A stretch of DNA of 64,000 nucleotides from an uncultured Alphaproteobacteria bacterium. Lineage in GTDB: Bacteria; Pseudomonadota; Alphaproteobacteria; Rs-D84. The position numbers were made by a program, and so were the translations under genes. The notes under the pieces are model-generated. The model searched no databases, had not been told where the DNA came from, and saw only the letters and a program-made list of their open reading frames with translations. The stretch spans positions 55,259-119,258 of the forward strand of contig CALXMR010000002.1 of the NCBI GenBank assembly GCA_944389525.1, written 5' to 3'. Numbering within the stretch: the stretch's first letter is position 1; each line of letters begins with the position of its first letter. Positions 1-64,000 of this stretch are shown here, piece after piece.

Positions 1-51
1 ATCGGATACTGATGTTCTGCGAATTTCTAAAATAATAAGAGGGCGTTAATC

Positions 52-1047
52 TTGGTCCCAAAAGTTACGGTTTTATGTATGGCATACAATCAGGAACAGT
101 TCATTCGTAACACCCTGGATGGGTTTGTGATGCAAAAAACAAATTTCCCGTTCGAGGTTTTGGTACATGACGATGCTTCGACAGATAAAACGCCAGAAAT
201 TATCCGTGAATATGCAGAAAAATACCCTGGTATTATTATACCCATACTTTCAACAGAAAATCATTTCCGCGCAGGAAGAAATATTTTAATTGAAGAATTT
301 TATCCGCGAATTCGTGGCAAGTATGTTGCAAATTGCGATGGTGATGATTGGTGGACAGACGAAACAAAATTGCAACGGCAGGTTGATTTTTTAGACACAA
401 ATCCTGGGTTTTCAATTTGCAGTACCTGTGCCAAAGTTGTGTGGGCAGACGAAAGTAGGAAAGCATACATTTGGCCCGATAAAAGAATTTTGAAACGGCG
501 TTCCGTTCAGACAATTGCAGATATGCTGGAACAAAACGATATAATTAACAGTTCTGTGATGTACCGCTGGAACTTTGAACCACAAAATTGGCCAACAGCC
601 AACTTTATCCCAGGTGATTGGTTTTTACATTTATTACATGCCCGGCACGGAAAATTGAAAATATTATCCGCCCCCATGGTTAATTATACCAGGTGGAATG
701 GCGGTATATGGCAAGACGGTAGAAATCCTAAATTTCTTATCAATAATGCCAAAGAATTAATTCGTTTTTATGAATGTATAGAATCTGAGTTTGGTGTCGA
801 TAAATCTAAAGATGTGGGCAAAGTTGCCGCATCAATTATCTCTGCGTGTGTATCAGAAAATCGCAATGATGTACTTAATAACTTGACGGAATCGTTCCCC
901 GATTTAATTAAGTTCATCAGCAAACTTGCATTATCCCAGCACAAAGAAATAGAGTGTTTAAACACAAAATTAAAACATCGTAAACAGCTTTGGTACTACA
1001 TCGGTCCAGTTATATTAACAACAATGATCATTCTTGGACTATTATAA
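52..1047 (+). CDS. Family-2 glycosyltransferase (GT-A fold)
   Basis: 331-aa ORF with a TTG start 6 nt after AAGAGGG. The N-terminus VTVLCMAYNQEQFIRNTLDGFVMQ...VLVHDDASTD is the typical GT2 nucleotide-sugar binding region. A hydrophobic helix sits at the C-terminus. Confidence 0.8.
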   Translation: MVPKVTVLCMAYNQEQFIRNTLDGFVMQKTNFPFEVLVHDDASTDKTPEIIREYAEKYPGIIIPILSTENHFRAGRNILIEEFYPRIRGKYVANCDGDDWWTDETKLQRQVDFLDTNPGFSICSTCAKVVWADESRKAYIWPDKRILKRRSVQTIADMLEQNDIINSSVMYRWNFEPQNWPTANFIPGDWFLHLLHARHGKLKILSAPMVNYTRWNGGIWQDGRNPKFLINNAKELIRFYECIESEFGVDKSKDVGKVAASIISACVSENRNDVLNNLTESFPDLIKFISKLALSQHKEIECLNTKLKHRKQLWYYIGPVILTTMIILGLL

Positions 1048-1061
1048 AAGAGAAAAAAACA

Positions 1062-1778
1062 ATGAAAATCGGAATCATGCAACCTTATTTTTTTCCATAT
1101 TTAGGGTATTGGCAAACTCTAAATGCTGTTGATAAATATGTAATTTATGATGATGTTAATTATATCAAAAACGGTTGGATAAACCGCAACAATATTCTAT
1201 TAAACGGACAAAAGCATCTGATTACATTGCCGTTAGATGGGGCATCCCCATTTTTGCCAATCAACCAAATAAAAATTACATCGAAGATCAAAGAAAAAGA
1301 AAAAATTTTAAAAACATTGGAAATGGCATACAAAAAAGCACCACATTTCAATTCGGTATTCCCCATTGTCAAAGATGTTATAATGGACCCCAGTTGTTTG
1401 ATATCTAATGCGCTGATAAAACAATTTCGAAATGTATGTGAGTATTTAGATATAAAAACTGAATTGATAATATCGTCTAAACTAGTGAAAGATAATTCAT
1501 TAAAAGCCCAAGACAAAGTGATACATATATGTAAACTTCTTGGGGGGACAGACTATATAAACGCCATCGGTGGACAGGAATTATATTCCTTTGAAGATTT
1601 TGCCAAGAATGGTATAAATCTTCATTTTATGAAAACAATATTTACGCCATACAAGCAGTTTAAAAACGAATTTATACAGGGGTTGTCTATGATAGATATT
1701 TTGATGTTTAACAGCCCAGAACAAATTCGCCATATGTTGAATCAATATCAACTTATCAGCAACACAAAGGAACGATAA
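1062..1778 (+). CDS. WbqC-family protein (polysaccharide biosynthesis, function unknown)
   Basis: An internal ATG gives MKIGIMQPYFFPYLGYWQ..., the characteristic WbqC-like N-terminus. The 990 start would overlap the upstream gene by 58 nt and was not used. Confidence 0.7.
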   Translation: MKIGIMQPYFFPYLGYWQTLNAVDKYVIYDDVNYIKNGWINRNNILLNGQKHLITLPLDGASPFLPINQIKITSKIKEKEKILKTLEMAYKKAPHFNSVFPIVKDVIMDPSCLISNALIKQFRNVCEYLDIKTELIISSKLVKDNSLKAQDKVIHICKLLGGTDYINAIGGQELYSFEDFAKNGINLHFMKTIFTPYKQFKNEFIQGLSMIDILMFNSPEQIRHMLNQYQLISNTKER

Positions 1779-2713
1779 TGAATGCTATTGGCGGTTATTT
1801 TGGACTAGATAAAACACATGGATGTTTCGCAATTGATGGCGTGGCGGTAAATAGTGCACGTAATGCTTTGCGGTACATTATTCGTGCGTATAGCATCAAA
1901 GCGATGTGGGTGCCTTATTATACATGTCCAGTTGTATGGGATGCTTTGCGATCTGAAAATATAGATATGCATTTTTATAGCATAAATGAAAACTTGTTTC
2001 CTATTATACCAAGTGCTTCAAAAAATGCATTTGTGTTGGCGAATAATTATTTTGGTATATGTGGTAATAATGTTCAAAAATTGTCACACATATACCCAAA
2101 TTTAATTGTAGATAATGCACAGGCATTTTATGCGCCGCGTGTAAGTTTTGCGGATTTTTCCAGTCCACGCAAATTCTTTGGGTTGCCGGACGGTGGAATT
2201 GCTAGATGTGACGCCATAGTCTCTGAAAATTTGCAGATCAGTGTGTCGTGGGACAGATGTTTGCATTTATTAAAACGTGCTGATTGTGGTGCAACTGCAG
2301 GATATTCTGATTTTGTCGACAATGATGAAGCGTTGATTGGTAGACCTGTTGAATATATGTCAAATTTAACCAAACAAATGCTGGGAAATATTGATTATTA
2401 TGGTGCTCGTAAAATCAGATTACAAAACTTTGAGTATTTGCATAAACATCTTGGCAATATAAACCTTTTGCAAATTGATATGGCAGATACAGATGTTCCG
2501 ATGGTGTATCCTTTTATGACGAATGATTCTGGTATACGCCAGCGTTTGATTCAGAATAAGATATTTGTTGCAAAATATTGGCCAGGTATAGAACAAGAAT
2601 GTTGTCAGGATTCGTTTGAATTAAAGCTACAAAATACATTAATACCTTTGCCAATAGATCAACGATATGACATACATGATATGCAACGAATATTGGAGGT
2701 TATAAATGATTAA
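1778..2713 (+). CDS. DegT/WecE-like PLP-dependent sugar aminotransferase (short form)
   Basis: 311 aa with ATGA overlap to the upstream stop. Layout is NSARNAL...VPYYTCPVV...VDNAQAF...SSPRKFFGLPDGG, with a candidate PLP lysine in SxxK. It lies next to the WbqC gene, as is common in O-antigen loci. Confidence 0.55.
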   Translation: MNAIGGYFGLDKTHGCFAIDGVAVNSARNALRYIIRAYSIKAMWVPYYTCPVVWDALRSENIDMHFYSINENLFPIIPSASKNAFVLANNYFGICGNNVQKLSHIYPNLIVDNAQAFYAPRVSFADFSSPRKFFGLPDGGIARCDAIVSENLQISVSWDRCLHLLKRADCGATAGYSDFVDNDEALIGRPVEYMSNLTKQMLGNIDYYGARKIRLQNFEYLHKHLGNINLLQIDMADTDVPMVYPFMTNDSGIRQRLIQNKIFVAKYWPGIEQECCQDSFELKLQNTLIPLPIDQRYDIHDMQRILEVIND

Positions 2714-3479
2714 ACGTATATTAAAAAATTTGCTTAAATCAACGAATGAGACAGCCGTTATCCCTGAACCAATTATCGAACAAGAAATAAAACTACAACA
2801 GGTTTTTATCACGGATAATGGTATAAACAATATTGTTCAGGTTGCAGAAAACATAACTCCAACAGGTCAGGTAAAGATAGAAATAAAGGGTAATAATAAT
2901 AGAATTATTATTCGTGATTTAAGTAAAATGTGTGGCCAATTTAATATAAGTCTTAATGGTAATAATTGTGTTTTTGAATCTGGAAATGATTTATATATTG
3001 CGTCCAGTTTGGTGATTGTACTGGGACAGGATCATCAAAATTTTGGATTGATTGACAACACAAAATGTACATTGGGAAATAATATTTGTATTGAGGGCAT
3101 GTCAATTGTCACATTTCATAGCAATGCTTATATTGAACTTGGCAACAATTTGATGGTGTCTGATAATGTTGTTTTATATCATACAGATGGTCATCCGATA
3201 TATGATAATATAACCGGCAAAATAATAAATCCTGTACATCGTATGGTTGTTGGGGACGATTGTTGGTTGGGGGCAAAATGCACGATATTAAAAAATGTTA
3301 TTTTACCACCAGGAACAATTGTCGGGTATAACGCAGTTGTTTCAAAATCTTTTACTGATCCAAACGGAAAAACTTTTGTTTTAGCAGGTAATCCTGCAAA
3401 GATTGTACGCCGAGATGTTTTTTATAAACAAAGCGACATAGAATATATAAAAAACCAAATTTTTAACAAGGTGAACTAA
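2706..3479 (+). CDS. Left-handed beta-helix (hexapeptide-repeat) acyl/acetyltransferase
   Basis: 257 aa. The C-terminal half VVGDDCWLGAKCTILKNVILPPGTIVGYNAVVSKSF shows hexapeptide periodicity. The ORF overlaps the upstream stop by 8 nt, consistent with operon organisation. Confidence 0.7.
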   Translation: MIKRILKNLLKSTNETAVIPEPIIEQEIKLQQVFITDNGINNIVQVAENITPTGQVKIEIKGNNNRIIIRDLSKMCGQFNISLNGNNCVFESGNDLYIASSLVIVLGQDHQNFGLIDNTKCTLGNNICIEGMSIVTFHSNAYIELGNNLMVSDNVVLYHTDGHPIYDNITGKIINPVHRMVVGDDCWLGAKCTILKNVILPPGTIVGYNAVVSKSFTDPNGKTFVLAGNPAKIVRRDVFYKQSDIEYIKNQIFNKVN

Positions 3480-4745
3480 ATGATTAACGTACTTATCTTT
3501 CCCGCTGGTGAAATAAATTCTATTGAGTTACATGATGCGCTTGCAACTTGTGTAAATATTCATGTGGTTGGTGCTTCTTCTATTGACCGCCATGGACCCT
3601 ATGTGTTTGAAGACTATGTATCTGGGTTACCAATGATAACTTCCCCCGATTTTTTTGATGCGTTTAATAAATTGCTGGTAGATAAAAATATTGATGTAAT
3701 ATTTCCAACGCATGACACTGTTGCAAAATTCTTGGCAGATAACACAGACAAATTTAATGCAAAATTGGTTTGTGCCAACCGCGAAACATCCGATATTTGT
3801 CGTGATAAAGAAAAAATATATGCCGCACTGGCTGGTAACGATTTTGTTCCAAAAACATACGATAACATTGAAACATATCCTGTTTTTGTAAAACCCAAAG
3901 TAGGCCAAGGGGCAGTTGGGGCAAAATTGATAAAATCGCCATGTGATATTCCAAATGTAGACTGGAACGATTATGTGATTTGTGAGTATTTGCCTGGTCC
4001 TGAATATACGGTTGACTGTTTGACAGATAAAAATGGTGATTTGCGTGTTGTTTCTCCACGATCGCGCACACGTTTAATGGCGGGCATCTCTATGTCAGGT
4101 CAGACCGAGCCTTTGACCCCAGAAATTCAACAAATTGCCGAAACGATTAATAAACGGATGACTTTTTTAGGGTTATGGTGGTTCCAAATAAAGCAAGATG
4201 TGGCCGGTAAATGGAAATTATTAGAAATATCCACACGTGGTGCTGGTACGATGGCGTTGACCCGTGTTCGCGGAATAAACTTGCCATTGCTAAGTGTTTA
4301 TACTGCAATGGGGCACGATATAGATGTGCAGCCCAATAATTATATCGTAACAATGGACAGCAGTTTAATTCGGCGGTATAAAATAAATTATGACTATGAT
4401 ACGGTTTATTTTGATTTTGATGATACTTTGATTGTTCGGGGTAAAGTAAATTTGAAAGCAATTTGGTTTTTGTATCAATGTCACAATATGAATAAACGGG
4501 TAATATTGCTGACGAAACATGAAAATGAAATTTTTGAATCTATGGCAAAATATCATATTGATCGTGGTTTGTTTGACGCGGTGGTGAATATAAAACCTGA
4601 TGATAATAAAGCAAATTATATCAAACCCGAACGTGCGATTTTTGTGGATAATGCATATGCTGAACGCAATGCTGTGCGGTCAAAGCACAACATACCCGTT
4701 TTTGATGTTGATGGCATAGATGTTCTAATGGATTGGAGGTTTTAA
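3480..4745 (+). CDS. ATP-grasp ligase fused to a HAD-like phosphatase domain
   Basis: 421 aa. The N-terminal ~300 aa have an ATP-grasp layout (VFVKPKVGQGAVG, EYLPGPEYTVD, WWFQIK...LLEISTR). The C-terminal ~110 aa start with the HAD motif I FDFDDTLI. Confidence 0.65.
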   Translation: MINVLIFPAGEINSIELHDALATCVNIHVVGASSIDRHGPYVFEDYVSGLPMITSPDFFDAFNKLLVDKNIDVIFPTHDTVAKFLADNTDKFNAKLVCANRETSDICRDKEKIYAALAGNDFVPKTYDNIETYPVFVKPKVGQGAVGAKLIKSPCDIPNVDWNDYVICEYLPGPEYTVDCLTDKNGDLRVVSPRSRTRLMAGISMSGQTEPLTPEIQQIAETINKRMTFLGLWWFQIKQDVAGKWKLLEISTRGAGTMALTRVRGINLPLLSVYTAMGHDIDVQPNNYIVTMDSSLIRRYKINYDYDTVYFDFDDTLIVRGKVNLKAIWFLYQCHNMNKRVILLTKHENEIFESMAKYHIDRGLFDAVVNIKPDDNKANYIKPERAIFVDNAYAERNAVRSKHNIPVFDVDGIDVLMDWRF

Positions 4746-7142
4746 ATGAAAATAGCTCTTACATCTGTTTCTGATATAAAAAACTATGGGGATTTGTTAT
4801 TTCCTTTTATTGCCCGCCAGGAAATTCAGAAGCGTATTCCTGGTGCCAAATTTTGTTTCTTTACACCAACATCAGATGTCATAGAAGAACAAGAGTTTAT
4901 AGAATATTCACGAAAAAATATAGAAGAGTATGCCCCTGATGTGATTTTAACTATTGGTGGTGAAGTAATACACAAATATGATGATTTAGTATGGCAAGAT
5001 ATGTATCATGGCAAGGTGGCTAAGCCATCAAATGTGATTTTTGACTGGTTGGACTATCCTGCAAAATATAAAGCATGGTTTTCGGTTGGTGTCCTAGATC
5101 TGGGGGACCCCAAAATACCTGTATCAGATGAAGAGATTCGAAAATTGAACTATATCGGTGTACGTGGCGTGCTAAGTAAAAAAATAATGGAACACGGATT
5201 ATTTTTGAACACAAATCCGTCAATAAACATCGTGCCAGATATCGGGTGGATATTCCCCAGATATTTCAAGGATTATAAACGCACACTGAAACATATTGCA
5301 AAATCACAACATGTTGATTTAAAACCAAATAATTATTTTGTTTTTAATATCAATTGGACTTCGATTCCAGAACAAAAAATATTGGAAATTTTAAACATAC
5401 TGGCGGATTTTCAAAAACAAACGCATTTAAAATTGGTTATATTGGACGTTATTTCATCATATAAAAGATTATCAGTGAATATACCACAGTATTTTAAAGA
5501 CAACAAAGAAGTGATATGTCTTGCGGGTTTAAAGTTAAAGGAAACGGGGGCGTTATTGATGGGCAATCGTTTCTTTATCGGGTCATCATTACACTGCGCT
5601 ATTACTACATTGGCCAATGGGAAACCTGCGGCAGTAATACACAGGACCAAATTAACTAAATTGCAAGATTTGTTTGGCCACATGATGATGACGGATTTTG
5701 TTTCATATGATTGGGATGATCTGTCCGAATTATTACAGAAATTATATGATTTCAAGTCAACGGCAGTTCTGAAAAAGTACGTTGCTTTTATGCAGGCCTG
5801 TTTTGATAACAAGTTAGATGAATTGGTGCAAAAAATTATATCGGTTTGTAATATAAATAAACCAAAAATTATTTCATCTGTATGGAATTATATATACAAG
5901 CGTCCCCTGAAACATATTCGCAGGTTTTTGGCAAAAATTTCATTTATCCCAACCAAGGCAAAATTATTAGTTGTCGACAATTTCGAACCAAGTTTTTTGC
6001 AGACAGGGTTCCGGGTAAAAGAATTTATATGGTTGTTAAAAAATGCACCAGATTGCAAATTGTTAACATTTTCTTCTGATATAATGGTATATAATGACTG
6101 GATGAAAAGGCAAAAAACCAAGCAAATTATCTGGTCAACGCCCCAACCATCCAAGATTTATAAAAAACATGTGATGCAATATGCAAAAAAGTTTAATGTG
6201 GATAAAAAACGCTTTTTGTTTCTGCGATGTAAAAAATATAAGGCAGATGGCGCATATTTGATGTTCCTATATAATGCATATTTATCAAAGAATTTTTTAG
6301 AAAAAAATAAAATTCCTTTTGTTTTTACCTTGTTCCCGGGCGGCGGTTTAAGATTAGATCATGAATTTTCTGATTTTATGCTGCAAAGCGTGTTTTCATC
6401 GCCCATGTTTCGTGGCGTTTTTGTCCCACAGAAGGTAATATATGACTATTTGATTCAAAAGAACTTGTGCCCAAAGGATAAAATTTATTTTAGTTACGGT
6501 GGCGGTTTCTTTCAATTTACAAAAACAGACGTTCTGCCAAAACAATGGTACAAAAAAGACAAATCGACATTTGATATATCTTTTGTCGCCTATAAATATA
6601 TGAACCAAGGGTTGGATAAAGGTTTTGATTTGGTCATTCATGCTGCAAAAGAACTGGTAAAGAAATATCCATTTGTACATTTTCATTGTGTTGGCACTAA
6701 TACACTGGACGATTTTGACGAAGATTTTTCTGATATCGCAGATAATTTGCATTTTTATGGCTCTCGAACTTCTGATTTCTTTCCTTCGTTTTATGCCAAA
6801 ATGGATATGGCTTTATCACCTAATCGTCCAAATATGCTGGACAAAGGTTCGTTTGACGGCTTTCCCTTGTCAGTAGAAGCAATGTGGTTTGGGGTTCCAT
6901 TGTTTTGTACAGATGAATTGAAATTAAATCATAATTATGATGCGGGCAAAGATCTGGTAATTATACATCCTGATTTACAAGATATCACGGAAAAGATAGA
7001 AACGTTTATTAAAAAACCAGATTTGTTACAGCAGATAGGAACAAGAGGACAGCAAACAGTTCAGCACTATTTTGATATAAACAAGCAACAATCTGATAGA
7101 GCAAAATTTATAAACAAATATTTAAATATTAAAATAGACTAA
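4746..7142 (+). CDS. Polysaccharide pyruvyl-transferase domain fused to a GT-B (GT4-type) glycosyltransferase
   Basis: 798 aa. The N-terminal IKNYGDLLFPFIARQEI...SSLHCAI resembles the PS_pyruv_trans family. The C-terminal VHFHCVGT...LHFYGS...ALSPNRP...DGFPLSVEAMWFGVPLFCTDE resembles group-1 glycosyltransferases. Confidence 0.6.
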   Translation: MKIALTSVSDIKNYGDLLFPFIARQEIQKRIPGAKFCFFTPTSDVIEEQEFIEYSRKNIEEYAPDVILTIGGEVIHKYDDLVWQDMYHGKVAKPSNVIFDWLDYPAKYKAWFSVGVLDLGDPKIPVSDEEIRKLNYIGVRGVLSKKIMEHGLFLNTNPSINIVPDIGWIFPRYFKDYKRTLKHIAKSQHVDLKPNNYFVFNINWTSIPEQKILEILNILADFQKQTHLKLVILDVISSYKRLSVNIPQYFKDNKEVICLAGLKLKETGALLMGNRFFIGSSLHCAITTLANGKPAAVIHRTKLTKLQDLFGHMMMTDFVSYDWDDLSELLQKLYDFKSTAVLKKYVAFMQACFDNKLDELVQKIISVCNINKPKIISSVWNYIYKRPLKHIRRFLAKISFIPTKAKLLVVDNFEPSFLQTGFRVKEFIWLLKNAPDCKLLTFSSDIMVYNDWMKRQKTKQIIWSTPQPSKIYKKHVMQYAKKFNVDKKRFLFLRCKKYKADGAYLMFLYNAYLSKNFLEKNKIPFVFTLFPGGGLRLDHEFSDFMLQSVFSSPMFRGVFVPQKVIYDYLIQKNLCPKDKIYFSYGGGFFQFTKTDVLPKQWYKKDKSTFDISFVAYKYMNQGLDKGFDLVIHAAKELVKKYPFVHFHCVGTNTLDDFDEDFSDIADNLHFYGSRTSDFFPSFYAKMDMALSPNRPNMLDKGSFDGFPLSVEAMWFGVPLFCTDELKLNHNYDAGKDLVIIHPDLQDITEKIETFIKKPDLLQQIGTRGQQTVQHYFDINKQQSDRAKFINKYLNIKID

Positions 7143-7150
7143 AATTAAAT

Positions 7151-7179
7151 ATCGGTGTAATACAATATATTACACCGAT
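7151..7179. terminator. Hairpin between convergent genes (bidirectional terminator candidate)
   Basis: Perfect 12-bp stem atcggtgtaata/tattacaccgat with a 5-nt loop. It lies between the stops at 7142 (+) and 7188 (-). Confidence 0.5.
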
Positions 7180-7187
7180 GATATCCA

Positions 7188-7487
7188 TCAATTTTTGGGA
7201 TACAATTTTTTTATCGAATCTATTTTTTCTGTCCATAAATGTGTCTTGTTCTTTATGTCCCAGTAAATCATATCAAGTTGTTCTGCTAATCTCGGATATG
7301 CACATTGGCGTTTTTCCACATAGTTGGCAATATCTGGCTTGCCCAATATGATTTTGTTCGATTCTATGTATGCACCACAGCCTGCGGCTATCCATTCTGA
7401 TTCTGATACAATCATATCGTATTGCGTGGGCTTCTCAAAAAAAGCTTCAACGTGATTGTTTTGTTTAACCAAATAAATTTTTTTCAT
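7188..7487 (-). CDS. Hypothetical protein, possible tail-fibre accessory (XkdW-like C-terminus)
   Basis: 99 aa, immediately downstream of the fibre-like gene. The C-terminal AYPRLAEQLDMIYWD...W...IDSIKKLYPK resembles, from memory, the YP..QLD...W...IK..YPK motif of small phage tail accessory proteins. Confidence 0.35.
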   Translation of the reverse strand: MKKIYLVKQNNHVEAFFEKPTQYDMIVSESEWIAAGCGAYIESNKIILGKPDIANYVEKRQCAYPRLAEQLDMIYWDIKNKTHLWTEKIDSIKKLYPKN

Positions 7488-7497
7488 ATAAACTCCT

Positions 7498-7983
7498 TTA
7501 CAATGGTATAAGACAACAATTTTGAACAGTTGTATTTCTGGGATCTAATTTAAACGATTGGCCCTTTTTTACCATAAACGCCTGATTAAAACCTCTTTCT
7601 GCCGTATTGATTTGGCTTATCATCTTTACATTATCAGATTCTGTGCCGATATATGTTACCAGCCAACTGACCTCATTTGATGTCAAAGCCGTTATATATA
7701 ACAGTCCTGTTTCTGGAATTGCTATCCATACGCCAGCCGTAGTCGACAGATTAATTTTGCTTGCGTCTGAATATGAAGACAGACATTTGTTTTGGATAAA
7801 ACTTTGTCCTGTTTCGCCGATGTTTGAAAAGTCCGCACATGCCAATGCCGTACCACCAGCAGTTTCGCCATCGTGTACGCGCAATGTGTTGTTTGTTGTA
7901 TCCATTGTCACTTCCCCGATTGCCCCGATAAAACTATTATGCTCTGCCGCAGTGCCCCTGCGAATTTGTATTTGTCTTGCCAT
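7498..7983 (-). CDS. Phage tail-fibre-like protein with Mtd/hyaluronidase-type N-terminal domain
   Basis: 161 aa. The N-terminus MARQIQIRRGTAAEHNSFIGAIGEVTMDTTNNTLRVHDGETAGGTALA is the conserved fibre N-terminal motif (IQ.RRGT......L..GE...DTD....R.GDG.T.GG). Confidence 0.65.
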   Translation of the reverse strand: MARQIQIRRGTAAEHNSFIGAIGEVTMDTTNNTLRVHDGETAGGTALACADFSNIGETGQSFIQNKCLSSYSDASKINLSTTAGVWIAIPETGLLYITALTSNEVSWLVTYIGTESDNVKMISQINTAERGFNQAFMVKKGQSFKLDPRNTTVQNCCLIPL

Positions 7984-8075
7984 TTTCTATCCATTGGTTG
8001 TATATCTAAATGTTTATTAAACTTGATATACCTGTGTGTTTTGAGCCACGGTTTCAATCAACAAGTTCATGATAC

Positions 8076-8100
8076 AAAAAAGGCCCCCATTGGGCCAAAA
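8076..8100 (-). terminator. Rho-independent terminator candidate downstream of the HNH gene
   Basis: On the minus strand it reads ttttt-ggccc-aatgg-gggcc-tttttt. A/T runs lie on both sides. Confidence 0.45.
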
Positions 8101-8259
8101 ATGAATCAACGACTGACATCTGCCAGTCGTTTCTAAGTCAAACCTTGGCCAGGATTATATCAAAAATATGCATAAAAATCAATAAATTTATTAACGGTAC
8201 AATATTTATCGGCCTAAATACAACGCTGCCCGACATATTCATTTTCCATGTACAAAAAA

Positions 8260-8571
8260 CTAGCGCATATATTTTAATGCGGCCAGGATAATCATTTTAT
8301 CTTTGCGTTTTATATGCCAATTTTCCAGTGCGTTTTGATACAGTTCTTTCTTTTTTTGTTCAAAATCGTTTGGCATCATATCGTTTTTAATAGAATTACA
8401 AATTGCGTGTGCCGGCAACAGATTTTCTGCATCATCGGTACCGCCGTGACTCCGCGGGATATAGTGATCCAGTGACATTTTCTGGTTATTTAAAATTGGT
8501 TGTCCACAGATATGACAAATTGGTTGGATTGATAATTCGATTTTCAGATTTATTATAATTTTATGCGACAT
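8260..8571 (-). CDS. Stand-alone HNH endonuclease
   Basis: 103 aa with HICGQP...SLDHYIPRSHGGTDDAENLLPAHAICNSIKND, the HNH/His-Me finger core. Confidence 0.8.
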   Translation of the reverse strand: MSHKIIINLKIELSIQPICHICGQPILNNQKMSLDHYIPRSHGGTDDAENLLPAHAICNSIKNDMMPNDFEQKKKELYQNALENWHIKRKDKMIILAALKYMR

Positions 8572-8650
8572 ATGCTTTTTACTTTTTGGGTACAGATTAT
8601 TTTAAATATAAATACACCGCCCACATGGGGCGGTGCTGTTACGCGGCGGT

Positions 8651-9451
8651 TCAGAATGAATAGCGCGCGCCAATTTTAATTTCGTGTGCATATACGAATT
8701 CATCGGCAACATTGGACGAATTAAACCGATAACCGATATCCAACGCCCAGTTTTCGTTAAAGTTATATGCCGCACCCAGACCAACCTGCCATTCAAAGCG
8801 ATACAGTGTATCATCTGCAACGGTCTGTTCACCATTCATACGCTGCAAGATAGCTGCGAGTCCTGCCATTGATTCTGGTGGCAACACAGCTGCTTGGTTT
8901 AACTCTATATCAATATCAACAGTTGCCTTTTGTCTGTATACACCGAATCCGACACTGGCACCAATGTACGGTGTCCAATTAGAATCAGACAATTCGAAAT
9001 CATACCAAACATTGGCCAGGTATGAATTATGGCGAACCTTGGTCGATGTTTCGATTTCTGTCGGTATCAGTTCAACCCCAGGTATTGACGGCACACCGAA
9101 CAGCGGTGCTATATCGCCATCGAATATATCATAATCATCTTCGGATGCGCTGCGCAGGGCGACTTCTAATTCGGCACGAACATTATCAATTTTAACACCT
9201 GCGGTGATTTCGCCGGCAAACGCCATGTCAAAGTCCATATCATCGCCACCATTTGGGATGAATGCATCACCAATCGTTGCCAGATTTTCTGGGTTAATTT
9301 TTGTTGCATCAAATTTTACGCGTTTGGCGGATGTTCCAGCCTTGTCCGCAACGATGCCCAGTCCAACATATGGGGTTATTTCGACCGCGAATGCCGATGG
9401 TGCAAACATCATTGCCGCGATAACCATTGCTATTTTTTTTGTTTTTGTCAT
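8651..9451 (-). CDS. Outer-membrane beta-barrel protein (Omp25/Omp31-type porin family)
   Basis: 266 aa. It has a signal peptide ending SAFA-VE, alternating amphipathic strands, and a C-terminal GARYSF ending in an aromatic residue. Confidence 0.75.
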   Translation of the reverse strand: MTKTKKIAMVIAAMMFAPSAFAVEITPYVGLGIVADKAGTSAKRVKFDATKINPENLATIGDAFIPNGGDDMDFDMAFAGEITAGVKIDNVRAELEVALRSASEDDYDIFDGDIAPLFGVPSIPGVELIPTEIETSTKVRHNSYLANVWYDFELSDSNWTPYIGASVGFGVYRQKATVDIDIELNQAAVLPPESMAGLAAILQRMNGEQTVADDTLYRFEWQVGLGAAYNFNENWALDIGYRFNSSNVADEFVYAHEIKIGARYSF

Positions 9452-9546
9452 TGGTTCTCCCTTTTGAATTTATATCAGGTTTAAATACCTATAAAAACTA
9501 TCCCATATGAAAAATTAAGTCAATAAAAAAACACCAGATTCTATAA

Positions 9547-10065
9547 TTAATTAAACTTGTTTGGATAGACGCGATGCAGATACTCTATTAACATTTCGTA
9601 CCCGGCACAAGACGACGGCATAATCATTCCGCGTGATTCCATATCTGATATCTGTTCGGGTGTGACCCATTGGACATGTTGCACCTCGGTCGGTTGCATG
9701 ACAATATCGCGCATATCTATATCTTGTTCAATCAGCCACACATCAAAGAATTTTCGACTGCGTTTAAAAGTTCCAACCAGTGTCGCGTTTTCTATTTTGG
9801 GTGCTATGCCAATTTCTTCGACGCATTCGCGTACACACGCGGCCCATGACGATTCCCCGGCGCGTGCGCCACCACCTGTTTTGCCCCACATATTAGAATA
9901 CTTTTTCGTATTATTTGGGCGCTGTTGCAACAGTAGTTCGCCATTCGAATTCAGAAACCATGCCTGGACCGACAGTTTATTCAACCCCGCCGGCATATGC
10001 CCATGCCGTTGACCAGTGGCGACCACTTGACGTGCATTGTTGTAAAAATCAACTATTTCTGACAT
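9547..10065 (-). CDS. NUDIX hydrolase
   Basis: The Nudix box is GGGARAGESSWAACVRECVEEIGI. The ATG at 10065 is preferred over the TTG at 10104. Confidence 0.75.
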   Translation of the reverse strand: MSEIVDFYNNARQVVATGQRHGHMPAGLNKLSVQAWFLNSNGELLLQQRPNNTKKYSNMWGKTGGGARAGESSWAACVRECVEEIGIAPKIENATLVGTFKRSRKFFDVWLIEQDIDMRDIVMQPTEVQHVQWVTPEQISDMESRGMIMPSSCAGYEMLIEYLHRVYPNKFN

Positions 10066-10140
10066 GCTTTCTTTAAACCGATGAGAAGATATTATATTCA
10101 GCAATATATAAAATCAAATATTTTTTAGATTGGTATATAA

Positions 10141-10165
10141 AAAACGGGGCGTTGCCCCGTTTTTA
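10141..10165 (-). terminator. Rho-independent terminator after the oleate hydratase gene
   Basis: aaaa-cggggc-gtt-gccccg-ttttt. It overlaps the stop at 10163. Confidence 0.6.
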
Positions 10166-11935
10166 TATCAATTTTGCGTCACGCAACAGTTGTTCCAGGT
10201 ATGTCCCGCGAACATGCTTCATACCCTGGTGTTCCAACAGTTTTATAACCCATGGAACATCAATATCGCGTAATTTTTTCCGGTCATTCAAATAATAGAT
10301 ACTTTGCAGCAACATGCGAATATCAAAGCATGAATCAAACACTTCTGGGACACCACGGTCGATATTCAACAGCGTATATACTGCCTGCATCGCGGTGCGC
10401 ACAGAATATTCGGTTGTAAACACGGTGTCGCGTTCTGTTTCTGCATAGTTGCCAATAAATGCCAGATTTACCGAACCACGCGGCACAACCAGTGGTCTGT
10501 CGCCCAATGCGCGTGGCATAAAATATGTCGTTATATATGGCATATGACTGGGGACCGTATTTGACCGATTGTGTACGATGTCGTCAATTTGCGATTCTGG
10601 CACCCCAATATGATACAGCCATTCTGCACACAGTTCTGCGCCAGTGCATCCGGCAATTTTCTTTTTCACATAGTTGCCCAATGTGTCTGACAGCAGCCCA
10701 TATGTCCACACGACTATTTCATTTGGTTTTTGACTGCGAAAGTGTGGCTGGCGTGAAATACTGAACCCGTACAGCCAATTTGAATCTTTGATAGTGACGG
10801 GGCCGCTGCTGACGATTGAGCCGCTGTGCGGGTCTTTTTTACAGATTTTTTCAATATACGGCACAACCGTATCATCGGTCAGCGTAATTGTTGCCGATAT
10901 AACCCAATTGGCATCCGGGATGTTTTCACAGAATTTTTCTGGACGACCGAATTCATCGCACTGGGCGGCCAGATTTTTCCACAACTGCCACGATGCGCCC
11001 AGTTCATGCCGCGGGTCGGCCGGCGTATCGTTGTCGCCGTATGTGGTACTTTCTGTGATTGAACCGTTGGTCACGAACACCAAATCATCAGGTGTCAGTT
11101 TGATTTCTTTTCTGCGACCTGATTTAACCATTTCTATTTTCTGGGCGACTTTTTTATTTGCGCCGCATTTAACAATAATGTTCGTTATCGTTGTGTCAAA
11201 ATGGAACTTTACCCCGTTATTTTCCAACCATCGTACCAATGGCGTTATCAGTGATTCATACTGGTTATATTTTGTGAACTTTAACGCCGACATATCCGCC
11301 AGACGCCCAACATGATGGATAAATCGCAACAAATACCGGCGCATTTCCATCGCGCTGGACCAGCGTTCAAACGCGAACATCGTTGCCCAATACAGCCAGA
11401 AATTAGATGCAAAAAATTCTTCGCCAAACACTTGGTCGATTTGAACATCTTGTAATTTTTCTTCGGGCGTCAAGACCAGGTCTATCATTTCGCGGATGGC
11501 ATTCGGGGTCAATGTTAATTTGCCGTCATCTTTCATGCGGCGACCGCGATGTTCAATCGCGCGACAGTGCGAAAAACTGGGGTCCGATTTGTTCAGCCAA
11601 TAAAATTCATCCAGCACAGACACATCCGGATTTTCCAATGAAGGAATTGACCGGAATAAATCCCACAGGGTTTCAAAGTGGGCCTCCATCTCGCGGCCAC
11701 CACGAATAATGTACCCGCGTGACGGATTTAATATGCCGTCCATACTGCCCCCGGCGATGGGCAATTCTTCGAATATATGAATTTTATTGCCGCGCATTTT
11801 GCCGTCACGAATCATAAATACCGCCGCCGCCAGTCCGGCCAGACCGCCACCAACAATATATGCCGACTTTTTTGTCGCATCTGCTGGTGGTAATGGATTG
11901 GCAAACGCTTCGTAATTACCGTTGCTGTAATACAT
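10163..11935 (-). CDS. ohyA: Oleate hydratase (MCRA family, FAD-dependent)
   Basis: [14 protein letters not shown]...[23 protein letters not shown] (FAD Rossmann motif) followed by about 590 aa of family-typical length. The ATG at 11935 was chosen inside the longer ORF. Confidence 0.85.
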
Positions 11936-12054
11936 GATATCTCTCTCCCTTGGTTTTTTGATACACATGTAATTTTAATACAGCGCGCCCGCATAAATAA
12001 ACAGGACAGGTTTCCGATTTGACAATTCGTAAATGTTATGAATATAATACAGAC

Positions 12055-12174
12055 ATGAAAAAAATACTGTTTGGATTTTTATTGGTCATGACGATGGCGG
12101 TCGCTGCATGCGGGGTTAAATCAGACTTGGCCCGGCCAGACCCCACATTCCCGCGCGACTATCCGGTGTATTGA
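12055..12174 (+). CDS. Small lipoprotein (39 aa, LptM/YifL-like)
   Basis: Not in the ORF track because it is under 60 aa. The product is MKKILFGFLLVMTMAVAACGVKSDLARPDPTFPRDYPVY, with lipobox AAC-G followed by a K..L.RP motif. Confidence 0.5.
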   Translation: MKKILFGFLLVMTMAVAACGVKSDLARPDPTFPRDYPVY

Positions 12175-12178
12175 TATT

Positions 12179-12263
12179 TGGTGGGCGTACAGAGATTTGA
12201 ACTCTGATGGGTTGCCCCACTGGAACCTAAATCCAGCGCGTCTACCAGTTTCGCCATACGCCC
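12179..12263 (-). tRNA. tRNA-Leu (anticodon TAG)
   Basis: Reverse complement is GGGCGTATGGCGAAACTGGTAGACGCGCTGGATTTAGGTTCCAGTGGGGCAACCCATCAGAGTTCAAATCTCTGTACGCCCACCA. It has a 7-bp acceptor stem, a long variable arm, anticodon loop TT-TAG-GT, and an encoded CCA. Confidence 0.9.
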
Positions 12264-12350
12264 ATGCCCAGACATGTTATGATAAAAAGTACTTGATTTC
12301 CAGTAATTTTTACAATAAAATCCAACCCAGAATAAATAAAAGGTTAAAAA

Positions 12351-12530
12351 ATGGCATCCAAGAAAGGCAGCAAAGAAGTTGTAAAACTGGAAAACAAAGA
12401 AACTGGTTATTTCTATACAACGACCAAGAATACCAAGTCTGAAAACACTGCGGGCAAGATGAAGTTTCGTAAATATGATCCGAAACTGCGCAAGCATGTC
12501 GTCATGACCGAAGCGAAAATGCCTCATTAA
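12351..12530 (+). CDS. rpmG: 50S ribosomal protein L33
   Basis: Not in the ORF track (59 aa). The product is MASKKGSKEVVKLENKETGYFYTTTKNTKSENTAGKMKFRKYDPKLRKHVVMTEAKMPH, with AAAAGG upstream. Confidence 0.9.
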   Translation: MASKKGSKEVVKLENKETGYFYTTTKNTKSENTAGKMKFRKYDPKLRKHVVMTEAKMPH

Positions 12531-12552
12531 TTCCAGGGCATTATTATTTGAA

Positions 12553-12579
12553 CGGACATCATGTGATGTCCGTTTTTTT
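12553..12579 (+). terminator. Rho-independent terminator of rpmG
   Basis: cggacat-catgtg-atgtccg followed by ttttttt. Confidence 0.75.
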
Positions 12580-12602
12580 ATGTGCAAAGTGCAAATATTG
12601 TG

Positions 12603-12942
12603 TCGCGGCGCGACAGTATAATTGACTGGATTGCCGCGCCATCTGCGATGGCTCGCAATGACAAGGGATGGTATATCTTGTCATCGCGAGGGAGCAACGC
12701 GACCGTGGCGATCCAGTGAATGTGATATGTGTCGCGTTGCGACAAGTTAATTAACCTGGATCCTGGGGTCAAGCCCCAGGATGACGAAGAAGAATGCGCA
12801 GGGCCCACTCTTGTGTCATCCCGTGGCTTGACCACGGGATCCAGGTAATATGTATTACAGCATATTTTTAAACATAGTATCGCGGCGCGACAGTATAATT
12901 GACTGGATTGCCGCGCCATCTGCGATGGCTCGCAATGACAAG
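12603..12942. repeat. Nested palindromic (MITE-like) repeat cluster bounded by a perfect 63-bp direct repeat
   Basis: The sequence tcgcggcgcgacagtataattgactggattgccgcgccatctgcgatggctcgcaatgacaag occurs at both 12603-12665 and 12880-12942. The 214-bp core holds inverted pairs: ctcgcaatgacaag/cttgtcatcgcgag and ctggatcctggggtcaagccccaggatgac/gtcatcccgtggcttgaccacgggatccag. Confidence 0.85.
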
Positions 12943-12964
12943 TGTATCAATTTAATACAAAATA

Positions 12965-14245
12965 TTATTTTTCAACTTTAATGGCGCCAAAAGACATATC
13001 CATTTGTACCCCATTATCGACACCGGTTTCAGTAAATTGAACGGTACCTGTTACCTCGGTCGGGGTGGTGGACGGTCCATAATACCCAACATTCATATTT
13101 GCGCCATTTGCGGTAATAACGCCGTCATCTGCTGTGGCCGCCAGTTGCATGTCTATGGGGGTGCCGCCATTATCTTTGTAATCTGTAAATGATATTGCAC
13201 CAGTACTATCCACCGTCACATCGTACCAATTCTTAAAGTTTGCGTTCAGTGTGGATGTTTTTGATTGCGTATCAAATGTTAATGTTGTTGGGCGGGCTGC
13301 ATCTTGTTGCAATTGAACTATATGGGCGCCCTTGGCCACGCGACCCGTGGCACGCCCAGTAAATGTCATGTCAGAATCAATATCAGCAACGGCAATTTTC
13401 TTGTCATCATATCCGCCGGCAAATGGCATCAAGAATTCATCCACCCGTTGATCGCCATCCATTGATGATGTTATATTAATCAAACCAAAATCAGAATATG
13501 ACAATCCCATTTGTTTGGCATCTGAAACATAATCCAGTTCTAAAACCCGTCCGTTTTCAATATCAGAACCATAAAATGTACTGCTGTCCCCCAGTTTTGC
13601 CAAATCCACATCGCCAGAATCACGGGTTAATGTCATACCAATAATTTCGCCACTGTCATCAATTTTAAATTTCATTTTATAATCATTCGTGGCGGTCAGT
13701 GTTGCATTATCAACCGTTAACACAATGGCGTTGTCGGCCAGTTCTGTACGCGATGTATCAAACACCGCCGTGTTATTATTGCGCCAATTTACAAGGCATT
13801 CGGCCGTGTTCGCCCCACTGGTTGCATCAAAACAACTGGCCGCCAATGAACGATTTAATACCGCCATTGCCGCCCACAGTATGTTTGAATCTGTGGCGTA
13901 CGCCGATTTAATCTGTGCGGCGTTCGCGGTGGTTATTTGATTAGCCAGATTGGCCACATCTATATAATCATCCGCAGATATCACATCAAAACCAGTTGGA
14001 TTAAAACCCTGTAATTTAAAACCAATCCAGTTTCTGACCTGTAATTCGCTTCGGGAATGCATGCCAGTAATCAATGCATTTGCATCGGCAACCGTATCAT
14101 CATATTCAGGCGTTTGGATTGGTGGTTTAATATTTGGTCTGTCCTTGTACGGGTTATATTGTGCGGTCCCACTGCCCGATTCCAGGCACCCCGTCAACAG
14201 CCCAGATACCAGAACCACAGATGTAATAAACGATATTCGCGCCAT
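12965..14245 (-). CDS. Surface lipoprotein candidate with TbpB/fHbp-like C-terminal beta-barrel (Slam substrate candidate)
   Basis: 426 aa. It has lipobox LLTGC, a flexible G/S/P linker, and the C-terminal pattern FAGGYDD..I...D..MTFTGRATG...TLTFD...TLNANF..WYDV...MNVGYYGP...EVTGTVQF typical of 8-stranded SLP barrels. It is a paralog of 14376-15545. Confidence 0.6.
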   Translation of the reverse strand: MARISFITSVVLVSGLLTGCLESGSGTAQYNPYKDRPNIKPPIQTPEYDDTVADANALITGMHSRSELQVRNWIGFKLQGFNPTGFDVISADDYIDVANLANQITTANAAQIKSAYATDSNILWAAMAVLNRSLAASCFDATSGANTAECLVNWRNNNTAVFDTSRTELADNAIVLTVDNATLTATNDYKMKFKIDDSGEIIGMTLTRDSGDVDLAKLGDSSTFYGSDIENGRVLELDYVSDAKQMGLSYSDFGLINITSSMDGDQRVDEFLMPFAGGYDDKKIAVADIDSDMTFTGRATGRVAKGAHIVQLQQDAARPTTLTFDTQSKTSTLNANFKNWYDVTVDSTGAISFTDYKDNGGTPIDMQLAATADDGVITANGANMNVGYYGPSTTPTEVTGTVQFTETGVDNGVQMDMSFGAIKVEK

Positions 14246-14293
14246 GATGTTCCCTTTCCTGATATAACCATCTTACAAATGCCATTGTTTTTA

Positions 14294-14316
14294 TTCAAGT
14301 TGTTTTTGCACTTGAA
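14294..14316. promoter_or_regulatory. Inverted repeat in the divergent SLP promoter region (operator candidate)
   Basis: TTCAAGT-n9-ACTTGAA lies near the centre of the 130-bp region between the two divergent lipoprotein genes. Confidence 0.25.
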
Positions 14317-14375
14317 TGGTTTTATTAATACCAATATAATTAAATCAAATATTCTGGGGCCAAAGGAGATATATT

Positions 14376-15545
14376 ATGAAAAAACTGTCATGGTTGGCGT
14401 TACTGGGGCTGTTGGCGGGGTGTAATGATGGCGGTTCACCATCGGGTGCATATGGTCGCCCAACAGACATGCGCCCTGATCGCAATCCGTTTGTTAACGC
14501 GGCAAAAAATTCTAATTCTAATCTGACAACCATGATTGCCACCAACGCGGCCCAGGTTAATGAATATATCAGTGCGCGTATGGTGGGCTATACCGGCACC
14601 ACAACGCCAGATAAATATGTCGCAGTCGCAGAAATGGCACTGGACCTGGCGACCATGAATGTGGATGAAATTGAAACCGCATTTGATGACACACCCGACA
14701 TCTTGGCCCAGGCGATGTATGTCTTGAACCATGCGTTGGCGGCCACCTGTGCCGGGGACAGTGGTGCGGCCGTGGCATCATGTATAAACTTGTGGCGCAA
14801 TGAAAATGTGGGCGCGGTGAATTCTGCGGTTAATATGTTGCGCGCAAATGGCGAATTGCTGAATATCGCCGATGTTGAATTTGCCGCCCCTGATGCAAAA
14901 CTGAAATTTTCGGTCAATCCAGATACAGGCGAAATAAACGGTATCAGTGTGATTGGCACAGATGGGCAAACCCAATTCACCCGCAATGGAACTGATTTTA
15001 TAAACGACACATCTGTGTTAACATATGATTCTGGGACGGGCGAAGATTTAATATTGTCTTATTCTGATTTTGGAATGTATACCATCGAAAATAATGCTGA
15101 TGCCGCCAAGATTGCATATGCGCCGTTTGCGGGTGGTTATGCGGCAAAGCAAATTGATGTTGCAAACATTGAAAAAGACATGTCGTTTTCTGGGCGCGCG
15201 GTTGGCACCGCGACCAAGGGTGATGACAGTATAAACCTGGCGGGGACTGCCATATTGAACTTTACAACTGGGGACAGTCCGGTATCAGAACTGACTGCAA
15301 ACTTTAACAATTGGTATAATGTAAATATAACACAAACTGGCGCGACATCAGATGCCCAGTTTGTATTTACTGGCACCCCGACCAAAACAGATGTTATATT
15401 AACAAATACAACCGGCACAGGGACAATGAATATCGGATACTATGGCCCAGACGGCACCCCGACCGAGGCAACTGGTCTGGCCCAGTTCACGGAATCTGGT
15501 GTCGAAAACGGGGTTAATTTTAATATGGCGTTTGGTGTAAAATAA
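14376..15545 (+). CDS. Surface lipoprotein candidate, paralog of 12965-14245
   Basis: 389 aa with AAAGGAG RBS and lipobox LLAGC. It is collinear with the paralog (AMYVLNHALAATC...C.NLWRNEN; FAGGYAAKQIDVANIEKDMSFSGRAVG; LTANFNNWYNV; MNIGYYGPDGTPTEATGLAQF). Confidence 0.6.
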   Translation: MKKLSWLALLGLLAGCNDGGSPSGAYGRPTDMRPDRNPFVNAAKNSNSNLTTMIATNAAQVNEYISARMVGYTGTTTPDKYVAVAEMALDLATMNVDEIETAFDDTPDILAQAMYVLNHALAATCAGDSGAAVASCINLWRNENVGAVNSAVNMLRANGELLNIADVEFAAPDAKLKFSVNPDTGEINGISVIGTDGQTQFTRNGTDFINDTSVLTYDSGTGEDLILSYSDFGMYTIENNADAAKIAYAPFAGGYAAKQIDVANIEKDMSFSGRAVGTATKGDDSINLAGTAILNFTTGDSPVSELTANFNNWYNVNITQTGATSDAQFVFTGTPTKTDVILTNTTGTGTMNIGYYGPDGTPTEATGLAQFTESGVENGVNFNMAFGVK

Positions 15546-15555
15546 TCCGAACTAA

Positions 15556-16920
15556 TTGAAAAGACTGTGCACGGTATTTTTATTGCTGGTATGTCTGCCC
15601 GGCGCAATCCGGGCAGAGTCTGTGTCAGATAATATAAAAAATTCAATCAACACAACAGAAATCACCATGTCTGTGCTGGACGCTGTTAAAATGGCGGGCG
15701 CAATGGTGGATAATGGCGAACTGGATAACGCAGAAAAAATATTAACCCAAATTCCACAAATGGGTGGCGCACTGGAAATAGAGCGTTGGTTTCTGTTGGG
15801 GCGAATTGCCGCATATCGTGATAATTTTGATGATGCAATAAAAATCTATCGCACGATACTGGATGCATACCCGGATCTGGCGCGGGTACGATTTGAATTG
15901 GCAATTTGCTATATGAAAATTGGGCAATGGTATCGGGCAGATTATCAATTAAGACTGGCCATGGCGGGCGAAGATTTATCAGAAGATGTTCGTCAAATGA
16001 TGAACTATTACCGATATCTGGTGCGCCAGAATAAAAATTGGAACATCTATTTTAATTTTGGCGCGGCCCCAGATAACAATGTAAATAACGCCACCGGTGG
16101 TACAGAATGCATTATGACGATTTTCGGTCCAATGTGCCGCAATCTGATAGAACCAGAATCTGCAATTGGATTAAATTTTACACTGGGTGGGGATTATGAA
16201 TTCAGGCTGGCCGACCAGTGGCGATGGAAATCCGAAGCGGGCGTATATTCTAATATATACAACCTGCATGATTATGATGATATATATCTGTATTTTGGTA
16301 CCGGGCCACGATATATCTGGTCACGGGGCGATGTATGGTTGGCCGGAATTGGTTCGCGCCGTTGGTATGGCTGGCGCGGATACAACTGGGGCGCGGGCGC
16401 GCGATTAAACATGAACTACGATTTTACGCGCCGGGTTTCTGGGGGAATCAGTTTACAGTACAGTGCAAATCAATATGATTATTATGGCGAATATCTGGAT
16501 GGTGGGACATATTCCGCAAACGCCCATGTATTTTATTCAATAACCCCGAATATATACGCCATACTGCGTGGTGGCATCACACGCGAAGACGCAACATCAG
16601 ACACATATTCGTATTGGCAGCCCAGCGTCAGTATCGGTGTTGGCGCAGAACTGCCATACGGTTTTGGCATCTTTTTGCAGCCCATGTTTTACTGGCAAAA
16701 CTATGACGCGGAACAGTTTACCATAAAAAATGCGCGGCCTGCATATGTTGTCGAACGCGATTTTTCCCAGCGATATTCGCTGTCTGTATCGAATAATAAA
16801 TTTAGTGTAATGGGTTTTGTCCCGACATTGGTATTCAGTTATACCCGCCGTGATTCAAATATGTGGCAACGCGAATACGATAAATGGAGTGTTGAATTTA
16901 CACTGCAACAACGGTTTTAA
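15556..16920 (+). CDS. Surface lipoprotein assembly modifier (Slam; TPR plus DUF560 outer-membrane barrel)
   Basis: 454 aa. The TTG start is required to keep the signal peptide MKRLCTVFLLLVCLPGAIRA. N-terminal TPR-like helices (DAIKIYRTILDAYPDLARVRFELAICYMKIGQWYRADYQLRLA) are followed by about 280 aa of aromatic-rich beta strands ending QQRF. Confidence 0.65.
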   Translation: MKRLCTVFLLLVCLPGAIRAESVSDNIKNSINTTEITMSVLDAVKMAGAMVDNGELDNAEKILTQIPQMGGALEIERWFLLGRIAAYRDNFDDAIKIYRTILDAYPDLARVRFELAICYMKIGQWYRADYQLRLAMAGEDLSEDVRQMMNYYRYLVRQNKNWNIYFNFGAAPDNNVNNATGGTECIMTIFGPMCRNLIEPESAIGLNFTLGGDYEFRLADQWRWKSEAGVYSNIYNLHDYDDIYLYFGTGPRYIWSRGDVWLAGIGSRRWYGWRGYNWGAGARLNMNYDFTRRVSGGISLQYSANQYDYYGEYLDGGTYSANAHVFYSITPNIYAILRGGITREDATSDTYSYWQPSVSIGVGAELPYGFGIFLQPMFYWQNYDAEQFTIKNARPAYVVERDFSQRYSLSVSNNKFSVMGFVPTLVFSYTRRDSNMWQREYDKWSVEFTLQQRF

Positions 16921-16921
16921 T

Positions 16922-16947
16922 AAAAAATCCCCAAATGGGGATTTTTT
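16922..16947. terminator. Bidirectional terminator between the Slam gene and parC
   Basis: aaaaaa-tcccc-aaat-gggga-tttttt. Confidence 0.7.
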
Positions 16948-19177
16948 ATTTTCCAAACTTTCCACTGCGTGGGAATCCGACTGGCACGGTGCGTCCCTGG
17001 GATGCGCGGCGTCCCGTCCATGGGGACCAATCGTCCAGTTTTGTTGTACCGCGACCCGTTGTCCAACCAAATCCATCAGATGCATCAAAGAACATTACAT
17101 CTAACACATATGTGCGTTCGGCGTTGTATTTTTGCAGTATAACACCCTTGCCCCGGGTCATTTCTGGGATTTCTGATGTTGGGAATATCAGCAATTTGTC
17201 ATTTGATCCAGACATCGCAATCGTATCACCCGTGACCGGCACACACATTATCGCCGGGTTGCGTGCATCTGTGTTCATGACCTGTTTTCCGGTGCGGGTT
17301 TGCGCCATACAGTTTTCGCCCGATACAATAAACCCAGTGCCATGCCGCCCAACCAATAAATATTTCACAGATGTATCCAGCACAAACGCAGATATAATAT
17401 CTTCGTCCGCACCAATATCCACCATCATACGCACAGATTCCCCGAACCCACGCGCAGATGGTAAATCATTTGCCGCAATGGTGAACATCTTGCCCCCACT
17501 GGCAAACAAGTTTATCTTGTCTGTTGACATTGCATGAAACGCAAATTGCAGACCGTCACCTTCTTTGAATTTCAAATCCAGATTATTCAAATCCAAACTG
17601 CCCTTGGCGGCACGAATCCATCCCATGTTTGACAAGATTATTGTCAGCGGTTCTTTTTCAATAAATTCATCGGTGTTAACAACGATGTCTGTGGTTTGCG
17701 GTGCCCATTGTGTCCGCCGGCGTCCCAGTGCGGTCTTTTTATCATATTGTTTTTTAATGTCCGCGAACCATGCCTTTAATTGTTCGTTCTGACGCCCGGG
17801 ACTGGCCAACAGTTCTTGTAATTCCTTCTGTTCCGCCAGCAACGCGGCATCTTCGCGGCGAATTTCCATTTCTTCCAGTTTGCGCAACGAACGCAGACGG
17901 GTGTTTAAAATCGCCTCTACCTGGATATCGGTCAGATTAAATTCTGCAACCAGTACCGATTTTGGGTCATCTTCGTTACGAATGATTTCAATCACCCGAT
18001 CCAGATTCAGGTAAACAACCAACAATCCGCCCAATATTTCCAGCCGCCGCGCAATGTTGCCCAAACGCCAATTTGTTCGCCGCACCAGCACATTTTTCTG
18101 GTGTGCAATAAATTCGCGCAACACATCCCCAATGCCCATCACGCGTGGCACACCACGCGAATCAATGACATTAAAGTTCATGTTGAATTTGTATTCCAAA
18201 TCCGTCATCGCGAACAAGTGTGCCATCATTTTATCCGCCGGTACATTGCGACTTTTCGGTGTGATAACAATCCGGACATCTGTGGTTGATTCATCGGATA
18301 TATCGTCAACCAGTGGTAACTTTTTTGCGTCAATCATTGATGCAATTTGTTCCACCAGTTTAGATTTAATAATCCCATATGGAATTTCTGTGATAACAAC
18401 CTGTTCGGCCCCGCGGTCCAGTTTTTCAACTTCCCATTTTGCACGAATTCTGAACGCGCCACGACCAGTATCATAATTCTTGACAATTGTATCAAAAGAA
18501 TCAATCAGCACGCCACCTGTTGGAAAGTCTGGTCCAATCATTTTCTTTATAATCTGGGCCGTGGTGGCATCTGGTCTGTCAACAACCAGGGATAATGCAT
18601 CACAAACCTCGGCCACGTTGTGGGTTGGGATATTTGTTGCCATACCAACCGCAATTCCCATGCCCCCGTTCGCCAACAGGTTCGGAAACGCCCCCGGCAT
18701 AACCACCGGTTCAACCGTTGTGCCGTCAAAATTCGGCATCATGTCGACACTGTCTTCGTCAATGCCGTCCATAATCAGCATCGCGGCATCGGTCATTTTT
18801 GATTCAGTGTATCGATATGCCGCCTGGGGGTCGCCATCGATATTACCAAAGTTGCCCTGGCCATCAATCAGTGGATAACGGACGGAAAAATCCTGGGCCA
18901 GGCGAACCATCGCATCATATACAGATGAATCCCCATGTGGGTGATAATGCCCCAACACATCCCCAACAACCGTTGCACATTTACGAAATGCGGCGTTCGG
19001 GGACAGTTTCTGGCGCAACATAGAATACAAAATACGGCGATGCACCGGTTTCAGCCCATCGCGAACATCTGGCAATGCGCGGGATACAATGGTGCTGACC
19101 GCGTATGACAAATACCGCTGGGACAGCGCATCTGCCAGTTGTTGTGAATCAATTCTTTCGATTACTTGCTTGCTCAT
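16946..19177 (-). CDS. parC: DNA topoisomerase IV subunit A
   Basis: [33 protein letters not shown]...[20 protein letters not shown]. At about 743 aa and with no GyrA-box, ParC is favoured over GyrA. The start was taken at MSKQVIERI. Confidence 0.85.
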
Positions 19178-19509
19178 GACAACGGAAAATTTAAAACATT
19201 TGCAAAAAAATAACAACCGAAAAAATACACCGCGTACATAAAAATAAAAGAAATCATTAAAAAATTTAACTTTTTTGTAATTTTTTACTTGAATTTTTAA
19301 ATTAAAAATATATATGTATATACAAACTTTGGTTCCCCATTATGGGGCGGGCTGTCAAATTATGGCAAGTCGGGGCATGGTAGAAACAACTGTGTCTGAA
19401 TGTACGTTACAAATTGCTCTGTTGTGACGAACCAATCAAAAAAACATGTAAAACAATTGACTGTCCGGTTTGTGCCGGTCGGGTCTGTTTGGTTGCAAAG
19501 GAGGAAAAG

Positions 19510-20259
19510 TTGAGTTTTAAATACACAATTCCGTATTTTTTAACTGGTGCGGCAATGTTGTTTGGCACGGGGGCGTCGATGCGTTCAAGTGAAAAAGCAT
19601 TGCCAGATGTATCGTTGACTTATCCACAAAACAATCTGTTAAAATCGAGAGTTGATTCCATTGATTTGATTGACAGTTTAAATGCGGATTATTCAGTTGT
19701 GTCAATGGACGCGCTGTTGAAAACACCAATACGGGCAATAGCACAACGATATGATGTTGTATATACACGCGCCGATGGCAATCAATTCAAACGCAGTGGT
19801 GGTACGCGTGCATGGCGCAATAATAACCCAGGGTGCCTGCGCTATTCACAATTCGCCGTGACTCAGGGTGCAATCGGCAAAGCCGGTGGTTTCGCCGTGT
19901 TCCCAGATGAAAAAACTGGTCGCGCGGCAATTGGCGCACTGTTGCGGTCTGACAAGTATTGCAATTTAAGTATATCACAGGCGATATATAAATATGCGCC
20001 ACCACATGAAAACGATACCCAAAGATATAAAAGCCGGTTGCAAAAAATGACTGGGCTGGCGATATCAACCAAAATCCGTGACCTGAGTGATGAACAATTG
20101 TCACGCGTTGTCCAGGCAATTTGTGTTATCGAAGGATGGCGCACCGGTACCGAGGTCGCAATTGCACCAGTTAAAGCGACTGAAAAAATGGATACCGCAA
20201 AAATTTATGCAATGGCGCAACAGGTAAAACTAAACCAATTACGTCAAAACGCACGGTAA
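19510..20259 (+). CDS. Membrane-anchored protein with conserved WRNNNPGN domain (function unknown)
   Basis: An in-frame TTG lies 6 nt after AAGGAGG. The track start 19414 is also TTG but has no RBS. An N-terminal hydrophobic helix is followed by the C-terminal domain GGTRAWRNNNPGCLRYS...GGFAVFPDEKTGRAAIGALLRSD...YAPPHENDT, which is shared with 21874-22908. Confidence 0.6.
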   Translation: MSFKYTIPYFLTGAAMLFGTGASMRSSEKALPDVSLTYPQNNLLKSRVDSIDLIDSLNADYSVVSMDALLKTPIRAIAQRYDVVYTRADGNQFKRSGGTRAWRNNNPGCLRYSQFAVTQGAIGKAGGFAVFPDEKTGRAAIGALLRSDKYCNLSISQAIYKYAPPHENDTQRYKSRLQKMTGLAISTKIRDLSDEQLSRVVQAICVIEGWRTGTEVAIAPVKATEKMDTAKIYAMAQQVKLNQLRQNAR

Positions 20260-20262
20260 AAA

Positions 20263-20283
20263 ACGCGCATTATGCGCGTTTTT
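20263..20283. terminator. Bidirectional terminator
   Basis: acgcgcat-tatgcgcgt flanked by A and T runs, between convergent genes. Confidence 0.7.
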
Positions 20284-20559
20284 TTATACAATTTTATTTT
20301 TTATCTCGCGAATTCGGGCCAAAATCTCGCGCAGGTCGGCATCAGACACCGATGGCGTTGGCACATTTCTTAATTCATCCGCCAAGACAATACACAATGT
20401 TGCCAACAGTGCATTTTCTGGCAATGGTCCAATTTTATCCAGAATTTCCCGTGCGCGCGCATCAACCATCCGCCCCAGTTCAATCAAACGCGATTCTTGG
20501 CCGTCTTCACAGCCCATGGGATAGTTTTTATTAACGATTGGTATTGATACTACACTCAT
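20284..20559 (-). CDS. zapA: Cell division protein ZapA
   Basis: 91 aa. VSIPIVNKNYPMGCEDGQESRLIELGRMVDARAREI...LLATLCIVLADEL fits the ZapA pattern. Confidence 0.75.
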   Translation of the reverse strand: MSVVSIPIVNKNYPMGCEDGQESRLIELGRMVDARAREILDKIGPLPENALLATLCIVLADELRNVPTPSVSDADLREILARIREIKNKIV

Positions 20560-20771
20560 TTCAAATTCTTTAATATAGATATCGACTGATTTATCATTTC
20601 TGTGGCGCGGGCATTTTTTTCACGCAATCCGCGCACCTGTTCGGTCAGAATTGCCACCTCTAGATCTGTTTGACGACCGGCATTCGCCGCCGTAGACCGC
20701 AGGCGCGCCACCGCATCGTCCAGGGTGGCCAGTTCTTGAAATATTTGCTGTTTTACATCGGACATAATCAC
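20556..20771 (-). CDS. Small coiled-coil protein (DUF4164-like, zapA-associated)
   Basis: 71 aa with a 4-nt overlap to zapA. Its position and coiled-coil character match the alphaproteobacterial DUF4164-zapA pair. Confidence 0.55.
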   Translation of the reverse strand: MIMSDVKQQIFQELATLDDAVARLRSTAANAGRQTDLEVAILTEQVRGLREKNARATEMINQSISILKNLK

Positions 20772-20839
20772 AGTTTAAGATATTTTTTACATGCGTTCAA
20801 CACTAAAATGTGATATAATGGCGGCATCAGGTCGGGGGA

Positions 20840-21856
20840 ATGAATTCTATGAAGACAAAAATCATATATATTTCGGGCAATGAAGTGTTTGATATGGCGG
20901 ATATTCGCGCCGCATTTGATGAAGTGCGTTCAACATTAAACTTGGGCGGCGATACCGTTTTGTTTGGTGTGCCGGTCGATGCCGATGACGCATTGGCGAA
21001 AAATACCAGTGCAGAAAAAACAGATGATACAGACGAAATAACCGCCCCAGATACCGTTCCACATATTGAAACAGTTTCCCATGATACAGAAATAATTGAT
21101 ACAGTTGCGACAACTGATGTGGCACCAGACGCGCCAGTACAACCAAAGAAATCACGCGGGCGCCGCCGGGCTGTTACCACAGATGTCGCCCCAGAACAGC
21201 CACATGACGAAGTGTCTGCGCCAGATGCACCCAGCGAAAAAATTATTCCAATTTTGTCTATCTTGGCCGCAAAGAAAGATTCTGATACGCCGGCTGAAAA
21301 CGACACACCGGACGCGGATATCACCATCGCATCAGCCGAAGACAGCGCCGATGCAGATGCATCAATTGTTGCCGATATTGATATCAGCGCAGAAATTGCC
21401 GAACCTGTCACAACAGACGGTGCAGCAGTTCAAACAACAACAATTGCAGATATGATAACTGACGATGCCCCCAGCGCACCAATCGAAAAAACATTGGAAC
21501 AATTGCTGGAAAGTATGGCCCCCCTGCGCGAAGATGCGGTCGAAGATACTGTGGCGCATGAAACAGATACCGCAGAGCCCGAAAATGACGATGTGGCCAT
21601 GAGGTCAGATGCATCGGATGCCACGCTGGAACAACTGGCCGCGGAATTTGCCGAAAACCAGGATAAAATCCCATCTCCGCAAAAGGCAGACACGCACAGC
21701 AAAATTGGAAAACTGAAAAATATTTTGCCGTTTAAAAAGGCCAAACGCGATGATAGTGGCATTATGGGCGACCTGTTTGGTTGGGCCGGAATTGCCGCAA
21801 ATGATGACGATTTTTCTATACCGGGATTTTTTACAAACGCCGCATCAAAAAAATAG
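20840..21856 (+). CDS. Highly acidic, low-complexity (D/E/T/A-rich) protein
   Basis: 338 aa. A second ATG at 20849 has better spacing to GGGGGA. The protein has a short folded-looking N-terminus, a long acidic disordered tract, and a C-terminal GDLFGWAGIAANDDDFSIPGFF. Confidence 0.55.
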   Translation: MNSMKTKIIYISGNEVFDMADIRAAFDEVRSTLNLGGDTVLFGVPVDADDALAKNTSAEKTDDTDEITAPDTVPHIETVSHDTEIIDTVATTDVAPDAPVQPKKSRGRRRAVTTDVAPEQPHDEVSAPDAPSEKIIPILSILAAKKDSDTPAENDTPDADITIASAEDSADADASIVADIDISAEIAEPVTTDGAAVQTTTIADMITDDAPSAPIEKTLEQLLESMAPLREDAVEDTVAHETDTAEPENDDVAMRSDASDATLEQLAAEFAENQDKIPSPQKADTHSKIGKLKNILPFKKAKRDDSGIMGDLFGWAGIAANDDDFSIPGFFTNAASKK

Positions 21857-21873
21857 GCGCGCAATAATGAAAC

Positions 21874-22908
21874 ATGAACATAGATACAATTCTTAGACTG
21901 TTGCAAAATTCTGGTTTCCATGTATTGGGAATGGACAGCACATATCTGTATCTGGAAGATCCATCGTGTATATTGCGCAGTTTTGAAACTTTTTTCGAAT
22001 ACGCATGGGTTGTTATTCTGTGCATTACCGGGTTATTTCTGTTTGGATGGGCGATATCGTTAATTCGTGGTGCCAATACAGATTATTTTACTAATCTGCG
22101 CAGTTTGATAATTATGCTGGGGACAATATCAGCAATTGTACCAATTGTTAATATGGTATGGGGTGATGATTTGTTTGCGCGTGGCTGTCGCACAATCCAG
22201 GTATCTTTTGATGAACTGAATAAGTTACTGGATGTGCGAAAACTGGAACTGGACAGCAGTGACGAATACAATTTATACGAAGAATTTGATATATATGATT
22301 CTGGGGCGCCAGATGACGATACTCCATATGCCCCATATTCTGATGCCCCAGTACCGGGTGCCGGCAGTCCGGCCGAACCAGAAGTAACCGTGTCTGATGA
22401 TGACAGCACAATGCAAAAATCTGGTAAAACCAAGGCAAACGCCCACACCCCCAGTGGTACGGATCTGCCAACCAGCGCCAGCGCATCTGGCAAAGATGTA
22501 ATTTATACAAATCCAGACGGGTCGCGTTATCGCTATACAGATGGCACGCGTGCATGGCGCAACAATAACCCAGGAAATATACGATATTCTGATTTCTCAC
22601 GCCGCATGGGCGCAATTGGCGAAGCGGGTGGATTCGCCGTATTCCCAGATGTAGAAACCGGCAGGCGCGCCATTGCCGCGCTGTTGCGCAGTGATTCTTA
22701 TAACAATTTGACTATCGCTGGCGCAATCAGTCGGTATGCGCCACCAATAGAAAACGATACAGAAAAATACCACCGCAAGATTGAACAACTGACCGGGTTA
22801 TCGATAAATCGCCGTATGAGTGACCTGGACGACACCGAATTTGCCCAGGTTGTTCGCGCCATACAACAAATCGAAGGTTGGGGTGTCGGACGCGTTGTAC
22901 CAGAATAA
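21874..22908 (+). CDS. Multi-pass membrane protein with C-terminal WRNNNPGN domain
   Basis: 344 aa with two to three N-terminal hydrophobic helices and an acidic/proline linker. The C-terminal DGTRAWRNNNPGNIRYS...GGFAVFPDVETGRRAIAALLRSD...YAPPIENDT is paralogous to 19510-20259. Confidence 0.6.
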   Translation: MNIDTILRLLQNSGFHVLGMDSTYLYLEDPSCILRSFETFFEYAWVVILCITGLFLFGWAISLIRGANTDYFTNLRSLIIMLGTISAIVPIVNMVWGDDLFARGCRTIQVSFDELNKLLDVRKLELDSSDEYNLYEEFDIYDSGAPDDDTPYAPYSDAPVPGAGSPAEPEVTVSDDDSTMQKSGKTKANAHTPSGTDLPTSASASGKDVIYTNPDGSRYRYTDGTRAWRNNNPGNIRYSDFSRRMGAIGEAGGFAVFPDVETGRRAIAALLRSDSYNNLTIAGAISRYAPPIENDTEKYHRKIEQLTGLSINRRMSDLDDTEFAQVVRAIQQIEGWGVGRVVPE

Positions 22909-22919
22909 CTGACCAAGGG

Positions 22920-23558
22920 ATGAAAATTATGACAATAAAAAACGAACAGGGCGGCATTACTGTAAATATATTGTTAATCATTATGCTGATTGTGATTGGG
23001 GCGCTGATTTACATATTGGCCGGCGGTACGGTACCGCGTATTGGTAAAACAGGTGGCGTTACATCGCCAACCACCATGCCAGATGAACAACAACTGTTTA
23101 CCACGCCTGGCGATGAATTCACAGATGGATTGGTCAACCCCGGGTTTTCACAAGAATATCAACTGGATGAATTTGGAACTGGCGTGACCCAGCGGGATAT
23201 ATTTGATATTGATATAAACGGCGATGGTGCACGCGACCGCATAACCCGCACACGCAACGAAAATGGTACTGCACATTTTTACTATGAATACAAAATCGAA
23301 TTAAACAACAATGGCGAATACATCGATATTACCCCAGATGGGTTCAGAACAACCGAAGGGGCCGAATGTGCGCTGACAAAATTTCAATTCAAATTTCAAC
23401 CAGAATTTCGCGTAATCAAGATTTCACGCCAATGGCAAGATTCGTGGAACGCGCCAACAATGGCAACGCGGACAATATATTCACTGGCTGGTACAGAATT
23501 GGCCCCAGTAAAATCACAGCGATTAAAATCTGTGTGTGATGTAACGGATTTATTTTAA
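22920..23558 (+). CDS. Membrane-anchored hypothetical protein with DxDxDG (FG-GAP/VCBS-like) loop
   Basis: The start was taken at MKIMTIKNEQGG. It has one TM helix (ITVNILLIIMLIVIGALIYILAGG) and the loop DIDINGDGARD. Confidence 0.5.
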   Translation: MKIMTIKNEQGGITVNILLIIMLIVIGALIYILAGGTVPRIGKTGGVTSPTTMPDEQQLFTTPGDEFTDGLVNPGFSQEYQLDEFGTGVTQRDIFDIDINGDGARDRITRTRNENGTAHFYYEYKIELNNNGEYIDITPDGFRTTEGAECALTKFQFKFQPEFRVIKISRQWQDSWNAPTMATRTIYSLAGTELAPVKSQRLKSVCDVTDLF

Positions 23559-24236
23559 TATAAACATATTGCGTGCAGAATACAGAATTCCGCCCGATAC
23601 CAAGAAATGATCATATAATTCAATTTCGCACTGATTCAGTATATTCTGGATAGTTTTGGTTATTTCTGCATCTTGTTGGGAAAAAGTTGTATGTGGTGTT
23701 GGGTGATTGTGCAGCAATACCACCGAACGTGCGTTTAAATCCAGTGCATTCTTTAATATCTTGCGCGGGAACACTGGCGACCAATCAATTGATCCTGTGC
23801 TGTGCAGTTCATCCATCAATAACCGCAGATTTTTATCCAGGTATAAAACATGAAATTCTTCATCTGTTTTGCCAATTAACTGCAAAACACAATAATTGCG
23901 CAATGCCTGGTCATCATGAAATATCGGACCAGATGTTAATTGAAACTTGCATCCGATTATCATCAATTGTGCGATGGCTTTTAGAAAAATCGCAGTATTT
24001 TGGCCGACACCCCGATATTTCATCAAATCGTCTATGGGTGCAGATATAATTTGATATATGCCACCAAACTGCTTTACCAGGCCACGCGCCAACGGACGAA
24101 CATCACGGCGCGGAATGACATAACTTAATAACAGTTCCAGCAATTCATAATCTGCCAAATGACCGTCCAGAAACTTCTGGCGCAGACGCCCACGATGTCC
24201 GGCATGAAAAGATAAATCTGTTTCGTCTGGTTTCAC
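23550..24236 (-). CDS. radC: RadC-family JAB/MPN domain protein
   Basis: 228 aa with an N-terminal HhH-like region and a C-terminal LLHNHPTPHTTFSQQDAEITKTI (JAMM-like motif). Confidence 0.8.
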   Translation of the reverse strand: MKPDETDLSFHAGHRGRLRQKFLDGHLADYELLELLLSYVIPRRDVRPLARGLVKQFGGIYQIISAPIDDLMKYRGVGQNTAIFLKAIAQLMIIGCKFQLTSGPIFHDDQALRNYCVLQLIGKTDEEFHVLYLDKNLRLLMDELHSTGSIDWSPVFPRKILKNALDLNARSVVLLHNHPTPHTTFSQQDAEITKTIQNILNQCEIELYDHFLVSGGILYSARNMFILK

Positions 24237-24258
24237 CGCACACCCCGCGAAATTTATC

Positions 24259-25020
24259 TTAGACCATTTTTTCTGTGAATATTATCACACCATCTTCGGT
24301 TATCCCCAGTGTGTGTTCCCACTGGGCAGACAGCCCCCCATCAACCGTGCGCGCCGTCCATCCGTCTGGGTCAATCTTGCATTCTGGACGACCAGTGTTT
24401 ATCATCGGTTCAATCGTAAAGACCAACCCAGGAACCATTTTTACATTATCCCAATGCCGGTCGTAAAAATGAAATATTTGCGGGTCATCATGCATAACCT
24501 TGCCAATGCCGTGGCCAACAAAGTCGCGCGATATCGAAAACCCGTGGGGCAGCACAACCGATTCAATTGTTTTACCAATTTCTGATAATGGCACCCCTGG
24601 GGCGCATATTGAAATCGCGGCATTCAGTGCATCTTGGCATGTTTGCACCAATTCGCGTGCACGGGGCGTGACATTACCAATCATAAACATTCGCGATGCA
24701 TCACCGTGAAACCCCTTGTATTCTGCGGTCAGGTCAACATTCACAATATCGCCATCTTTTAATATCACATCGTCACTGGGGATGCCGTGGACAATAACAT
24801 CATTGACCGATGTGCAAATGCTTTTCGGATACCCCTGGTACCCCAAGTCAGACGACCGCGCACCGTTTGCATGCAAAAATTCTGCCACCATGCGGTCAAT
24901 TTCGCCCGTGGATATGCCGGCGCGAATATATGGTGTAATGTGATCAAAACAGCGTGCCACCAAATCCCCAACCACACGCAAGCGTTTAAAATCTTTGGGT
25001 GCATAAACAGAAGATAACAT
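24259..25020 (-). CDS. map: Type I methionine aminopeptidase
   Basis: VIVHGIPSDDVILKDGDIVNVDLTAEYKGFHGDASRMF...GHGIG...EPM...WEHT metal-ligand pattern. Confidence 0.9.
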   Translation of the reverse strand: MLSSVYAPKDFKRLRVVGDLVARCFDHITPYIRAGISTGEIDRMVAEFLHANGARSSDLGYQGYPKSICTSVNDVIVHGIPSDDVILKDGDIVNVDLTAEYKGFHGDASRMFMIGNVTPRARELVQTCQDALNAAISICAPGVPLSEIGKTIESVVLPHGFSISRDFVGHGIGKVMHDDPQIFHFYDRHWDNVKMVPGLVFTIEPMINTGRPECKIDPDGWTARTVDGGLSAQWEHTLGITEDGVIIFTEKMV

Positions 25021-25024
25021 TTTC

Positions 25025-26014
25025 TTACTTCCTTCGTTTAACAGACAATTTCATTGCGCGCAATGCCAATTTTAACGAAAAATCACGCAATAATATTTCG
25101 CCTGGCATGCCTGTTGTACGCAACTGTCGTTCCAGTTCGTTCAGGCGGCGCAACACGGCAACAATTTCTGATTCTGGCCATATTTTTATCGCCATGTTAA
25201 ATTTATCAGCAACCTTCCAAAACAGACGCGGTAATTGCCCTTCGACAACGGCGGTTAATAATTTTTTAAAATGCCCATTCAGCATGCGAACCAACATATT
25301 CGGATCAGTGTTATCGTACAGCAATCTGTCCAATGCAACCATTGTTTGTTGCAAATGCCCCGCCGTTAATGAATATAGGTAATCATCGGTATTTGCCGCG
25401 CCTGTGTCTGGCAAACATTTTTCTACATCATCCAGTTCGACCGTTTTTTTATCGTCTACATACAACGCAATCTTGGCCAAGAATCCGCGTGTAATTCCGC
25501 GATCACCCCCCAGGTGCGATGTCATGTATGCCATGGCGTCTGGGGTTATTTGTTGAATTCCGGCGTCTGCGGACAATTCACGCCGTATTAATGTGGCCAA
25601 CGAACGCGCATCGTCTGTATAACACGCCAGGGCCGCCAATTTATCATCAGATTCAAACAGTGCGCGCAATGCGCCACCCGCGCGTAAATCACCCGCGGTA
25701 ACGATAACTGTTGCACACAGCCCAGAATGCGTAACCAATTCTGTAATATATTTTGCATCACCATCGCCCGCATTAGATATTATAACCATCTTGCGGCCAC
25801 CAAACATCGATGGACTGCAACTTTCGGCGAACAAAGCATCTTGGCGGTCGCGCAATTCATCAGAATCTAGGGCGAACATATTATCTTTTTCGATTTCCAG
25901 TTTTTCAACCGCACGGTCACAAAACTCATCAACCTGGCCCGCATCAGGACCGTATATCAAAACCGCACGAATGGTTTCAATTCCGCTGTTAAAATCTGAT
26001 TCTTTCCATTTCAT
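25025..26014 (-). CDS. holA: DNA polymerase III subunit delta
   Basis: 329 aa. It has VLIYGPDAGQVDEF at the N-terminus and lies directly downstream of lptE. Confidence 0.75.
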   Translation of the reverse strand: MKWKESDFNSGIETIRAVLIYGPDAGQVDEFCDRAVEKLEIEKDNMFALDSDELRDRQDALFAESCSPSMFGGRKMVIISNAGDGDAKYITELVTHSGLCATVIVTAGDLRAGGALRALFESDDKLAALACYTDDARSLATLIRRELSADAGIQQITPDAMAYMTSHLGGDRGITRGFLAKIALYVDDKKTVELDDVEKCLPDTGAANTDDYLYSLTAGHLQQTMVALDRLLYDNTDPNMLVRMLNGHFKKLLTAVVEGQLPRLFWKVADKFNMAIKIWPESEIVAVLRRLNELERQLRTTGMPGEILLRDFSLKLALRAMKLSVKRRK

Positions 26015-26490
26015 TATTTTTTATCGCCAATATTTTGTTCATAGCGATATGTTTCTGCGATAACGCGCGCACCAATTTTTTCCGCCAACACACCAATCGT
26101 ATTTTGGACCGCGTTATTGTATGATGCATTCGCCGCAACCAGATACCGCACAAATGTATACGATTCAGACGCACTTTCCGAACCATGTGCAATTTCTGTA
26201 TCACCCACCGTCAGTACATAGTTCGCCGTCAGCACAATTTCTTGCCATGATGCATCCCCGGTTGGTTCCAATGCCTTGTACCGGGTGACAGGTTCATTCA
26301 GATCAACAGTCAATGTATATGTGGCACCCGCATCATGCATGCCGCCGAACTTTGCGTTCAGACTGTTACGCAAATCAATGCCGTTAATACCACTGATTGG
26401 CGCAACATAAATATCTGTGTCGCGTTCCGTATACATCGGTGTAAAACCACATGCAGATAAAATTAATAATGCCGCCAGATATTTTTTCAT
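26014..26490 (-). CDS. lptE: LPS-assembly lipoprotein LptE
   Basis: The start was taken at MKKYLAALLILSACGFTPMY (lipobox). It sits in the conserved position upstream of holA. Confidence 0.7.
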   Translation of the reverse strand: MKKYLAALLILSACGFTPMYTERDTDIYVAPISGINGIDLRNSLNAKFGGMHDAGATYTLTVDLNEPVTRYKALEPTGDASWQEIVLTANYVLTVGDTEIAHGSESASESYTFVRYLVAANASYNNAVQNTIGVLAEKIGARVIAETYRYEQNIGDKK

Positions 26491-26559
26491 GTTTTTTGTT
26501 TTCCTATTGCATTTTATCCTTATATTACCTAGACTTTTAATAAAGCGCAAGGGGGAATA

Positions 26560-27801
26560 ATGAATATTTTTATGATGATTTTGGTTGCCGTATTTATGGT
26601 CGGTTTCTATTTAATCAGCAGCCCCAGCCAACGCGTGATTACCCAAGAAACAGAATATGCCGTTAATCGCGCAGATATGCGGTCAATTGCGCAATGTGCA
26701 TCGGCCGTGCATAATGCAAAAATTCGCGGCACTGTATTTAACGATATTTGCATTGAACAAAATTCTGTGACCAGTCAATATGTCTGTCTAAACAGCAGCA
26801 ATCGCATCACAGAATGTGAAGTTACGCGCAATAAAAAACCAGCGTACAGTTATATCATCACAACGACCGCCGCACTGGATGCGACAAATTATAACAGCAT
26901 GCTGGAAATACTGGAATCAGATTTTCCAGACGCTGGGACATTTGGTATATATCTGGACGGTAAAATTATGGCGGGTGGCGCGTATTCTGCGCGCAGTGTT
27001 CCTGGTGCGATAATTGATGAACTGGGGCTGGCGAATGGACAACTGGTATATCTGACGCAATATGAAATCCCAGATGCAGATACAACATTTTCTGCCGCGG
27101 TCCAGGCCGATGTTATATGCCCAATCGGCACGATTAAAACATATCGCTTTGGTCGTTGGCAATGTATCGGATATAACACCAAAACAGACTGTGGCGGCGA
27201 TATGATATGGGATTCAGAACTGTTGGAATGCGTGGCAGATGAATCAAAAAAGCCACTGTGTGCGGAACAGCAAACGGCCGTTTTGGTCGACAGTGTTTGG
27301 GAATGCGTTAACCCGTTCCCAGAAAAGTCATGCCCCGCCAATATGATTGCACGATTAAATTATACAACACTGGAATGGGAATGCGTGGCCGATCCAAACG
27401 CAACATCCAGTGTAAAGAAATGTCAAAATGTGATACAGGGCGCGGTATTCGGCGCAATTGGGACAACATTGCGTGTGCCGGCGGCATCATCCTGCACAGA
27501 TTGCGAGGTTATGATTACAGATCCTGAAACATGCGTATCGGCATGTATTCCTGACCCAACCAAAATAAATGATTCGGCGTGCTATCCGGGGGATGCGGGC
27601 GAATGTACGGGCGCGGACCGCGGGATATATTTTGGTTTTCCATCACGTGCATATGCCGCCAATATTTCGGCGATTGATGGACATACCGTACCGATTGATA
27701 CAGCGCATTCGCAAAACAGAATGTTTAATTGCCTGGAATGCGTAAATGGTGAAATTGATTCAGAACGTTCTGTGCCACCATATATTGCAATATGTAAATA
27801 A
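26560..27801 (+). CDS. Cysteine-rich exported/anchored protein with tandem C...W.C modules
   Basis: 413 aa with an N-terminal hydrophobic helix and about 26 Cys. Four consecutive modules are present: CPIGTIKTYRFGRWQCIG, CGGDMIWDSELLECVA, CAEQQTAVLVDSVWECVN and CPANMIARLNYTTLEWECVA. Confidence 0.5.
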   Translation: MNIFMMILVAVFMVGFYLISSPSQRVITQETEYAVNRADMRSIAQCASAVHNAKIRGTVFNDICIEQNSVTSQYVCLNSSNRITECEVTRNKKPAYSYIITTTAALDATNYNSMLEILESDFPDAGTFGIYLDGKIMAGGAYSARSVPGAIIDELGLANGQLVYLTQYEIPDADTTFSAAVQADVICPIGTIKTYRFGRWQCIGYNTKTDCGGDMIWDSELLECVADESKKPLCAEQQTAVLVDSVWECVNPFPEKSCPANMIARLNYTTLEWECVADPNATSSVKKCQNVIQGAVFGAIGTTLRVPAASSCTDCEVMITDPETCVSACIPDPTKINDSACYPGDAGECTGADRGIYFGFPSRAYAANISAIDGHTVPIDTAHSQNRMFNCLECVNGEIDSERSVPPYIAICK

Positions 27802-27804
27802 AAA

Positions 27805-27826
27805 ACGCGCCAGGTAGCGCGTTTTT
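27805..27826. terminator. Bidirectional terminator
   Basis: aaaaa-acgcgc-caggta-gcgcgt-ttttt. Confidence 0.7.
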
Positions 27827-28668
27827 TATCTTTGATAAAAGCTTGTTAAAAATTCGTCTAACATTCTAGAGTACATTTCGTAATCTTCCCGTGCCTGTTG
27901 ATATTGATCGGCGGACACAGAATGTGGGTTATCCAGAGTGATACGCAGATTGTCCAATGTATTTTCCAGACGATAAATATATTCTTCATCTGGGTCAAAT
28001 TTTGGACATGTACTTTCGCTTTTTGGTGTAATTTCTGTGCGACATGGGGCTTGTTTTATTGCTGGTCGTACACCATTTGGATGGCGTGCTTCGACCATTT
28101 TTATAATTTCTGGACGATACGGTGACCGTTTTGGTTTAAAATCTTTGGCATTTTGACATGCAATTATTTTAATTGCGGCACACAAGACAGACAATTTTTG
28201 ATAATTTTTGTTTGTATATCCGTCTATTAGTTGTATAGATACGGGATCATGCAGAACATCATTCCATTGACCACGGGGATTTGCATTCAAGCTCATATAT
28301 TCAATCAGTTTATATTGAACTTCGGCAATTGGGGACTGTTTGTCAGATATCTGCGTGGTGCAAAAACGATAGATATTATTTCGATTATTAAACATAAATG
28401 GGGATACGGTACCAAAGCGAACTGGATTATACGACATCTCGTACCACAGCGCATCACATATCACATCGCCGTCTATTTTACCCGTCGGCAAATCAACAAA
28501 TCTTACTGGGTTATCCCAAGTGTGACTTTTGCGAATCTTTCCAACAGCCGCATACAATTCACATGGCGCAAAGTTGCCGATATATTTGCGCGCAGTACTG
28601 TATTGCAAGATTTTTTTTGTCTGTTCGTCGGTTAACTGTGGCATGGTCGTTCCTTTGTCTTTACCCAT
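27826..28668 (-). CDS. Hypothetical protein (AT-rich orphan)
   Basis: 280-aa ORF with no motif I can recognise. Confidence 0.4.
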   Translation of the reverse strand: MGKDKGTTMPQLTDEQTKKILQYSTARKYIGNFAPCELYAAVGKIRKSHTWDNPVRFVDLPTGKIDGDVICDALWYEMSYNPVRFGTVSPFMFNNRNNIYRFCTTQISDKQSPIAEVQYKLIEYMSLNANPRGQWNDVLHDPVSIQLIDGYTNKNYQKLSVLCAAIKIIACQNAKDFKPKRSPYRPEIIKMVEARHPNGVRPAIKQAPCRTEITPKSESTCPKFDPDEEYIYRLENTLDNLRITLDNPHSVSADQYQQAREDYEMYSRMLDEFLTSFYQR

Positions 28669-28752
28669 ATAAATATAATACTTTTATAAATTTTGTCAAC
28701 CCATTTGATAAAAATATAACCATGGTGTTTTTACCATGGCTATATATTTTTG

Positions 28753-30339
28753 CTATGCGACTGCGCGCGTAAAACTGCCAGAATCCAGCAGTTCTTTGAC
28801 CGCGAAATGCTTTACCTTTTTCGCAGATGTTTGCGGCAGTTCATCTTCGGTAATTGCAAAGTGCCGCACCCATTTATATGGCGCAATCTTTAAATTAGAT
28901 GCCTTGACCATGGTGGCGACACGCGATATCGGGGTGCCTGGCGTGACCTGGAATACGGCGAACGGGACAGTTTTACCCTTGATCACATATTCGAACACTG
29001 CCGCCGCCAATATGTCCTTGTTTTGCAGGTACAGGTCTTCCAATTCATCAGGATATACATTTTTCCCGCTGTCCAGAACGATTACCTGTTTTTTACGCCC
29101 CTTGACAACCAGACGGCCACGGCGATCCAGTTTGCCCAAATCACCAGTTTTAAACCAGCCATCTTCGAATGCGGCATTATTGGCGTCCTTGTTGCCGATA
29201 TATCCCGGCATAACCAATTTTCCGCGCACCCATATTTCACCAATACCATGCTTGTCAGGGTTATGAATTTCTATTTCATTACCCGGCAGCGGGCCTGCAT
29301 AGTGCATCGACCCGTCTGGCATGCGGAACGCAAAGTTAAAGTTCGCCGGTCCGGTTGTTTCTGTCAAACCATAGCAATCGCCAACGGCAAACCCCATTCG
29401 TTCAAAGAATTTGCGAATTGTGGGCTTTAATGTTGCGCCGGCTGAAACCAAAACTTTTGTGTTGCCCCCAAACAGGTCATGTACCGGTTTTGTAACCCGG
29501 TTAACAATCGCGCCCAACCCAACCGCACGCAAAACATGCCGCATCGAAATGACAACACGCATCAATGTATAAACATGCTTTTCTTTGGCGGTTTCGATAA
29601 TCTTTTTGTAAAAAGTTTCCCAGATACGCGGAACCGCGGGAATAACCTCTGGCCGGTATTTTTTAAAGTCTTGCATGAATTCGCGGGGGTTCAAGACCGG
29701 CTGTAACAACAGTTTGCCACGCAACACCAGCGGTGCAATGATATTTATCACCACGCCATATATGTGATACAGTGGTAAAAATCCGTAAAATGTGTAGCCA
29801 GGATGAATTACCGGCTGGTAAAATAATGCCCCATCCCCCAGTGAAATGATATTATCATGCGTCAGACCAACAACCTTTGGATTGCCGGTTGAACCCGATG
29901 TAAATGACAACATCGCGATATCGTCACGCGTGGCATCTGCGGCCGAAAATTCGCGTGCATCTGTATCGTCAACAGATTCGATATCATACATCTTTGGTCC
30001 CCCAGAAATAAAATAATTCCGCTGGGCCAATGCCAGTTTACATTTGGTTCGCCGCATCATGTTCAAATGTTCGGACTTTGCCAACCCGGTATCCAGCATC
30101 AACACACGTGCACCCTGGGACACGATGGCGAAATATGAACGAATAAAATCAGGGGTATTACCCGATAAAATCGCAACCGTGTCACCACGCCGAATTCCAA
30201 ACTTTTTCGCCAGCAATACGGCGCGTTGTTTGACGCGGCGCAGCAAATCTGCGTATGTTTCGTTTTGACGCACAAAAAATATGCGGTCTTTGTTTTGGCT
30301 GCAAACCTGGTGCAGCATGTCGTATATGTTTTTTACCAT
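28753..30339 (-). CDS. AMP-forming acyl-CoA synthetase (long-chain fatty-acid-CoA ligase-like)
   Basis: AMP-binding motif SFTSGSTGNPKVV, then YGLTET and GWFKTGDLG. The start was taken at MVKNIYDML. Confidence 0.8.
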   Translation of the reverse strand: MVKNIYDMLHQVCSQNKDRIFFVRQNETYADLLRRVKQRAVLLAKKFGIRRGDTVAILSGNTPDFIRSYFAIVSQGARVLMLDTGLAKSEHLNMMRRTKCKLALAQRNYFISGGPKMYDIESVDDTDAREFSAADATRDDIAMLSFTSGSTGNPKVVGLTHDNIISLGDGALFYQPVIHPGYTFYGFLPLYHIYGVVINIIAPLVLRGKLLLQPVLNPREFMQDFKKYRPEVIPAVPRIWETFYKKIIETAKEKHVYTLMRVVISMRHVLRAVGLGAIVNRVTKPVHDLFGGNTKVLVSAGATLKPTIRKFFERMGFAVGDCYGLTETTGPANFNFAFRMPDGSMHYAGPLPGNEIEIHNPDKHGIGEIWVRGKLVMPGYIGNKDANNAAFEDGWFKTGDLGKLDRRGRLVVKGRKKQVIVLDSGKNVYPDELEDLYLQNKDILAAAVFEYVIKGKTVPFAVFQVTPGTPISRVATMVKASNLKIAPYKWVRHFAITEDELPQTSAKKVKHFAVKELLDSGSFTRAVA

Positions 30340-30707
30340 ATTATTCCACTTTTTATATTTTGTTATATGCATGCGTAATGTTATGCACATGTATACTATA
30401 AACATTTTGTGGGCGGAATAACAACCTATTTTATGCGTTCAAAAAATTACCCTGTTCGTTTCTGTACAGATGCATTTTGTCAATATATAGACGCCGATTC
30501 GTAATTTTTTATCTATATTTTGTATTTTTGCATAAAAAACGAATCAGGTTTTCATCCAAAAAAACAAAATATTTCATACAAAATATCGTTTGGTGTATAA
30601 AATATATGAATCGCATCCCCCCCAACCCCGCAGAAAATCCCATTTTTAAAAAGTAAAGCGAAAAATGAAAAAAATTTTATTTTTTATCTGTTGCCGCAAC
30701 ACAGTAT

Positions 30708-30756
30708 ATACTATATATTGTTATCAAATTTAAAAAACAACCACTAGATATTGATA
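30708..30756 (+). promoter_or_regulatory. Two tandem NrdR-box candidates upstream of nrdD
   Basis: ATACTATATATTGTTA (30708-30723) and CCACTAGATATTGATA (30741-30756) were compared with the published palindrome acaCwAtATaTwGtgt. The starts are 33 bp apart. Confidence 0.55.
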
Positions 30757-30769
30757 TTGGGGTATAAAA

Positions 30770-32827
30770 ATGTCTGTATCAGAAAACGATAATAAAATTC
30801 AGATTATTCCGACACTTACCACGCGTTTGAATGTTGTGCAAAAGCGGTCGGGGGAAACCGTACCGTTTGATGCGAAAAAGATTTTTGACGCAATTAAAAA
30901 GGCCGTGGCCGTAACACACGAAATCACGGATATGCAGGTTGCAAATATTACCCAGGCCGCACTGAACAAACTGGATGTCGCGTTTGTCGCAAAAACACCA
31001 ACTGTCGAAGATGTGCAAGAGGCGGTTATCGAAGCCTTGATGGATGCGCGTGCGTATAAAACTGCACAAAGTTATATTATATATCGTCAAAAACGGACAG
31101 AGATTCGCGATTCTTATGTTGATGCGGTCGAAGTGATTGATGGCTATGTCGGTGGATCGAATTGGCGAATCAAAGAAAATGCGAATGTTGGATATTCGAT
31201 TGGCGGGCTGATTTTGCGCACATCTGAACGGGTGACGGCGGAATACTGGCTGAATCTGTACCCACGCGAAGTAGCCGAAGCGCACAAGAATGCATCAATT
31301 CATATTCATGACCTGGGGTGGTTAACTGGATATTGCGCCGGTTGGTCATTGCGCGAGTTATTGTACGAAGGGTTCAATGGCGTCCCTGGGTACCTGCAAT
31401 GCGAGCCGGCGCGGCATATGGCAACGGCGATTTCGCATATGGTGAACTTCTTGGGCACATTACAGAATGAATTTGCCGGCGCCCAGGCGTTTTCTTCGGT
31501 GGATACATATCTGGCGCCGTATGTTCGCGTGGATAATCTGTCGTATGCCGATGTTAAAAATGCCATGCAAACATTAATCTTTAACTGTGCGGTGCCATGT
31601 CGTTGGGGAACCCAGACACCATTTATTAACTTCACATTCGATTGGACATGCCCCGAAGATTTAAAGAATCAACATCCGTTCATCGGCAAGCAGCAAATGG
31701 ATTTCACTTATGGCGACCTGCAACCGGAAATGGATATTATAAATCGTGCATTTTTGGAAGTAATGACCGAAGGCGATGCCATGGGGCGGCCGTTTACTTT
31801 CCCAATTCCGACATATAATATCACCAAGGATTTCCCATGGTCGCACCCGAATGTTAAACCATTATTTGACCTGGCGGCCAAGTATGGAATTCCAAACTTT
31901 CAGAATTTCTTGAATTCTGATTTAAATCCGACCGATGTGCGGTCTATGTGCTGTCGGTTGCGGTTGGATGTGCGCGAATTGTTAAAGCGCGGTGGCGGCC
32001 TGTTCGGTTCGGCAGAAAAGACCGGGTCAATCGGTGTCGTTACAATTAATTTGGCACGGTTGGGCTATACGCACAAGGGCGACCGCGAAGGATTGTTCCG
32101 TGAATTAAAGCGTCTGTTGGATTTGGCGCGTGATTCACTGGAAATCAAGCGCCGCATTATATCAAAAAATATGGAACGCGGTCTGTATCCGTTTACACGC
32201 CGGTATCTGGGCAATTGGGATCATCACTTTTCGACAATTGGGGTAAATGGTGCCAACGAAATGGTTCGCAACTTTACCAACGACAAGGAAAATATTGCGA
32301 CCCCAATGGGCAAAAAATTGGTGCTGGATCTGATGGACTTTATTCGTGAAAACCTGGTCCAGTTCCAGGAACAAACCGGCAACCTGTATAATTTAGAGGC
32401 GACCCCAGCCGAGGGATGTTCATACCGATTTGCCAAGACAGATGTCAAGAATTTCCCAGACATTATCACGGCGGGGACCAAAGATGCACCGTACTATACA
32501 AATTCAACGCAATTGCCGGTGAATTATACAGATGATCCGTTTGTCGCGCTGGAACACCAAGAAGAATTACAGCGTAAATATACAGGCGGAACAATGTTGC
32601 ACCTGTATATGGGCGAACCTGTGTCCAGCGGTGCGGCCGCAGAAAAAATCGTTCGTACGATTTTCGAAAACTACAAGATTCCGTATATGACGCTGACGCC
32701 GACATTTTCAATTTGCCCAAAGCATGGATATTTGCCGGGTCGGTATGAATTCTGTCCAAAGTGTGATGCGGAAATCGCCGCAAATCAGAACGCGGTTATG
32801 GACGCGGCAGAAAAAGTTTTGAAATAA
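30770..32827 (+). CDS. nrdD: Anaerobic (class III) ribonucleoside-triphosphate reductase, large piece lacking the glycyl-radical loop
   Basis: 685 aa with an N-terminal ATP-cone (VQKRSGETVPFDAKKIFDAIKKA) and a long NrdD barrel. The Zn-ribbon CPKHG...CPKCD lies near the C-terminus. The ORF stops 19 aa later without an RxxG[YF] motif. Confidence 0.85.
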   Translation: MSVSENDNKIQIIPTLTTRLNVVQKRSGETVPFDAKKIFDAIKKAVAVTHEITDMQVANITQAALNKLDVAFVAKTPTVEDVQEAVIEALMDARAYKTAQSYIIYRQKRTEIRDSYVDAVEVIDGYVGGSNWRIKENANVGYSIGGLILRTSERVTAEYWLNLYPREVAEAHKNASIHIHDLGWLTGYCAGWSLRELLYEGFNGVPGYLQCEPARHMATAISHMVNFLGTLQNEFAGAQAFSSVDTYLAPYVRVDNLSYADVKNAMQTLIFNCAVPCRWGTQTPFINFTFDWTCPEDLKNQHPFIGKQQMDFTYGDLQPEMDIINRAFLEVMTEGDAMGRPFTFPIPTYNITKDFPWSHPNVKPLFDLAAKYGIPNFQNFLNSDLNPTDVRSMCCRLRLDVRELLKRGGGLFGSAEKTGSIGVVTINLARLGYTHKGDREGLFRELKRLLDLARDSLEIKRRIISKNMERGLYPFTRRYLGNWDHHFSTIGVNGANEMVRNFTNDKENIATPMGKKLVLDLMDFIRENLVQFQEQTGNLYNLEATPAEGCSYRFAKTDVKNFPDIITAGTKDAPYYTNSTQLPVNYTDDPFVALEHQEELQRKYTGGTMLHLYMGEPVSSGAAAEKIVRTIFENYKIPYMTLTPTFSICPKHGYLPGRYEFCPKCDAEIAANQNAVMDAAEKVLK

Positions 32828-32867
32828 ACAACAAAACCAAAAAAACAAGAAAGGGAGGAAAAACATT

Positions 32868-33053
32868 ATGTCAGAAGTAATCACGCAAAGAACACCATGT
32901 GAAATATTCTCGCGCTCTATGGGGTTTATCAGACCTGTTTCCAATTTTAACATTGGAAAATATTCTGAATTTTGCGAAAGAAAAACATTTACTGAGGCAA
33001 ACAGTCTGACCACTGGCCAGCGTCACAGTGAATTGATGAAGAAAGCGGCATAA
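32868..33053 (+). CDS. Separately encoded NrdD glycyl-radical tail (61 aa)
   Basis: GGGAGG lies 9 nt upstream of the ATG. CEIFSRSMGFIRPVSNFNIGKYSEFCERK matches the NrdD C-terminal radical motif (..YSR..GY.RPV..WN.GK..EF..R). Confidence 0.65.
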   Translation: MSEVITQRTPCEIFSRSMGFIRPVSNFNIGKYSEFCERKTFTEANSLTTGQRHSELMKKAA

Positions 33054-33057
33054 GGTT

Positions 33058-33759
33058 ATGAGAGAGATTCAGATTGGTGGATTGGTACCATTCACAACAA
33101 TTGATTACCCCGGGAAATTGGCGGCTGTGCTGTTTTTGGTGGGGTGTCCGTTGCGGTGTGCGTATTGTTCTAATCCACATCTGATATCCCCGCACGATGG
33201 CGAATACGATCCGGACAAGGTTTTGGAATGGCTGGGCAGTCGCGTTGGAAAACTGGAAGCGGTCGTATTTTCCGGGGGCGAAGCGTTAATGCAAGGCGAT
33301 GCAGTAATTGATTATATGCGACGTGTGCGCGAATTGGGCTTTGCCATCGGGCTGCATACAAATGGGTTTTATCCCGACACATTGGCACGCGCCGCCGATG
33401 TTGTCGATTGGATTGGTCTGGATTACAAGGCACGGCGCGATAAATACGGCGAACTGGTCGGGCAAAACATTGCACATGATCATATGATTCGCAGTTTGGA
33501 CATCTGGCAATCAACCGGCAAAGACTTTGAAGTGCGCATCACATGCGATCCGCGATTTGTTACCAAAATGGACCTGATGGAAATCGCAAACGATTTACAT
33601 GCGCGCGGTGTGAAAAAATTTGCCGTTCAAAAATACATCCCGCATTTCGAAGATTCTGAACACAATACAACACCCGCTATGCGCAGCCAGTTCTTTACAG
33701 ATGATAACCTGCGCGGGTGCATAAACGCCCTGTTTGATTCTGTTACATGGCGCGAATAA
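33058..33759 (+). CDS. nrdG: Anaerobic ribonucleotide reductase activating protein (radical SAM)
   Basis: GCPLRCAYCSNPHL (CxxxCxxC) in a 233-aa protein immediately downstream of the nrdD pieces. Confidence 0.85.
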   Translation: MREIQIGGLVPFTTIDYPGKLAAVLFLVGCPLRCAYCSNPHLISPHDGEYDPDKVLEWLGSRVGKLEAVVFSGGEALMQGDAVIDYMRRVRELGFAIGLHTNGFYPDTLARAADVVDWIGLDYKARRDKYGELVGQNIAHDHMIRSLDIWQSTGKDFEVRITCDPRFVTKMDLMEIANDLHARGVKKFAVQKYIPHFEDSEHNTTPAMRSQFFTDDNLRGCINALFDSVTWRE

Positions 33760-33795
33760 ATTGATTTTTTCGTTTTTATTGCATAATATCCAAAT

Positions 33796-34290
33796 ATGGA
33801 ACTGAATCAGTTTTTTATTGATGAATACGATTCGCCAATTGGGAAAATTACCATGGCGGCGTGCGATGAAATGCTGTGCGGTCTGTGGTTTGTGGGACAA
33901 AAATATTATATAGCTGGCGTGCCAGAAAATTGCGTTGCAAATGCAAATGTGCCAATACTGAAACATGCAAAACAATGGCTGGACAAATATTTCGCCGGCA
34001 TGCAACCACGCGCCACAGAATTAACCATATCGCCACACGGTACAGAATTCCAGCGGCGGGTATGGCGCGCACTGGTTGATATCCCGTATGGTGCAACCAC
34101 GACATATGGCGATATTGCGCGGCGCATCGGCGCAAAATCACCGCGCGCCGTTGGCGCGGCAATTGGCCATAATCCGATATCTGTTATTATTCCATGTCAT
34201 CGCGTAATTGGGGCAAATGGGAACATGACCGGGTATGCCGGGGGACTGGGGATAAAACGATATCTGTTAACACACGAAGGCGCAATATGA
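33796..34290 (+). CDS. ogt: Methylated-DNA-protein-cysteine methyltransferase
   Basis: IIPCHRVIGANG active-site motif and TTYGDIARRIG helix. Confidence 0.85.
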   Translation: MELNQFFIDEYDSPIGKITMAACDEMLCGLWFVGQKYYIAGVPENCVANANVPILKHAKQWLDKYFAGMQPRATELTISPHGTEFQRRVWRALVDIPYGATTTYGDIARRIGAKSPRAVGAAIGHNPISVIIPCHRVIGANGNMTGYAGGLGIKRYLLTHEGAI

Positions 34291-34862
34291 CAAAATCACC
34301 CACATGGTCTGATGGCAAATGTCGATGCCACTGGGCGAACCCGAAAAATGAACGATATATAAAATATCATGATACTGTGTGGGGTATGGGTGTGCATGAT
34401 GATGCGGTGTTGTTTGAAATGTTAATATTGGAAACATTCCAGGCGGGTCTGTCGTGGGAATGTATATTGAACAAGACAGACGCATTTCGCCGCGCATTTG
34501 ATAATTTTGATATAAATGCGGTCTGTGATTATGATGCAGAAAAAATATCTGAATTATCCAACAATGCCGGTATAATACGCAATGGTCGCAAGATTGCCGC
34601 CGCCATAACTAATGCGCGCGTGTTTCGTGAAATTCAGCGCGAATACGGCACATTTGATAAATACATATGGCATTGGACGGGCGGGCGCGTGGTATACGAA
34701 TACGGCATTACGCGGTCAGAATTATCGGATAAAATATCCGATGACCTGCGGCGGCGCGGTATGCGATTTGTCGGCACAACAACAATTTATGCATATTTAC
34801 AGGCAGTCGGCATAATAAATGCGCACGAACCGGGATGTGTTTTGTATTCGTGCCAAAAATAG
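34287..34862 (+). CDS. tag: DNA-3-methyladenine glycosylase I
   Basis: ATGA overlap with ogt. CRCHWANPKNERYIKYHDTVWG...FEMLILETFQAGLSW is the Tag signature. Confidence 0.85.
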   Translation: MTKSPTWSDGKCRCHWANPKNERYIKYHDTVWGMGVHDDAVLFEMLILETFQAGLSWECILNKTDAFRRAFDNFDINAVCDYDAEKISELSNNAGIIRNGRKIAAAITNARVFREIQREYGTFDKYIWHWTGGRVVYEYGITRSELSDKISDDLRRRGMRFVGTTTIYAYLQAVGIINAHEPGCVLYSCQK

Positions 34863-34973
34863 TATATGGCATCCATCTATCCTTTATATATGCTCTCTGC
34901 ATACACTCTGGCGGAGACTTGATTTTTTGAATGGAATTCACTATATACCTGTGCATACAGCATAGGGCTAGTT

Positions 34974-36086
34974 ATGGCAAAAATATCAACAGTTTCTGAA
35001 ATGGAAAAATTTTTGTTATCAAAATCATCGACCGATGATTTTGTATTCGGTGCGGACAAGCACGGTGTGCCTGATAAAATTTTATCGGCCGATGATATTC
35101 GGCGCGATGTGGCGATATTTGCGCGATTATTAATTCGTGTGTATGTTGGGTGGCCCGTGCATGATGAAATTATAAAAAGACGCATTTTGAAACACCTGAT
35201 TAATATTTATAATGATGCACGCGAAATGCCGGCTGATGAATTTTTCAAATTATTAAAACCCGTTGTGGCCGATATCCCCGATAATCATATATCCATCAGG
35301 TTTGGCACCACCCGTTTCGGAACAAAATATAAAAATCCGTATAAAAATGTAGGAAAAAATATCGCGGGTGATAAATCTGTATACGGCGAAATGCGCGATG
35401 GTGGTGTTGCGGCGATTGGATTTTCAACAATGATAAAATCAGACGAATCCAAAAATGCCATTATTGATTTTTCAAAAAATATATTGCAGGAATCAAACGC
35501 GTTGGTTATCGATTTACGTGGTAATACCGGTGGCAACAGTTGGTATTCAGATTTATTTGCGGAACACCTGTGTGGTGCATGGATTGACAGTTTCAAAACT
35601 GTATATGTCCGTACAAATTGTGATGCTCAAAAATTTTTGTCGGCTGTATATCCAACGGCGCCGTGGGCAAAACTACCTGAATCCGAAGAGTTAGTTGTAT
35701 GGAAAACGGGAAAAAACTATACGCCTGATACAAACAAAGCATACATGAAACCAATTTATGTTTTAACTGACCGTCAAACTGCGTCATCGGCAGAAATGTT
35801 TTTGTTGCGAATGATGCATCACCCGCGTGTGACGGTGGTTGGTGATAATTCGTCTGGGACCGAAGTATTCGGCAATGTCGGCCGCAGCATGTTGCCAAAC
35901 AGCCAAATCAAAGTATCTATCGGTATGAACTATCGTGTTTTGTCCCAGGAAAATTTTGAACTAAATGGCATCACGCCGAACATAAAATGTCCCGAAAATA
36001 CAGATGCGCTGGACGTGGCACTGCGGGAAATCGCAAATCAGCAAATTTTATCGCAATTGATGAATTCGAAAGATAAAGCGCGGTAA
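34974..36086 (+). CDS. S41-family peptidase-like protein
   Basis: LVIDLRGNTGGNS and VLTDRQTASSAEMF motifs. No obvious signal peptide or PDZ domain was seen. Confidence 0.55.
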   Translation: MAKISTVSEMEKFLLSKSSTDDFVFGADKHGVPDKILSADDIRRDVAIFARLLIRVYVGWPVHDEIIKRRILKHLINIYNDAREMPADEFFKLLKPVVADIPDNHISIRFGTTRFGTKYKNPYKNVGKNIAGDKSVYGEMRDGGVAAIGFSTMIKSDESKNAIIDFSKNILQESNALVIDLRGNTGGNSWYSDLFAEHLCGAWIDSFKTVYVRTNCDAQKFLSAVYPTAPWAKLPESEELVVWKTGKNYTPDTNKAYMKPIYVLTDRQTASSAEMFLLRMMHHPRVTVVGDNSSGTEVFGNVGRSMLPNSQIKVSIGMNYRVLSQENFELNGITPNIKCPENTDALDVALREIANQQILSQLMNSKDKAR

Positions 36087-36090
36087 TAAA

Positions 36091-36112
36091 AAATCCCCAT
36101 GTGGGGATTTTT
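36091..36112. terminator. Bidirectional terminator
   Basis: aaatcccca-tg-tggggattt followed by tttt. Confidence 0.7.
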
Positions 36113-36114
36113 TA

Positions 36115-36705
36115 TTAATTTTTGGTAATTGTTTTTGATTTATTAGCCCGCTTTGTGATGCCCGTTTTTAATTTTCCAAAGTATAATTTATCACGCAATG
36201 ATCCGTTCGGCCATTTTGTTTGTTGAAGAATAACACCTTCTAGTACGTAACCATTTTTTTCAGCAATTGTTTTAGATGCAATATTTTCGGAATCACAATG
36301 TAATGCCAGTTTATGACACCATTCTTGGGTGAAAGCCAGTTTTTCTATGCGTGGCAATAATTTATTTATTATGTTTTTCCCACGTGCAGATTTACGCAAC
36401 CAGTATCCGACATCACATACACCATTTTTTTCATCCACATTCGAGAAACCAATTTCACCCAACAATTTATCACCTTGAAAAATACCGAACATCAGCGACC
36501 GTGGTGAACGATTGCGATTATAATAACTGATTAACGCGCGTTCGGGTGATTCAAACACCCCGTTGGGCGCCCAAAAAATCATATTTTCGATATCTGCAGA
36601 AAATATTTTATAAATTTCGTTGGCATACTTGATTGTTGCTGGCACAATTTTTAATGTATACCCGCATACCTGTAATTCACGTTCTCTTAACGATTCAAAA
36701 TTCAT
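36115..36705 (-). CDS. GNAT N-acetyltransferase (RimJ/RimL-like)
   Basis: 196 aa. The length and the GEIGF...GYWLRKSARGKNI...L.L.CDSEN..S..IAEKNGY layout are typical of Acetyltransf_3. Confidence 0.65.
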   Translation of the reverse strand: MNFESLRERELQVCGYTLKIVPATIKYANEIYKIFSADIENMIFWAPNGVFESPERALISYYNRNRSPRSLMFGIFQGDKLLGEIGFSNVDEKNGVCDVGYWLRKSARGKNIINKLLPRIEKLAFTQEWCHKLALHCDSENIASKTIAEKNGYVLEGVILQQTKWPNGSLRDKLYFGKLKTGITKRANKSKTITKN

Positions 36706-36716
36706 TGTTGACCCCT

Positions 36717-37307
36717 TTATTGGTGTAAAAACTTTTCGCCGTCCCAGTTTAGTTTAACATAATCGCAATTACCGATTCTTGTATTCCCCATATCAACCAA
36801 GTCCAAAATGCCACGCATAATGCCACTGTGTGTGGAAACGGCGATTGTATCATACGGTGTGTTTCTTACGATATCCATGATTGCAGCCTGACCACGTGCC
36901 CAGCATTCAGTGCGCGATTCTCCGCCGTCTGGTCGCCAATCATTATCATTTAATTGTGCCGCCGGAAAAAATAATTCCAGTTGGTTGTAATCCATCTGGT
37001 ATTCGTCCGGGTTCTCGGTGCCGTGCACAATGTGTCCCTGTAATTTTCCGTTGTTGCGTTCCATCAGGCGCACATCGGTAGTAATCGGTACGCCCGTTTT
37101 ATCGGCCACGGCCTGCGCTGTTTCCATTGCGCGTGCCAGTGGCGAAGAATACACCGCACCAATTGCGAATTTTGCCAATTTATTCGCTAATTCAGCGGCC
37201 TGGGCACGTCCCGCATCATTTAGCGGAATATCCAGTTGCCCCATAACACGCCGTGCCACATTATAATCAGTCTGCCCATGCCGAAAAATATAGATTGTTT
37301 TTGTCAT
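36717..37307 (-). CDS. Histidine phosphatase family protein (phosphoglycerate-mutase-like)
   Basis: The start was taken at MTKTIYIFRHGQTDYN (RHG motif). A downstream H in VSTHSG is present. Confidence 0.75.
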   Translation of the reverse strand: MTKTIYIFRHGQTDYNVARRVMGQLDIPLNDAGRAQAAELANKLAKFAIGAVYSSPLARAMETAQAVADKTGVPITTDVRLMERNNGKLQGHIVHGTENPDEYQMDYNQLELFFPAAQLNDNDWRPDGGESRTECWARGQAAIMDIVRNTPYDTIAVSTHSGIMRGILDLVDMGNTRIGNCDYVKLNWDGEKFLHQ

Positions 37308-37314
37308 TATAATT

Positions 37315-38082
37315 TTACCTTTCGTGGTTTTGTTTTTGTTGCAACGCGGCATAGTCCGCCATCATTTTGGCAACCGCGCCAGGTAAATCGGCTTTTATCA
37401 CATTTGGGGTTATATACGCATTTGCGAATGAATTTTCAAACATTTGCTGTACAGGTCTATTAAATAAATCCAATCCGATAATATCCACGATGCGTTCTTT
37501 CAAATCCTGGGGGACATTGTATTTCGCGATTATTGGTTCTTCGATTAAAATATGGACAAATTCGTGCAGCATCAGCGATACAATCCCAATATCGATTTCC
37601 CGTCTGGTATTGCTGATGCGCAAGAATATTTTGGCGTCTTTACCTGCACCATAGCCGGCGCCAAAACCATATGTGCACAATATAGTTAGCGTTTCAGGCA
37701 TTGTCGCGTTCCACGCGCCCAGTAATGGCTTTATTCGTGATTCAATTGTTTGTTCAAATATCGGGATTGCTTTTTGTATGTTCCCATCTTGTTTCGTTAA
37801 ATATTTTGGGTTATGTATTTCGTTAACAAAAATGTCGTGATAATATTGGATTTGTTCGTTGGACAGTTTTGGTCGCTGAAACATTTCGTACATTTTTGGG
37901 TGCGACATCGGTATAAAACCATTTGGACTGTACTTAAATTTTTTTAACCGTGATTGGTACATATTGTACATTTGCACAATATATCGCCATGCATCTTCGG
38001 CATTCATATGTTTCAATATTATTTGCATTGTGTTCAGTTTATTTGGTCTCATACCCCATGAATTATACCATGTTCCCCGCAT
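37315..38082 (-). CDS. Hypothetical protein with HExxH motif
   Basis: 255 aa with LMLHEFVHILIEE about 75 aa from the C-terminus. AT-rich. Confidence 0.45.
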   Translation of the reverse strand: MRGTWYNSWGMRPNKLNTMQIILKHMNAEDAWRYIVQMYNMYQSRLKKFKYSPNGFIPMSHPKMYEMFQRPKLSNEQIQYYHDIFVNEIHNPKYLTKQDGNIQKAIPIFEQTIESRIKPLLGAWNATMPETLTILCTYGFGAGYGAGKDAKIFLRISNTRREIDIGIVSLMLHEFVHILIEEPIIAKYNVPQDLKERIVDIIGLDLFNRPVQQMFENSFANAYITPNVIKADLPGAVAKMMADYAALQQKQNHER

Positions 38083-38132
38083 TTTTTGTATTTTATTTTT
38101 GGAAAAGATGTAAAAGCGTTTTTGAGAAAACG

Positions 38133-38951
38133 CTATTTTTGTTTAGTAATAATTTCTGCCTTGTGTTTTTGTAATGCAATTTCAGATGTTTTGAAATCGT
38201 AAAAATCACGCAGTTTTTTCACCCATGCTTGTATTTCTGATGTGCTTAACTGTCTTGGTTGGTATCTTGCTGCAAAGGCGTTTTCGATCTTTTTCAATTG
38301 TGTAATATTGTTTTTTTTCGGCAACGGTGGCACTTTTTTATCCAAGCGAACAACATTATTTTGTCTGAGTATTATATAAGAATTCAGACCGCCGCCCTCT
38401 GTAAAATTGGGGTATGTAAAACCGTTTATGCCAACAGACTCTAAAAACAAAATCATGCGTTGATAAAATAAATTTTCATTTGTTGGTTGGCTATACAGAT
38501 TTTCCAACGATAATTCTTGTTGAATAGAATCTAGTGCAATCTGCTCGCGTATAAAATCATATTGGTATGGCAGTTTCTTTGTTGCCGCAACTTTACATTT
38601 TTGCTCTATCTCTTTCCACGGAATTAACGAATTTATGTCGTCAATAATAGATTTGTCTAATAGCAGCGTCAATATTATTGCCTGCCAGTCATCTGTATAG
38701 TGATTATTCAAATCGGGAATTTCAACATAGTTTCCGCGTTTGAAATTAACGGGGATTATCTTTGGCTTGTTTATATCGATGTTTTTGTCGCGTTTCCATT
38801 TGCCTTCATTCAGCACTCTTTTTGCGGCATACTCTGTTCCAAAGTGCGTAAGAGGAAAGAAATAATCAAAATCATAATAAGTTCCATGGAATGCGGTTAT
38901 CACATTTCCATTGTTATCTGTTAAAAGTTGTGTTCCTTGTGTCATGCGCAA
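38133..38951 (-). CDS. Hypothetical protein resembling the ART-PolyVal (polyvalent-protein ADP-ribosyltransferase-like) domain
   Basis: 272 aa. NVITAFHGTYYDFDYFFPLTHFGTEYAAKR near the N-terminus and GINGFTYPNFTEGGGLNSYIILRQNNV later resemble, from memory, the HGT...F..F and G(Y)DG..Y.N..E....S.IVF motifs of that family. Confidence 0.35.
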   Translation of the reverse strand: MRMTQGTQLLTDNNGNVITAFHGTYYDFDYFFPLTHFGTEYAAKRVLNEGKWKRDKNIDINKPKIIPVNFKRGNYVEIPDLNNHYTDDWQAIILTLLLDKSIIDDINSLIPWKEIEQKCKVAATKKLPYQYDFIREQIALDSIQQELSLENLYSQPTNENLFYQRMILFLESVGINGFTYPNFTEGGGLNSYIILRQNNVVRLDKKVPPLPKKNNITQLKKIENAFAARYQPRQLSTSEIQAWVKKLRDFYDFKTSEIALQKHKAEIITKQK

Positions 38952-39169
38952 ATTATATAACGATTTTCACATTTTTTCACGCAAAATCATAAAAGTATTG
39001 AAAAACTGACAAAAACACCGCCCAAACGGACGATGAATCAGATTTGGCAGGGCCATCTGTGCAAATCACGAACTGATAATATACATGAATTGTTGTTGTT
39101 CGGGAAAGAAATGAAAATATTTTTGCAAATTTTGTGATATAATTAAGGGAAATACTACAAGGTTATTAC

Positions 39170-39940
39170 ATGAAACTAACTTGGCAACAAAAAGATTTTG
39201 AAAGAGATTTAGATTTTATACTGTTCCACCAGAAAGACGGAACGACTGTCTGGTGGCAAAAGCAATTGTTCAAGGTATACCCTGATTTGAATTATGAATA
39301 TGCTATATCTTTACCAGAAGAAAAAAGATTTGAATATATTACTGAACAAATGAAGATTCAGGCGGGGAAAAGAAAACCAATCATAGCAAACTCTATAAAT
39401 ATGTTTAGTACAGAATGGAAAAAAATAGCAGATAAATTGAATAGTGCATACAGTTCTGCTTTTGATAATGATTGCAGTGGTATTTTGGATGATATGGTTG
39501 CTGAGGTTGGATTAAACCCAATTTGCCCGCGTGATATTAAAACCCATACTTTTGATATTTATCATTATTTTGACCCAACGTATGCAATGACAACGGCATT
39601 ACATGAAATAACCCATTTTGCTTGGTTCTATTTCTGGAATAAGTATTTTAACGATAATCCTTCTGAATATGATTTTCCAAATATCAAATGGTTGTTGTCA
39701 GAGATAGTCGTTGAAACCATTATTCGTAATTCAGATATAAATGATTTAATAGAACAACCAAAATATATTGCTTATTCATACTTCTACGACATGACAATAA
39801 AGGGCGAATTAATTTTTGATACCATGAAAAAATTTTATCTGAACCGTAAAGATATTTATGATTTTATGGAAAAGTCGTTTAATTTTGTTCAGCAAAATGA
39901 ACCAGAATTACGAGAGAAAATAGCAGAAGCAGAAAAATAA
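39170..39940 (+). CDS. Hypothetical protein with HExxH motif
   Basis: 256 aa with TALHEITHFAWFY. AT-rich and divergent from 38133-38951. Confidence 0.45.
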   Translation: MKLTWQQKDFERDLDFILFHQKDGTTVWWQKQLFKVYPDLNYEYAISLPEEKRFEYITEQMKIQAGKRKPIIANSINMFSTEWKKIADKLNSAYSSAFDNDCSGILDDMVAEVGLNPICPRDIKTHTFDIYHYFDPTYAMTTALHEITHFAWFYFWNKYFNDNPSEYDFPNIKWLLSEIVVETIIRNSDINDLIEQPKYIAYSYFYDMTIKGELIFDTMKKFYLNRKDIYDFMEKSFNFVQQNEPELREKIAEAEK

Positions 39941-40110
39941 TTCAAATACCCACAATGTATACGAACTGCGCAAAAGGTTTAGATTTCTAACCTTTTCTTT
40001 TTAAAAGTTCGTAAATGCGTAAAACAGGCACGGGTTTTACCACCCAACTTACGAACTCATGAAAGTGTTGGAAAACAAAGAAAAAACCGCAAAAATGCGG
40101 TTTTGATTTT

Positions 40111-40186
40111 TGGCAGCCCCAACCAGATTCGAACTGGTGTTCTCGCCTTGAAAGGGCGGTGTCCTGGGCCTCTAGACGATGGGGCC
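40111..40186 (-). tRNA. tRNA-Glu (anticodon TTC)
   Basis: Reverse complement is GGCCCCATCGTCTAGAGGCCCAGGACACCGCCCTTTCAAGGCGAGAACACCAGTTCGAATCTGGTTGGGGCTGCCA. It closely resembles canonical bacterial tRNA-Glu. Confidence 0.9.
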
Positions 40187-40288
40187 AAAACTGCCATTTA
40201 AATGATTTTATTCAAACCAAACGCTGGCAAATTATAACTGGCGCGGCAGTCTTTGTCAAGACAAAATACCACCGCGCCATATTTTTTA

Positions 40289-40777
40289 TTATTCTGCCGT
40301 TTTTGTTTCCGGTTCGGCGGCAACTGGGATTGCAATTGCGTCTGCTGGCGCTTCTTCGACAACGGCGGCTTCTTCAACGACTTCTGCGGTTGGTTCAACC
40401 TGTTGAAATACAATTTCTTTGCCATCCGCATTTTTCAGCGTCAACCGACCATCTTTTAAATCATATGTTTCAACTGTTGTCATGAACTGGAAATAATCTT
40501 GTTCTGTCTGCATTGCATCCATTGGCCCCATCATCATGGTTGATGCGAATGGACTGAATTTGATTTGATTGCCGTTTACTTCGTATGAACCGTTATACAG
40601 ATTTACAACCTGGCCATTTACGCGCATTTCATTTGCATCGAACGACAATGTGATGTCTGTTCCCGCCCCAGATGCGATAAAGTTTGCACCCTTTAACAAT
40701 TCTGGATTTGGTGTGTTATCACCGCATGCCGCCAACGCCAATACGCCGGCCAATACTGCAAATGGTTTTATATTCAT
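40289..40777 (-). CDS. META-domain (HslJ-like) lipoprotein
   Basis: Lipobox LALAACG, then NGSYEVNGNQIKFSPFASTMMMGPMDAMQTEQDYFQFM...YDLKDGRLTL, a META-domain pattern. The tail is acidic and A/E/V-rich. Confidence 0.7.
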   Translation of the reverse strand: MNIKPFAVLAGVLALAACGDNTPNPELLKGANFIASGAGTDITLSFDANEMRVNGQVVNLYNGSYEVNGNQIKFSPFASTMMMGPMDAMQTEQDYFQFMTTVETYDLKDGRLTLKNADGKEIVFQQVEPTAEVVEEAAVVEEAPADAIAIPVAAEPETKTAE

Positions 40778-40865
40778 TGTGTTTCCTTTCGTTTTTATTT
40801 TAACCCACTTAATTATACCAACACAATGGTTTATATCAACAGAATATTATTCCGATACTAAAAAT

Positions 40866-40887
40866 AAAAAACGCACCATGCGGTGCG
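40866..40887 (-). terminator. Rho-independent terminator downstream of tRNA-Asp
   Basis: On the minus strand it reads cgcacc-gcat-ggtgcg-tttttt. Confidence 0.6.
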
Positions 40888-40894
40888 AAATTAC

Positions 40895-40972
40895 TGGCGG
40901 GATTGACGGGGCTCGAACCCGCGACCTTCTGCGTGACAGGCAGACGCTCTAAACCAGCTGAGCTACAACCCC
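40895..40972 (-). tRNA. tRNA-Asp (anticodon GTC)
   Basis: Reverse complement is GGGGTTGTAGCTCAGCTGGTTTAGAGCGTCTGCCTGTCACGCAGAAGGTCGCGGGTTCGAGCCCCGTCAATCCCGCCA. Confidence 0.9.
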
Positions 40973-41081
40973 TGTAAAGCAAGGCATATATTATACTGTT
41001 CTTGGAATAAATGCAAGCAGTTTTTTTATAAAATTCATAAAAGACCAGATGCCAAAAAAAACGGGGCAGGCGCCCCGTTTC

Positions 41082-42083
41082 TTATTTTATCAACTTGCCC
41101 ATGGCCACAGCGGTATCACCCATGCGGTTTGAAAATCCCCATTCGTTATCATACCATGCGGTCACATGAACCAGTTTGTCACCCAAAACCTTGGTCTGGG
41201 ATGCGTCAAAGATTGAACTGTGTGCGTCACCCTTGAAATCGACCGAAACCAATGGTTTATCATTATATCCAAATGTTTTAGATTCAGCAGCACGCATCGC
41301 GGCGTTAACTTCATCCACGGTTGCATTTTTGGCCAAGTTTACAACCAGTTCGACAACCGATACATCGGGTGTTGGTACGCGAATTGCCATACCATCCAAT
41401 TTTCCCGCCAACTGGGGCAGAACCAGTCCAATTGCCTTGGCGGCACCGGTGCTGGTTGGAATCATGGACAGCGCGGCTGCGCGTGCGCGGCGGAAATCCT
41501 TGTGATTTTTATCCAGCAATTGTTGGTCGCCAGTATATGCATGAACTGTTGTCATCCACCCAGATTCAATTCCGAACGCATTGTCCAGAACCTGGGCCAC
41601 TGGGGCCAGACAGTTTGTCGTGCATGACGCATTGGATACAATCAAATCGTCCGCGGTCAGTGTATCTTGGTTAACGCCAAACACAATTGTTTTGTCGGCA
41701 CCACTGGACGGCGCAGATACCAATACGCGTTTTGCACCACAGTCCAGGTGAACACGCGCCTTGTCCGCGGCGGTAAAGATACCTGTGCATTCCATCACGA
41801 TATCGATATCCATCGCACGCCACGGCAATTTTGTTGGGTCTTTTTCTGCGATGCACTGTATTTTCTGGTTGCCAACAATGATGTATTCGCCATCCAGTTT
41901 GACATCCATTGGCAATTTGCCGTGCACAGAATCATACTGTAACAAATATGCGTTTTGTTCCGCCGGTGCCAGATCGTTCACCGCAACAAATTCAATATCG
42001 TCACGACCAGATACCAACGCCGCACGCAGAACCAAACGGCCAATACGACCAAAACCGTTTATTGCAACTCTTACTTTTGACAT
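41082..42083 (-). CDS. gap: Glyceraldehyde-3-phosphate dehydrogenase
   Basis: VAINGFGRIGRLVLRA and SNASCTTNCLAP active-site motifs in a 333-aa protein. Confidence 0.95.
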   Translation of the reverse strand: MSKVRVAINGFGRIGRLVLRAALVSGRDDIEFVAVNDLAPAEQNAYLLQYDSVHGKLPMDVKLDGEYIIVGNQKIQCIAEKDPTKLPWRAMDIDIVMECTGIFTAADKARVHLDCGAKRVLVSAPSSGADKTIVFGVNQDTLTADDLIVSNASCTTNCLAPVAQVLDNAFGIESGWMTTVHAYTGDQQLLDKNHKDFRRARAAALSMIPTSTGAAKAIGLVLPQLAGKLDGMAIRVPTPDVSVVELVVNLAKNATVDEVNAAMRAAESKTFGYNDKPLVSVDFKGDAHSSIFDASQTKVLGDKLVHVTAWYDNEWGFSNRMGDTAVAMGKLIK

Positions 42084-42215
42084 AATATATTCCTTTCGTT
42101 TTTTCTTTTATTGGACGGGTGTATTTTATCATCCTGGGAAAATAGTGCAATCTGAAAATTCAATTGTGGTTGTGGGGGCTTGAATTCTGGTGGTTGCGTG
42201 TTATAATCCGCACAA

Positions 42216-43097
42216 ATGATACAACGCACTGCATATATTATTGCCGGACCAACCGCATCAGGCAAATCTGATTTTGCCCATGCGCTGGCGCGCAAAATTG
42301 GTGGTACAATCATAAATTGTGACAGCGTTCAAATATATCGTGGTATTGAAAATATATCGGCCAGTCCATTTGCCGCCCATCCAATCACAGACGAAATAGA
42401 CGGCGTGCCGTATCGGTTGTTTTCTGTACTGGAATTGGCGAAACAAATCAGTGTCGCAGACTACCTGGGGTACGCACGGCGTGAATATGACGCGGCACAT
42501 GCATCAGGGCGCGTGCCAATTTTTGTTGGCGGCACCGGATATTATATAAATGCGATTTTACACGGCATATCCCCCATGCCAGATATTTCAGATGATGTGC
42601 GCCGGCGCGCGCGCGAACTGGTGGCCACAGATATGACGGCGGCGCGCCAGATGTTGCCACCTGAATTTACCGCCACCGATCCCCAGCGGGTTGCCCGTGC
42701 CCTTGAAGTGTTTTTGCAAACAGGCCGTCACTTAATTGAATGGCAATCGGTGCCGCGCACTGGTGCCGTAGCCCCGGGTGCGTATAAAATCCTGATAAAT
42801 CCATCGGGTGATGTTTTGCGCAATCGCATCGCTGTGCGCATTCCAAAAATGATGGCGGGCGGGGCACTGGACGAAGCGCGCACAATAATATCCCATAACT
42901 GGGATTGCACGCGCGCAATTGGTGCGGCGCAACTGTGTGCATATCTGCGCGGGGCGATGACATTGGACGAATGTGTCCAGAATTGGATTACAAAAACAAA
43001 TCAATATGCAAAAAGACAGCGAACTTGGTTTCGTACCCAGTTCGCTGCGGATATTGAATTGCGTGACGAAAACGCAATTAATACTTTTTTACAGTAA
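42216..43097 (+). CDS. miaA: tRNA dimethylallyltransferase
   Basis: IIAGPTASGKS P-loop, then DSVQIYRG and GGTGYY motifs. Confidence 0.9.
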   Translation: MIQRTAYIIAGPTASGKSDFAHALARKIGGTIINCDSVQIYRGIENISASPFAAHPITDEIDGVPYRLFSVLELAKQISVADYLGYARREYDAAHASGRVPIFVGGTGYYINAILHGISPMPDISDDVRRRARELVATDMTAARQMLPPEFTATDPQRVARALEVFLQTGRHLIEWQSVPRTGAVAPGAYKILINPSGDVLRNRIAVRIPKMMAGGALDEARTIISHNWDCTRAIGAAQLCAYLRGAMTLDECVQNWITKTNQYAKRQRTWFRTQFAADIELRDENAINTFLQ

Positions 43098-43617
43098 TGG
43101 TTTCAACAAATTGAATCTGAATTTGTTTTGCACCTGCAAATTGGCGTTTGGTGTCTGCCATCCGTTTGGCGGCGCCCACAGATGGCCGCTTTTGTGGTTT
43201 GCGTTTGGTATACCGGGCCGTGGCCTGGCGTATCAGCAGATTTTGGATATACGCAGACTGTTCGTACAGTGCGGATTCCAGTACTTGTTTGGCCTTTTTA
43301 CGGGTCATGGTGTCCGAACTTCGCATGGTGTATGCCGATAAATAATCAGACATTAATTTTACCAACGCGCGTAAAAATTGGGGGTTGGTCGAATTTGAAT
43401 CGCGCGCGTCCAGTGTTCGAATGTACATTTTTGTCTGGAAAATCAAAAAGTCTTCGATTTTTTTGCTGTATGGAAATGTGTAACGCCATGTATTGCGTAT
43501 TTCTTTTGGGTCTGAATATGATGGCCCATATTCAGTCACAACAATTTGTGTAATATATTTGACATATTGTGCAAACAGACGCTGGGCCGCGCTTTGCTGG
43601 TTTTGATTTTTGTTCAT
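43078..43617 (-). CDS. Hypothetical protein
   Basis: 179-aa ORF with a basic C-terminus and no recognisable motif. It is convergent with miaA and overlaps it by 20 nt. Confidence 0.4.
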   Translation of the reverse strand: MNKNQNQQSAAQRLFAQYVKYITQIVVTEYGPSYSDPKEIRNTWRYTFPYSKKIEDFLIFQTKMYIRTLDARDSNSTNPQFLRALVKLMSDYLSAYTMRSSDTMTRKKAKQVLESALYEQSAYIQNLLIRQATARYTKRKPQKRPSVGAAKRMADTKRQFAGAKQIQIQFVETITVKKY

Positions 43618-43708
43618 CGTATTTCGTTCCTTGGTATATTATAAAAATAGAACAATTTTGTTGTAATACAAAAATACGATTTTGTCAATATATTTGTTGC
43701 GAGAAAGA

Positions 43709-44440
43709 TTATTTTGCTGTTTTTGTGGTGGCCATGGCGTTGTATTGGGCGATAATTATGCCTTGGATTCCAGATTCCCTGATTTTCTTGGAAAAGCGCA
43801 CGGTATTGTTAAATTCCGTGGTCAACAATCCCCACCCGGCATATTCCCAATCAATCAGTCCGACAATTCGCATCGTTTTATTATCGACAATCAGGTTATT
43901 GCATATATCATTATGATTCCATCCGTCCCCATCGCGTGGCCCACGCATATTATCCAGTGTACCCGGTCGTGCATTATGTACGGCGTATATGAATTCGGCA
44001 ATTTGTGCACCCCACTGTGGCGCATGCGATTTTATCGTTCGCGCAGAATAAGTATTTAAATTTCTGCCTGGAATAAAATCATATTTGTAAAAGATATATC
44101 CGTCTGCATCGACTATATCAATTTTCGGTATGCGCAGTGGCGATATGTTACGAAATGCGTCTGTGATTTGTTTTTCCCGCATGATTTTTTCTGTTGGGGT
44201 GGATTTATCAAAGCGTTTTCTGATTTTAAAGACATATTTTTTATCAACAATAAATCCGATATTCCATCCGCCTTTTATCATTTTTGTACGGCGAAAGTTC
44301 AATCCTGGATATTTTTTGCGCAATGCGTTATATTTTCTGCGCCAATCAAACAGTTGTTCTGTGCGGATTTTGTTGCGTATGCGGCGGCTGGGGATAAAAT
44401 TGCATAAAAAATCGCATATTTCAAAAAACAGTTTCCACAT
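43709..44440 (-). CDS. Aminoglycoside-phosphotransferase-fold (APH/choline-kinase-like) kinase
   Basis: The catalytic loop WNHNDICNNLIVD is followed by GLIDWEYAGWG. The start was moved to MWKLFFE (44440) because the 44740 start would overlap priA by 230 nt. Confidence 0.6.
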   Translation of the reverse strand: MWKLFFEICDFLCNFIPSRRIRNKIRTEQLFDWRRKYNALRKKYPGLNFRRTKMIKGGWNIGFIVDKKYVFKIRKRFDKSTPTEKIMREKQITDAFRNISPLRIPKIDIVDADGYIFYKYDFIPGRNLNTYSARTIKSHAPQWGAQIAEFIYAVHNARPGTLDNMRGPRDGDGWNHNDICNNLIVDNKTMRIVGLIDWEYAGWGLLTTEFNNTVRFSKKIRESGIQGIIIAQYNAMATTKTAK

Positions 44441-44509
44441 AATAACACTCTTGTAAAATACAAAAATAATGGTATTGAAAAAATCAAAAAAAGCAAGTAA
44501 CTTGTAATT

Positions 44510-46720
44510 ATGTTTAACGCGGGTGATATTGTAAAGGTCTTGATTCCAAATGTTGTAAACACTGGTTACGATTACCGGTTGACTGCGCCGGCCGAACTGG
44601 GGACATTTGTTCGCGTTAATGTTATGCGCCGTCCATATATCGGTGTTGTTTATGGCGTTGGGGACAGTGGCCTGGGGGCTGATAAGATTCGTGACACAAC
44701 GGATGTGTTTCCATATCGGTTGTCTGTGGCCGACCTGCAATGGATTCAGAAGATGTCGACATGGACACTGATGACACCGGGCGCGGTATTGCGGTTGATT
44801 GTGAATGTGCCTGATGCGTTTGCGCCGCCGCGTATGGAACAGTTATATGAATACGATTTTGATGCGAAATTACGCATGACTGATGCACGCCAGGCGGTTG
44901 CCGATGCATTTGCATCTAATGATAACGAACCCATGTCGGCCCCAGATATACAAAACATTGCGCATGTTGGTGCATCGGTTGTTCGTACGATGATATCGCG
45001 TGGTGTTCTGCGCCCGTGCGCGTGCGTTGCGCGTGATGCACACTCGTTCAATTACCAGTATCACGATATGGGCAATGTTCAATTAAATATGGAACAGTCT
45101 GTGGCGGCCGCGGAAATTGGTGCCGCAATTGATCGTGGTGGGTATTCTGCATTTTTACTGGACGGCATCACCGGCAGTGGCAAGACCCAGGTATATTTTG
45201 ATGCGGCGTGGCGCGCATACAGCCGTGGGGCATCCGTATTACTGATGATGCCAGAAATTGCCCTGACGGCCCAGTTTATATCCCGATACGCCCAGCGGTT
45301 TGGTGCACCGCCTGTGGTGTGGCACAGTAATTTAACTGCGGCCCGCCGGCGCGAGATTTGGCGCGGGGTGTTGCGTGGTGAAATACGAATGGTTGTTGGC
45401 ACGCGCAGTGCGCTGTTCTTGCCATGGCAGAATTTAGGGCTGGTTGTCGTGGACGAAGAACATGATACATCGTATAAACAAGAAGACATGGGCAACTATC
45501 ATGCGCGTGATATGGCGGTCTTGCGTGCCAAGATTGCGGGCTTTCCAATTGTGCTGGCCAGTGCAACCCCATCGGCAGAAACATTGCAAAATGTTGCAGA
45601 TGGTAAATACAGATGTCTGAAACTGGCATCGCGGTTTGGCGGGGCACGACTGCCAACAATTGAAACGATTGATATGCGCCAAAGTCGCCCAGAACCATAC
45701 ACTGTGCCCGGTGATAATGATATGGATTCATCGCCACATGTTGGATATTTGTCACCGGTGTTGTGTGATGCGATTGGGCAGACATTGTCGGCCGGCCGCC
45801 AGGTGATGTTGTTTATAAATCGCCGCGGTTTTGCCCCAATTGTACAGTGTAAAAAATGCGGCTGGGTCGCCCAGTGCCCTGATTGCAGTGTCGGAATGAC
45901 ATATCACAAACAGGTTGGTAAATTAATTTGCCATATGTGTGGCCGCACCAGTCAAATGCCGACCAATTGCCCAGAATGTGGTGATGTGGTATCATGTCGC
46001 GGGGCAGGGCTGGAAAAAATCCAAGAAGAAGTCGCCGCAAAATTCCCAACTGCGCGCACGGCATTGGTATCCAGTGACACGATCATGTCGCGCCAGGCAT
46101 TGGAACGAATTGTTCATAAAATGGAATCTGGTGAACTGGATATCGTTATCGGTACACAAATCCTGGCCAAGGGTCATCATTTTCCTAATTTGACGCTGGT
46201 TGGTGTGGTTGATGCAGACATGGGGCTGTTTGGCACGGATTTTCGTGCCGCCGAACATACATTCCAACAATTGTTCCAGGTTGCCGGTCGTGCCGGTCGT
46301 GGCGAATATCCGGGTCGTGTGCTGTTACAGACTTACCAGCCTGAACACCCGGTCCTGGGGGCGATATGCAGTGGTAATCGCGATGCGTTTATGGCGTCTG
46401 ACATGGCGGCGCGCCGTGCGGCCAAGATGCCACCATACGGTCAACTGGTCGCAGTTATAATCGAGGCGCAGAATGAAAAAACATTAAAAAAATTCTGTTC
46501 GGATTTGGCGGCCGCGGCCCCGATGGCCAATGGGGTAAAAATAATGGGGCCCATCGCCGCCCAGGTGTACCAGGTTCGTAATTGGTACCGCATGCGATTC
46601 TTGGTCGCAGGCGATGCGCGCGCGATGTTACAGCCGTTGGTGCGCCACTGGATGGAACGCGTACGCACGCCATCAAATGTACGCGTAAAACTGGATGTGA
46701 ATCCACAAAATTTTATGTAG
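44510..46720 (+). CDS. priA: Primosomal protein N' (replication-restart helicase)
   Basis: LLDGITGSGKTQVY (Walker A), VVVDEEHD, and the Cys-rich Zn insertion CKKCGW...CPDC...CHMCG...CPECG. Confidence 0.95.
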   Translation: MFNAGDIVKVLIPNVVNTGYDYRLTAPAELGTFVRVNVMRRPYIGVVYGVGDSGLGADKIRDTTDVFPYRLSVADLQWIQKMSTWTLMTPGAVLRLIVNVPDAFAPPRMEQLYEYDFDAKLRMTDARQAVADAFASNDNEPMSAPDIQNIAHVGASVVRTMISRGVLRPCACVARDAHSFNYQYHDMGNVQLNMEQSVAAAEIGAAIDRGGYSAFLLDGITGSGKTQVYFDAAWRAYSRGASVLLMMPEIALTAQFISRYAQRFGAPPVVWHSNLTAARRREIWRGVLRGEIRMVVGTRSALFLPWQNLGLVVVDEEHDTSYKQEDMGNYHARDMAVLRAKIAGFPIVLASATPSAETLQNVADGKYRCLKLASRFGGARLPTIETIDMRQSRPEPYTVPGDNDMDSSPHVGYLSPVLCDAIGQTLSAGRQVMLFINRRGFAPIVQCKKCGWVAQCPDCSVGMTYHKQVGKLICHMCGRTSQMPTNCPECGDVVSCRGAGLEKIQEEVAAKFPTARTALVSSDTIMSRQALERIVHKMESGELDIVIGTQILAKGHHFPNLTLVGVVDADMGLFGTDFRAAEHTFQQLFQVAGRAGRGEYPGRVLLQTYQPEHPVLGAICSGNRDAFMASDMAARRAAKMPPYGQLVAVIIEAQNEKTLKKFCSDLAAAAPMANGVKIMGPIAAQVYQVRNWYRMRFLVAGDARAMLQPLVRHWMERVRTPSNVRVKLDVNPQNFM

Positions 46721-46796
46721 TCTGTTATTTTTATTATCGGCAGACAGGGATTTTATCAGGACGAAAAAACGGTTTCGTATTTTGGAACTATATTTT

Positions 46797-47036
46797 TTAT
46801 CTGGGGTTGCCACGGGTTGAGATTTTTTTTGCGGTAATTAAACGATGTAATTTCTCGACCAGGTCAAAGAATTTTTCAAGTGGGGTTACGGTATTCATCC
46901 ACATTTCTTCTTTTTTTTCGGCCCGTTTCAGTTTTGTATTGTACCATTCTTGTAAAATTTTTTCGCGTTCTTCTGGGGTTTCTGCGGCTTCCAGATGATC
47001 ATACATCCATGGGCTGTTTGTTTTGTTGTTTGACAT
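46797..47036 (-). CDS. Small hypothetical protein (charged, helical)
   Basis: 79-aa ORF, 32 nt downstream of the ATPase gene on the same strand. Confidence 0.35.
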   Translation of the reverse strand: MSNNKTNSPWMYDHLEAAETPEEREKILQEWYNTKLKRAEKKEEMWMNTVTPLEKFFDLVEKLHRLITAKKISTRGNPR

Positions 47037-47068
47037 TTTGTATTCCTTTTTCTGTTGTATCGTTGGTA

Positions 47069-48028
47069 TTATACCACCTCTGTCACGGCACGCAAGGCCC
47101 CATCGCGTGATAATTGCACAACCCGGATTTTCTTTTTCATTTCTGCAATTAAATCGGTGCGGTCATATGCCGGCTGGGTATGCAGAATTCTGTCGGCGAA
47201 TGCGGCATATGCGGCATCGGCACTTTCCGCGTGTATAGTTGTATAAAAGTGGTCGTGCCCCGTCCCCAACATTTCCCACAGCACGGCCGCATTATCGGTT
47301 GATATTTCCCCACCGATAATCACATCTGGGGTCATGCGAACGACCAAATCCAACAGTCTGGCATAGTTAAAATCATTTGTTTGTTCTGTACGCGACAATA
47401 TAAAATGCACACGATTTGCCTGGGGTACGCGGATTTCGCGTGCGTCTTCGACTGTGATAACCCGGCTGTTTTTATCAATCAGGGTCAACATATGATTCAA
47501 GAAAGTCGTTTTCCCTGTGGCGGTTGCCCCGCTGATTAAAATAGGGCTGCCGTCATTGATGGCGTGCATCAGTCTGTCATACGGGTCATCAGGACGCACA
47601 GATTCGCGTGGTTTAACCTTTAACAATTCTTTACCGCGTTCCAAATGATAGTTTTCAAATGATGTGTCTGGGGCCGATGTGCCGCGGATGTTCAGTGCCA
47701 CCCCACCAGTTATATCGCGATCGTCATATTGAACATTTGGCCCGGCGATGGCGGTAAATCGATGATTCCCAGGCAGTGTTGCATAAACCACCGGCATCCC
47801 ATGAATTGGGTCAAATGGGCGTTCATAGATATTTGCAACCGTGTGAATCAAATCAACCAGGTATTGTTTTGTTAAAACCTCTGCATTATATGCAACCCAC
47901 GGGACGCGCGCCCCATGCAGACGCATCCATACTTCGCCCGCGTGATTTATGGCAATTTCTTCTACGAACGATGGTTTATAGAATTCTTCCAGTGGTTTCA
48001 GCAAAGATTCCAAAACAACATTTGTCAT
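47069..48028 (-). CDS. VirB11-like secretion ATPase (T2SS/T4SS GspE-superfamily), orphan
   Basis: Walker A ISGATATGKTTFLN, then VITVEDAREI and DVIIGGEI (Asp/His boxes). At about 319 aa it is of VirB11/TrbB size. The ATG at 48028 is preferred over the TTG at 48064. Confidence 0.7.
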   Translation of the reverse strand: MTNVVLESLLKPLEEFYKPSFVEEIAINHAGEVWMRLHGARVPWVAYNAEVLTKQYLVDLIHTVANIYERPFDPIHGMPVVYATLPGNHRFTAIAGPNVQYDDRDITGGVALNIRGTSAPDTSFENYHLERGKELLKVKPRESVRPDDPYDRLMHAINDGSPILISGATATGKTTFLNHMLTLIDKNSRVITVEDAREIRVPQANRVHFILSRTEQTNDFNYARLLDLVVRMTPDVIIGGEISTDNAAVLWEMLGTGHDHFYTTIHAESADAAYAAFADRILHTQPAYDRTDLIAEMKKKIRVVQLSRDGALRAVTEVV

Positions 48029-48105
48029 TGATATGATTTTATCATAAATCCTGACTTGAATCAAAACGCTTTATTTGATAAAATTGAAAAAAAGAGAGAA
48101 GGCCA

Positions 48106-48669
48106 ATGAAAAAAACATTGCTGTGTATGATTTGTTCTGTGCTGGTGCTGGGGGCGTGCGCGACTGATACTGATACGCCGTACAACACGACCGATTTTGC
48201 CCAGGGTGGGGCCGATGCGCCGTTATATAACGAACGAACCAGTGAATTTATGCAGGCGGATAACCAATATTCTAATATTGATTCGTATAAACCGAAAACC
48301 GCCGCGGAAAAAGAACAAAATGATAATCGTTGGAATACGGCACGCATGGAAACGCGGTGGCAAGAATATCGTGGCACGATGGTCCGGGTCCAGATACTGT
48401 TGGGAAATACCGACTTGCGTGAAATGCGCCTGCGCCTGATGCAGAACGCCGATGGTATGGATGTCGATGGCGATGCCCGCACCATATTGGCCAAGGTTGC
48501 AGACTATGAAATGAAACGCGTTTGTGGTCGTAACGCGGACAGTATTGTGATGGTTTATGATCGGCCATCGTTTGATGTGATGCGTCCGACACCGTTCTTT
48601 GACTATCGGGTCGAAGCCGAAGGGTCAACCATGCGTGAATACGGTTTCAGATGTGTGTACAACAATTAA
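48106..48669 (+). CDS. Lipoprotein, function unknown
   Basis: [18 protein letters not shown] lipobox. 187 aa. Confidence 0.55.
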
Positions 48670-48695
48670 CAACTAAACAAAAAAAAGGGGAAAGT

Positions 48696-49031
48696 ATGAA
48701 AAAACTGATGTCTGCGGTCGCAGTATGTGGTGCAATGTTCTTGGGTGCGTGTGACAGCAATGCTGGCGCACAAAATGGTGATACGGTTGTGATTGATTTT
48801 GCTGGATTCAAAGACGGGGTTCAGTTTGATGGCGGTACCGCCACGAATTTCCCATTGGTACTAGGCAGCGGCCAGTTTGTCCCAGGATTCGAAGAACAGA
48901 TTGTTGGCATGGAACAGGGCGAAACACGTGATATCAACATTACATTCCCAGAAAACTATGTACCTGAATTGGCGGGTGCAGATGTTGTGTTCACCGTCAC
49001 TGTGAACGAAATTATCCCGGCGGCGGAATAA
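48696..49031 (+). CDS. Lipoprotein consisting of a trigger-factor-type FKBP PPIase domain
   Basis: The start was taken at [19 protein letters not shown] (lipobox). [45 protein letters not shown]...ITFPENY is collinear with the trigger-factor PPIase domain. Confidence 0.7.
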
Positions 49032-49048
49032 TAATTCGGAAAAATGTG

Positions 49049-49077
49049 AACCGGTCTGGATCCAGACCGGTTTTTTT
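49049..49077 (+). terminator. Rho-independent terminator
   Basis: aaccggtctgga/tccagaccggtt perfect palindrome followed by ttttt. Confidence 0.8.
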
Positions 49078-49140
49078 ATTGCGCTGGTTTTGAATTTTCT
49101 TTATTCTGGGAATACATACCTAATCTAGACGGGGGACGGC

Positions 49141-50085
49141 ATGGCATTACCACATATTTCAAAATCGCGGATGTTTTGGTCGCGTGTTGCAACATTTTGG
49201 ATACCGATGACAAAATATCGCCGGGCAATACGCGGTATGATATGGATGGGGGTGGGAAATTATTTTCGCGTATTGCGTAATGATAAAACGACACACTTCC
49301 CGCACGAGTTATCTGTCGTTGCGATTATCAAAGACGAAGGGCCATATTTAAAAGAATGGTTGGATTATCACATGTTGGTTGGTGTAGAAAAGTTTTACAT
49401 ATATGATAATGAATCCAGCGACAATACCAAACAGGTCTTGGCACCATATATCCGGCGTGGGATTGTTGAATACACATACTTGCCAGGTGAACGCCAGCAG
49501 AACATTGCATATATTGATGCGATAAATCGTTTTTCAAATGACACGCGTTGGTTGGCGATAATTGATTTGGATGAATTTATTGTGCCGGTTCACAATAAAA
49601 CAATCACAGAATTTTTGTACACATTGCCACGCAATTTTGGTGCATTGGTAATATCGTGGGTTATATACGGATCTGCGGGACATATAAAGAAACCGCGCGG
49701 GTTGGTAACGGCGAACTATAAATACCATGCCGCCCGCAATTGGGGGGTCAAGTCGATTGTTAATCCGCGTCTGGTTGTGCGTCAGTATAATCCGCATTTA
49801 AATCCAGTCGCGGGTTTTATCATAGATGAAAATGGGCATCGTTTGGGACGTATAAAACAGACAACAAATCCCCCATCGTTTAATCATATACGATGCAATC
49901 ATTATGTTACAAAATCATTCGATGAATATCGTGCACGCTGTGCCAAGGGCAGTGCCAGCGTAGGCAAAAATCATGAACGCAAACGTTGGTCGATTGAAAA
50001 GTTCAATAAATATAATCAAAATGATATCTATGATGATATTATGGACAAGTATATCCCACTATTAAAAAAATCCCGGCGTAAATAG
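49141..50085 (+). CDS. Glycosyltransferase family 92-like (DUF23/Glyco_tranf_2_4)
   Basis: LSVVAIIKDEGPYLKEWLDYHMLVGVEKFYIYDNESSD...IDLDEF pattern. Confidence 0.65.
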   Translation: MALPHISKSRMFWSRVATFWIPMTKYRRAIRGMIWMGVGNYFRVLRNDKTTHFPHELSVVAIIKDEGPYLKEWLDYHMLVGVEKFYIYDNESSDNTKQVLAPYIRRGIVEYTYLPGERQQNIAYIDAINRFSNDTRWLAIIDLDEFIVPVHNKTITEFLYTLPRNFGALVISWVIYGSAGHIKKPRGLVTANYKYHAARNWGVKSIVNPRLVVRQYNPHLNPVAGFIIDENGHRLGRIKQTTNPPSFNHIRCNHYVTKSFDEYRARCAKGSASVGKNHERKRWSIEKFNKYNQNDIYDDIMDKYIPLLKKSRRK

Positions 50086-51378
50086 TTATTCCAAAATATC
50101 CCCAGCCTTGATGTATTCTGGGGATTTTGGGTCCAGTGATTTTTGTGCACGGCGTGCATACTTGCGCGCATTGTCTGTGTCACCCAGCATGTGGTAATAT
50201 TCTGCGCGGGCCCAATCTGCGCGCCCGTCATCGTATGCGCGTGCCAATACCCAGTATGTCAATGGTGCCGGTGCGGCCAGAATTGCCCGTTTGCACAATT
50301 CGATTGCACGGTCTGTATCGCCATCTGCCCGCCGTTCGGTCAGTACCAAGCCCAGGGCTGTTTCTATCTGTGGCGCGTTATCATCGCGTGCCAACGCGTT
50401 TTCGTATGCGCGTACACTGGCGTCATAGTTTCCCATCTGGTATTCAATATCGCCCAATAATTCATAGTAATATGGATTATCCGGATTGCGCGAAATCAGT
50501 GTATTTGTGCCAACCCGCGCGGAATCCAGATTGCCAATTCCCATCCGGGCGATTGCGCGCGCGTACAGTGCCGCATCCGATGTATCCGAATTGGGATATC
50601 GCGTCATAACATTATCAAAACTGTCCAGATACCCAATCAGTTTTGCCCGAACCAGTTCATATTCGGCATTTTGCGTGTCAGATGGTTCGTTTGGATACTG
50701 GTGTGATTTGTCATGTCGGTCAATTTGGGCACGAACATTATTCAGTCGTTCCGCAGTCAGTGGATGGTTTATACGATTAGGATTTATTCGTGATTCCAGC
50801 ACACCAGTCATCTCTTGCATTTGACGAAATACATCAATAAAACCGTTCGGATTCAAGCCGGCCTGTAACATCAGTTTGACCCCCATGTCATCGGCAATAC
50901 GCTCTTCGTCCCGCGTAAACGCCAGCATAGATTGCGTTGCCACACCGCCTGAACCGGCCAACACCCCCGCGCCCAGGGACGGATCGCCACCCGCCGCCAT
51001 CAGACCAATTCCCAACGCCTGGATTAACATCGTGCGCGTCATTTCGGCGGCCATGCGGGATGACATTTGTGTCATATGCCCACCCAATGTATGCCCCATT
51101 TCGTGTGCAATAACCGCCTGTAACGCAGATGGATTTTTTATTTGTTTCAACAGTCCGGTGTAAACATATACATCTTCGCCGCCCATAACAAACGCGTTAA
51201 AATCATCGCTGTTTATAATGTGCACGCGCAGGCGTCCGTCCGGTATATCGGCCGCGCCGGCCAATGGCGATACCAGTTCGGTTAACAGTTTTTCTGTTTC
51301 TGTATCGTTAATCAGTGATACTGCGTACGCTGGTACCGATAAAATTGCGCATAGTAAAAATACCAGAATCTTATGCAT
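50086..51378 (-). CDS. M48 metalloprotease with C-terminal TPR repeats (BepA-like)
   Basis: Signal peptide MHKILVFLLCAILSVPAYA, zinc motif HEMGHTLGGH, and TPR-like helices in the C-terminal half. Confidence 0.75.
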   Translation of the reverse strand: MHKILVFLLCAILSVPAYAVSLINDTETEKLLTELVSPLAGAADIPDGRLRVHIINSDDFNAFVMGGEDVYVYTGLLKQIKNPSALQAVIAHEMGHTLGGHMTQMSSRMAAEMTRTMLIQALGIGLMAAGGDPSLGAGVLAGSGGVATQSMLAFTRDEERIADDMGVKLMLQAGLNPNGFIDVFRQMQEMTGVLESRINPNRINHPLTAERLNNVRAQIDRHDKSHQYPNEPSDTQNAEYELVRAKLIGYLDSFDNVMTRYPNSDTSDAALYARAIARMGIGNLDSARVGTNTLISRNPDNPYYYELLGDIEYQMGNYDASVRAYENALARDDNAPQIETALGLVLTERRADGDTDRAIELCKRAILAAPAPLTYWVLARAYDDGRADWARAEYYHMLGDTDNARKYARRAQKSLDPKSPEYIKAGDILE

Positions 51379-53422
51379 TGATACCAACCCCACGGTCAAA
51401 AATAAACATTAAATCACGCACGGTATCTGATGGTGCCACCATATCGCGTGCCGCCGCCGCGGCCAATTTAAATAAATCACGATGATGCGCATAATCAACA
51501 AAGTGGTAATTTATCCAACCGCTTTGCCGTGTACCCAACAGTTCGCCCGTGCCGCGCATAATCAAATCTTGTTCGGCAATTACAAAACCGTCATCCGTTT
51601 TGGTTAACACATCCAGACGCTTCATTCCATCTGTGCTGGTGTTATTCCCATACAGCAGTATGCAATATGATTGCATGTTGCCGCGCCCCACGCGTCCGCG
51701 CAATTGGTGCAAAGCCGCCAGACCAAAACATTCAGCATTTTCAATAACGATAATTGTTGCGCGCGGGACATCAATGCCAACCTCTATAACCGTGGTGGCA
51801 ACCAACAGGCGCATATCAGAATTATCATCGGCAAATTGCGCCATAACTGTATCACGCTGTTTTTTATCCATTTGACCGTGGACCAACCCGGCGTGGGGAA
51901 ATATTTTTTTTAACGCATCGTATCGTGCGTGCGCGGCAGTCATATCTGATGTGTCTGATTCCGCGACCAGCGGACACACCCAGAAAACCTTGGCGCCGGA
52001 ATCGATTTGTAATCTCAGTCGCGAAACCAGCGCATCAATTCGCGCAATTGGTAACTTGGTCGTCTTAATAGGAATTCGACCTGCGGGCTTTTCATTTATA
52101 ATCGACACATCCATATCGCCGTATATTGTCATAGATAATGTGCGTGGAATCGGTGTTGCCGACAGGGCCAGCATGTCTGGGTTATGCCCCTTGGTACGCA
52201 GTGCTTCGCGCTGGGATACGCCAAAGCGATGCTGTTCGTCAATAATAACCAGACCCAAATCTTTATATTCCACATCGTCCGAGAATAACGCATGTGTTCC
52301 AACGATAATTTTTGTCCGACCCGAACGCAGTGATATTAATTTTTCACGTCGTGGCGCGCCCTTGTCCCGACCGGTCAATATGTCGCATACAACGCCAATT
52401 TTATCGCACATCGGGCGCAGTTTTGCATAATGCTGTTGTGCCAATGTGTCTGTTGGCGCCAACAGTGCCGTTTGACCCCCGGTTTCAGCCATCTTGATTG
52501 CCGCCGCCAATGCCACGATTGTTTTCCCAGAACCAACATCGCCCTGGACCAGGCGCATCATCGGTATATCGCGCGCCATATCGGTAAATATTTCGTTTAT
52601 TGTGCGCGTTTGTGCATCAGTCAAAGAAAACGGCAAGGCTGCATAAAATTTGTCCATCAAATTATATCTCTGGGGGCGCGGCGTGCGGCGATTGCGTGCG
52701 TCTGTCCTGGTGCGGCGACTGATAACAATTGCGGATTGATGTGCCAATAATTCCCAATACGCCAGCTTTACCACATATTCAGAATTTGGACCCAAATCGG
52801 CGTCAGATTCAGGATAGTGCACATGGCGCAATGCATCAAAAAACTCTGTTATATCTGAATCTGCACCGGCCAGTTTTTCCGGCAACAGGGCAAAAATTTG
52901 ATCGCGCACATTTGCAAATGTTTTCTGGGTCAGCCCCAGTCCAGCGGGGTAAACCGCCTGGGCACTGGGGATTTTAGCGGCATTTTGCATTTCTTCGATA
53001 AATTCGGGGTGGTTTATCACCGCGCGCGCACCATTTTCCAGTTTTCCACTGACCATCCGCCATTGGCCAACAGGTAACTTTTTCAGCCAATAGTCCAGAA
53101 AGTTCACATTAAAGAACTGGATTATAACCGTATTGCCCATTTTATCGTTGCATATAATCTGGGTCGGGCGGCGGTGGCCACGAAATACCCCGCCAGTGCG
53201 ATGCGATTTCACCAACAGCGGTATGGTTATAACATCGCCCGCCGTGGCATCAGATACGCATTCTGTCACCCCGCGTGCGCGAACATACGCCGGCGTATGT
53301 AGCATGAAATCCAACACGCGCCGCCCGCCCAGCACATCGTCAAAGCGTGTGGCCAATACGGGACCAACGCCCTTGATGAATTGCAGGTCTGTATTCAAGA
53401 AATCAAATAATTCGCGTTTCAT
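51371..53422 (-). CDS. recG: ATP-dependent DNA helicase RecG
   Basis: LVQGDVGSGKT, IIDEQHRFGV, and a TPIPRT-type motif (SATPIPRTL). 683 aa. Confidence 0.95.
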   Translation of the reverse strand: MKRELFDFLNTDLQFIKGVGPVLATRFDDVLGGRRVLDFMLHTPAYVRARGVTECVSDATAGDVITIPLLVKSHRTGGVFRGHRRPTQIICNDKMGNTVIIQFFNVNFLDYWLKKLPVGQWRMVSGKLENGARAVINHPEFIEEMQNAAKIPSAQAVYPAGLGLTQKTFANVRDQIFALLPEKLAGADSDITEFFDALRHVHYPESDADLGPNSEYVVKLAYWELLAHQSAIVISRRTRTDARNRRTPRPQRYNLMDKFYAALPFSLTDAQTRTINEIFTDMARDIPMMRLVQGDVGSGKTIVALAAAIKMAETGGQTALLAPTDTLAQQHYAKLRPMCDKIGVVCDILTGRDKGAPRREKLISLRSGRTKIIVGTHALFSDDVEYKDLGLVIIDEQHRFGVSQREALRTKGHNPDMLALSATPIPRTLSMTIYGDMDVSIINEKPAGRIPIKTTKLPIARIDALVSRLRLQIDSGAKVFWVCPLVAESDTSDMTAAHARYDALKKIFPHAGLVHGQMDKKQRDTVMAQFADDNSDMRLLVATTVIEVGIDVPRATIIVIENAECFGLAALHQLRGRVGRGNMQSYCILLYGNNTSTDGMKRLDVLTKTDDGFVIAEQDLIMRGTGELLGTRQSGWINYHFVDYAHHRDLFKLAAAAARDMVAPSDTVRDLMFIFDRGVGINA

Positions 53423-53463
53423 ACATTATAAAAGTAGTCAAATTGGCGCAATTTATCAACAGT

Positions 53464-53653
53464 AAAAAAACGCCGCCGGTTTCCCGGCGGTGTTTCCGAA
53501 TGCCCCGAAAGGAAGGAAAGGAGAAAAAGAAATTGGGCATTCTAAACCAAGTTTGGGGCCCAGAGTCCAGAGGAGAGAGAATGTAGGAGGGAGTCTGAAT
53601 CCCTGGACCCCATGGGGTTTTCACCCCGGTCGCCGGGGTTGCCCCCTTTGACG
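53464..53653 (-). ncRNA. Candidate small RNA (~190 nt) with CU-rich loops, bounded by a promoter and an intrinsic terminator
   Basis: On the minus strand, TTGACA-17 nt-TACATT lies at 53688-53660. A G+C-rich segment follows, containing GAATGCCC-[29-nt CU-rich loop CUCCUUUCCUUCCUUUC]-GGGCATTC and a GTCCAG...CTGGAC stem around CUCCCUCCU. It ends in CACCGCCGG-GAAA-CCGGCGGCG-TTTTTTT. No credible ORF is present. Confidence 0.5.
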
Positions 53654-53659
53654 AATCGA

Positions 53660-53688
53660 AATGTAATACATTTTATGTAATTTGTCAA
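53660..53688 (-). promoter_or_regulatory. Sigma-70-type promoter candidate for the sRNA
   Basis: -35 TTGACA (53688-53683), 17-nt spacer, -10 TACATT (53665-53660). Confidence 0.5.
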
Positions 53689-53860
53689 GTATTTTTGTCA
53701 AAATATTTTTTTAGTGTATGTTTTTATACTGATTTTACGCAAAAAATAGGAAATAGTCCTTGTTGTAAGTGGTTGAATATTGGAATAAAATCAATATCAG
53801 ACGCGATGAATAACGGGGTGCGCCCTGTTACATCGAAAAATAACAAGGGAGAGAGAAATC

Positions 53861-54106
53861 ATGACACACGAAGATGTTTGGCAGGCAATTGAACGCTTTG
53901 CCACAGAACATGGGATGTCTTGTTCCGGTTTGGCAAAATGCAGTGGGCTGGATCCAACGACATTTAACAAAAGCAAACGCTGGTCCAAAGAAGGCCAGCC
54001 GCGTTGGCCATCGACAAACAGTATTTCCAAGATTTTGTCGTCAACCGGCGCCAGTATCCAAGATTTTACCAAGTTCATTGAACCACACGGCAAAGAACGC
54101 GCCTGA
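53861..54106 (+). CDS. Short HTH DNA-binding protein (phage-repressor N-terminal-domain type)
   Basis: 81 aa. WQAIERFATEHGMSCSGLAKCSGLDPTTFNKSKR...RWPSTNSISKIL resembles the HTH domain of alphaproteobacterial S24-type repressors, but no peptidase domain follows. Confidence 0.6.
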   Translation: MTHEDVWQAIERFATEHGMSCSGLAKCSGLDPTTFNKSKRWSKEGQPRWPSTNSISKILSSTGASIQDFTKFIEPHGKERA

Positions 54107-54128
54107 GAATCACGGCACATATTGGATA

Positions 54129-54153
54129 CCCGCGGCATATGCCGCGGTTTTTA
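54129..54153 (+). terminator. Rho-independent terminator of the HTH gene
   Basis: ccgcggcat-a-atgccgcgg followed by tttttatt. Confidence 0.75.
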
Positions 54154-54189
54154 TTGGACTTTTATATATGCTTTTATTATTCTGTGCGT

Positions 54190-54612
54190 ATGTTAAATGG
54201 TATAAAAATTTATTCATCAGATGCGTTGTGGCGGCATATTTTATCAGAAATGGGCGCCACGGTGTTCACGACCCCCGATGATGCCGATGTGAATTTTGAT
54301 GCGCTGGGGCTGGCTGGGCCGGTATCTGCACTGGCAATCCAGACGGCAATTCAGAACGCACTGGATGGGGATATTCATATAATACACGATATTGTTGGGC
54401 ACAATGTCCATCTGCCGGTGATACAGGCGCGCATAATAATTATGTTGCATAAGTCTGGGGGAATGTCGGGGGCTGAATTGCGTGCGGCGTTAGGATATTC
54501 GCCCAGCGCGACAACACACGCGGTTGATACTGCGATATATCAATTGCGGCGCACATTCGGACGCGATTTTATAATAAATGATAATGGGGTATACCGTATT
54601 GGCCGGGTATAA
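54190..54612 (+). CDS. Hypothetical protein with C-terminal winged-helix (OmpR/PhoB trans_reg_C-like) region
   Basis: The start was moved to MLNGIK because the 54139 ATG lies inside the terminator hairpin. The C-terminus LHKSGGMSGAELRAALGYSP...AVDTAIYQLRRTFGRDFIINDNGVYRIG has a winged-helix pattern. Confidence 0.45.
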   Translation: MLNGIKIYSSDALWRHILSEMGATVFTTPDDADVNFDALGLAGPVSALAIQTAIQNALDGDIHIIHDIVGHNVHLPVIQARIIIMLHKSGGMSGAELRAALGYSPSATTHAVDTAIYQLRRTFGRDFIINDNGVYRIGRV

Positions 54613-55264
54613 GTTAATTTCTTTTGACAAAATCCCCAGTACCCAGACATATGCGCTGGGGATGGTGGCGACAGGTATGGCGCGCGACCATACTGTTATA
54701 TTGGCCAATGCCCAATCGGCGGGCCGTGGTCGATATCGCCGCACATGGGTGTCGCATCATGGGAATCTGTACGCCAGTTTTATTTATGATGCTGATGAAC
54801 GCGACCCGCGTTTGTCATATGTTGTTGCGGTTGCTGTGGCAGAAACATTGATGTCGTTTGGTGTTCATCCAAAAATAAAATGGCCAAATGATATTTTAAT
54901 TGATGGAAAAAAAGTATCAGGAATTTTAATTGAATATGCATCACGATTTGTCATTGTTGGAATCGGGATAAATATAAAAACAAACCCAACAGTGGCGGCA
55001 TATAAAACAACCAAACTGGATAATTATGCGAATGTCGAACGCAATGATTTACTGAATAAATTGATGCGTAATTTGGATAAATGGCGGCGTACAGATTTTA
55101 TCAATGTTCGTGCGCGCTGGATGGATCTGGCCGCGGGATTAAATCATACGGTAAAGTATCGCGGTGATACGGTCGAACTGATTGGAATAAATGAAAATGG
55201 TGCGCTGGTTCTGCGTGATGGGACGCGTTATGTGTTGGCATATGGTGACGAAATCAGCATGTAA
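54578..55264 (+). CDS. birA: Biotin-[acetyl-CoA-carboxylase] ligase (group I, no N-terminal DNA-binding domain)
   Basis: QSAGRGRYRRTWVSHHGNLYASF and KWPNDILIDGKKVSGILIE motifs. 228 aa. Confidence 0.85.
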   Translation: MIMGYTVLAGYKLISFDKIPSTQTYALGMVATGMARDHTVILANAQSAGRGRYRRTWVSHHGNLYASFIYDADERDPRLSYVVAVAVAETLMSFGVHPKIKWPNDILIDGKKVSGILIEYASRFVIVGIGINIKTNPTVAAYKTTKLDNYANVERNDLLNKLMRNLDKWRRTDFINVRARWMDLAAGLNHTVKYRGDTVELIGINENGALVLRDGTRYVLAYGDEISM

Positions 55265-55415
55265 AAAATATTATCTTGACTTTTTGTGTAATTTGTGATA
55301 CTATTACACACATAAAATAAGAAAATTTATGTCCGCACCATGGCGGATTTTTTTATTTCTGGGTCGCGATTCGCGGCCCGTTTTTTTATTTCAAAACAAA
55401 ACAGGGGGGCGGTGT

Positions 55416-55826
55416 ATGCAACTGACACTGATAAAGAATCCAGATGAATCAAAATCTGATGTTTATAAAATTGCGCGCGTTGTATATGCGGAAACACATG
55501 CAACATCATTGCGCGCGGTTGAATCATTAACATCAATGATTGCGAACATCGCGCGTACATCTGGTCGATCGTATGCCGACATTGTTTCTGATACAGAATT
55601 ATTCCCGGCATTAAACCTAGCATCAGCCAGTCACCACTTGTTGGCTACTGATGCAAATGAACGCGGACTGCAAATGTGTGTGCGCGTTGCGATGCGAATG
55701 ATGCGTGGCGCATTGCCAGACACATGCAATGGTGCGACATGCTTTCATCATTCTGATGTAATACCGCCATGGGCGACATCACGCGGATACATCGCGGACA
55801 TAGATGGTTTGTTATTTTATTTGTAA
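55416..55826 (+). CDS. SleB-type cell-wall hydrolase (Hydrolase_2), endolysin candidate
   Basis: KIARVVYAETHATSL...SMIANI...GATCFHHSDVIPPWA...IDGLLFY follows the Hydrolase_2 pattern. The start was taken at MQLTLIK. Confidence 0.65.
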   Translation: MQLTLIKNPDESKSDVYKIARVVYAETHATSLRAVESLTSMIANIARTSGRSYADIVSDTELFPALNLASASHHLLATDANERGLQMCVRVAMRMMRGALPDTCNGATCFHHSDVIPPWATSRGYIADIDGLLFYL

Positions 55827-55844
55827 CACAAGGAAATTGCCAAG

Positions 55845-56066
55845 ATGCAAAAAATTATCAGCGGTGGATTTTTATCTGGTCACCGTACTTACATTATATC
55901 TGGCATTGGTATTTTATCTGCGGTTGGCGCATATCTGGTTGGTGACACAGATATATTTACAATGCTGCAATCTGTATTTACATTGGGCGGAATTTATTTT
56001 CTGCGCAAATCCAGCGAAACAAAAAGGAACAAAAATGGAAAACATTCCAGAAAAATTTCTGAATAA
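55845..56066 (+). CDS. Holin-like small membrane protein
   Basis: 73 aa with an AAGGAA RBS, two hydrophobic helices and a basic C-terminal tail. It sits directly after the hydrolase gene. Confidence 0.5.
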   Translation: MQKIISGGFLSGHRTYIISGIGILSAVGAYLVGDTDIFTMLQSVFTLGGIYFLRKSSETKRNKNGKHSRKISE

Positions 56067-56691
56067 AGATGGAACATTAAACACGGATGCGTTATTAAAA
56101 TCGTATCTGGAACTGGAAAAGAAAATCGGAACGATGATATCTGTGCCGTCCCCAGATGCTGATGAATCTGCACGAAAAAAATTTAATCGTGCCATTGGCG
56201 TTCCAGAAAATGCATCTGAATATCCAACGAATCAGTTGTTTGATGATGATGCATTGCGTGAAAAATTTTTTGAAATGGGTTTAACATCGTCACAAGTTGA
56301 ACAAATTTATCAAATCGCCGAAGATTTTTTATCACCTGTTTTAAATGATTTATTTGATATGCAAAATGAAACAACCGCGATTACAGAATTAAAAAATTTT
56401 TTCGGTGGCACAGAAAAAATGAATGACGCATTGCGTGCAATAAAATCGTTTGGTGAAAAGTTTTTACCGCGTGATGCGTTTGATATGTTATGCGCGTCAC
56501 CCCAGGGAATCCAAGGCATCTATCAAATGATGCAATCGATTGAACCATCTGTTGTGGCGGGTGACGATGATATGAAAAAATTATCAGATTCGGATCTGCG
56601 GCGTATGATGCGTGATCCAAAATATTGGCGTGACCAAGATCCAGAATATGTTCGCAAAATAGAAAATGGTTTTAAAAAATTATATTCGTGA
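56035..56691 (+). CDS. Scaffolding (capsid assembly) protein candidate
   Basis: An internal ATG follows AAAGGA. MENIPEKFLNKDGTLNTDALLKSYLELEKKIG resembles the N-terminus of podoviral scaffold proteins (from memory). The protein is acidic and helical, and lies upstream of the capsid gene. Confidence 0.45.
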   Translation: MENIPEKFLNKDGTLNTDALLKSYLELEKKIGTMISVPSPDADESARKKFNRAIGVPENASEYPTNQLFDDDALREKFFEMGLTSSQVEQIYQIAEDFLSPVLNDLFDMQNETTAITELKNFFGGTEKMNDALRAIKSFGEKFLPRDAFDMLCASPQGIQGIYQMMQSIEPSVVAGDDDMKKLSDSDLRRMMRDPKYWRDQDPEYVRKIENGFKKLYS

Positions 56692-56798
56692 TAAAAATTT
56701 TTCACTTTCTTCTTTACTAATTTTTTTCTTTCATATAAAATAAAAGTAAGAACAAAAATAAATTTGTTCTATCCAAAAATAAAATGAAGGAGAGAAGA

Positions 56799-57149
56799 AT
56801 GGCATTCACGTTCTTGAAACCAGCTGCAAAGAAACCTGCTGCGAAAAAGCCAGCGGCGAAACCAGCTGCAAAGAAACCAGCGGCAAAGAAAGTCGTTGCC
56901 AAGAAACCTGCTGCGAAAAAGCCAGCGGCGAAAAAGCCAGTTGCAAAGAAAGTCGCAGTGAAAAAACCAGTTGCAAAAAAACCGGTTGCAAAGAAACCTG
57001 TTGCGAAAAAGCCAGCGGCAAAAAAGCCAGTTGCAAAAAAAGTCGCAGCGAAAAAACCAGTTGCAAAAAAAGCAGCTGTTAAAAAAGCACCTGTGAAAAA
57101 AGTTGCGGCGAAAAAGCCTGCAAAGAAAGCATGTGCAAAGAAAAAATAA
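56799..57149 (+). CDS. Histone-H1-like lysine/alanine/proline repeat protein
   Basis: 116 aa from the ATG 6 nt after GGAGAG. About 20 tandem AKKP[AV] pentapeptides give a 15-nt DNA periodicity from about 56815 to 57140. The product is extremely basic. Confidence 0.65.
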
Positions 57150-57152
57150 TAT

Positions 57153-57179
57153 AATCCCCGCAATTGCGGGGATTTTTTT
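57153..57179 (+). terminator. Rho-independent terminator after the AKKP-repeat gene
   Basis: aatccccgc-aatt-gcggggatt followed by ttttt. A second hairpin with a T-run follows at 57187-57228. Confidence 0.75.
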
Positions 57180-57348
57180 GTCCCAGAATATCCAGTTGGA
57201 TTTATCAGTCCATCTGGATATTTTTTTGGGCAATCCCGTGTGGACCCATGTGTTTTGTTTTATGGCGCATATACATGCATAACCATGGCACAAAATTTTA
57301 TCGGCGCATTATGCGTCTGTTTAATTTTTAACCAAAGGAAAATAATAA

Positions 57349-58185
57349 ATGTCTGTTTCAGTTGACCAGGTTTTTATAAAACAATTCGAAGCCGATGTTC
57401 ATCTGGCATACCAACAGATGGGAACCAAGTTGCGTGCAACCGTACGCAGCAAATCTGGGGTAATTGGTGCATCGACCACATTTCAAAAGGTTGGGCGCGG
57501 CACGGCCAGTACTAAATCGCGTCACGGAATTGTACCTGTTATGAATTTAAACCACGAACCAGTGGAATGTATATTACAAGATTATTATGCTGGCGATTGG
57601 GTTGATGCATTGGATGAATTGAAAACAAATGTTGATGAACGGCGCGTTGTTGCATCTGCTGGTGCGTATGCATTGGGCCGCAAGACCGATGAATTAATTA
57701 TATCTGCACTGGATACGGCTACATCTGCGGTTGGTGATTATTCAACCGGGCTGACCAAAGATTTGATTTTATCAGCTGTTGAAATCTTGAATGAAAACGA
57801 TGTACCAGATGATGGTCGCAGATTCGCAGTTGTTGGCGTGCATCAATGGAATGAACTGTTGTCGATGGATGAATTTGTATCCGCAGACTATGTCGGTAAT
57901 GATTTGCCATTGGTGTCGGGCGGTGCGTCCAAGAAATGGTTGGGCATAACATGGATTATGCATAACGATTTGCCGATGGATACCACGGACCAGCGCGATT
58001 GCTTTATCTATCACGCAACCAGTATCGGTCACGCATGTGGACAAGAAGTCAAGACAGATATCTCGTGGCATGGTGAACGCGCGGCGCACTTTATCAGTAA
58101 CAGCATGTCCCAAGGTGCTGTGATGATTGATGATGCCGGCATCGTTCGTCTGAAATGCAAAGATTCTGATTCAACGGGCGACTAA
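57349..58185 (+). CDS. Major capsid protein candidate
   Basis: 278 aa with an AAAGGAAA RBS. It lies between the scaffold-like and adaptor-like genes and is followed, one small gene later, by a strong terminator as in T7-like late operons. The family call is from context. Confidence 0.5.
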   Translation: MSVSVDQVFIKQFEADVHLAYQQMGTKLRATVRSKSGVIGASTTFQKVGRGTASTKSRHGIVPVMNLNHEPVECILQDYYAGDWVDALDELKTNVDERRVVASAGAYALGRKTDELIISALDTATSAVGDYSTGLTKDLILSAVEILNENDVPDDGRRFAVVGVHQWNELLSMDEFVSADYVGNDLPLVSGGASKKWLGITWIMHNDLPMDTTDQRDCFIYHATSIGHACGQEVKTDISWHGERAAHFISNSMSQGAVMIDDAGIVRLKCKDSDSTGD

Positions 58186-58217
58186 TAAAACACAATACAA
58201 ACCAAGGGAAATGACAA

Positions 58218-58445
58218 ATGGCGTTTCAAAATAAAAACTTGTCCGTGATTGCGTATGCAAACGGATTCACATTGTGGCACTATGCGGCGAACGAAACATT
58301 AACAACAATAACAGCATCTGGATATTTTGATGATGTTAAAACATTGATGAACAGCGGTGATATTGTAATCATCAATGCGTCAGACAGTACATCAATTAAA
58401 AAGGTTACTGTCAGTACTAATGTGTCTGTTGCGGCATTGTCATAA
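58218..58445 (+). CDS. Small phage protein (possible head decoration or accessory)
   Basis: 75 aa with an AAGGGAAA RBS. It lies between the capsid gene and the terminator. Confidence 0.4.
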   Translation: MAFQNKNLSVIAYANGFTLWHYAANETLTTITASGYFDDVKTLMNSGDIVIINASDSTSIKKVTVSTNVSVAALS

Positions 58446-58458
58446 TAAATTTTACATT

Positions 58459-58485
58459 GGGGCGGGATATTCCGCCCCGTTTTTT
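58459..58485 (+). terminator. Rho-independent terminator after the capsid module
   Basis: ggggcgg-gatatt-ccgcccc-g-ttttt. Confidence 0.8.
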
Positions 58486-58512
58486 AAACTTTAAAACAAT
58501 CGGATATAACAA

Positions 58513-59031
58513 ATGAATACAAAAATAGACCTGTGTTCGATGGCGTTGCTGAAACTGGGCGAAAGCCCAATTCAATCATTATTGGATGATACACCAGCGG
58601 CGCAACTAGGGCGCACCCTGTTTGATCCGGTGATTGATGCATTGTTGGCATCGCATCCGTGGCATTTTGCGACCAAGAATTTTGAACTGACCAAAAATAA
58701 TGATGGGGATTTTTTACTGCCGACTGAAATTTTGCGTGTATTAAAGTGTAGTGGTGAAATCATCGGTAACAATGTTATATCGCCCGCAGAAACAATATCT
58801 GTTACGGCAATTGTGCGCGTGGCACCAGAATTATTCCCCAGTTATTTTGTGTCATTGGCGGCGACTAAATTGGCGATGGAATTTTGTATCCCGCTGATTG
58901 GTGAACAAAATGTATTTCGTATGTTGGCGGCGTTATATGAAACAGAATTACAATCTGCAAAATTTATCGACAGCGCATCTGCGCCAACAATTGGAATCCA
59001 GAATTTTTCTTTGATTAACACACGATTTTAG
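58513..59031 (+). CDS. Podoviral head-tail adaptor / tail tubular protein A (gp11-like)
   Basis: IDLCSMALLKLGESPIQSLLDDTPAA...L...HPWHFA matches the gp11-type N-terminal pattern (IN.AL..IGE.PI.SL...W.F). 172 aa. Confidence 0.55.
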   Translation: MNTKIDLCSMALLKLGESPIQSLLDDTPAAQLGRTLFDPVIDALLASHPWHFATKNFELTKNNDGDFLLPTEILRVLKCSGEIIGNNVISPAETISVTAIVRVAPELFPSYFVSLAATKLAMEFCIPLIGEQNVFRMLAALYETELQSAKFIDSASAPTIGIQNFSLINTRF

Positions 59032-59045
59032 TTACGGGGGATAAA

Positions 59046-60761
59046 ATGGCAGATTTTATAAAAACGCAAAATTCATTTGCCGATGGCGAAGTTTCCCCAG
59101 AATTTTTTGCACGCGATAATTTAAATGGATTATCGCGATTGGAAAACATGGATGTTTTGTCGGGCGGTGGACTGCGCCGCCGGCGTGGGCTGGCATCGGT
59201 TGCAGAATTGTCGTCTGATGCGCGCCTGATACCATTTTCAGTTAGTGAATCCGCAGAATATTTGTTGGCATTAACCAATGGGCATGTATTGGTATACCAG
59301 GGTAATACACGCGTTGCAGATTTATTATCACCATGGAATTATGCGGCACTGGCGAAATTGCAATATGCCCAACGCTTTGGCACGATGATATTTGTTCATC
59401 CTGATTACCAGCCATATGTATTAGAACAGACAGATGGCGCATTTGATTTATCTGTGTTCAGTTTTGAACGCAATGATTCAGACATGTCAATAAATATGCC
59501 GTTTATGAAGTTTGATGATACAGACGGAATAAATATTACTGTTTCATCAAACGCATCTGGTAATAACTTTGCAACATTCACCACGAACAAGGCCCACTGG
59601 ACATCTGATGACGAAGGGGGGCGGTTGTTGATGTTGGGTAAACAGTGGCTGATTACAGAATATGTCAGTCCCACAGTTGTCTATGCAACCACCAACAGCA
59701 CATATACGATTCCTTCATCGTCTGTGTACGATTGGGCGGAATCCGCATTCAGTACACGCCGCGGCTGGCCATGCAGTATTACATTCCATCAAGACAGATT
59801 GATATTTGGTGGCTCGCGTTCGTGGCCGGGCGGAATATGGATGTCACGTGTTGGCAATCACAAGAATTTTAATGTGGGCACCGGACTGGATGACGAAGCG
59901 ATATTTATAACATTACTGTCGCAACAACGCCAGCAAATCTGCACAGTGGTCAGCAGTGATAACCTGCAAATATTGACCAATGTTGGGGAATGGGCAATTT
60001 CCAGCAAGCCCCTGACGCCGTCTGCGATAGATATAAAACAGCATACATCAGTGGGCAGTGTGGCATCACGATATCTGCCGCCGCAAAAGATAGAAGGCGC
60101 AACCGTGTTCATGTCTGCGGGCAAAAAAGACATTCGTGAACTTAGTCTGGATCAATTAGGTGAATACTATAACGCAAACGATTTATGCGCGGCGGCCAAG
60201 CATTTAATGAATGACCCAGTTGACTTGTCTTATAACCCAGACACGCGCCAGTTGTTTGTTGTCATGGCAAATGGTGACATGGCGGTGTTGAACCAGAATT
60301 CTGCATTGGGGATTTCTGCATGGGGACAATATAAAACCCAGGGCCAGTTTAAATCTGTCGCAACGGTGGGCGGCGAGACATATGTGGTTGTTTGTCGGGA
60401 CGATGATTTTTATCTGGAAAAGTTTTCAGACTCTGTATTAAACGATGCAGGTCAGTACGGCTTTTCATTTACTGCGGCGGCAATGCCGTTGCGGGCATCT
60501 GGGCACAATGCGACAATGACCAGAATCAGAAAGATATCTGCGCGGGTGCTGGACACAAAAACACTGTTTATAAACGATGCACGCGCATCATTGCCAAACG
60601 AAATCTATGCAGATGACGCGCCGGGATATACCGGTGATGTGTCGGTGAACCTGTTGGGGATGCAGCGCAATTGTGCCAGTGCACCCTGGAAAATTTCCAG
60701 CAGTGAACAATTACCGTCAACCATATTATCTGTGGCGATATATGGGTATTACATAGTTTAA
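59046..60761 (+). CDS. Large tail (nozzle / tubular protein B-like) protein
   Basis: 571 aa, directly after the gp11-like gene. The assignment rests on position and size only. Confidence 0.4.
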   Translation: MADFIKTQNSFADGEVSPEFFARDNLNGLSRLENMDVLSGGGLRRRRGLASVAELSSDARLIPFSVSESAEYLLALTNGHVLVYQGNTRVADLLSPWNYAALAKLQYAQRFGTMIFVHPDYQPYVLEQTDGAFDLSVFSFERNDSDMSINMPFMKFDDTDGINITVSSNASGNNFATFTTNKAHWTSDDEGGRLLMLGKQWLITEYVSPTVVYATTNSTYTIPSSSVYDWAESAFSTRRGWPCSITFHQDRLIFGGSRSWPGGIWMSRVGNHKNFNVGTGLDDEAIFITLLSQQRQQICTVVSSDNLQILTNVGEWAISSKPLTPSAIDIKQHTSVGSVASRYLPPQKIEGATVFMSAGKKDIRELSLDQLGEYYNANDLCAAAKHLMNDPVDLSYNPDTRQLFVVMANGDMAVLNQNSALGISAWGQYKTQGQFKSVATVGGETYVVVCRDDDFYLEKFSDSVLNDAGQYGFSFTAAAMPLRASGHNATMTRIRKISARVLDTKTLFINDARASLPNEIYADDAPGYTGDVSVNLLGMQRNCASAPWKISSSEQLPSTILSVAIYGYYIV

Positions 60762-60784
60762 ATAAAAACCAAAGGGGAAATATT

Positions 60785-61132
60785 ATGGGACAATTGGTAT
60801 CAGATGTTAAAAGCATACTGGATTATAATGATTCGAAAAAATCCGCGGAAAACGAACGCCAGAAAATCTTGGCAGAAATGGCGGCCGATGAACGCGAAAA
60901 AACGAACCTGGTCAAAAAAACTTTGGCCACCCAGCGGGCAAAATACGGTGCATCTGGCGCATCGGCACGCAGTATGTCAACGGGTGCAGTACTGCGCCGC
61001 TTGCAGTCTGAAACAGAAAAACCATACAACGAACGGCGGCGCACAAACGCGGAAAAATTATGGCAGACCCGTGCATCGCGCCCAAATCTGTTGCAAAAAT
61101 TGCTGGACAGATTTGATGATTTGGTCGGATAA
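60785..61132 (+). CDS. Small basic coiled-coil phage protein
   Basis: 115-aa ORF inside the collinear cluster. Confidence 0.4.
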   Translation: MGQLVSDVKSILDYNDSKKSAENERQKILAEMAADEREKTNLVKKTLATQRAKYGASGASARSMSTGAVLRRLQSETEKPYNERRRTNAEKLWQTRASRPNLLQKLLDRFDDLVG

Positions 61133-61144
61133 ACGGGGGATAAA

Positions 61145-61693
61145 ATGTACAAGATATCATATACTGGCGATGGGCAAACAACCCAATATCTGTTTGCATT
61201 CCCGTTTTTCCAGGACGCTGATGTTCGCGTTGCGTTGGATGAAACTGTCTTGGGTACAGATAAATACGCAGTGATTGCAAATGATGATTTTGATGGTGGT
61301 ACAGTGTCATTCTTAACGCCGCCCGCCGATGGCGTACAGATAGACATCTTTCGTCAAATATCGCTGTCGCGTGTTATCGATTACCAACCGACTGCAAAAA
61401 TAGATCCAGAAAACCTGAATACAGATTTTAATTTTTTGGTCGAAGCATTTCGGGATTTGCACGAAATAGATATTGATTTGACCCAATGGAAAAATACGCA
61501 CGATAATGTCATGGCATTCTTGGAATATAACCTGGATGTAATCCAAGACAAACTGGGGGGCGGGGCGGTAATGGGGCTGTACAATAATCTGGTATCTGTT
61601 TTGGAAAATGCATTACCGCAGCTGATAAACGATTACGGCAGCATCACAGACACGGCCCCAAATGAAACACGCGATGATTACGGCGTTTTATGA
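61145..61693 (+). CDS. Tail-fibre N-terminal (T7 gp17-N-like) domain protein, short
   Basis: MYKISYTGDGQTTQYLFAFPFFQDADVRVALDE resembles the Y.GDG.T..F...F......I.V motif of podoviral fibre anchors. At only 182 aa, no distal receptor-binding part is present. Confidence 0.5.
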   Translation: MYKISYTGDGQTTQYLFAFPFFQDADVRVALDETVLGTDKYAVIANDDFDGGTVSFLTPPADGVQIDIFRQISLSRVIDYQPTAKIDPENLNTDFNFLVEAFRDLHEIDIDLTQWKNTHDNVMAFLEYNLDVIQDKLGGGAVMGLYNNLVSVLENALPQLINDYGSITDTAPNETRDDYGVL

Positions 61694-62282
61694 TTTTTTG
61701 GATGAATGGAACACTGTGCTGGGGCTGAATACACCGGCACATCATCGGCGCATAATGGAATTTTTAGTATCCATATGGGAAACGCCACCGCGGCGTGGGT
61801 TGCTGATGGCATTTCGGCATTCTGGGAAATCGACAGTGGTCGGGATTTTTGCCGCGTGCGTTTTGTATATGCGCCCAGAAACCAGAATATTAATTCTGTC
61901 CGCAGAAACCAGTTTGGCCACGCGCATGGTATCGCATATTCGGCATATACTGGAAAATCATCCGCGATGTGAAAATCTGGTTCCGGCAAATAAAAAGGAA
62001 TGGGCCAGTGGTCGCATAACTATAAATCGCCCCATTGGCATTCGTGAACCGTCTGTTGTATGCCAGGGTATTCATGGTAACATCACTGGCATGCGTGCCG
62101 ATTTGATTATTTGTGATGACATAGAAGTTCCAAATACATCAAACACCGCACAAAAGCGTGCCGCACTGCGCGAACGCTTGCGCGAACTGGATTTTATTTT
62201 GTCGCCGACCGGCACAATGATTTATATTGGCACGCCACACACAATGGATACGATTTACAGAACGCGTGATGATGACGATTAA
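61662..62282 (+). CDS. Terminase large subunit, ATPase domain only (truncated; possible pseudogene)
   Basis: Walker A FRHSGKSTV and Walker B ADLIICDDIE, then GTPH. The ORF ends after 206 aa and no nuclease domain is encoded downstream. The next gene is on the opposite strand. Confidence 0.55.
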   Translation: MKHAMITAFYDFLDEWNTVLGLNTPAHHRRIMEFLVSIWETPPRRGLLMAFRHSGKSTVVGIFAACVLYMRPETRILILSAETSLATRMVSHIRHILENHPRCENLVPANKKEWASGRITINRPIGIREPSVVCQGIHGNITGMRADLIICDDIEVPNTSNTAQKRAALRERLRELDFILSPTGTMIYIGTPHTMDTIYRTRDDDD

Positions 62283-62959
62283 ACAGATGTTGGTGCATCT
62301 GGGGCATTATCTGTATCAATTGGCTTCATCGCAGATATAAACGAACGCAATTTTTCCAACAGTTCTGTACCTGCATCGCCAAACATCGGCAGATAAGTTT
62401 CATATTCGGGCATATCCGCCTGTAATTGTGCGCGTGCGCGTTCAGATAACGGCTGGTTCAGCATATCGCTGGCAACCTTCCATAAATAATATGCGCGATA
62501 TGTTTTCATAACGATTGACCATTTTTCTGCCATATCTGGGCGCGCCGACAATGCCGCGCGTATTGCCACAGGCCATTGGTCGCCGAATTTTTTGATAACA
62601 TTTAACTGTTGAATTCTGTCCAGACCATCTTGATCAGTTGTAAATTCGTTGATACCCGATTCCAGTTCGGCCCATTCGTCTGGGGTCAGTGGTACGGTTG
62701 CGATTGTTTCAGACATCATACCGCCGTATGGCAACAATTCGCGTTCAATGGAATCCATTTTGGTTTTTCCTGCGCGCAGATTTTCGATATGCTTTACCAG
62801 ATTTTTTCCGGTCGGCAATTCGCGCAATTCACGCAGAACATCTGGGGTTGCTTCGTCAACAAAGACCTGGTTCACGGCGGCCCAGCCACCGAATATAACA
62901 TGTTCCTGGCGATACAGGTTTAACAGTCTTTGTGCTGTTGTGCTGGCCTTGGTATTCAT
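62279..62959 (-). CDS. Hypothetical protein
   Basis: 226-aa ORF, helical and acidic, with no recognisable motif. It lies downstream of the repressor gene on the same strand. Confidence 0.4.
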   Translation of the reverse strand: MNTKASTTAQRLLNLYRQEHVIFGGWAAVNQVFVDEATPDVLRELRELPTGKNLVKHIENLRAGKTKMDSIERELLPYGGMMSETIATVPLTPDEWAELESGINEFTTDQDGLDRIQQLNVIKKFGDQWPVAIRAALSARPDMAEKWSIVMKTYRAYYLWKVASDMLNQPLSERARAQLQADMPEYETYLPMFGDAGTELLEKLRSFISAMKPIDTDNAPDAPTSV

Positions 62960-62983
62960 TTCGTCCCCCCTGTGTGCGAATTG

Positions 62984-63991
62984 TTATTCCATTACAATCA
63001 TTACAACCTTGTGCATAGTTTTGCCGATAATCTTTTCATCAGGCGATGAAACCTGGCCGTAAATTTTGCCCTTGGAATCTTGGCGGACACTGACGATTTG
63101 TGCGGTTGCCGTATCAGACGAATCCAGCGAATCAAAATCAGTATCGATGCATACCGCCATATCACCAACCGCCGCCGGTGTTTCGGCATCGGCAAAGACA
63201 TATGATTTTTCTGGGATAATGCCACCCAAACGCTTTGAATTTGGGATAATGGCATAAATTCCTTTGCGCCCTTCTAGTGGCATTGGGGCAACAATCATTG
63301 TTTTATCAGACTTTTTAAACGCGATTGATTTGCCCGCCGGCGCGCCGAATACCGGGACTAATTTTTTACGCGCGCTGTCATACAGTTTTGCACCATACAA
63401 ACTGCTGTGTACATCAATCCCAGACAACGGGTTACCGGGAATCAGTACAGATTTAACGCGTTCTTTGACCTTGTTAATCTGTTTATTCAGTTCGCCAGAT
63501 TTGTACATGTTTGCGATTTTATCAAACATATCGGCCACGGTATAAGAGAATGATTTTGCCAATGGTTCAATTTCATTTTGATATATTTCGCGTTGCCCAA
63601 CCTCTATCTTATGATAGACCGACAGTGTCATCCCCGCGTCTTTTGCGGCCTGGGCGATGGTTTTCCCAGACTGTTGGCGAATTTTGCGCAGCCCACTGCC
63701 GAATATTTTCAGGCCACTGTCTTCGTTGTCATTCAGGCGGCGTTTAATTTCGCTTTGCCATTGACCGGCAACATCATCAGATTCCTTGATAAATATATCG
63801 GATAATTTGCACCCCAGAATATTACAAATGTTCAACAGTTGTTTTTGATTTAAACGGCGAACACCTTTTTCAATCTTGGACACTGCCGACAGTGACAGAT
63901 TTGCCTGGCGTGCTAATTCAGTCATTTTCATGCCATTGGCCAAACGAATGTTTCTGATATTATTTGGGAATATTATTTCTTCTTGGGCCAT
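62984..63991 (-). CDS. Tandem-HTH (two XRE/Cro-C1 domains) repressor with an S24-like C-terminal domain
   Basis: HTH 1 is IRNIRLANGMKMTELARQANLSLSAVSKIEKG. HTH 2 is LRKIRQQSGKTIAQAAKDAGMTLSVYHKIEVG. The C-terminal ~130 aa has a LexA/CI-like layout, but the Ser-Lys dyad is not obvious (NSKRLGG in place of GDSMEP). Confidence 0.6.
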   Translation of the reverse strand: MAQEEIIFPNNIRNIRLANGMKMTELARQANLSLSAVSKIEKGVRRLNQKQLLNICNILGCKLSDIFIKESDDVAGQWQSEIKRRLNDNEDSGLKIFGSGLRKIRQQSGKTIAQAAKDAGMTLSVYHKIEVGQREIYQNEIEPLAKSFSYTVADMFDKIANMYKSGELNKQINKVKERVKSVLIPGNPLSGIDVHSSLYGAKLYDSARKKLVPVFGAPAGKSIAFKKSDKTMIVAPMPLEGRKGIYAIIPNSKRLGGIIPEKSYVFADAETPAAVGDMAVCIDTDFDSLDSSDTATAQIVSVRQDSKGKIYGQVSSPDEKIIGKTMHKVVMIVME

Positions 63992-64000
63992 CGCAAAACT

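Follow-up and report, generated by a model that had tools for sequence, protein, structure and literature searches.

The locus described here encodes what is very likely an obligate two-subunit class III ribonucleotide reductase (RNR), an anaerobic, glycyl-radical enzyme that is naturally split and carries its radical glycine on a small, trans-acting subunit, although there is no biochemical evidence for this assignment. Since the large chain lacks a glycine loop, the peptide is assigned as an obligate subunit. The locus lies in a 64,000-nucleotide stretch of DNA, hereafter the window, which belongs to a metagenome-type genome and comes without expression data. Reading of the ORFs together with profile searches defined a three-gene operon in the order nrdD-large, small subunit, nrdG (Table 1).

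The nrdD-large product ends in ...CPKHGYLPGRYEFCPKCDAEIAANQNAVMDAAEKVLK*, 19 residues past the last Zn-ribbon cysteine, and the 61-residue product of the small gene is MSEVITQRTPCEIFSRSMGFIRPVSNFNIGKYSEFCERKTFTEANSLTTGQRHSELMKKAA. Relative to nrdD, the small ORF is in frame +1, which is open back to 32823 but contains no earlier ATG, GTG, or TTG, and a run of seven A residues at 32839–32845 is located 3' of the nrdD-large stop codon. The gap between the small-ORF stop and the nrdG ATG is 4 bases. A consensus scan revealed no promoter-like or terminator-like sites between nrdD, the small ORF, and nrdG; the evidence for the promoter candidate listed in Table 1 is weak, as such sites are rarer in the region than in its shuffles. 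The original prediction had described a 685-residue NrdD with an ATP-cone, barrel, and Zn-ribbon that stops 19 residues past the ribbon without a glycine motif, followed after a 40-nt gap, in another frame, by a GGGAGG sequence 9 nt before the ATG of a 61-residue ORF with a glycyl-radical segment. All of these features held, as did the open upstream frame, the seven-A run, and the position of nrdG after the small ORF; only the gap before nrdG, given as 5 nt, required correction.

Table 1. Features of the split nrdD locus (window coordinates).
Feature	Position	Strand	Basis
Sigma-70-like promoter candidate, TTGCCG-17-TATATT	30691..30719	+	Consensus scan only, 9/12 matches
nrdD-large, class III RNR catalytic chain without glycyl-radical loop, 685 aa	30770..32827	+	Pfam, NCBIfam
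ATP-cone domain, residues 22–111	30833..31102	+	PF03477, E 7.5e-19
Finger-loop motif S392-M-C-C-R396, SCCR-type, carries catalytic Cys	31943..31957	+	Alignment A3
Zn-ribbon C649-x2-H652-x9-C662-x2-C665, wholly on large chain	32714..32764	+	Sequence, alignment A3
TAA stop of nrdD-large	32825..32827	+	Sequence; 19 codons 3' of last Zn-ribbon Cys
A-rich intercistronic spacer, 40 nt	32828..32867	+	Sequence, clade comparison
Shine-Dalgarno GGGAGG of small ORF	32853..32858	+	9 nt 5' of ATG at 32868
Small subunit gene, 61-aa glycyl-radical peptide	32868..33053	+	Pfam NRDD end, homologues, dN/dS
Codon of Gly19, predicted radical glycine (RSMGF)	32922..32924	+	Alignment to solved NrdDs
nrdG, radical-SAM activase, 233 aa	33058..33759	+	TIGR02495 NrdG2, PF04055

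Alignment of both ORFs to NrdD family models had been suggested as a check of the original prediction. The large ORF matched the Pfam NRDD barrel domain (PF13597) over positions 1–529 of 562 with an E-value of 2e-170 and a score of 568.5 bits, exceeding the curated cut-off of 26.2, and scored 1030 bits against NCBIfam NF006126 (positions 4–657 of 684; cutoff 548) and 465.8 bits against TIGR02487 (cutoff 326). NRDD positions 531–562 are missing from the large ORF, and the glycyl-radical loop (RxxG[YF]) is not on the barrel polypeptide. The small ORF matched precisely these positions, 531–562 of the 562 in the Pfam model, with an E-value of 5e-4 that alone falls under the gathering score, and positions 650–682 of 684 in NF006126. 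The large and small ORFs are complementary parts of one NrdD family model. In A3, an alignment of 15 split enzymes, finger-loop residues R391, S392, M393, C394, C395, and R396 and the Zn-ribbon residues C649, H652, C662, and C665 of the large chain were invariant. An SCCR motif has been described for Thermotoga maritima NrdD, which binds Zn via CxxxHx6CxxC (PMC4493059); the Zn-ribbon of the large ORF aligns with this motif by sequence, without metal-binding data. A phmmer search with the large ORF matched the solved NrdDs 8p23, 4coi, 4u3e, 9d3x, and 1h78, and the nrdG product matched TIGR02495 (NrdG2) at 185 bits (cutoff 131) and PF04055 (Radical_SAM).

Gly19 of the small ORF was invariant in all three of our alignments (A1, A2, and A3), and its Cys11 is likewise an invariant residue. 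When the two products were aligned to solved enzymes through a virtual junction, Gly19 aligned with the glycine of RITGYL at chain residue 715 of P. copri NrdD, which we take to be native Gly711 offset by four extra residues in the deposited chain, and with the RIVGYL glycine of T. maritima NrdD, an enzyme in which Gly621 bears the radical. Alignment through the glycine to PDB entries was obtained only after the variable tail had been cut from the query; a PDB sequence search with the 61-residue ORF alone gave no match, and a search with the natural junction sequence gave one weak, spurious match only. Among Pfam matches with E-values up to 1, the small ORF had no pyruvate formate-lyase (PFL)-type Gly_radical domain, the only relevant match being NRDD. 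Homologues of the small ORF are also short: clustering at 90% identified 277, the best 120 of which are all 57–92 residues long, and clustering at 50% identified 1079 representatives, the best 150 of which are all 47–121 residues long. Annotation pipelines label these ORFs 'hypothetical protein', 'oxidoreductase', or a second 'nrdD'.

A search of related genomes for the same split and a conserved ribosome-binding site, another of the proposed checks, was positive for both in every genome. We compared 81 species-level genomes, assembled independently, of Candidatus Enterousia, a clade of gut Alphaproteobacteria. Split nrdD was present in 81 of 81, including the circular long-read MAG OZ007020.1, and in all of them, as in the window, the glycine loop is missing from the large chain and a Shine-Dalgarno (SD)-like site lies 6–10 nt 5' of the small-ORF ATG. 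The nrdD stop codon was TAA in 78 genomes and TAG in 3; the spacer ranged from 25 to 58 nt (median 40, mean A content 0.57), with the SD as its sole conserved element; and the small ORF was in frame 0, +1, or +2 relative to nrdD in 28, 31, and 22 genomes, respectively, a distribution for which uniformity was not rejected (chi-square p 0.46). In 80 genomes nrdG started 2–9 nt past the small-ORF stop, and in the remaining genome it overlapped this stop by a single base. Conservation extends to the split, the SD, and the start codon but not to the frame or the spacer. Median SD:anti-SD duplex energies were −11.3 kcal/mol for the small ORF, the strongest in the operon, −5.9 kcal/mol for nrdD, and −1.7 kcal/mol for nrdG; this order would predict product levels of small > large > NrdG. 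Across the clade the large chain is 85–96% identical, and the small ORF, with a dN/dS of ~0.07 at a median dS of 1.34 (near saturation), is under strong purifying selection. Recurrence in all 81 genomes combined with strong purifying selection places this arrangement far beyond chance. One related circular MAG is 0.96 Mb in size.

Far from being peculiar to the Enterousia clade, the split is present in many phyla: it occurs in well over 1000 further bacterial species and in many viral contigs. In 68 split loci from Burkholderiales, Sutterella, Devosia, Afifella, Chlamydiae, Elusimicrobiota, and others, the large subunits are only 55–63% identical to that of the window. The split is likewise present in isolate genomes of other genera; in Paracoccus and Bradyrhizobium; in Patescibacteria, including Candidatus Moranbacteria; in 161 plasmid records, including Cupriavidus necator H16 pHG1 and Ralstonia; and in 68 of 80 among the best viral loci. 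RefSeq already annotates two genes, as with the 66-residue 'nrdD' on C. necator pHG1; the small ORF of C. necator H16 bears the locus tag H16_RS32675. The genome paper for C. metallidurans lists NrdDG as Rmet_5137 plus Rmet_5139, skipping the gene in between. As a separate observation, the NrdD of Pseudomonas aeruginosa (PA1920/PA1919 locus) is listed at 76 kDa, the size of a split large chain.

These comparisons bear on the possibility that a sequencing or assembly error, specifically a single-base indel in the A-rich junction, broke a contiguous nrdD in the window. In favor of such an error are the A-rich junction with its seven-A run and the open frame upstream of the small ORF. Against it, the stop, spacer, SD, and ATG are found in all 81 independent assemblies, the circular OZ007020.1 among them; in 28 genomes the small ORF is in the nrdD frame yet still lies behind a stop codon; and the split recurs in isolate genomes and in other genera. 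We regard this explanation as all but eliminated.

Evidence for a separate small protein comes from P. stutzeri ATCC 14405. Its 51-residue ORF Pstu14405_04655, located between nrdD and nrdG, was seen by mass spectrometry under oxygen limitation alone, with digest-free runs yielding 22 peptides and 113 PSMs (PMC10433244). When oxygen is limiting, this ORF, which occupies the same operon position, gives rise to a protein of its own; the homology of the ORF is taken only from a COG1328 match (E 1.3e-31) and not from sequence comparison. Two genes are shown at the window locus, and two polypeptides are shown only for the presumed P. stutzeri homologue.

A programmed +1 frameshift or stop-codon read-through could in principle produce a single fused NrdD, with the small ORF not translated alone. 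In the window, slippage by +1 on the final sense codon, the AAA preceding TAA, would join the frames via a K/N/Q-rich linker, and contiguous relatives with long linkers exist. Several results argue against recoding, which we consider very improbable. The variation in frame and spacer length across the clade leaves no conserved recoding geometry; the element that is conserved, in 81 of 81 genomes, is the SD ahead of the ATG; the seven-A run sits 3' of the stop codon; the small gene is unlinked from nrdD in some genomes, and elsewhere inserted genes separate the two; and the P. stutzeri protein was detected in free form. The original prediction had proposed a natural split with the loop on its own translated ORF, with an indel or programmed frameshift as caveats. 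Comparative genomics, selection, and the P. stutzeri proteomics strongly support the split, and both caveats are excluded to the extent that sequence data permit.

C. necator H16 reportedly needs the pHG1 nrdDG locus to denitrify completely (PMC2864759), a result relevant to gene decay, in which nrdD would be truncated and the 61-residue ORF a remnant being lost. The organism's genome appears small, to judge from the related circular MAG, and decay is common in such genomes. However, the small ORF evolves with a dN/dS of 0.07 at nearly saturated synonymous sites, the large chain is highly conserved clade-wide, nrdG persists along with a conserved SD, and free-living denitrifiers, in which the locus is reportedly needed for complete denitrification, share the architecture. 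Decay is therefore close to excluded.

Canonical single-chain NrdDs that act with NrdG (Escherichia coli, phage T4, T. maritima, P. copri, and S. thermophilus) have the identical domain order of ATP-cone, barrel, SCCR-type finger loop, Zn-ribbon, glycine loop, and C-terminal tail; an NrdG2-type activase is adjacent, as in the window, and the Cys-His-Cys-Cys Zn site of T. maritima resembles the window motif. By contrast, the window chain ends past the Zn-ribbon, and the glycine loop and tail form a 61-residue product with its own SD. In all solved or biochemically characterised NrdDs that could be checked, the loop is covalent. Contiguous and split forms are interspersed within one NrdD subfamily. 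Its contiguous members (for example, Desulfovibrio and Solidesulfovibrio enzymes P0489 and P0491, and phage record MT835493.1) are 55–59% identical to the window enzyme and share its Zn-ribbon and a CE[IV]WTRVMGY-type loop, but have the loop covalently joined to the ribbon. The linkers of contiguous members are 3–8 residues long, or 9–47 residues long with both split-form motifs, namely the tail motif of the split large chain (P0400, for example, has DAEILARK) and the motif L.D.ER..CE from the small-subunit N terminus.

A precedent for two adjacent genes giving two polypeptides is NrdJa/NrdJb, the class II RNR of P. aeruginosa (PMC4860495). This system belongs to the B12-dependent class and has another break point, at which the barrel is not parted from the residue that bears the radical; the relationship is one of analogy, not membership. 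Protein trans-splicing by a split intein could rejoin the two products, and the break does fall between two structural modules. A split intein needs roughly 100 + 35 residues. The segments flanking the break comprise only 19 and ~10 residues, vary among relatives, and have no Pfam intein match, leaving this alternative virtually no room.

GrcA/YfiD, together with phage T4 Y06I, is likewise a small, stand-alone protein; it shares homology with the radical-bearing C terminus of a glycyl-radical enzyme, whose activase presumably also activates it. According to a 2026 review, formate-lyases are the only enzymes for which spare-part proteins are known (PMC13450708). The similarity to GrcA raises the alternative that the 61-residue peptide is a spare part rescuing a complete, oxygen-damaged NrdD. 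Also in its favor is metagenomic bin CAVKJM01, which contains an operon copy of the small gene and an orphan copy adjoining rubrerythrin. GrcA, however, occurs alongside an intact PFL, whose domain it replaces after oxygen cleavage, whereas the large chain has no glycine loop in the window or in any of its 81 relatives, which makes the peptide obligatory (the rest of the window genome was outside our scope). The window peptide is also homologous to NrdD rather than to the PFL Gly_radical domain, is half the size of GrcA, and does not include the Zn-ribbon portion of NrdD's radical domain. No second copy of the small gene was found among the best 80 loci in three orphan-bearing Sutterella assemblies, and the CAVKJM01 bin could be mixed and is not taken as proof. 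A spare-part role is therefore very unlikely. The original prediction had also suggested a replaceable radical cofactor peptide; replaceability remains an untested inference, and the peptide is an obligate subunit here, not a GrcA-like spare.

Structure prediction, also proposed as a check, was performed with AF2 on an end-to-end fusion of the large and small chains, with an alignment that combined contiguous homologues with separate homologues of each chain. The model had a pLDDT of 78.9 and a pTM of 0.73, with a confident barrel, and pLDDT was <50 at the glycine tip (joined-chain residues 703–706) and the finger loop. Because confidence is low at both of these sites, docking is neither shown nor excluded. 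The top 36 Foldseek matches to this model were all class III RNR structures, which confirms the class III fold only. AF2 prediction of the joined chains without an alignment gave a pLDDT of 35.8 and was useless.

In the two-subunit model that we favor, the 685-residue chain would supply the ATP-cone, the ten-stranded barrel with its catalytic Cys finger loop, and the Zn-ribbon, and the 61-residue protein, translated from its own strong ribosome-binding site, would supply the C-terminal Gly19 radical loop and the tail that follows. The small protein is inferred to bind the large chain non-covalently, with the glycine loop entering the barrel opposite the Cys loop, like the covalent loop of solved NrdDs. 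NrdG would abstract hydrogen from Gly19 while the peptide is free or once it is in the complex, and the radical would then cycle to the finger-loop Cys for catalysis. That the radical resides on the peptide and that the peptide binds the large chain are both inferences, without biochemical evidence for any split enzyme.

Oxygen cleaves the chain of a glycyl-radical enzyme at the glycine. A more speculative extension of the model is that a separate, highly translated peptide would allow the cell to swap a 7-kDa part instead of a 77-kDa enzyme; cheap replacement of the radical peptide after oxygen damage is possible, but it is an untested inference. We lean slightly against a bolder reading, according to which a large, overlooked share of class III RNRs would be two-subunit enzymes with the radical on a consumable peptide of ~60 residues that NrdG activates in free form, that then docks, and that is exchanged after oxygen cleavage without resynthesis of the 77-kDa chain. 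This reading would cover Cupriavidus, Ralstonia, Paracoccus, P. stutzeri, gut Sutterella and Enterousia, Patescibacteria, and many viral contigs. The oxygen-repair rationale is weakened because Patescibacteria, which we take to be obligate anaerobes, are split too and because contiguous forms persist in the subfamily. A correlation of the split with a facultative or denitrifying lifestyle was considered and was not clean, as Patescibacteria and other presumed anaerobes have the split as well.

In the open-access literature that we searched, which excluded subscription-only papers, no publication came to light that describes either a split NrdD or a small glycyl-radical subunit for RNR. This agrees with the statement in the original prediction that no separate radical module was known for class III RNR, yet the arrangement is widespread and annotated as separate genes in RefSeq. 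Phylogenetic surveys with length filters (400–1100 residues; PMC9531940) drop the small subunit. Should the radical glycine prove to reside routinely on a small protein of its own, the subunit makeup of class III RNR would have to be redrawn for many bacteria and viral contigs, and if the small ORF is essential, cloning of 'nrdD' and 'nrdG' alone would give an inactive enzyme. How a buried glycine loop leaves the barrel to meet the activase is an open question that would become directly testable, since a loop that is a free peptide can be added, labelled, mutated, or exchanged. Cheap replacement of the radical peptide could matter at oxic–anoxic boundaries such as gut mucosa and denitrifying niches. 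If the bolder reading is true, the spare-part principle would extend from pyruvate formate-lyase to the synthesis of DNA precursors, and the split enzymes would offer a natural setting in which installation of the radical can be physically separated from catalysis.

Two adjacent ORFs in the window share a single class III ribonucleotide reductase (RNR) between them. In profile searches, the Pfam NRDD model (562 positions) matched the large ORF over positions 1-529 and the small ORF over 531-562, and NCBIfam NF006126 (684 positions) was matched over 4-657 by the large ORF and over 650-682 by the small ORF. Because this coverage is complementary, the two ORFs jointly amount to a whole NrdD, with the break lying between Zn-ribbon and glycine loop. 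A radical glycine on the catalytic chain, a defining NrdD feature, is not met in this enzyme. The original prediction had described a 685-aa NrdD lacking the radical motif, followed in another frame by a 61-aa ORF bearing it; all of its sequence statements held on reading the window.

Features of the split nrdD operon and its flanks, and loci of metagenomic bin CAVKJM01. Positions are window coordinates unless a contig is named.
Feature	Position	Strand	Description
nrdD large ORF	30770-32827	+	685 aa; C-terminus TPTFSICPKHGYLPGRYEFCPKCDAEIAANQNAVMDAAEKVLK, then TAA
Intercistronic spacer	The 40 nt that follow the large-ORF stop	+	A-rich; GGGAGG at 32853-32858
Small ORF	ATG at 32868	+	61 aa; +1 frame relative to nrdD; sequence MSEVITQRTPCEIFSRSMGFIRPVSNFNIGKYSEFCERKTFTEANSLTTGQRHSELMKKAA
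nrdG	33058-33759	+	Start four bases past small-ORF stop; NrdG2-type activase, TIGR02495 185 bits
Ogt-like O6-methylguanine methyltransferase	33796-34290		Directly downstream of nrdG
Tag-like 3-methyladenine glycosylase	34194-34862		Downstream of nrdG, after Ogt-like gene
AMP-binding (acyl-CoA-synthetase-like) gene	28753-30405	opposite to nrdD	Upstream of nrdD
CAVKJM01 locus L094	CAVKJM010000023.1, 2992-3174		
CAVKJM01 locus L256	CAVKJM010000024.1		

The prediction had also cautioned that a single-base indel or a programmed frameshift could fuse the two ORFs; both caveats failed on comparison of 81 genomes. A one-genome-per-species scan returned at least 573 loci related to the large ORF, the 80 best of which (85-96% identity) came from MAGs of gut Alphaproteobacteria, many of them designated Candidatus Enterousia. 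These 80 and the window all had the split layout (81/81), with a stop codon soon after CPKCD (TAA in 78, TAG in 3), a spacer of 25-58 nt, and a Shine-Dalgarno (SD)-like site 6-10 nt 5′ of a single ATG. Sequencing error breaking a contiguous nrdD can be almost entirely dismissed, as the same split recurs in 81 assemblies. The small ORF lay in frame 0, +1, or +2 relative to nrdD in 28, 31, and 22 genomes, respectively, a distribution indistinguishable from uniform (chi-square p 0.46). A programmed frameshift fusing both ORFs would be unworkable across three different frame relations, and the window's 7-A run is positioned 3′ of the nrdD stop codon; this explanation is also very nearly ruled out. 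The small ORF, represented by 73 distinct sequences in the 81 genomes, had a mean pN of 0.097 versus a pS of 0.643 and a median dN/dS of 0.07 at a median dS of 1.34. We rejected a gene remnant on the basis of this dN/dS; the small ORF is a strongly constrained protein-coding gene, with the conserved core RTpCE.FSRSMGFIRpVsNFNiGKYSEFcERKTFTE in this clade.

The small ORF alone was too short to match any PDB entry by sequence, and we therefore queried the PDB with the end of the large chain joined to the small ORF, omitting the variable tail; alignments ran through the junction. The alignment with P. copri NrdD read ...CPKCGSHH-IDKLQRITGYL..., with the aligned glycine at chain residue 715, which we take to be native Gly711 since four extra residues are present in the deposited chain; Gly711 is the radical residue of that enzyme (PMC11226230). 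The alignment with T. maritima NrdD, whose radical residue is Gly621 (PMC4493059), read ...CPVCG-KAKVDEYMRIVGYLVPVSAFN.... Gly19 of the small ORF aligns with both radical glycines and was invariant in every alignment made. Zn is bound via CxxxHx6CxxC in T. maritima NrdD (PMC4493059), whereas the window motif is CxxHx9CxxC and lies wholly on the large chain. The glycyl radical domain of P. copri NrdD, which is highly mobile, runs from the Zn site through a buried Gly loop to a surface tail (PMC11226230), and the break in the window enzyme falls inside the domain so named. Structure prediction for the joined chains (pLDDT 78.9, pTM 0.73) gave top Foldseek matches that were all class III RNRs; confidence was low at the Gly tip and finger loop, and docking of the small peptide into the large chain thus remains an inference from homology that the model does not resolve.

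A cysteine of the small ORF, Cys11 (window 32898-32900), lies eight residues before the radical glycine and is not among the four ribbon ligands, all of which are on the large chain. It is invariant among the split enzymes of three alignments (A1, A2, and A3) and in every contiguous subfamily member listed; at the equivalent position the P. copri and T. maritima structures have Asp, and phage record MT835493.1 has Ala.

With the 61-aa ORF as query, a search of 1.84 billion representative proteins returned 1079 representatives (E ≤ 0.001); all of the best 150 were 47-121 aa. Nearly all homologues start with Met and, after a variable N-terminus, share the core [DE]RxPCE[IV][WYF][ST]R[VSA]MG[YF]xRPVxxFNxGKxxE; only two have a Zn-ribbon, and both resemble fragments of contiguous enzymes. 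A profile of 35 of the more distant small proteins yielded at least 8000 candidates in a 90%-clustered database (top 120 all 57-100 aa). Scanning genomes with a profile built from distant small proteins gave at least 598 confirmed loci. The best 80 of these loci included isolates of Undibacterium, Noviherbaspirillum, Herminiimonas, Massilia, Duganella, Janthinobacterium, Acidovorax, Castellaniella, Alcaligenes, Devosia, and Afifella, and MAGs of Sutterella, Sulfuricella, Chlamydiae, Elusimicrobiota, Verrucomicrobiota, Coriobacteriia, and Deinococcaceae. Just upstream in 68 of these 80 was a large nrdD ORF ending 10-25 residues past the ribbon; small-ORF frame offsets in the 68 were divided 13/20/35, and the large chains were only 55-63% identical to the window's. 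Plasmid tblastn gave 161 records (Ralstonia 132, Bradyrhizobium 7, Cupriavidus 5, Paracoccus 4, and others). In RefSeq, the C. necator H16 megaplasmid pHG1 encodes a 676-aa 'ribonucleoside triphosphate reductase' (C-terminus ...CPRCDEEILARKRDQLAA), a 66-aa 'nrdD' (MIHHDQSAQFTQSLPGHAALRDEERQPCEVWTRVMGYHRPVSSFNVGKQGEHRERRFFSEPHAIAT), and NrdG, at a locus reported to be necessary for complete denitrification (PMC2864759). The three-gene set also occurs in a Candidatus Moranbacteria genome, and 68 of the 80 best viral-contig loci carry a stand-alone small ORF. Split NrdD is real and widespread; its biochemistry is entirely untested.

On eight viral contigs (L340, L344, L355, L356, L362, L380, L396, and L402), the frame is open for ~60-95 residues ahead of the Gly loop, and the larger small protein has a C..C Zn-ribbon-like motif. 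The break in this set seems to precede the ribbon, in which case the small protein would bear the entire radical domain; insertion of a group I intron or a homing endonuclease is not excluded.

In three loci (L274, L278, and L279) from MAGs of Sutterella/Burkholderiaceae groups, nrdG directly follows nrdD with no small ORF between, and several Sutterella MAGs carry a monocistronic small gene, followed by a terminator-like hairpin of its own, far from any nrdD. The two enzyme halves can therefore be unlinked, one line of evidence for the small gene acting in trans. Unlinked small genes were seen in Sutterella and Burkholderiaceae MAGs (L130, L150, L151, and L156, at about 3000-3200 of each locus). 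Split-operon junctions also accept insertions: on one metagenomic contig (L240/L241, genes at 761-5374), a 348-aa Abi_C-domain gene separates nrdD from the small ORF, and a 122-aa 23S_rRNA_IVP-family gene separates the small ORF from nrdG. A class I/II RNR gene is just downstream. At another locus (L242/L243, 1770-4267), a 743-aa nrdD and an 88-aa small ORF were called with a one-base overlap (4001) and no adjacent nrdG; this geometry suggests translational coupling, with the caveat that the translated locus gene is not an exact match to the queried protein.

Proteogenomics of P. stutzeri ATCC 14405 (PMC10433244) documented a 672-aa nrdD (1008053-1010071), nrdG (1010298-1010993), and a 51-aa ORF (1010146-1010301) labelled 'oxidoreductase' with a COG1328 match (E 1.3e-31), whose protein was seen only under oxygen limitation (22 peptides, 113 PSMs, digest-free runs). 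The authors did not read it as a radical subunit. It is probably a small-subunit homologue, judging only by the COG1328 match and operon position.

We retrieved the wider subfamily with a profile of joined large and small sequences, and a motif screen sorted 83 split-type large chains (668-698 aa) from 37 contiguous enzymes; the Zn-motif pattern missed four more contiguous enzymes. Both states were retrieved at equal similarity to the window enzyme (55-60% identity). Contiguous enzymes of a short-linker type have CP.C, 3-8 residues, and then CE[IV]WTRVMGY, and those of a long-linker type have 9-47 residues holding the tail motif of split large chains (e.g. DAEILARK in P0400) and the small-subunit N-terminal motif L.D.ER..CE. 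Seven contiguous NrdDs (P0400, P0381, P0463, P0380, P0385, P0423, and P0468) have a 17-47-residue linker with both motifs. Long-linker enzymes resemble genes that were re-fused or have not yet split. Split and contiguous states were interspersed on a rough neighbour-joining tree (654 barrel columns), which suggests that fission or fusion took place more than once; as the branches lack support values, events were not counted.

As read from sequence without a domain search, phage record MT835493.1 (L244, 1530-3938) encodes a contiguous 802-aa NrdD with a glutaredoxin-like C-terminal extension, flanked upstream by an NrdG-like radical-SAM gene and downstream by a gene resembling thioredoxin reductase. 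This arrangement is in keeping with a thiol-dependent type of class III RNR, an inference from sequence alone.

Just upstream of the window nrdD (30698-30760) are AT-rich, partly palindromic sequences, ACACAGTATATACTAT and CCACTAGATATTGATA, which by eye we take to be NrdR-box-like (about 12/16 and 10/16 positions of the consensus). The longest Ogt-like and Tag-like ORFs overlap by 97 nt, and the real Tag start is therefore probably a later ATG.

A small radical-bearing peptide might be consumable, cheaply replaced after oxygen damage. Median SD:anti-SD pairing across the 81 genomes was −11.3 kcal/mol for the small ORF (using the best-pairing Met, a single candidate in 80/81), −5.9 for nrdD, and −1.7 for nrdG; the small ORF's SD, by far the strongest, is compatible with an excess of small subunit but is not proof. 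In bin CAVKJM01 the small gene occurs twice, once within an nrdD-small-nrdG operon and once as an orphan flanked by a UvrD-like helicase and rubrerythrin, which we take to be an oxidative-stress gene; the orphan may be a true spare copy tied to oxidative stress, or the bin may be mixed. Against the consumable-peptide idea, the split is also present in lineages taken to be obligate anaerobes.

The window enzyme has the same parts as an ordinary class III RNR, differing in that the radical glycine is off the catalytic chain. The nearest functional analogue of the small peptide is GrcA/YfiD of pyruvate formate-lyase, but GrcA accompanies a complete enzyme as a spare, whereas the window's peptide is obligatory. 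No description of a split NrdD was found in the literature searched, which did not extend to subscription-only papers, including a 1999 A. eutrophus study; RNR database curators may already be aware of it. The C. metallidurans genome paper gives NrdDG as Rmet_5137 and Rmet_5139 and passes over the intervening gene. Split NrdD has been hiding in plain sight.
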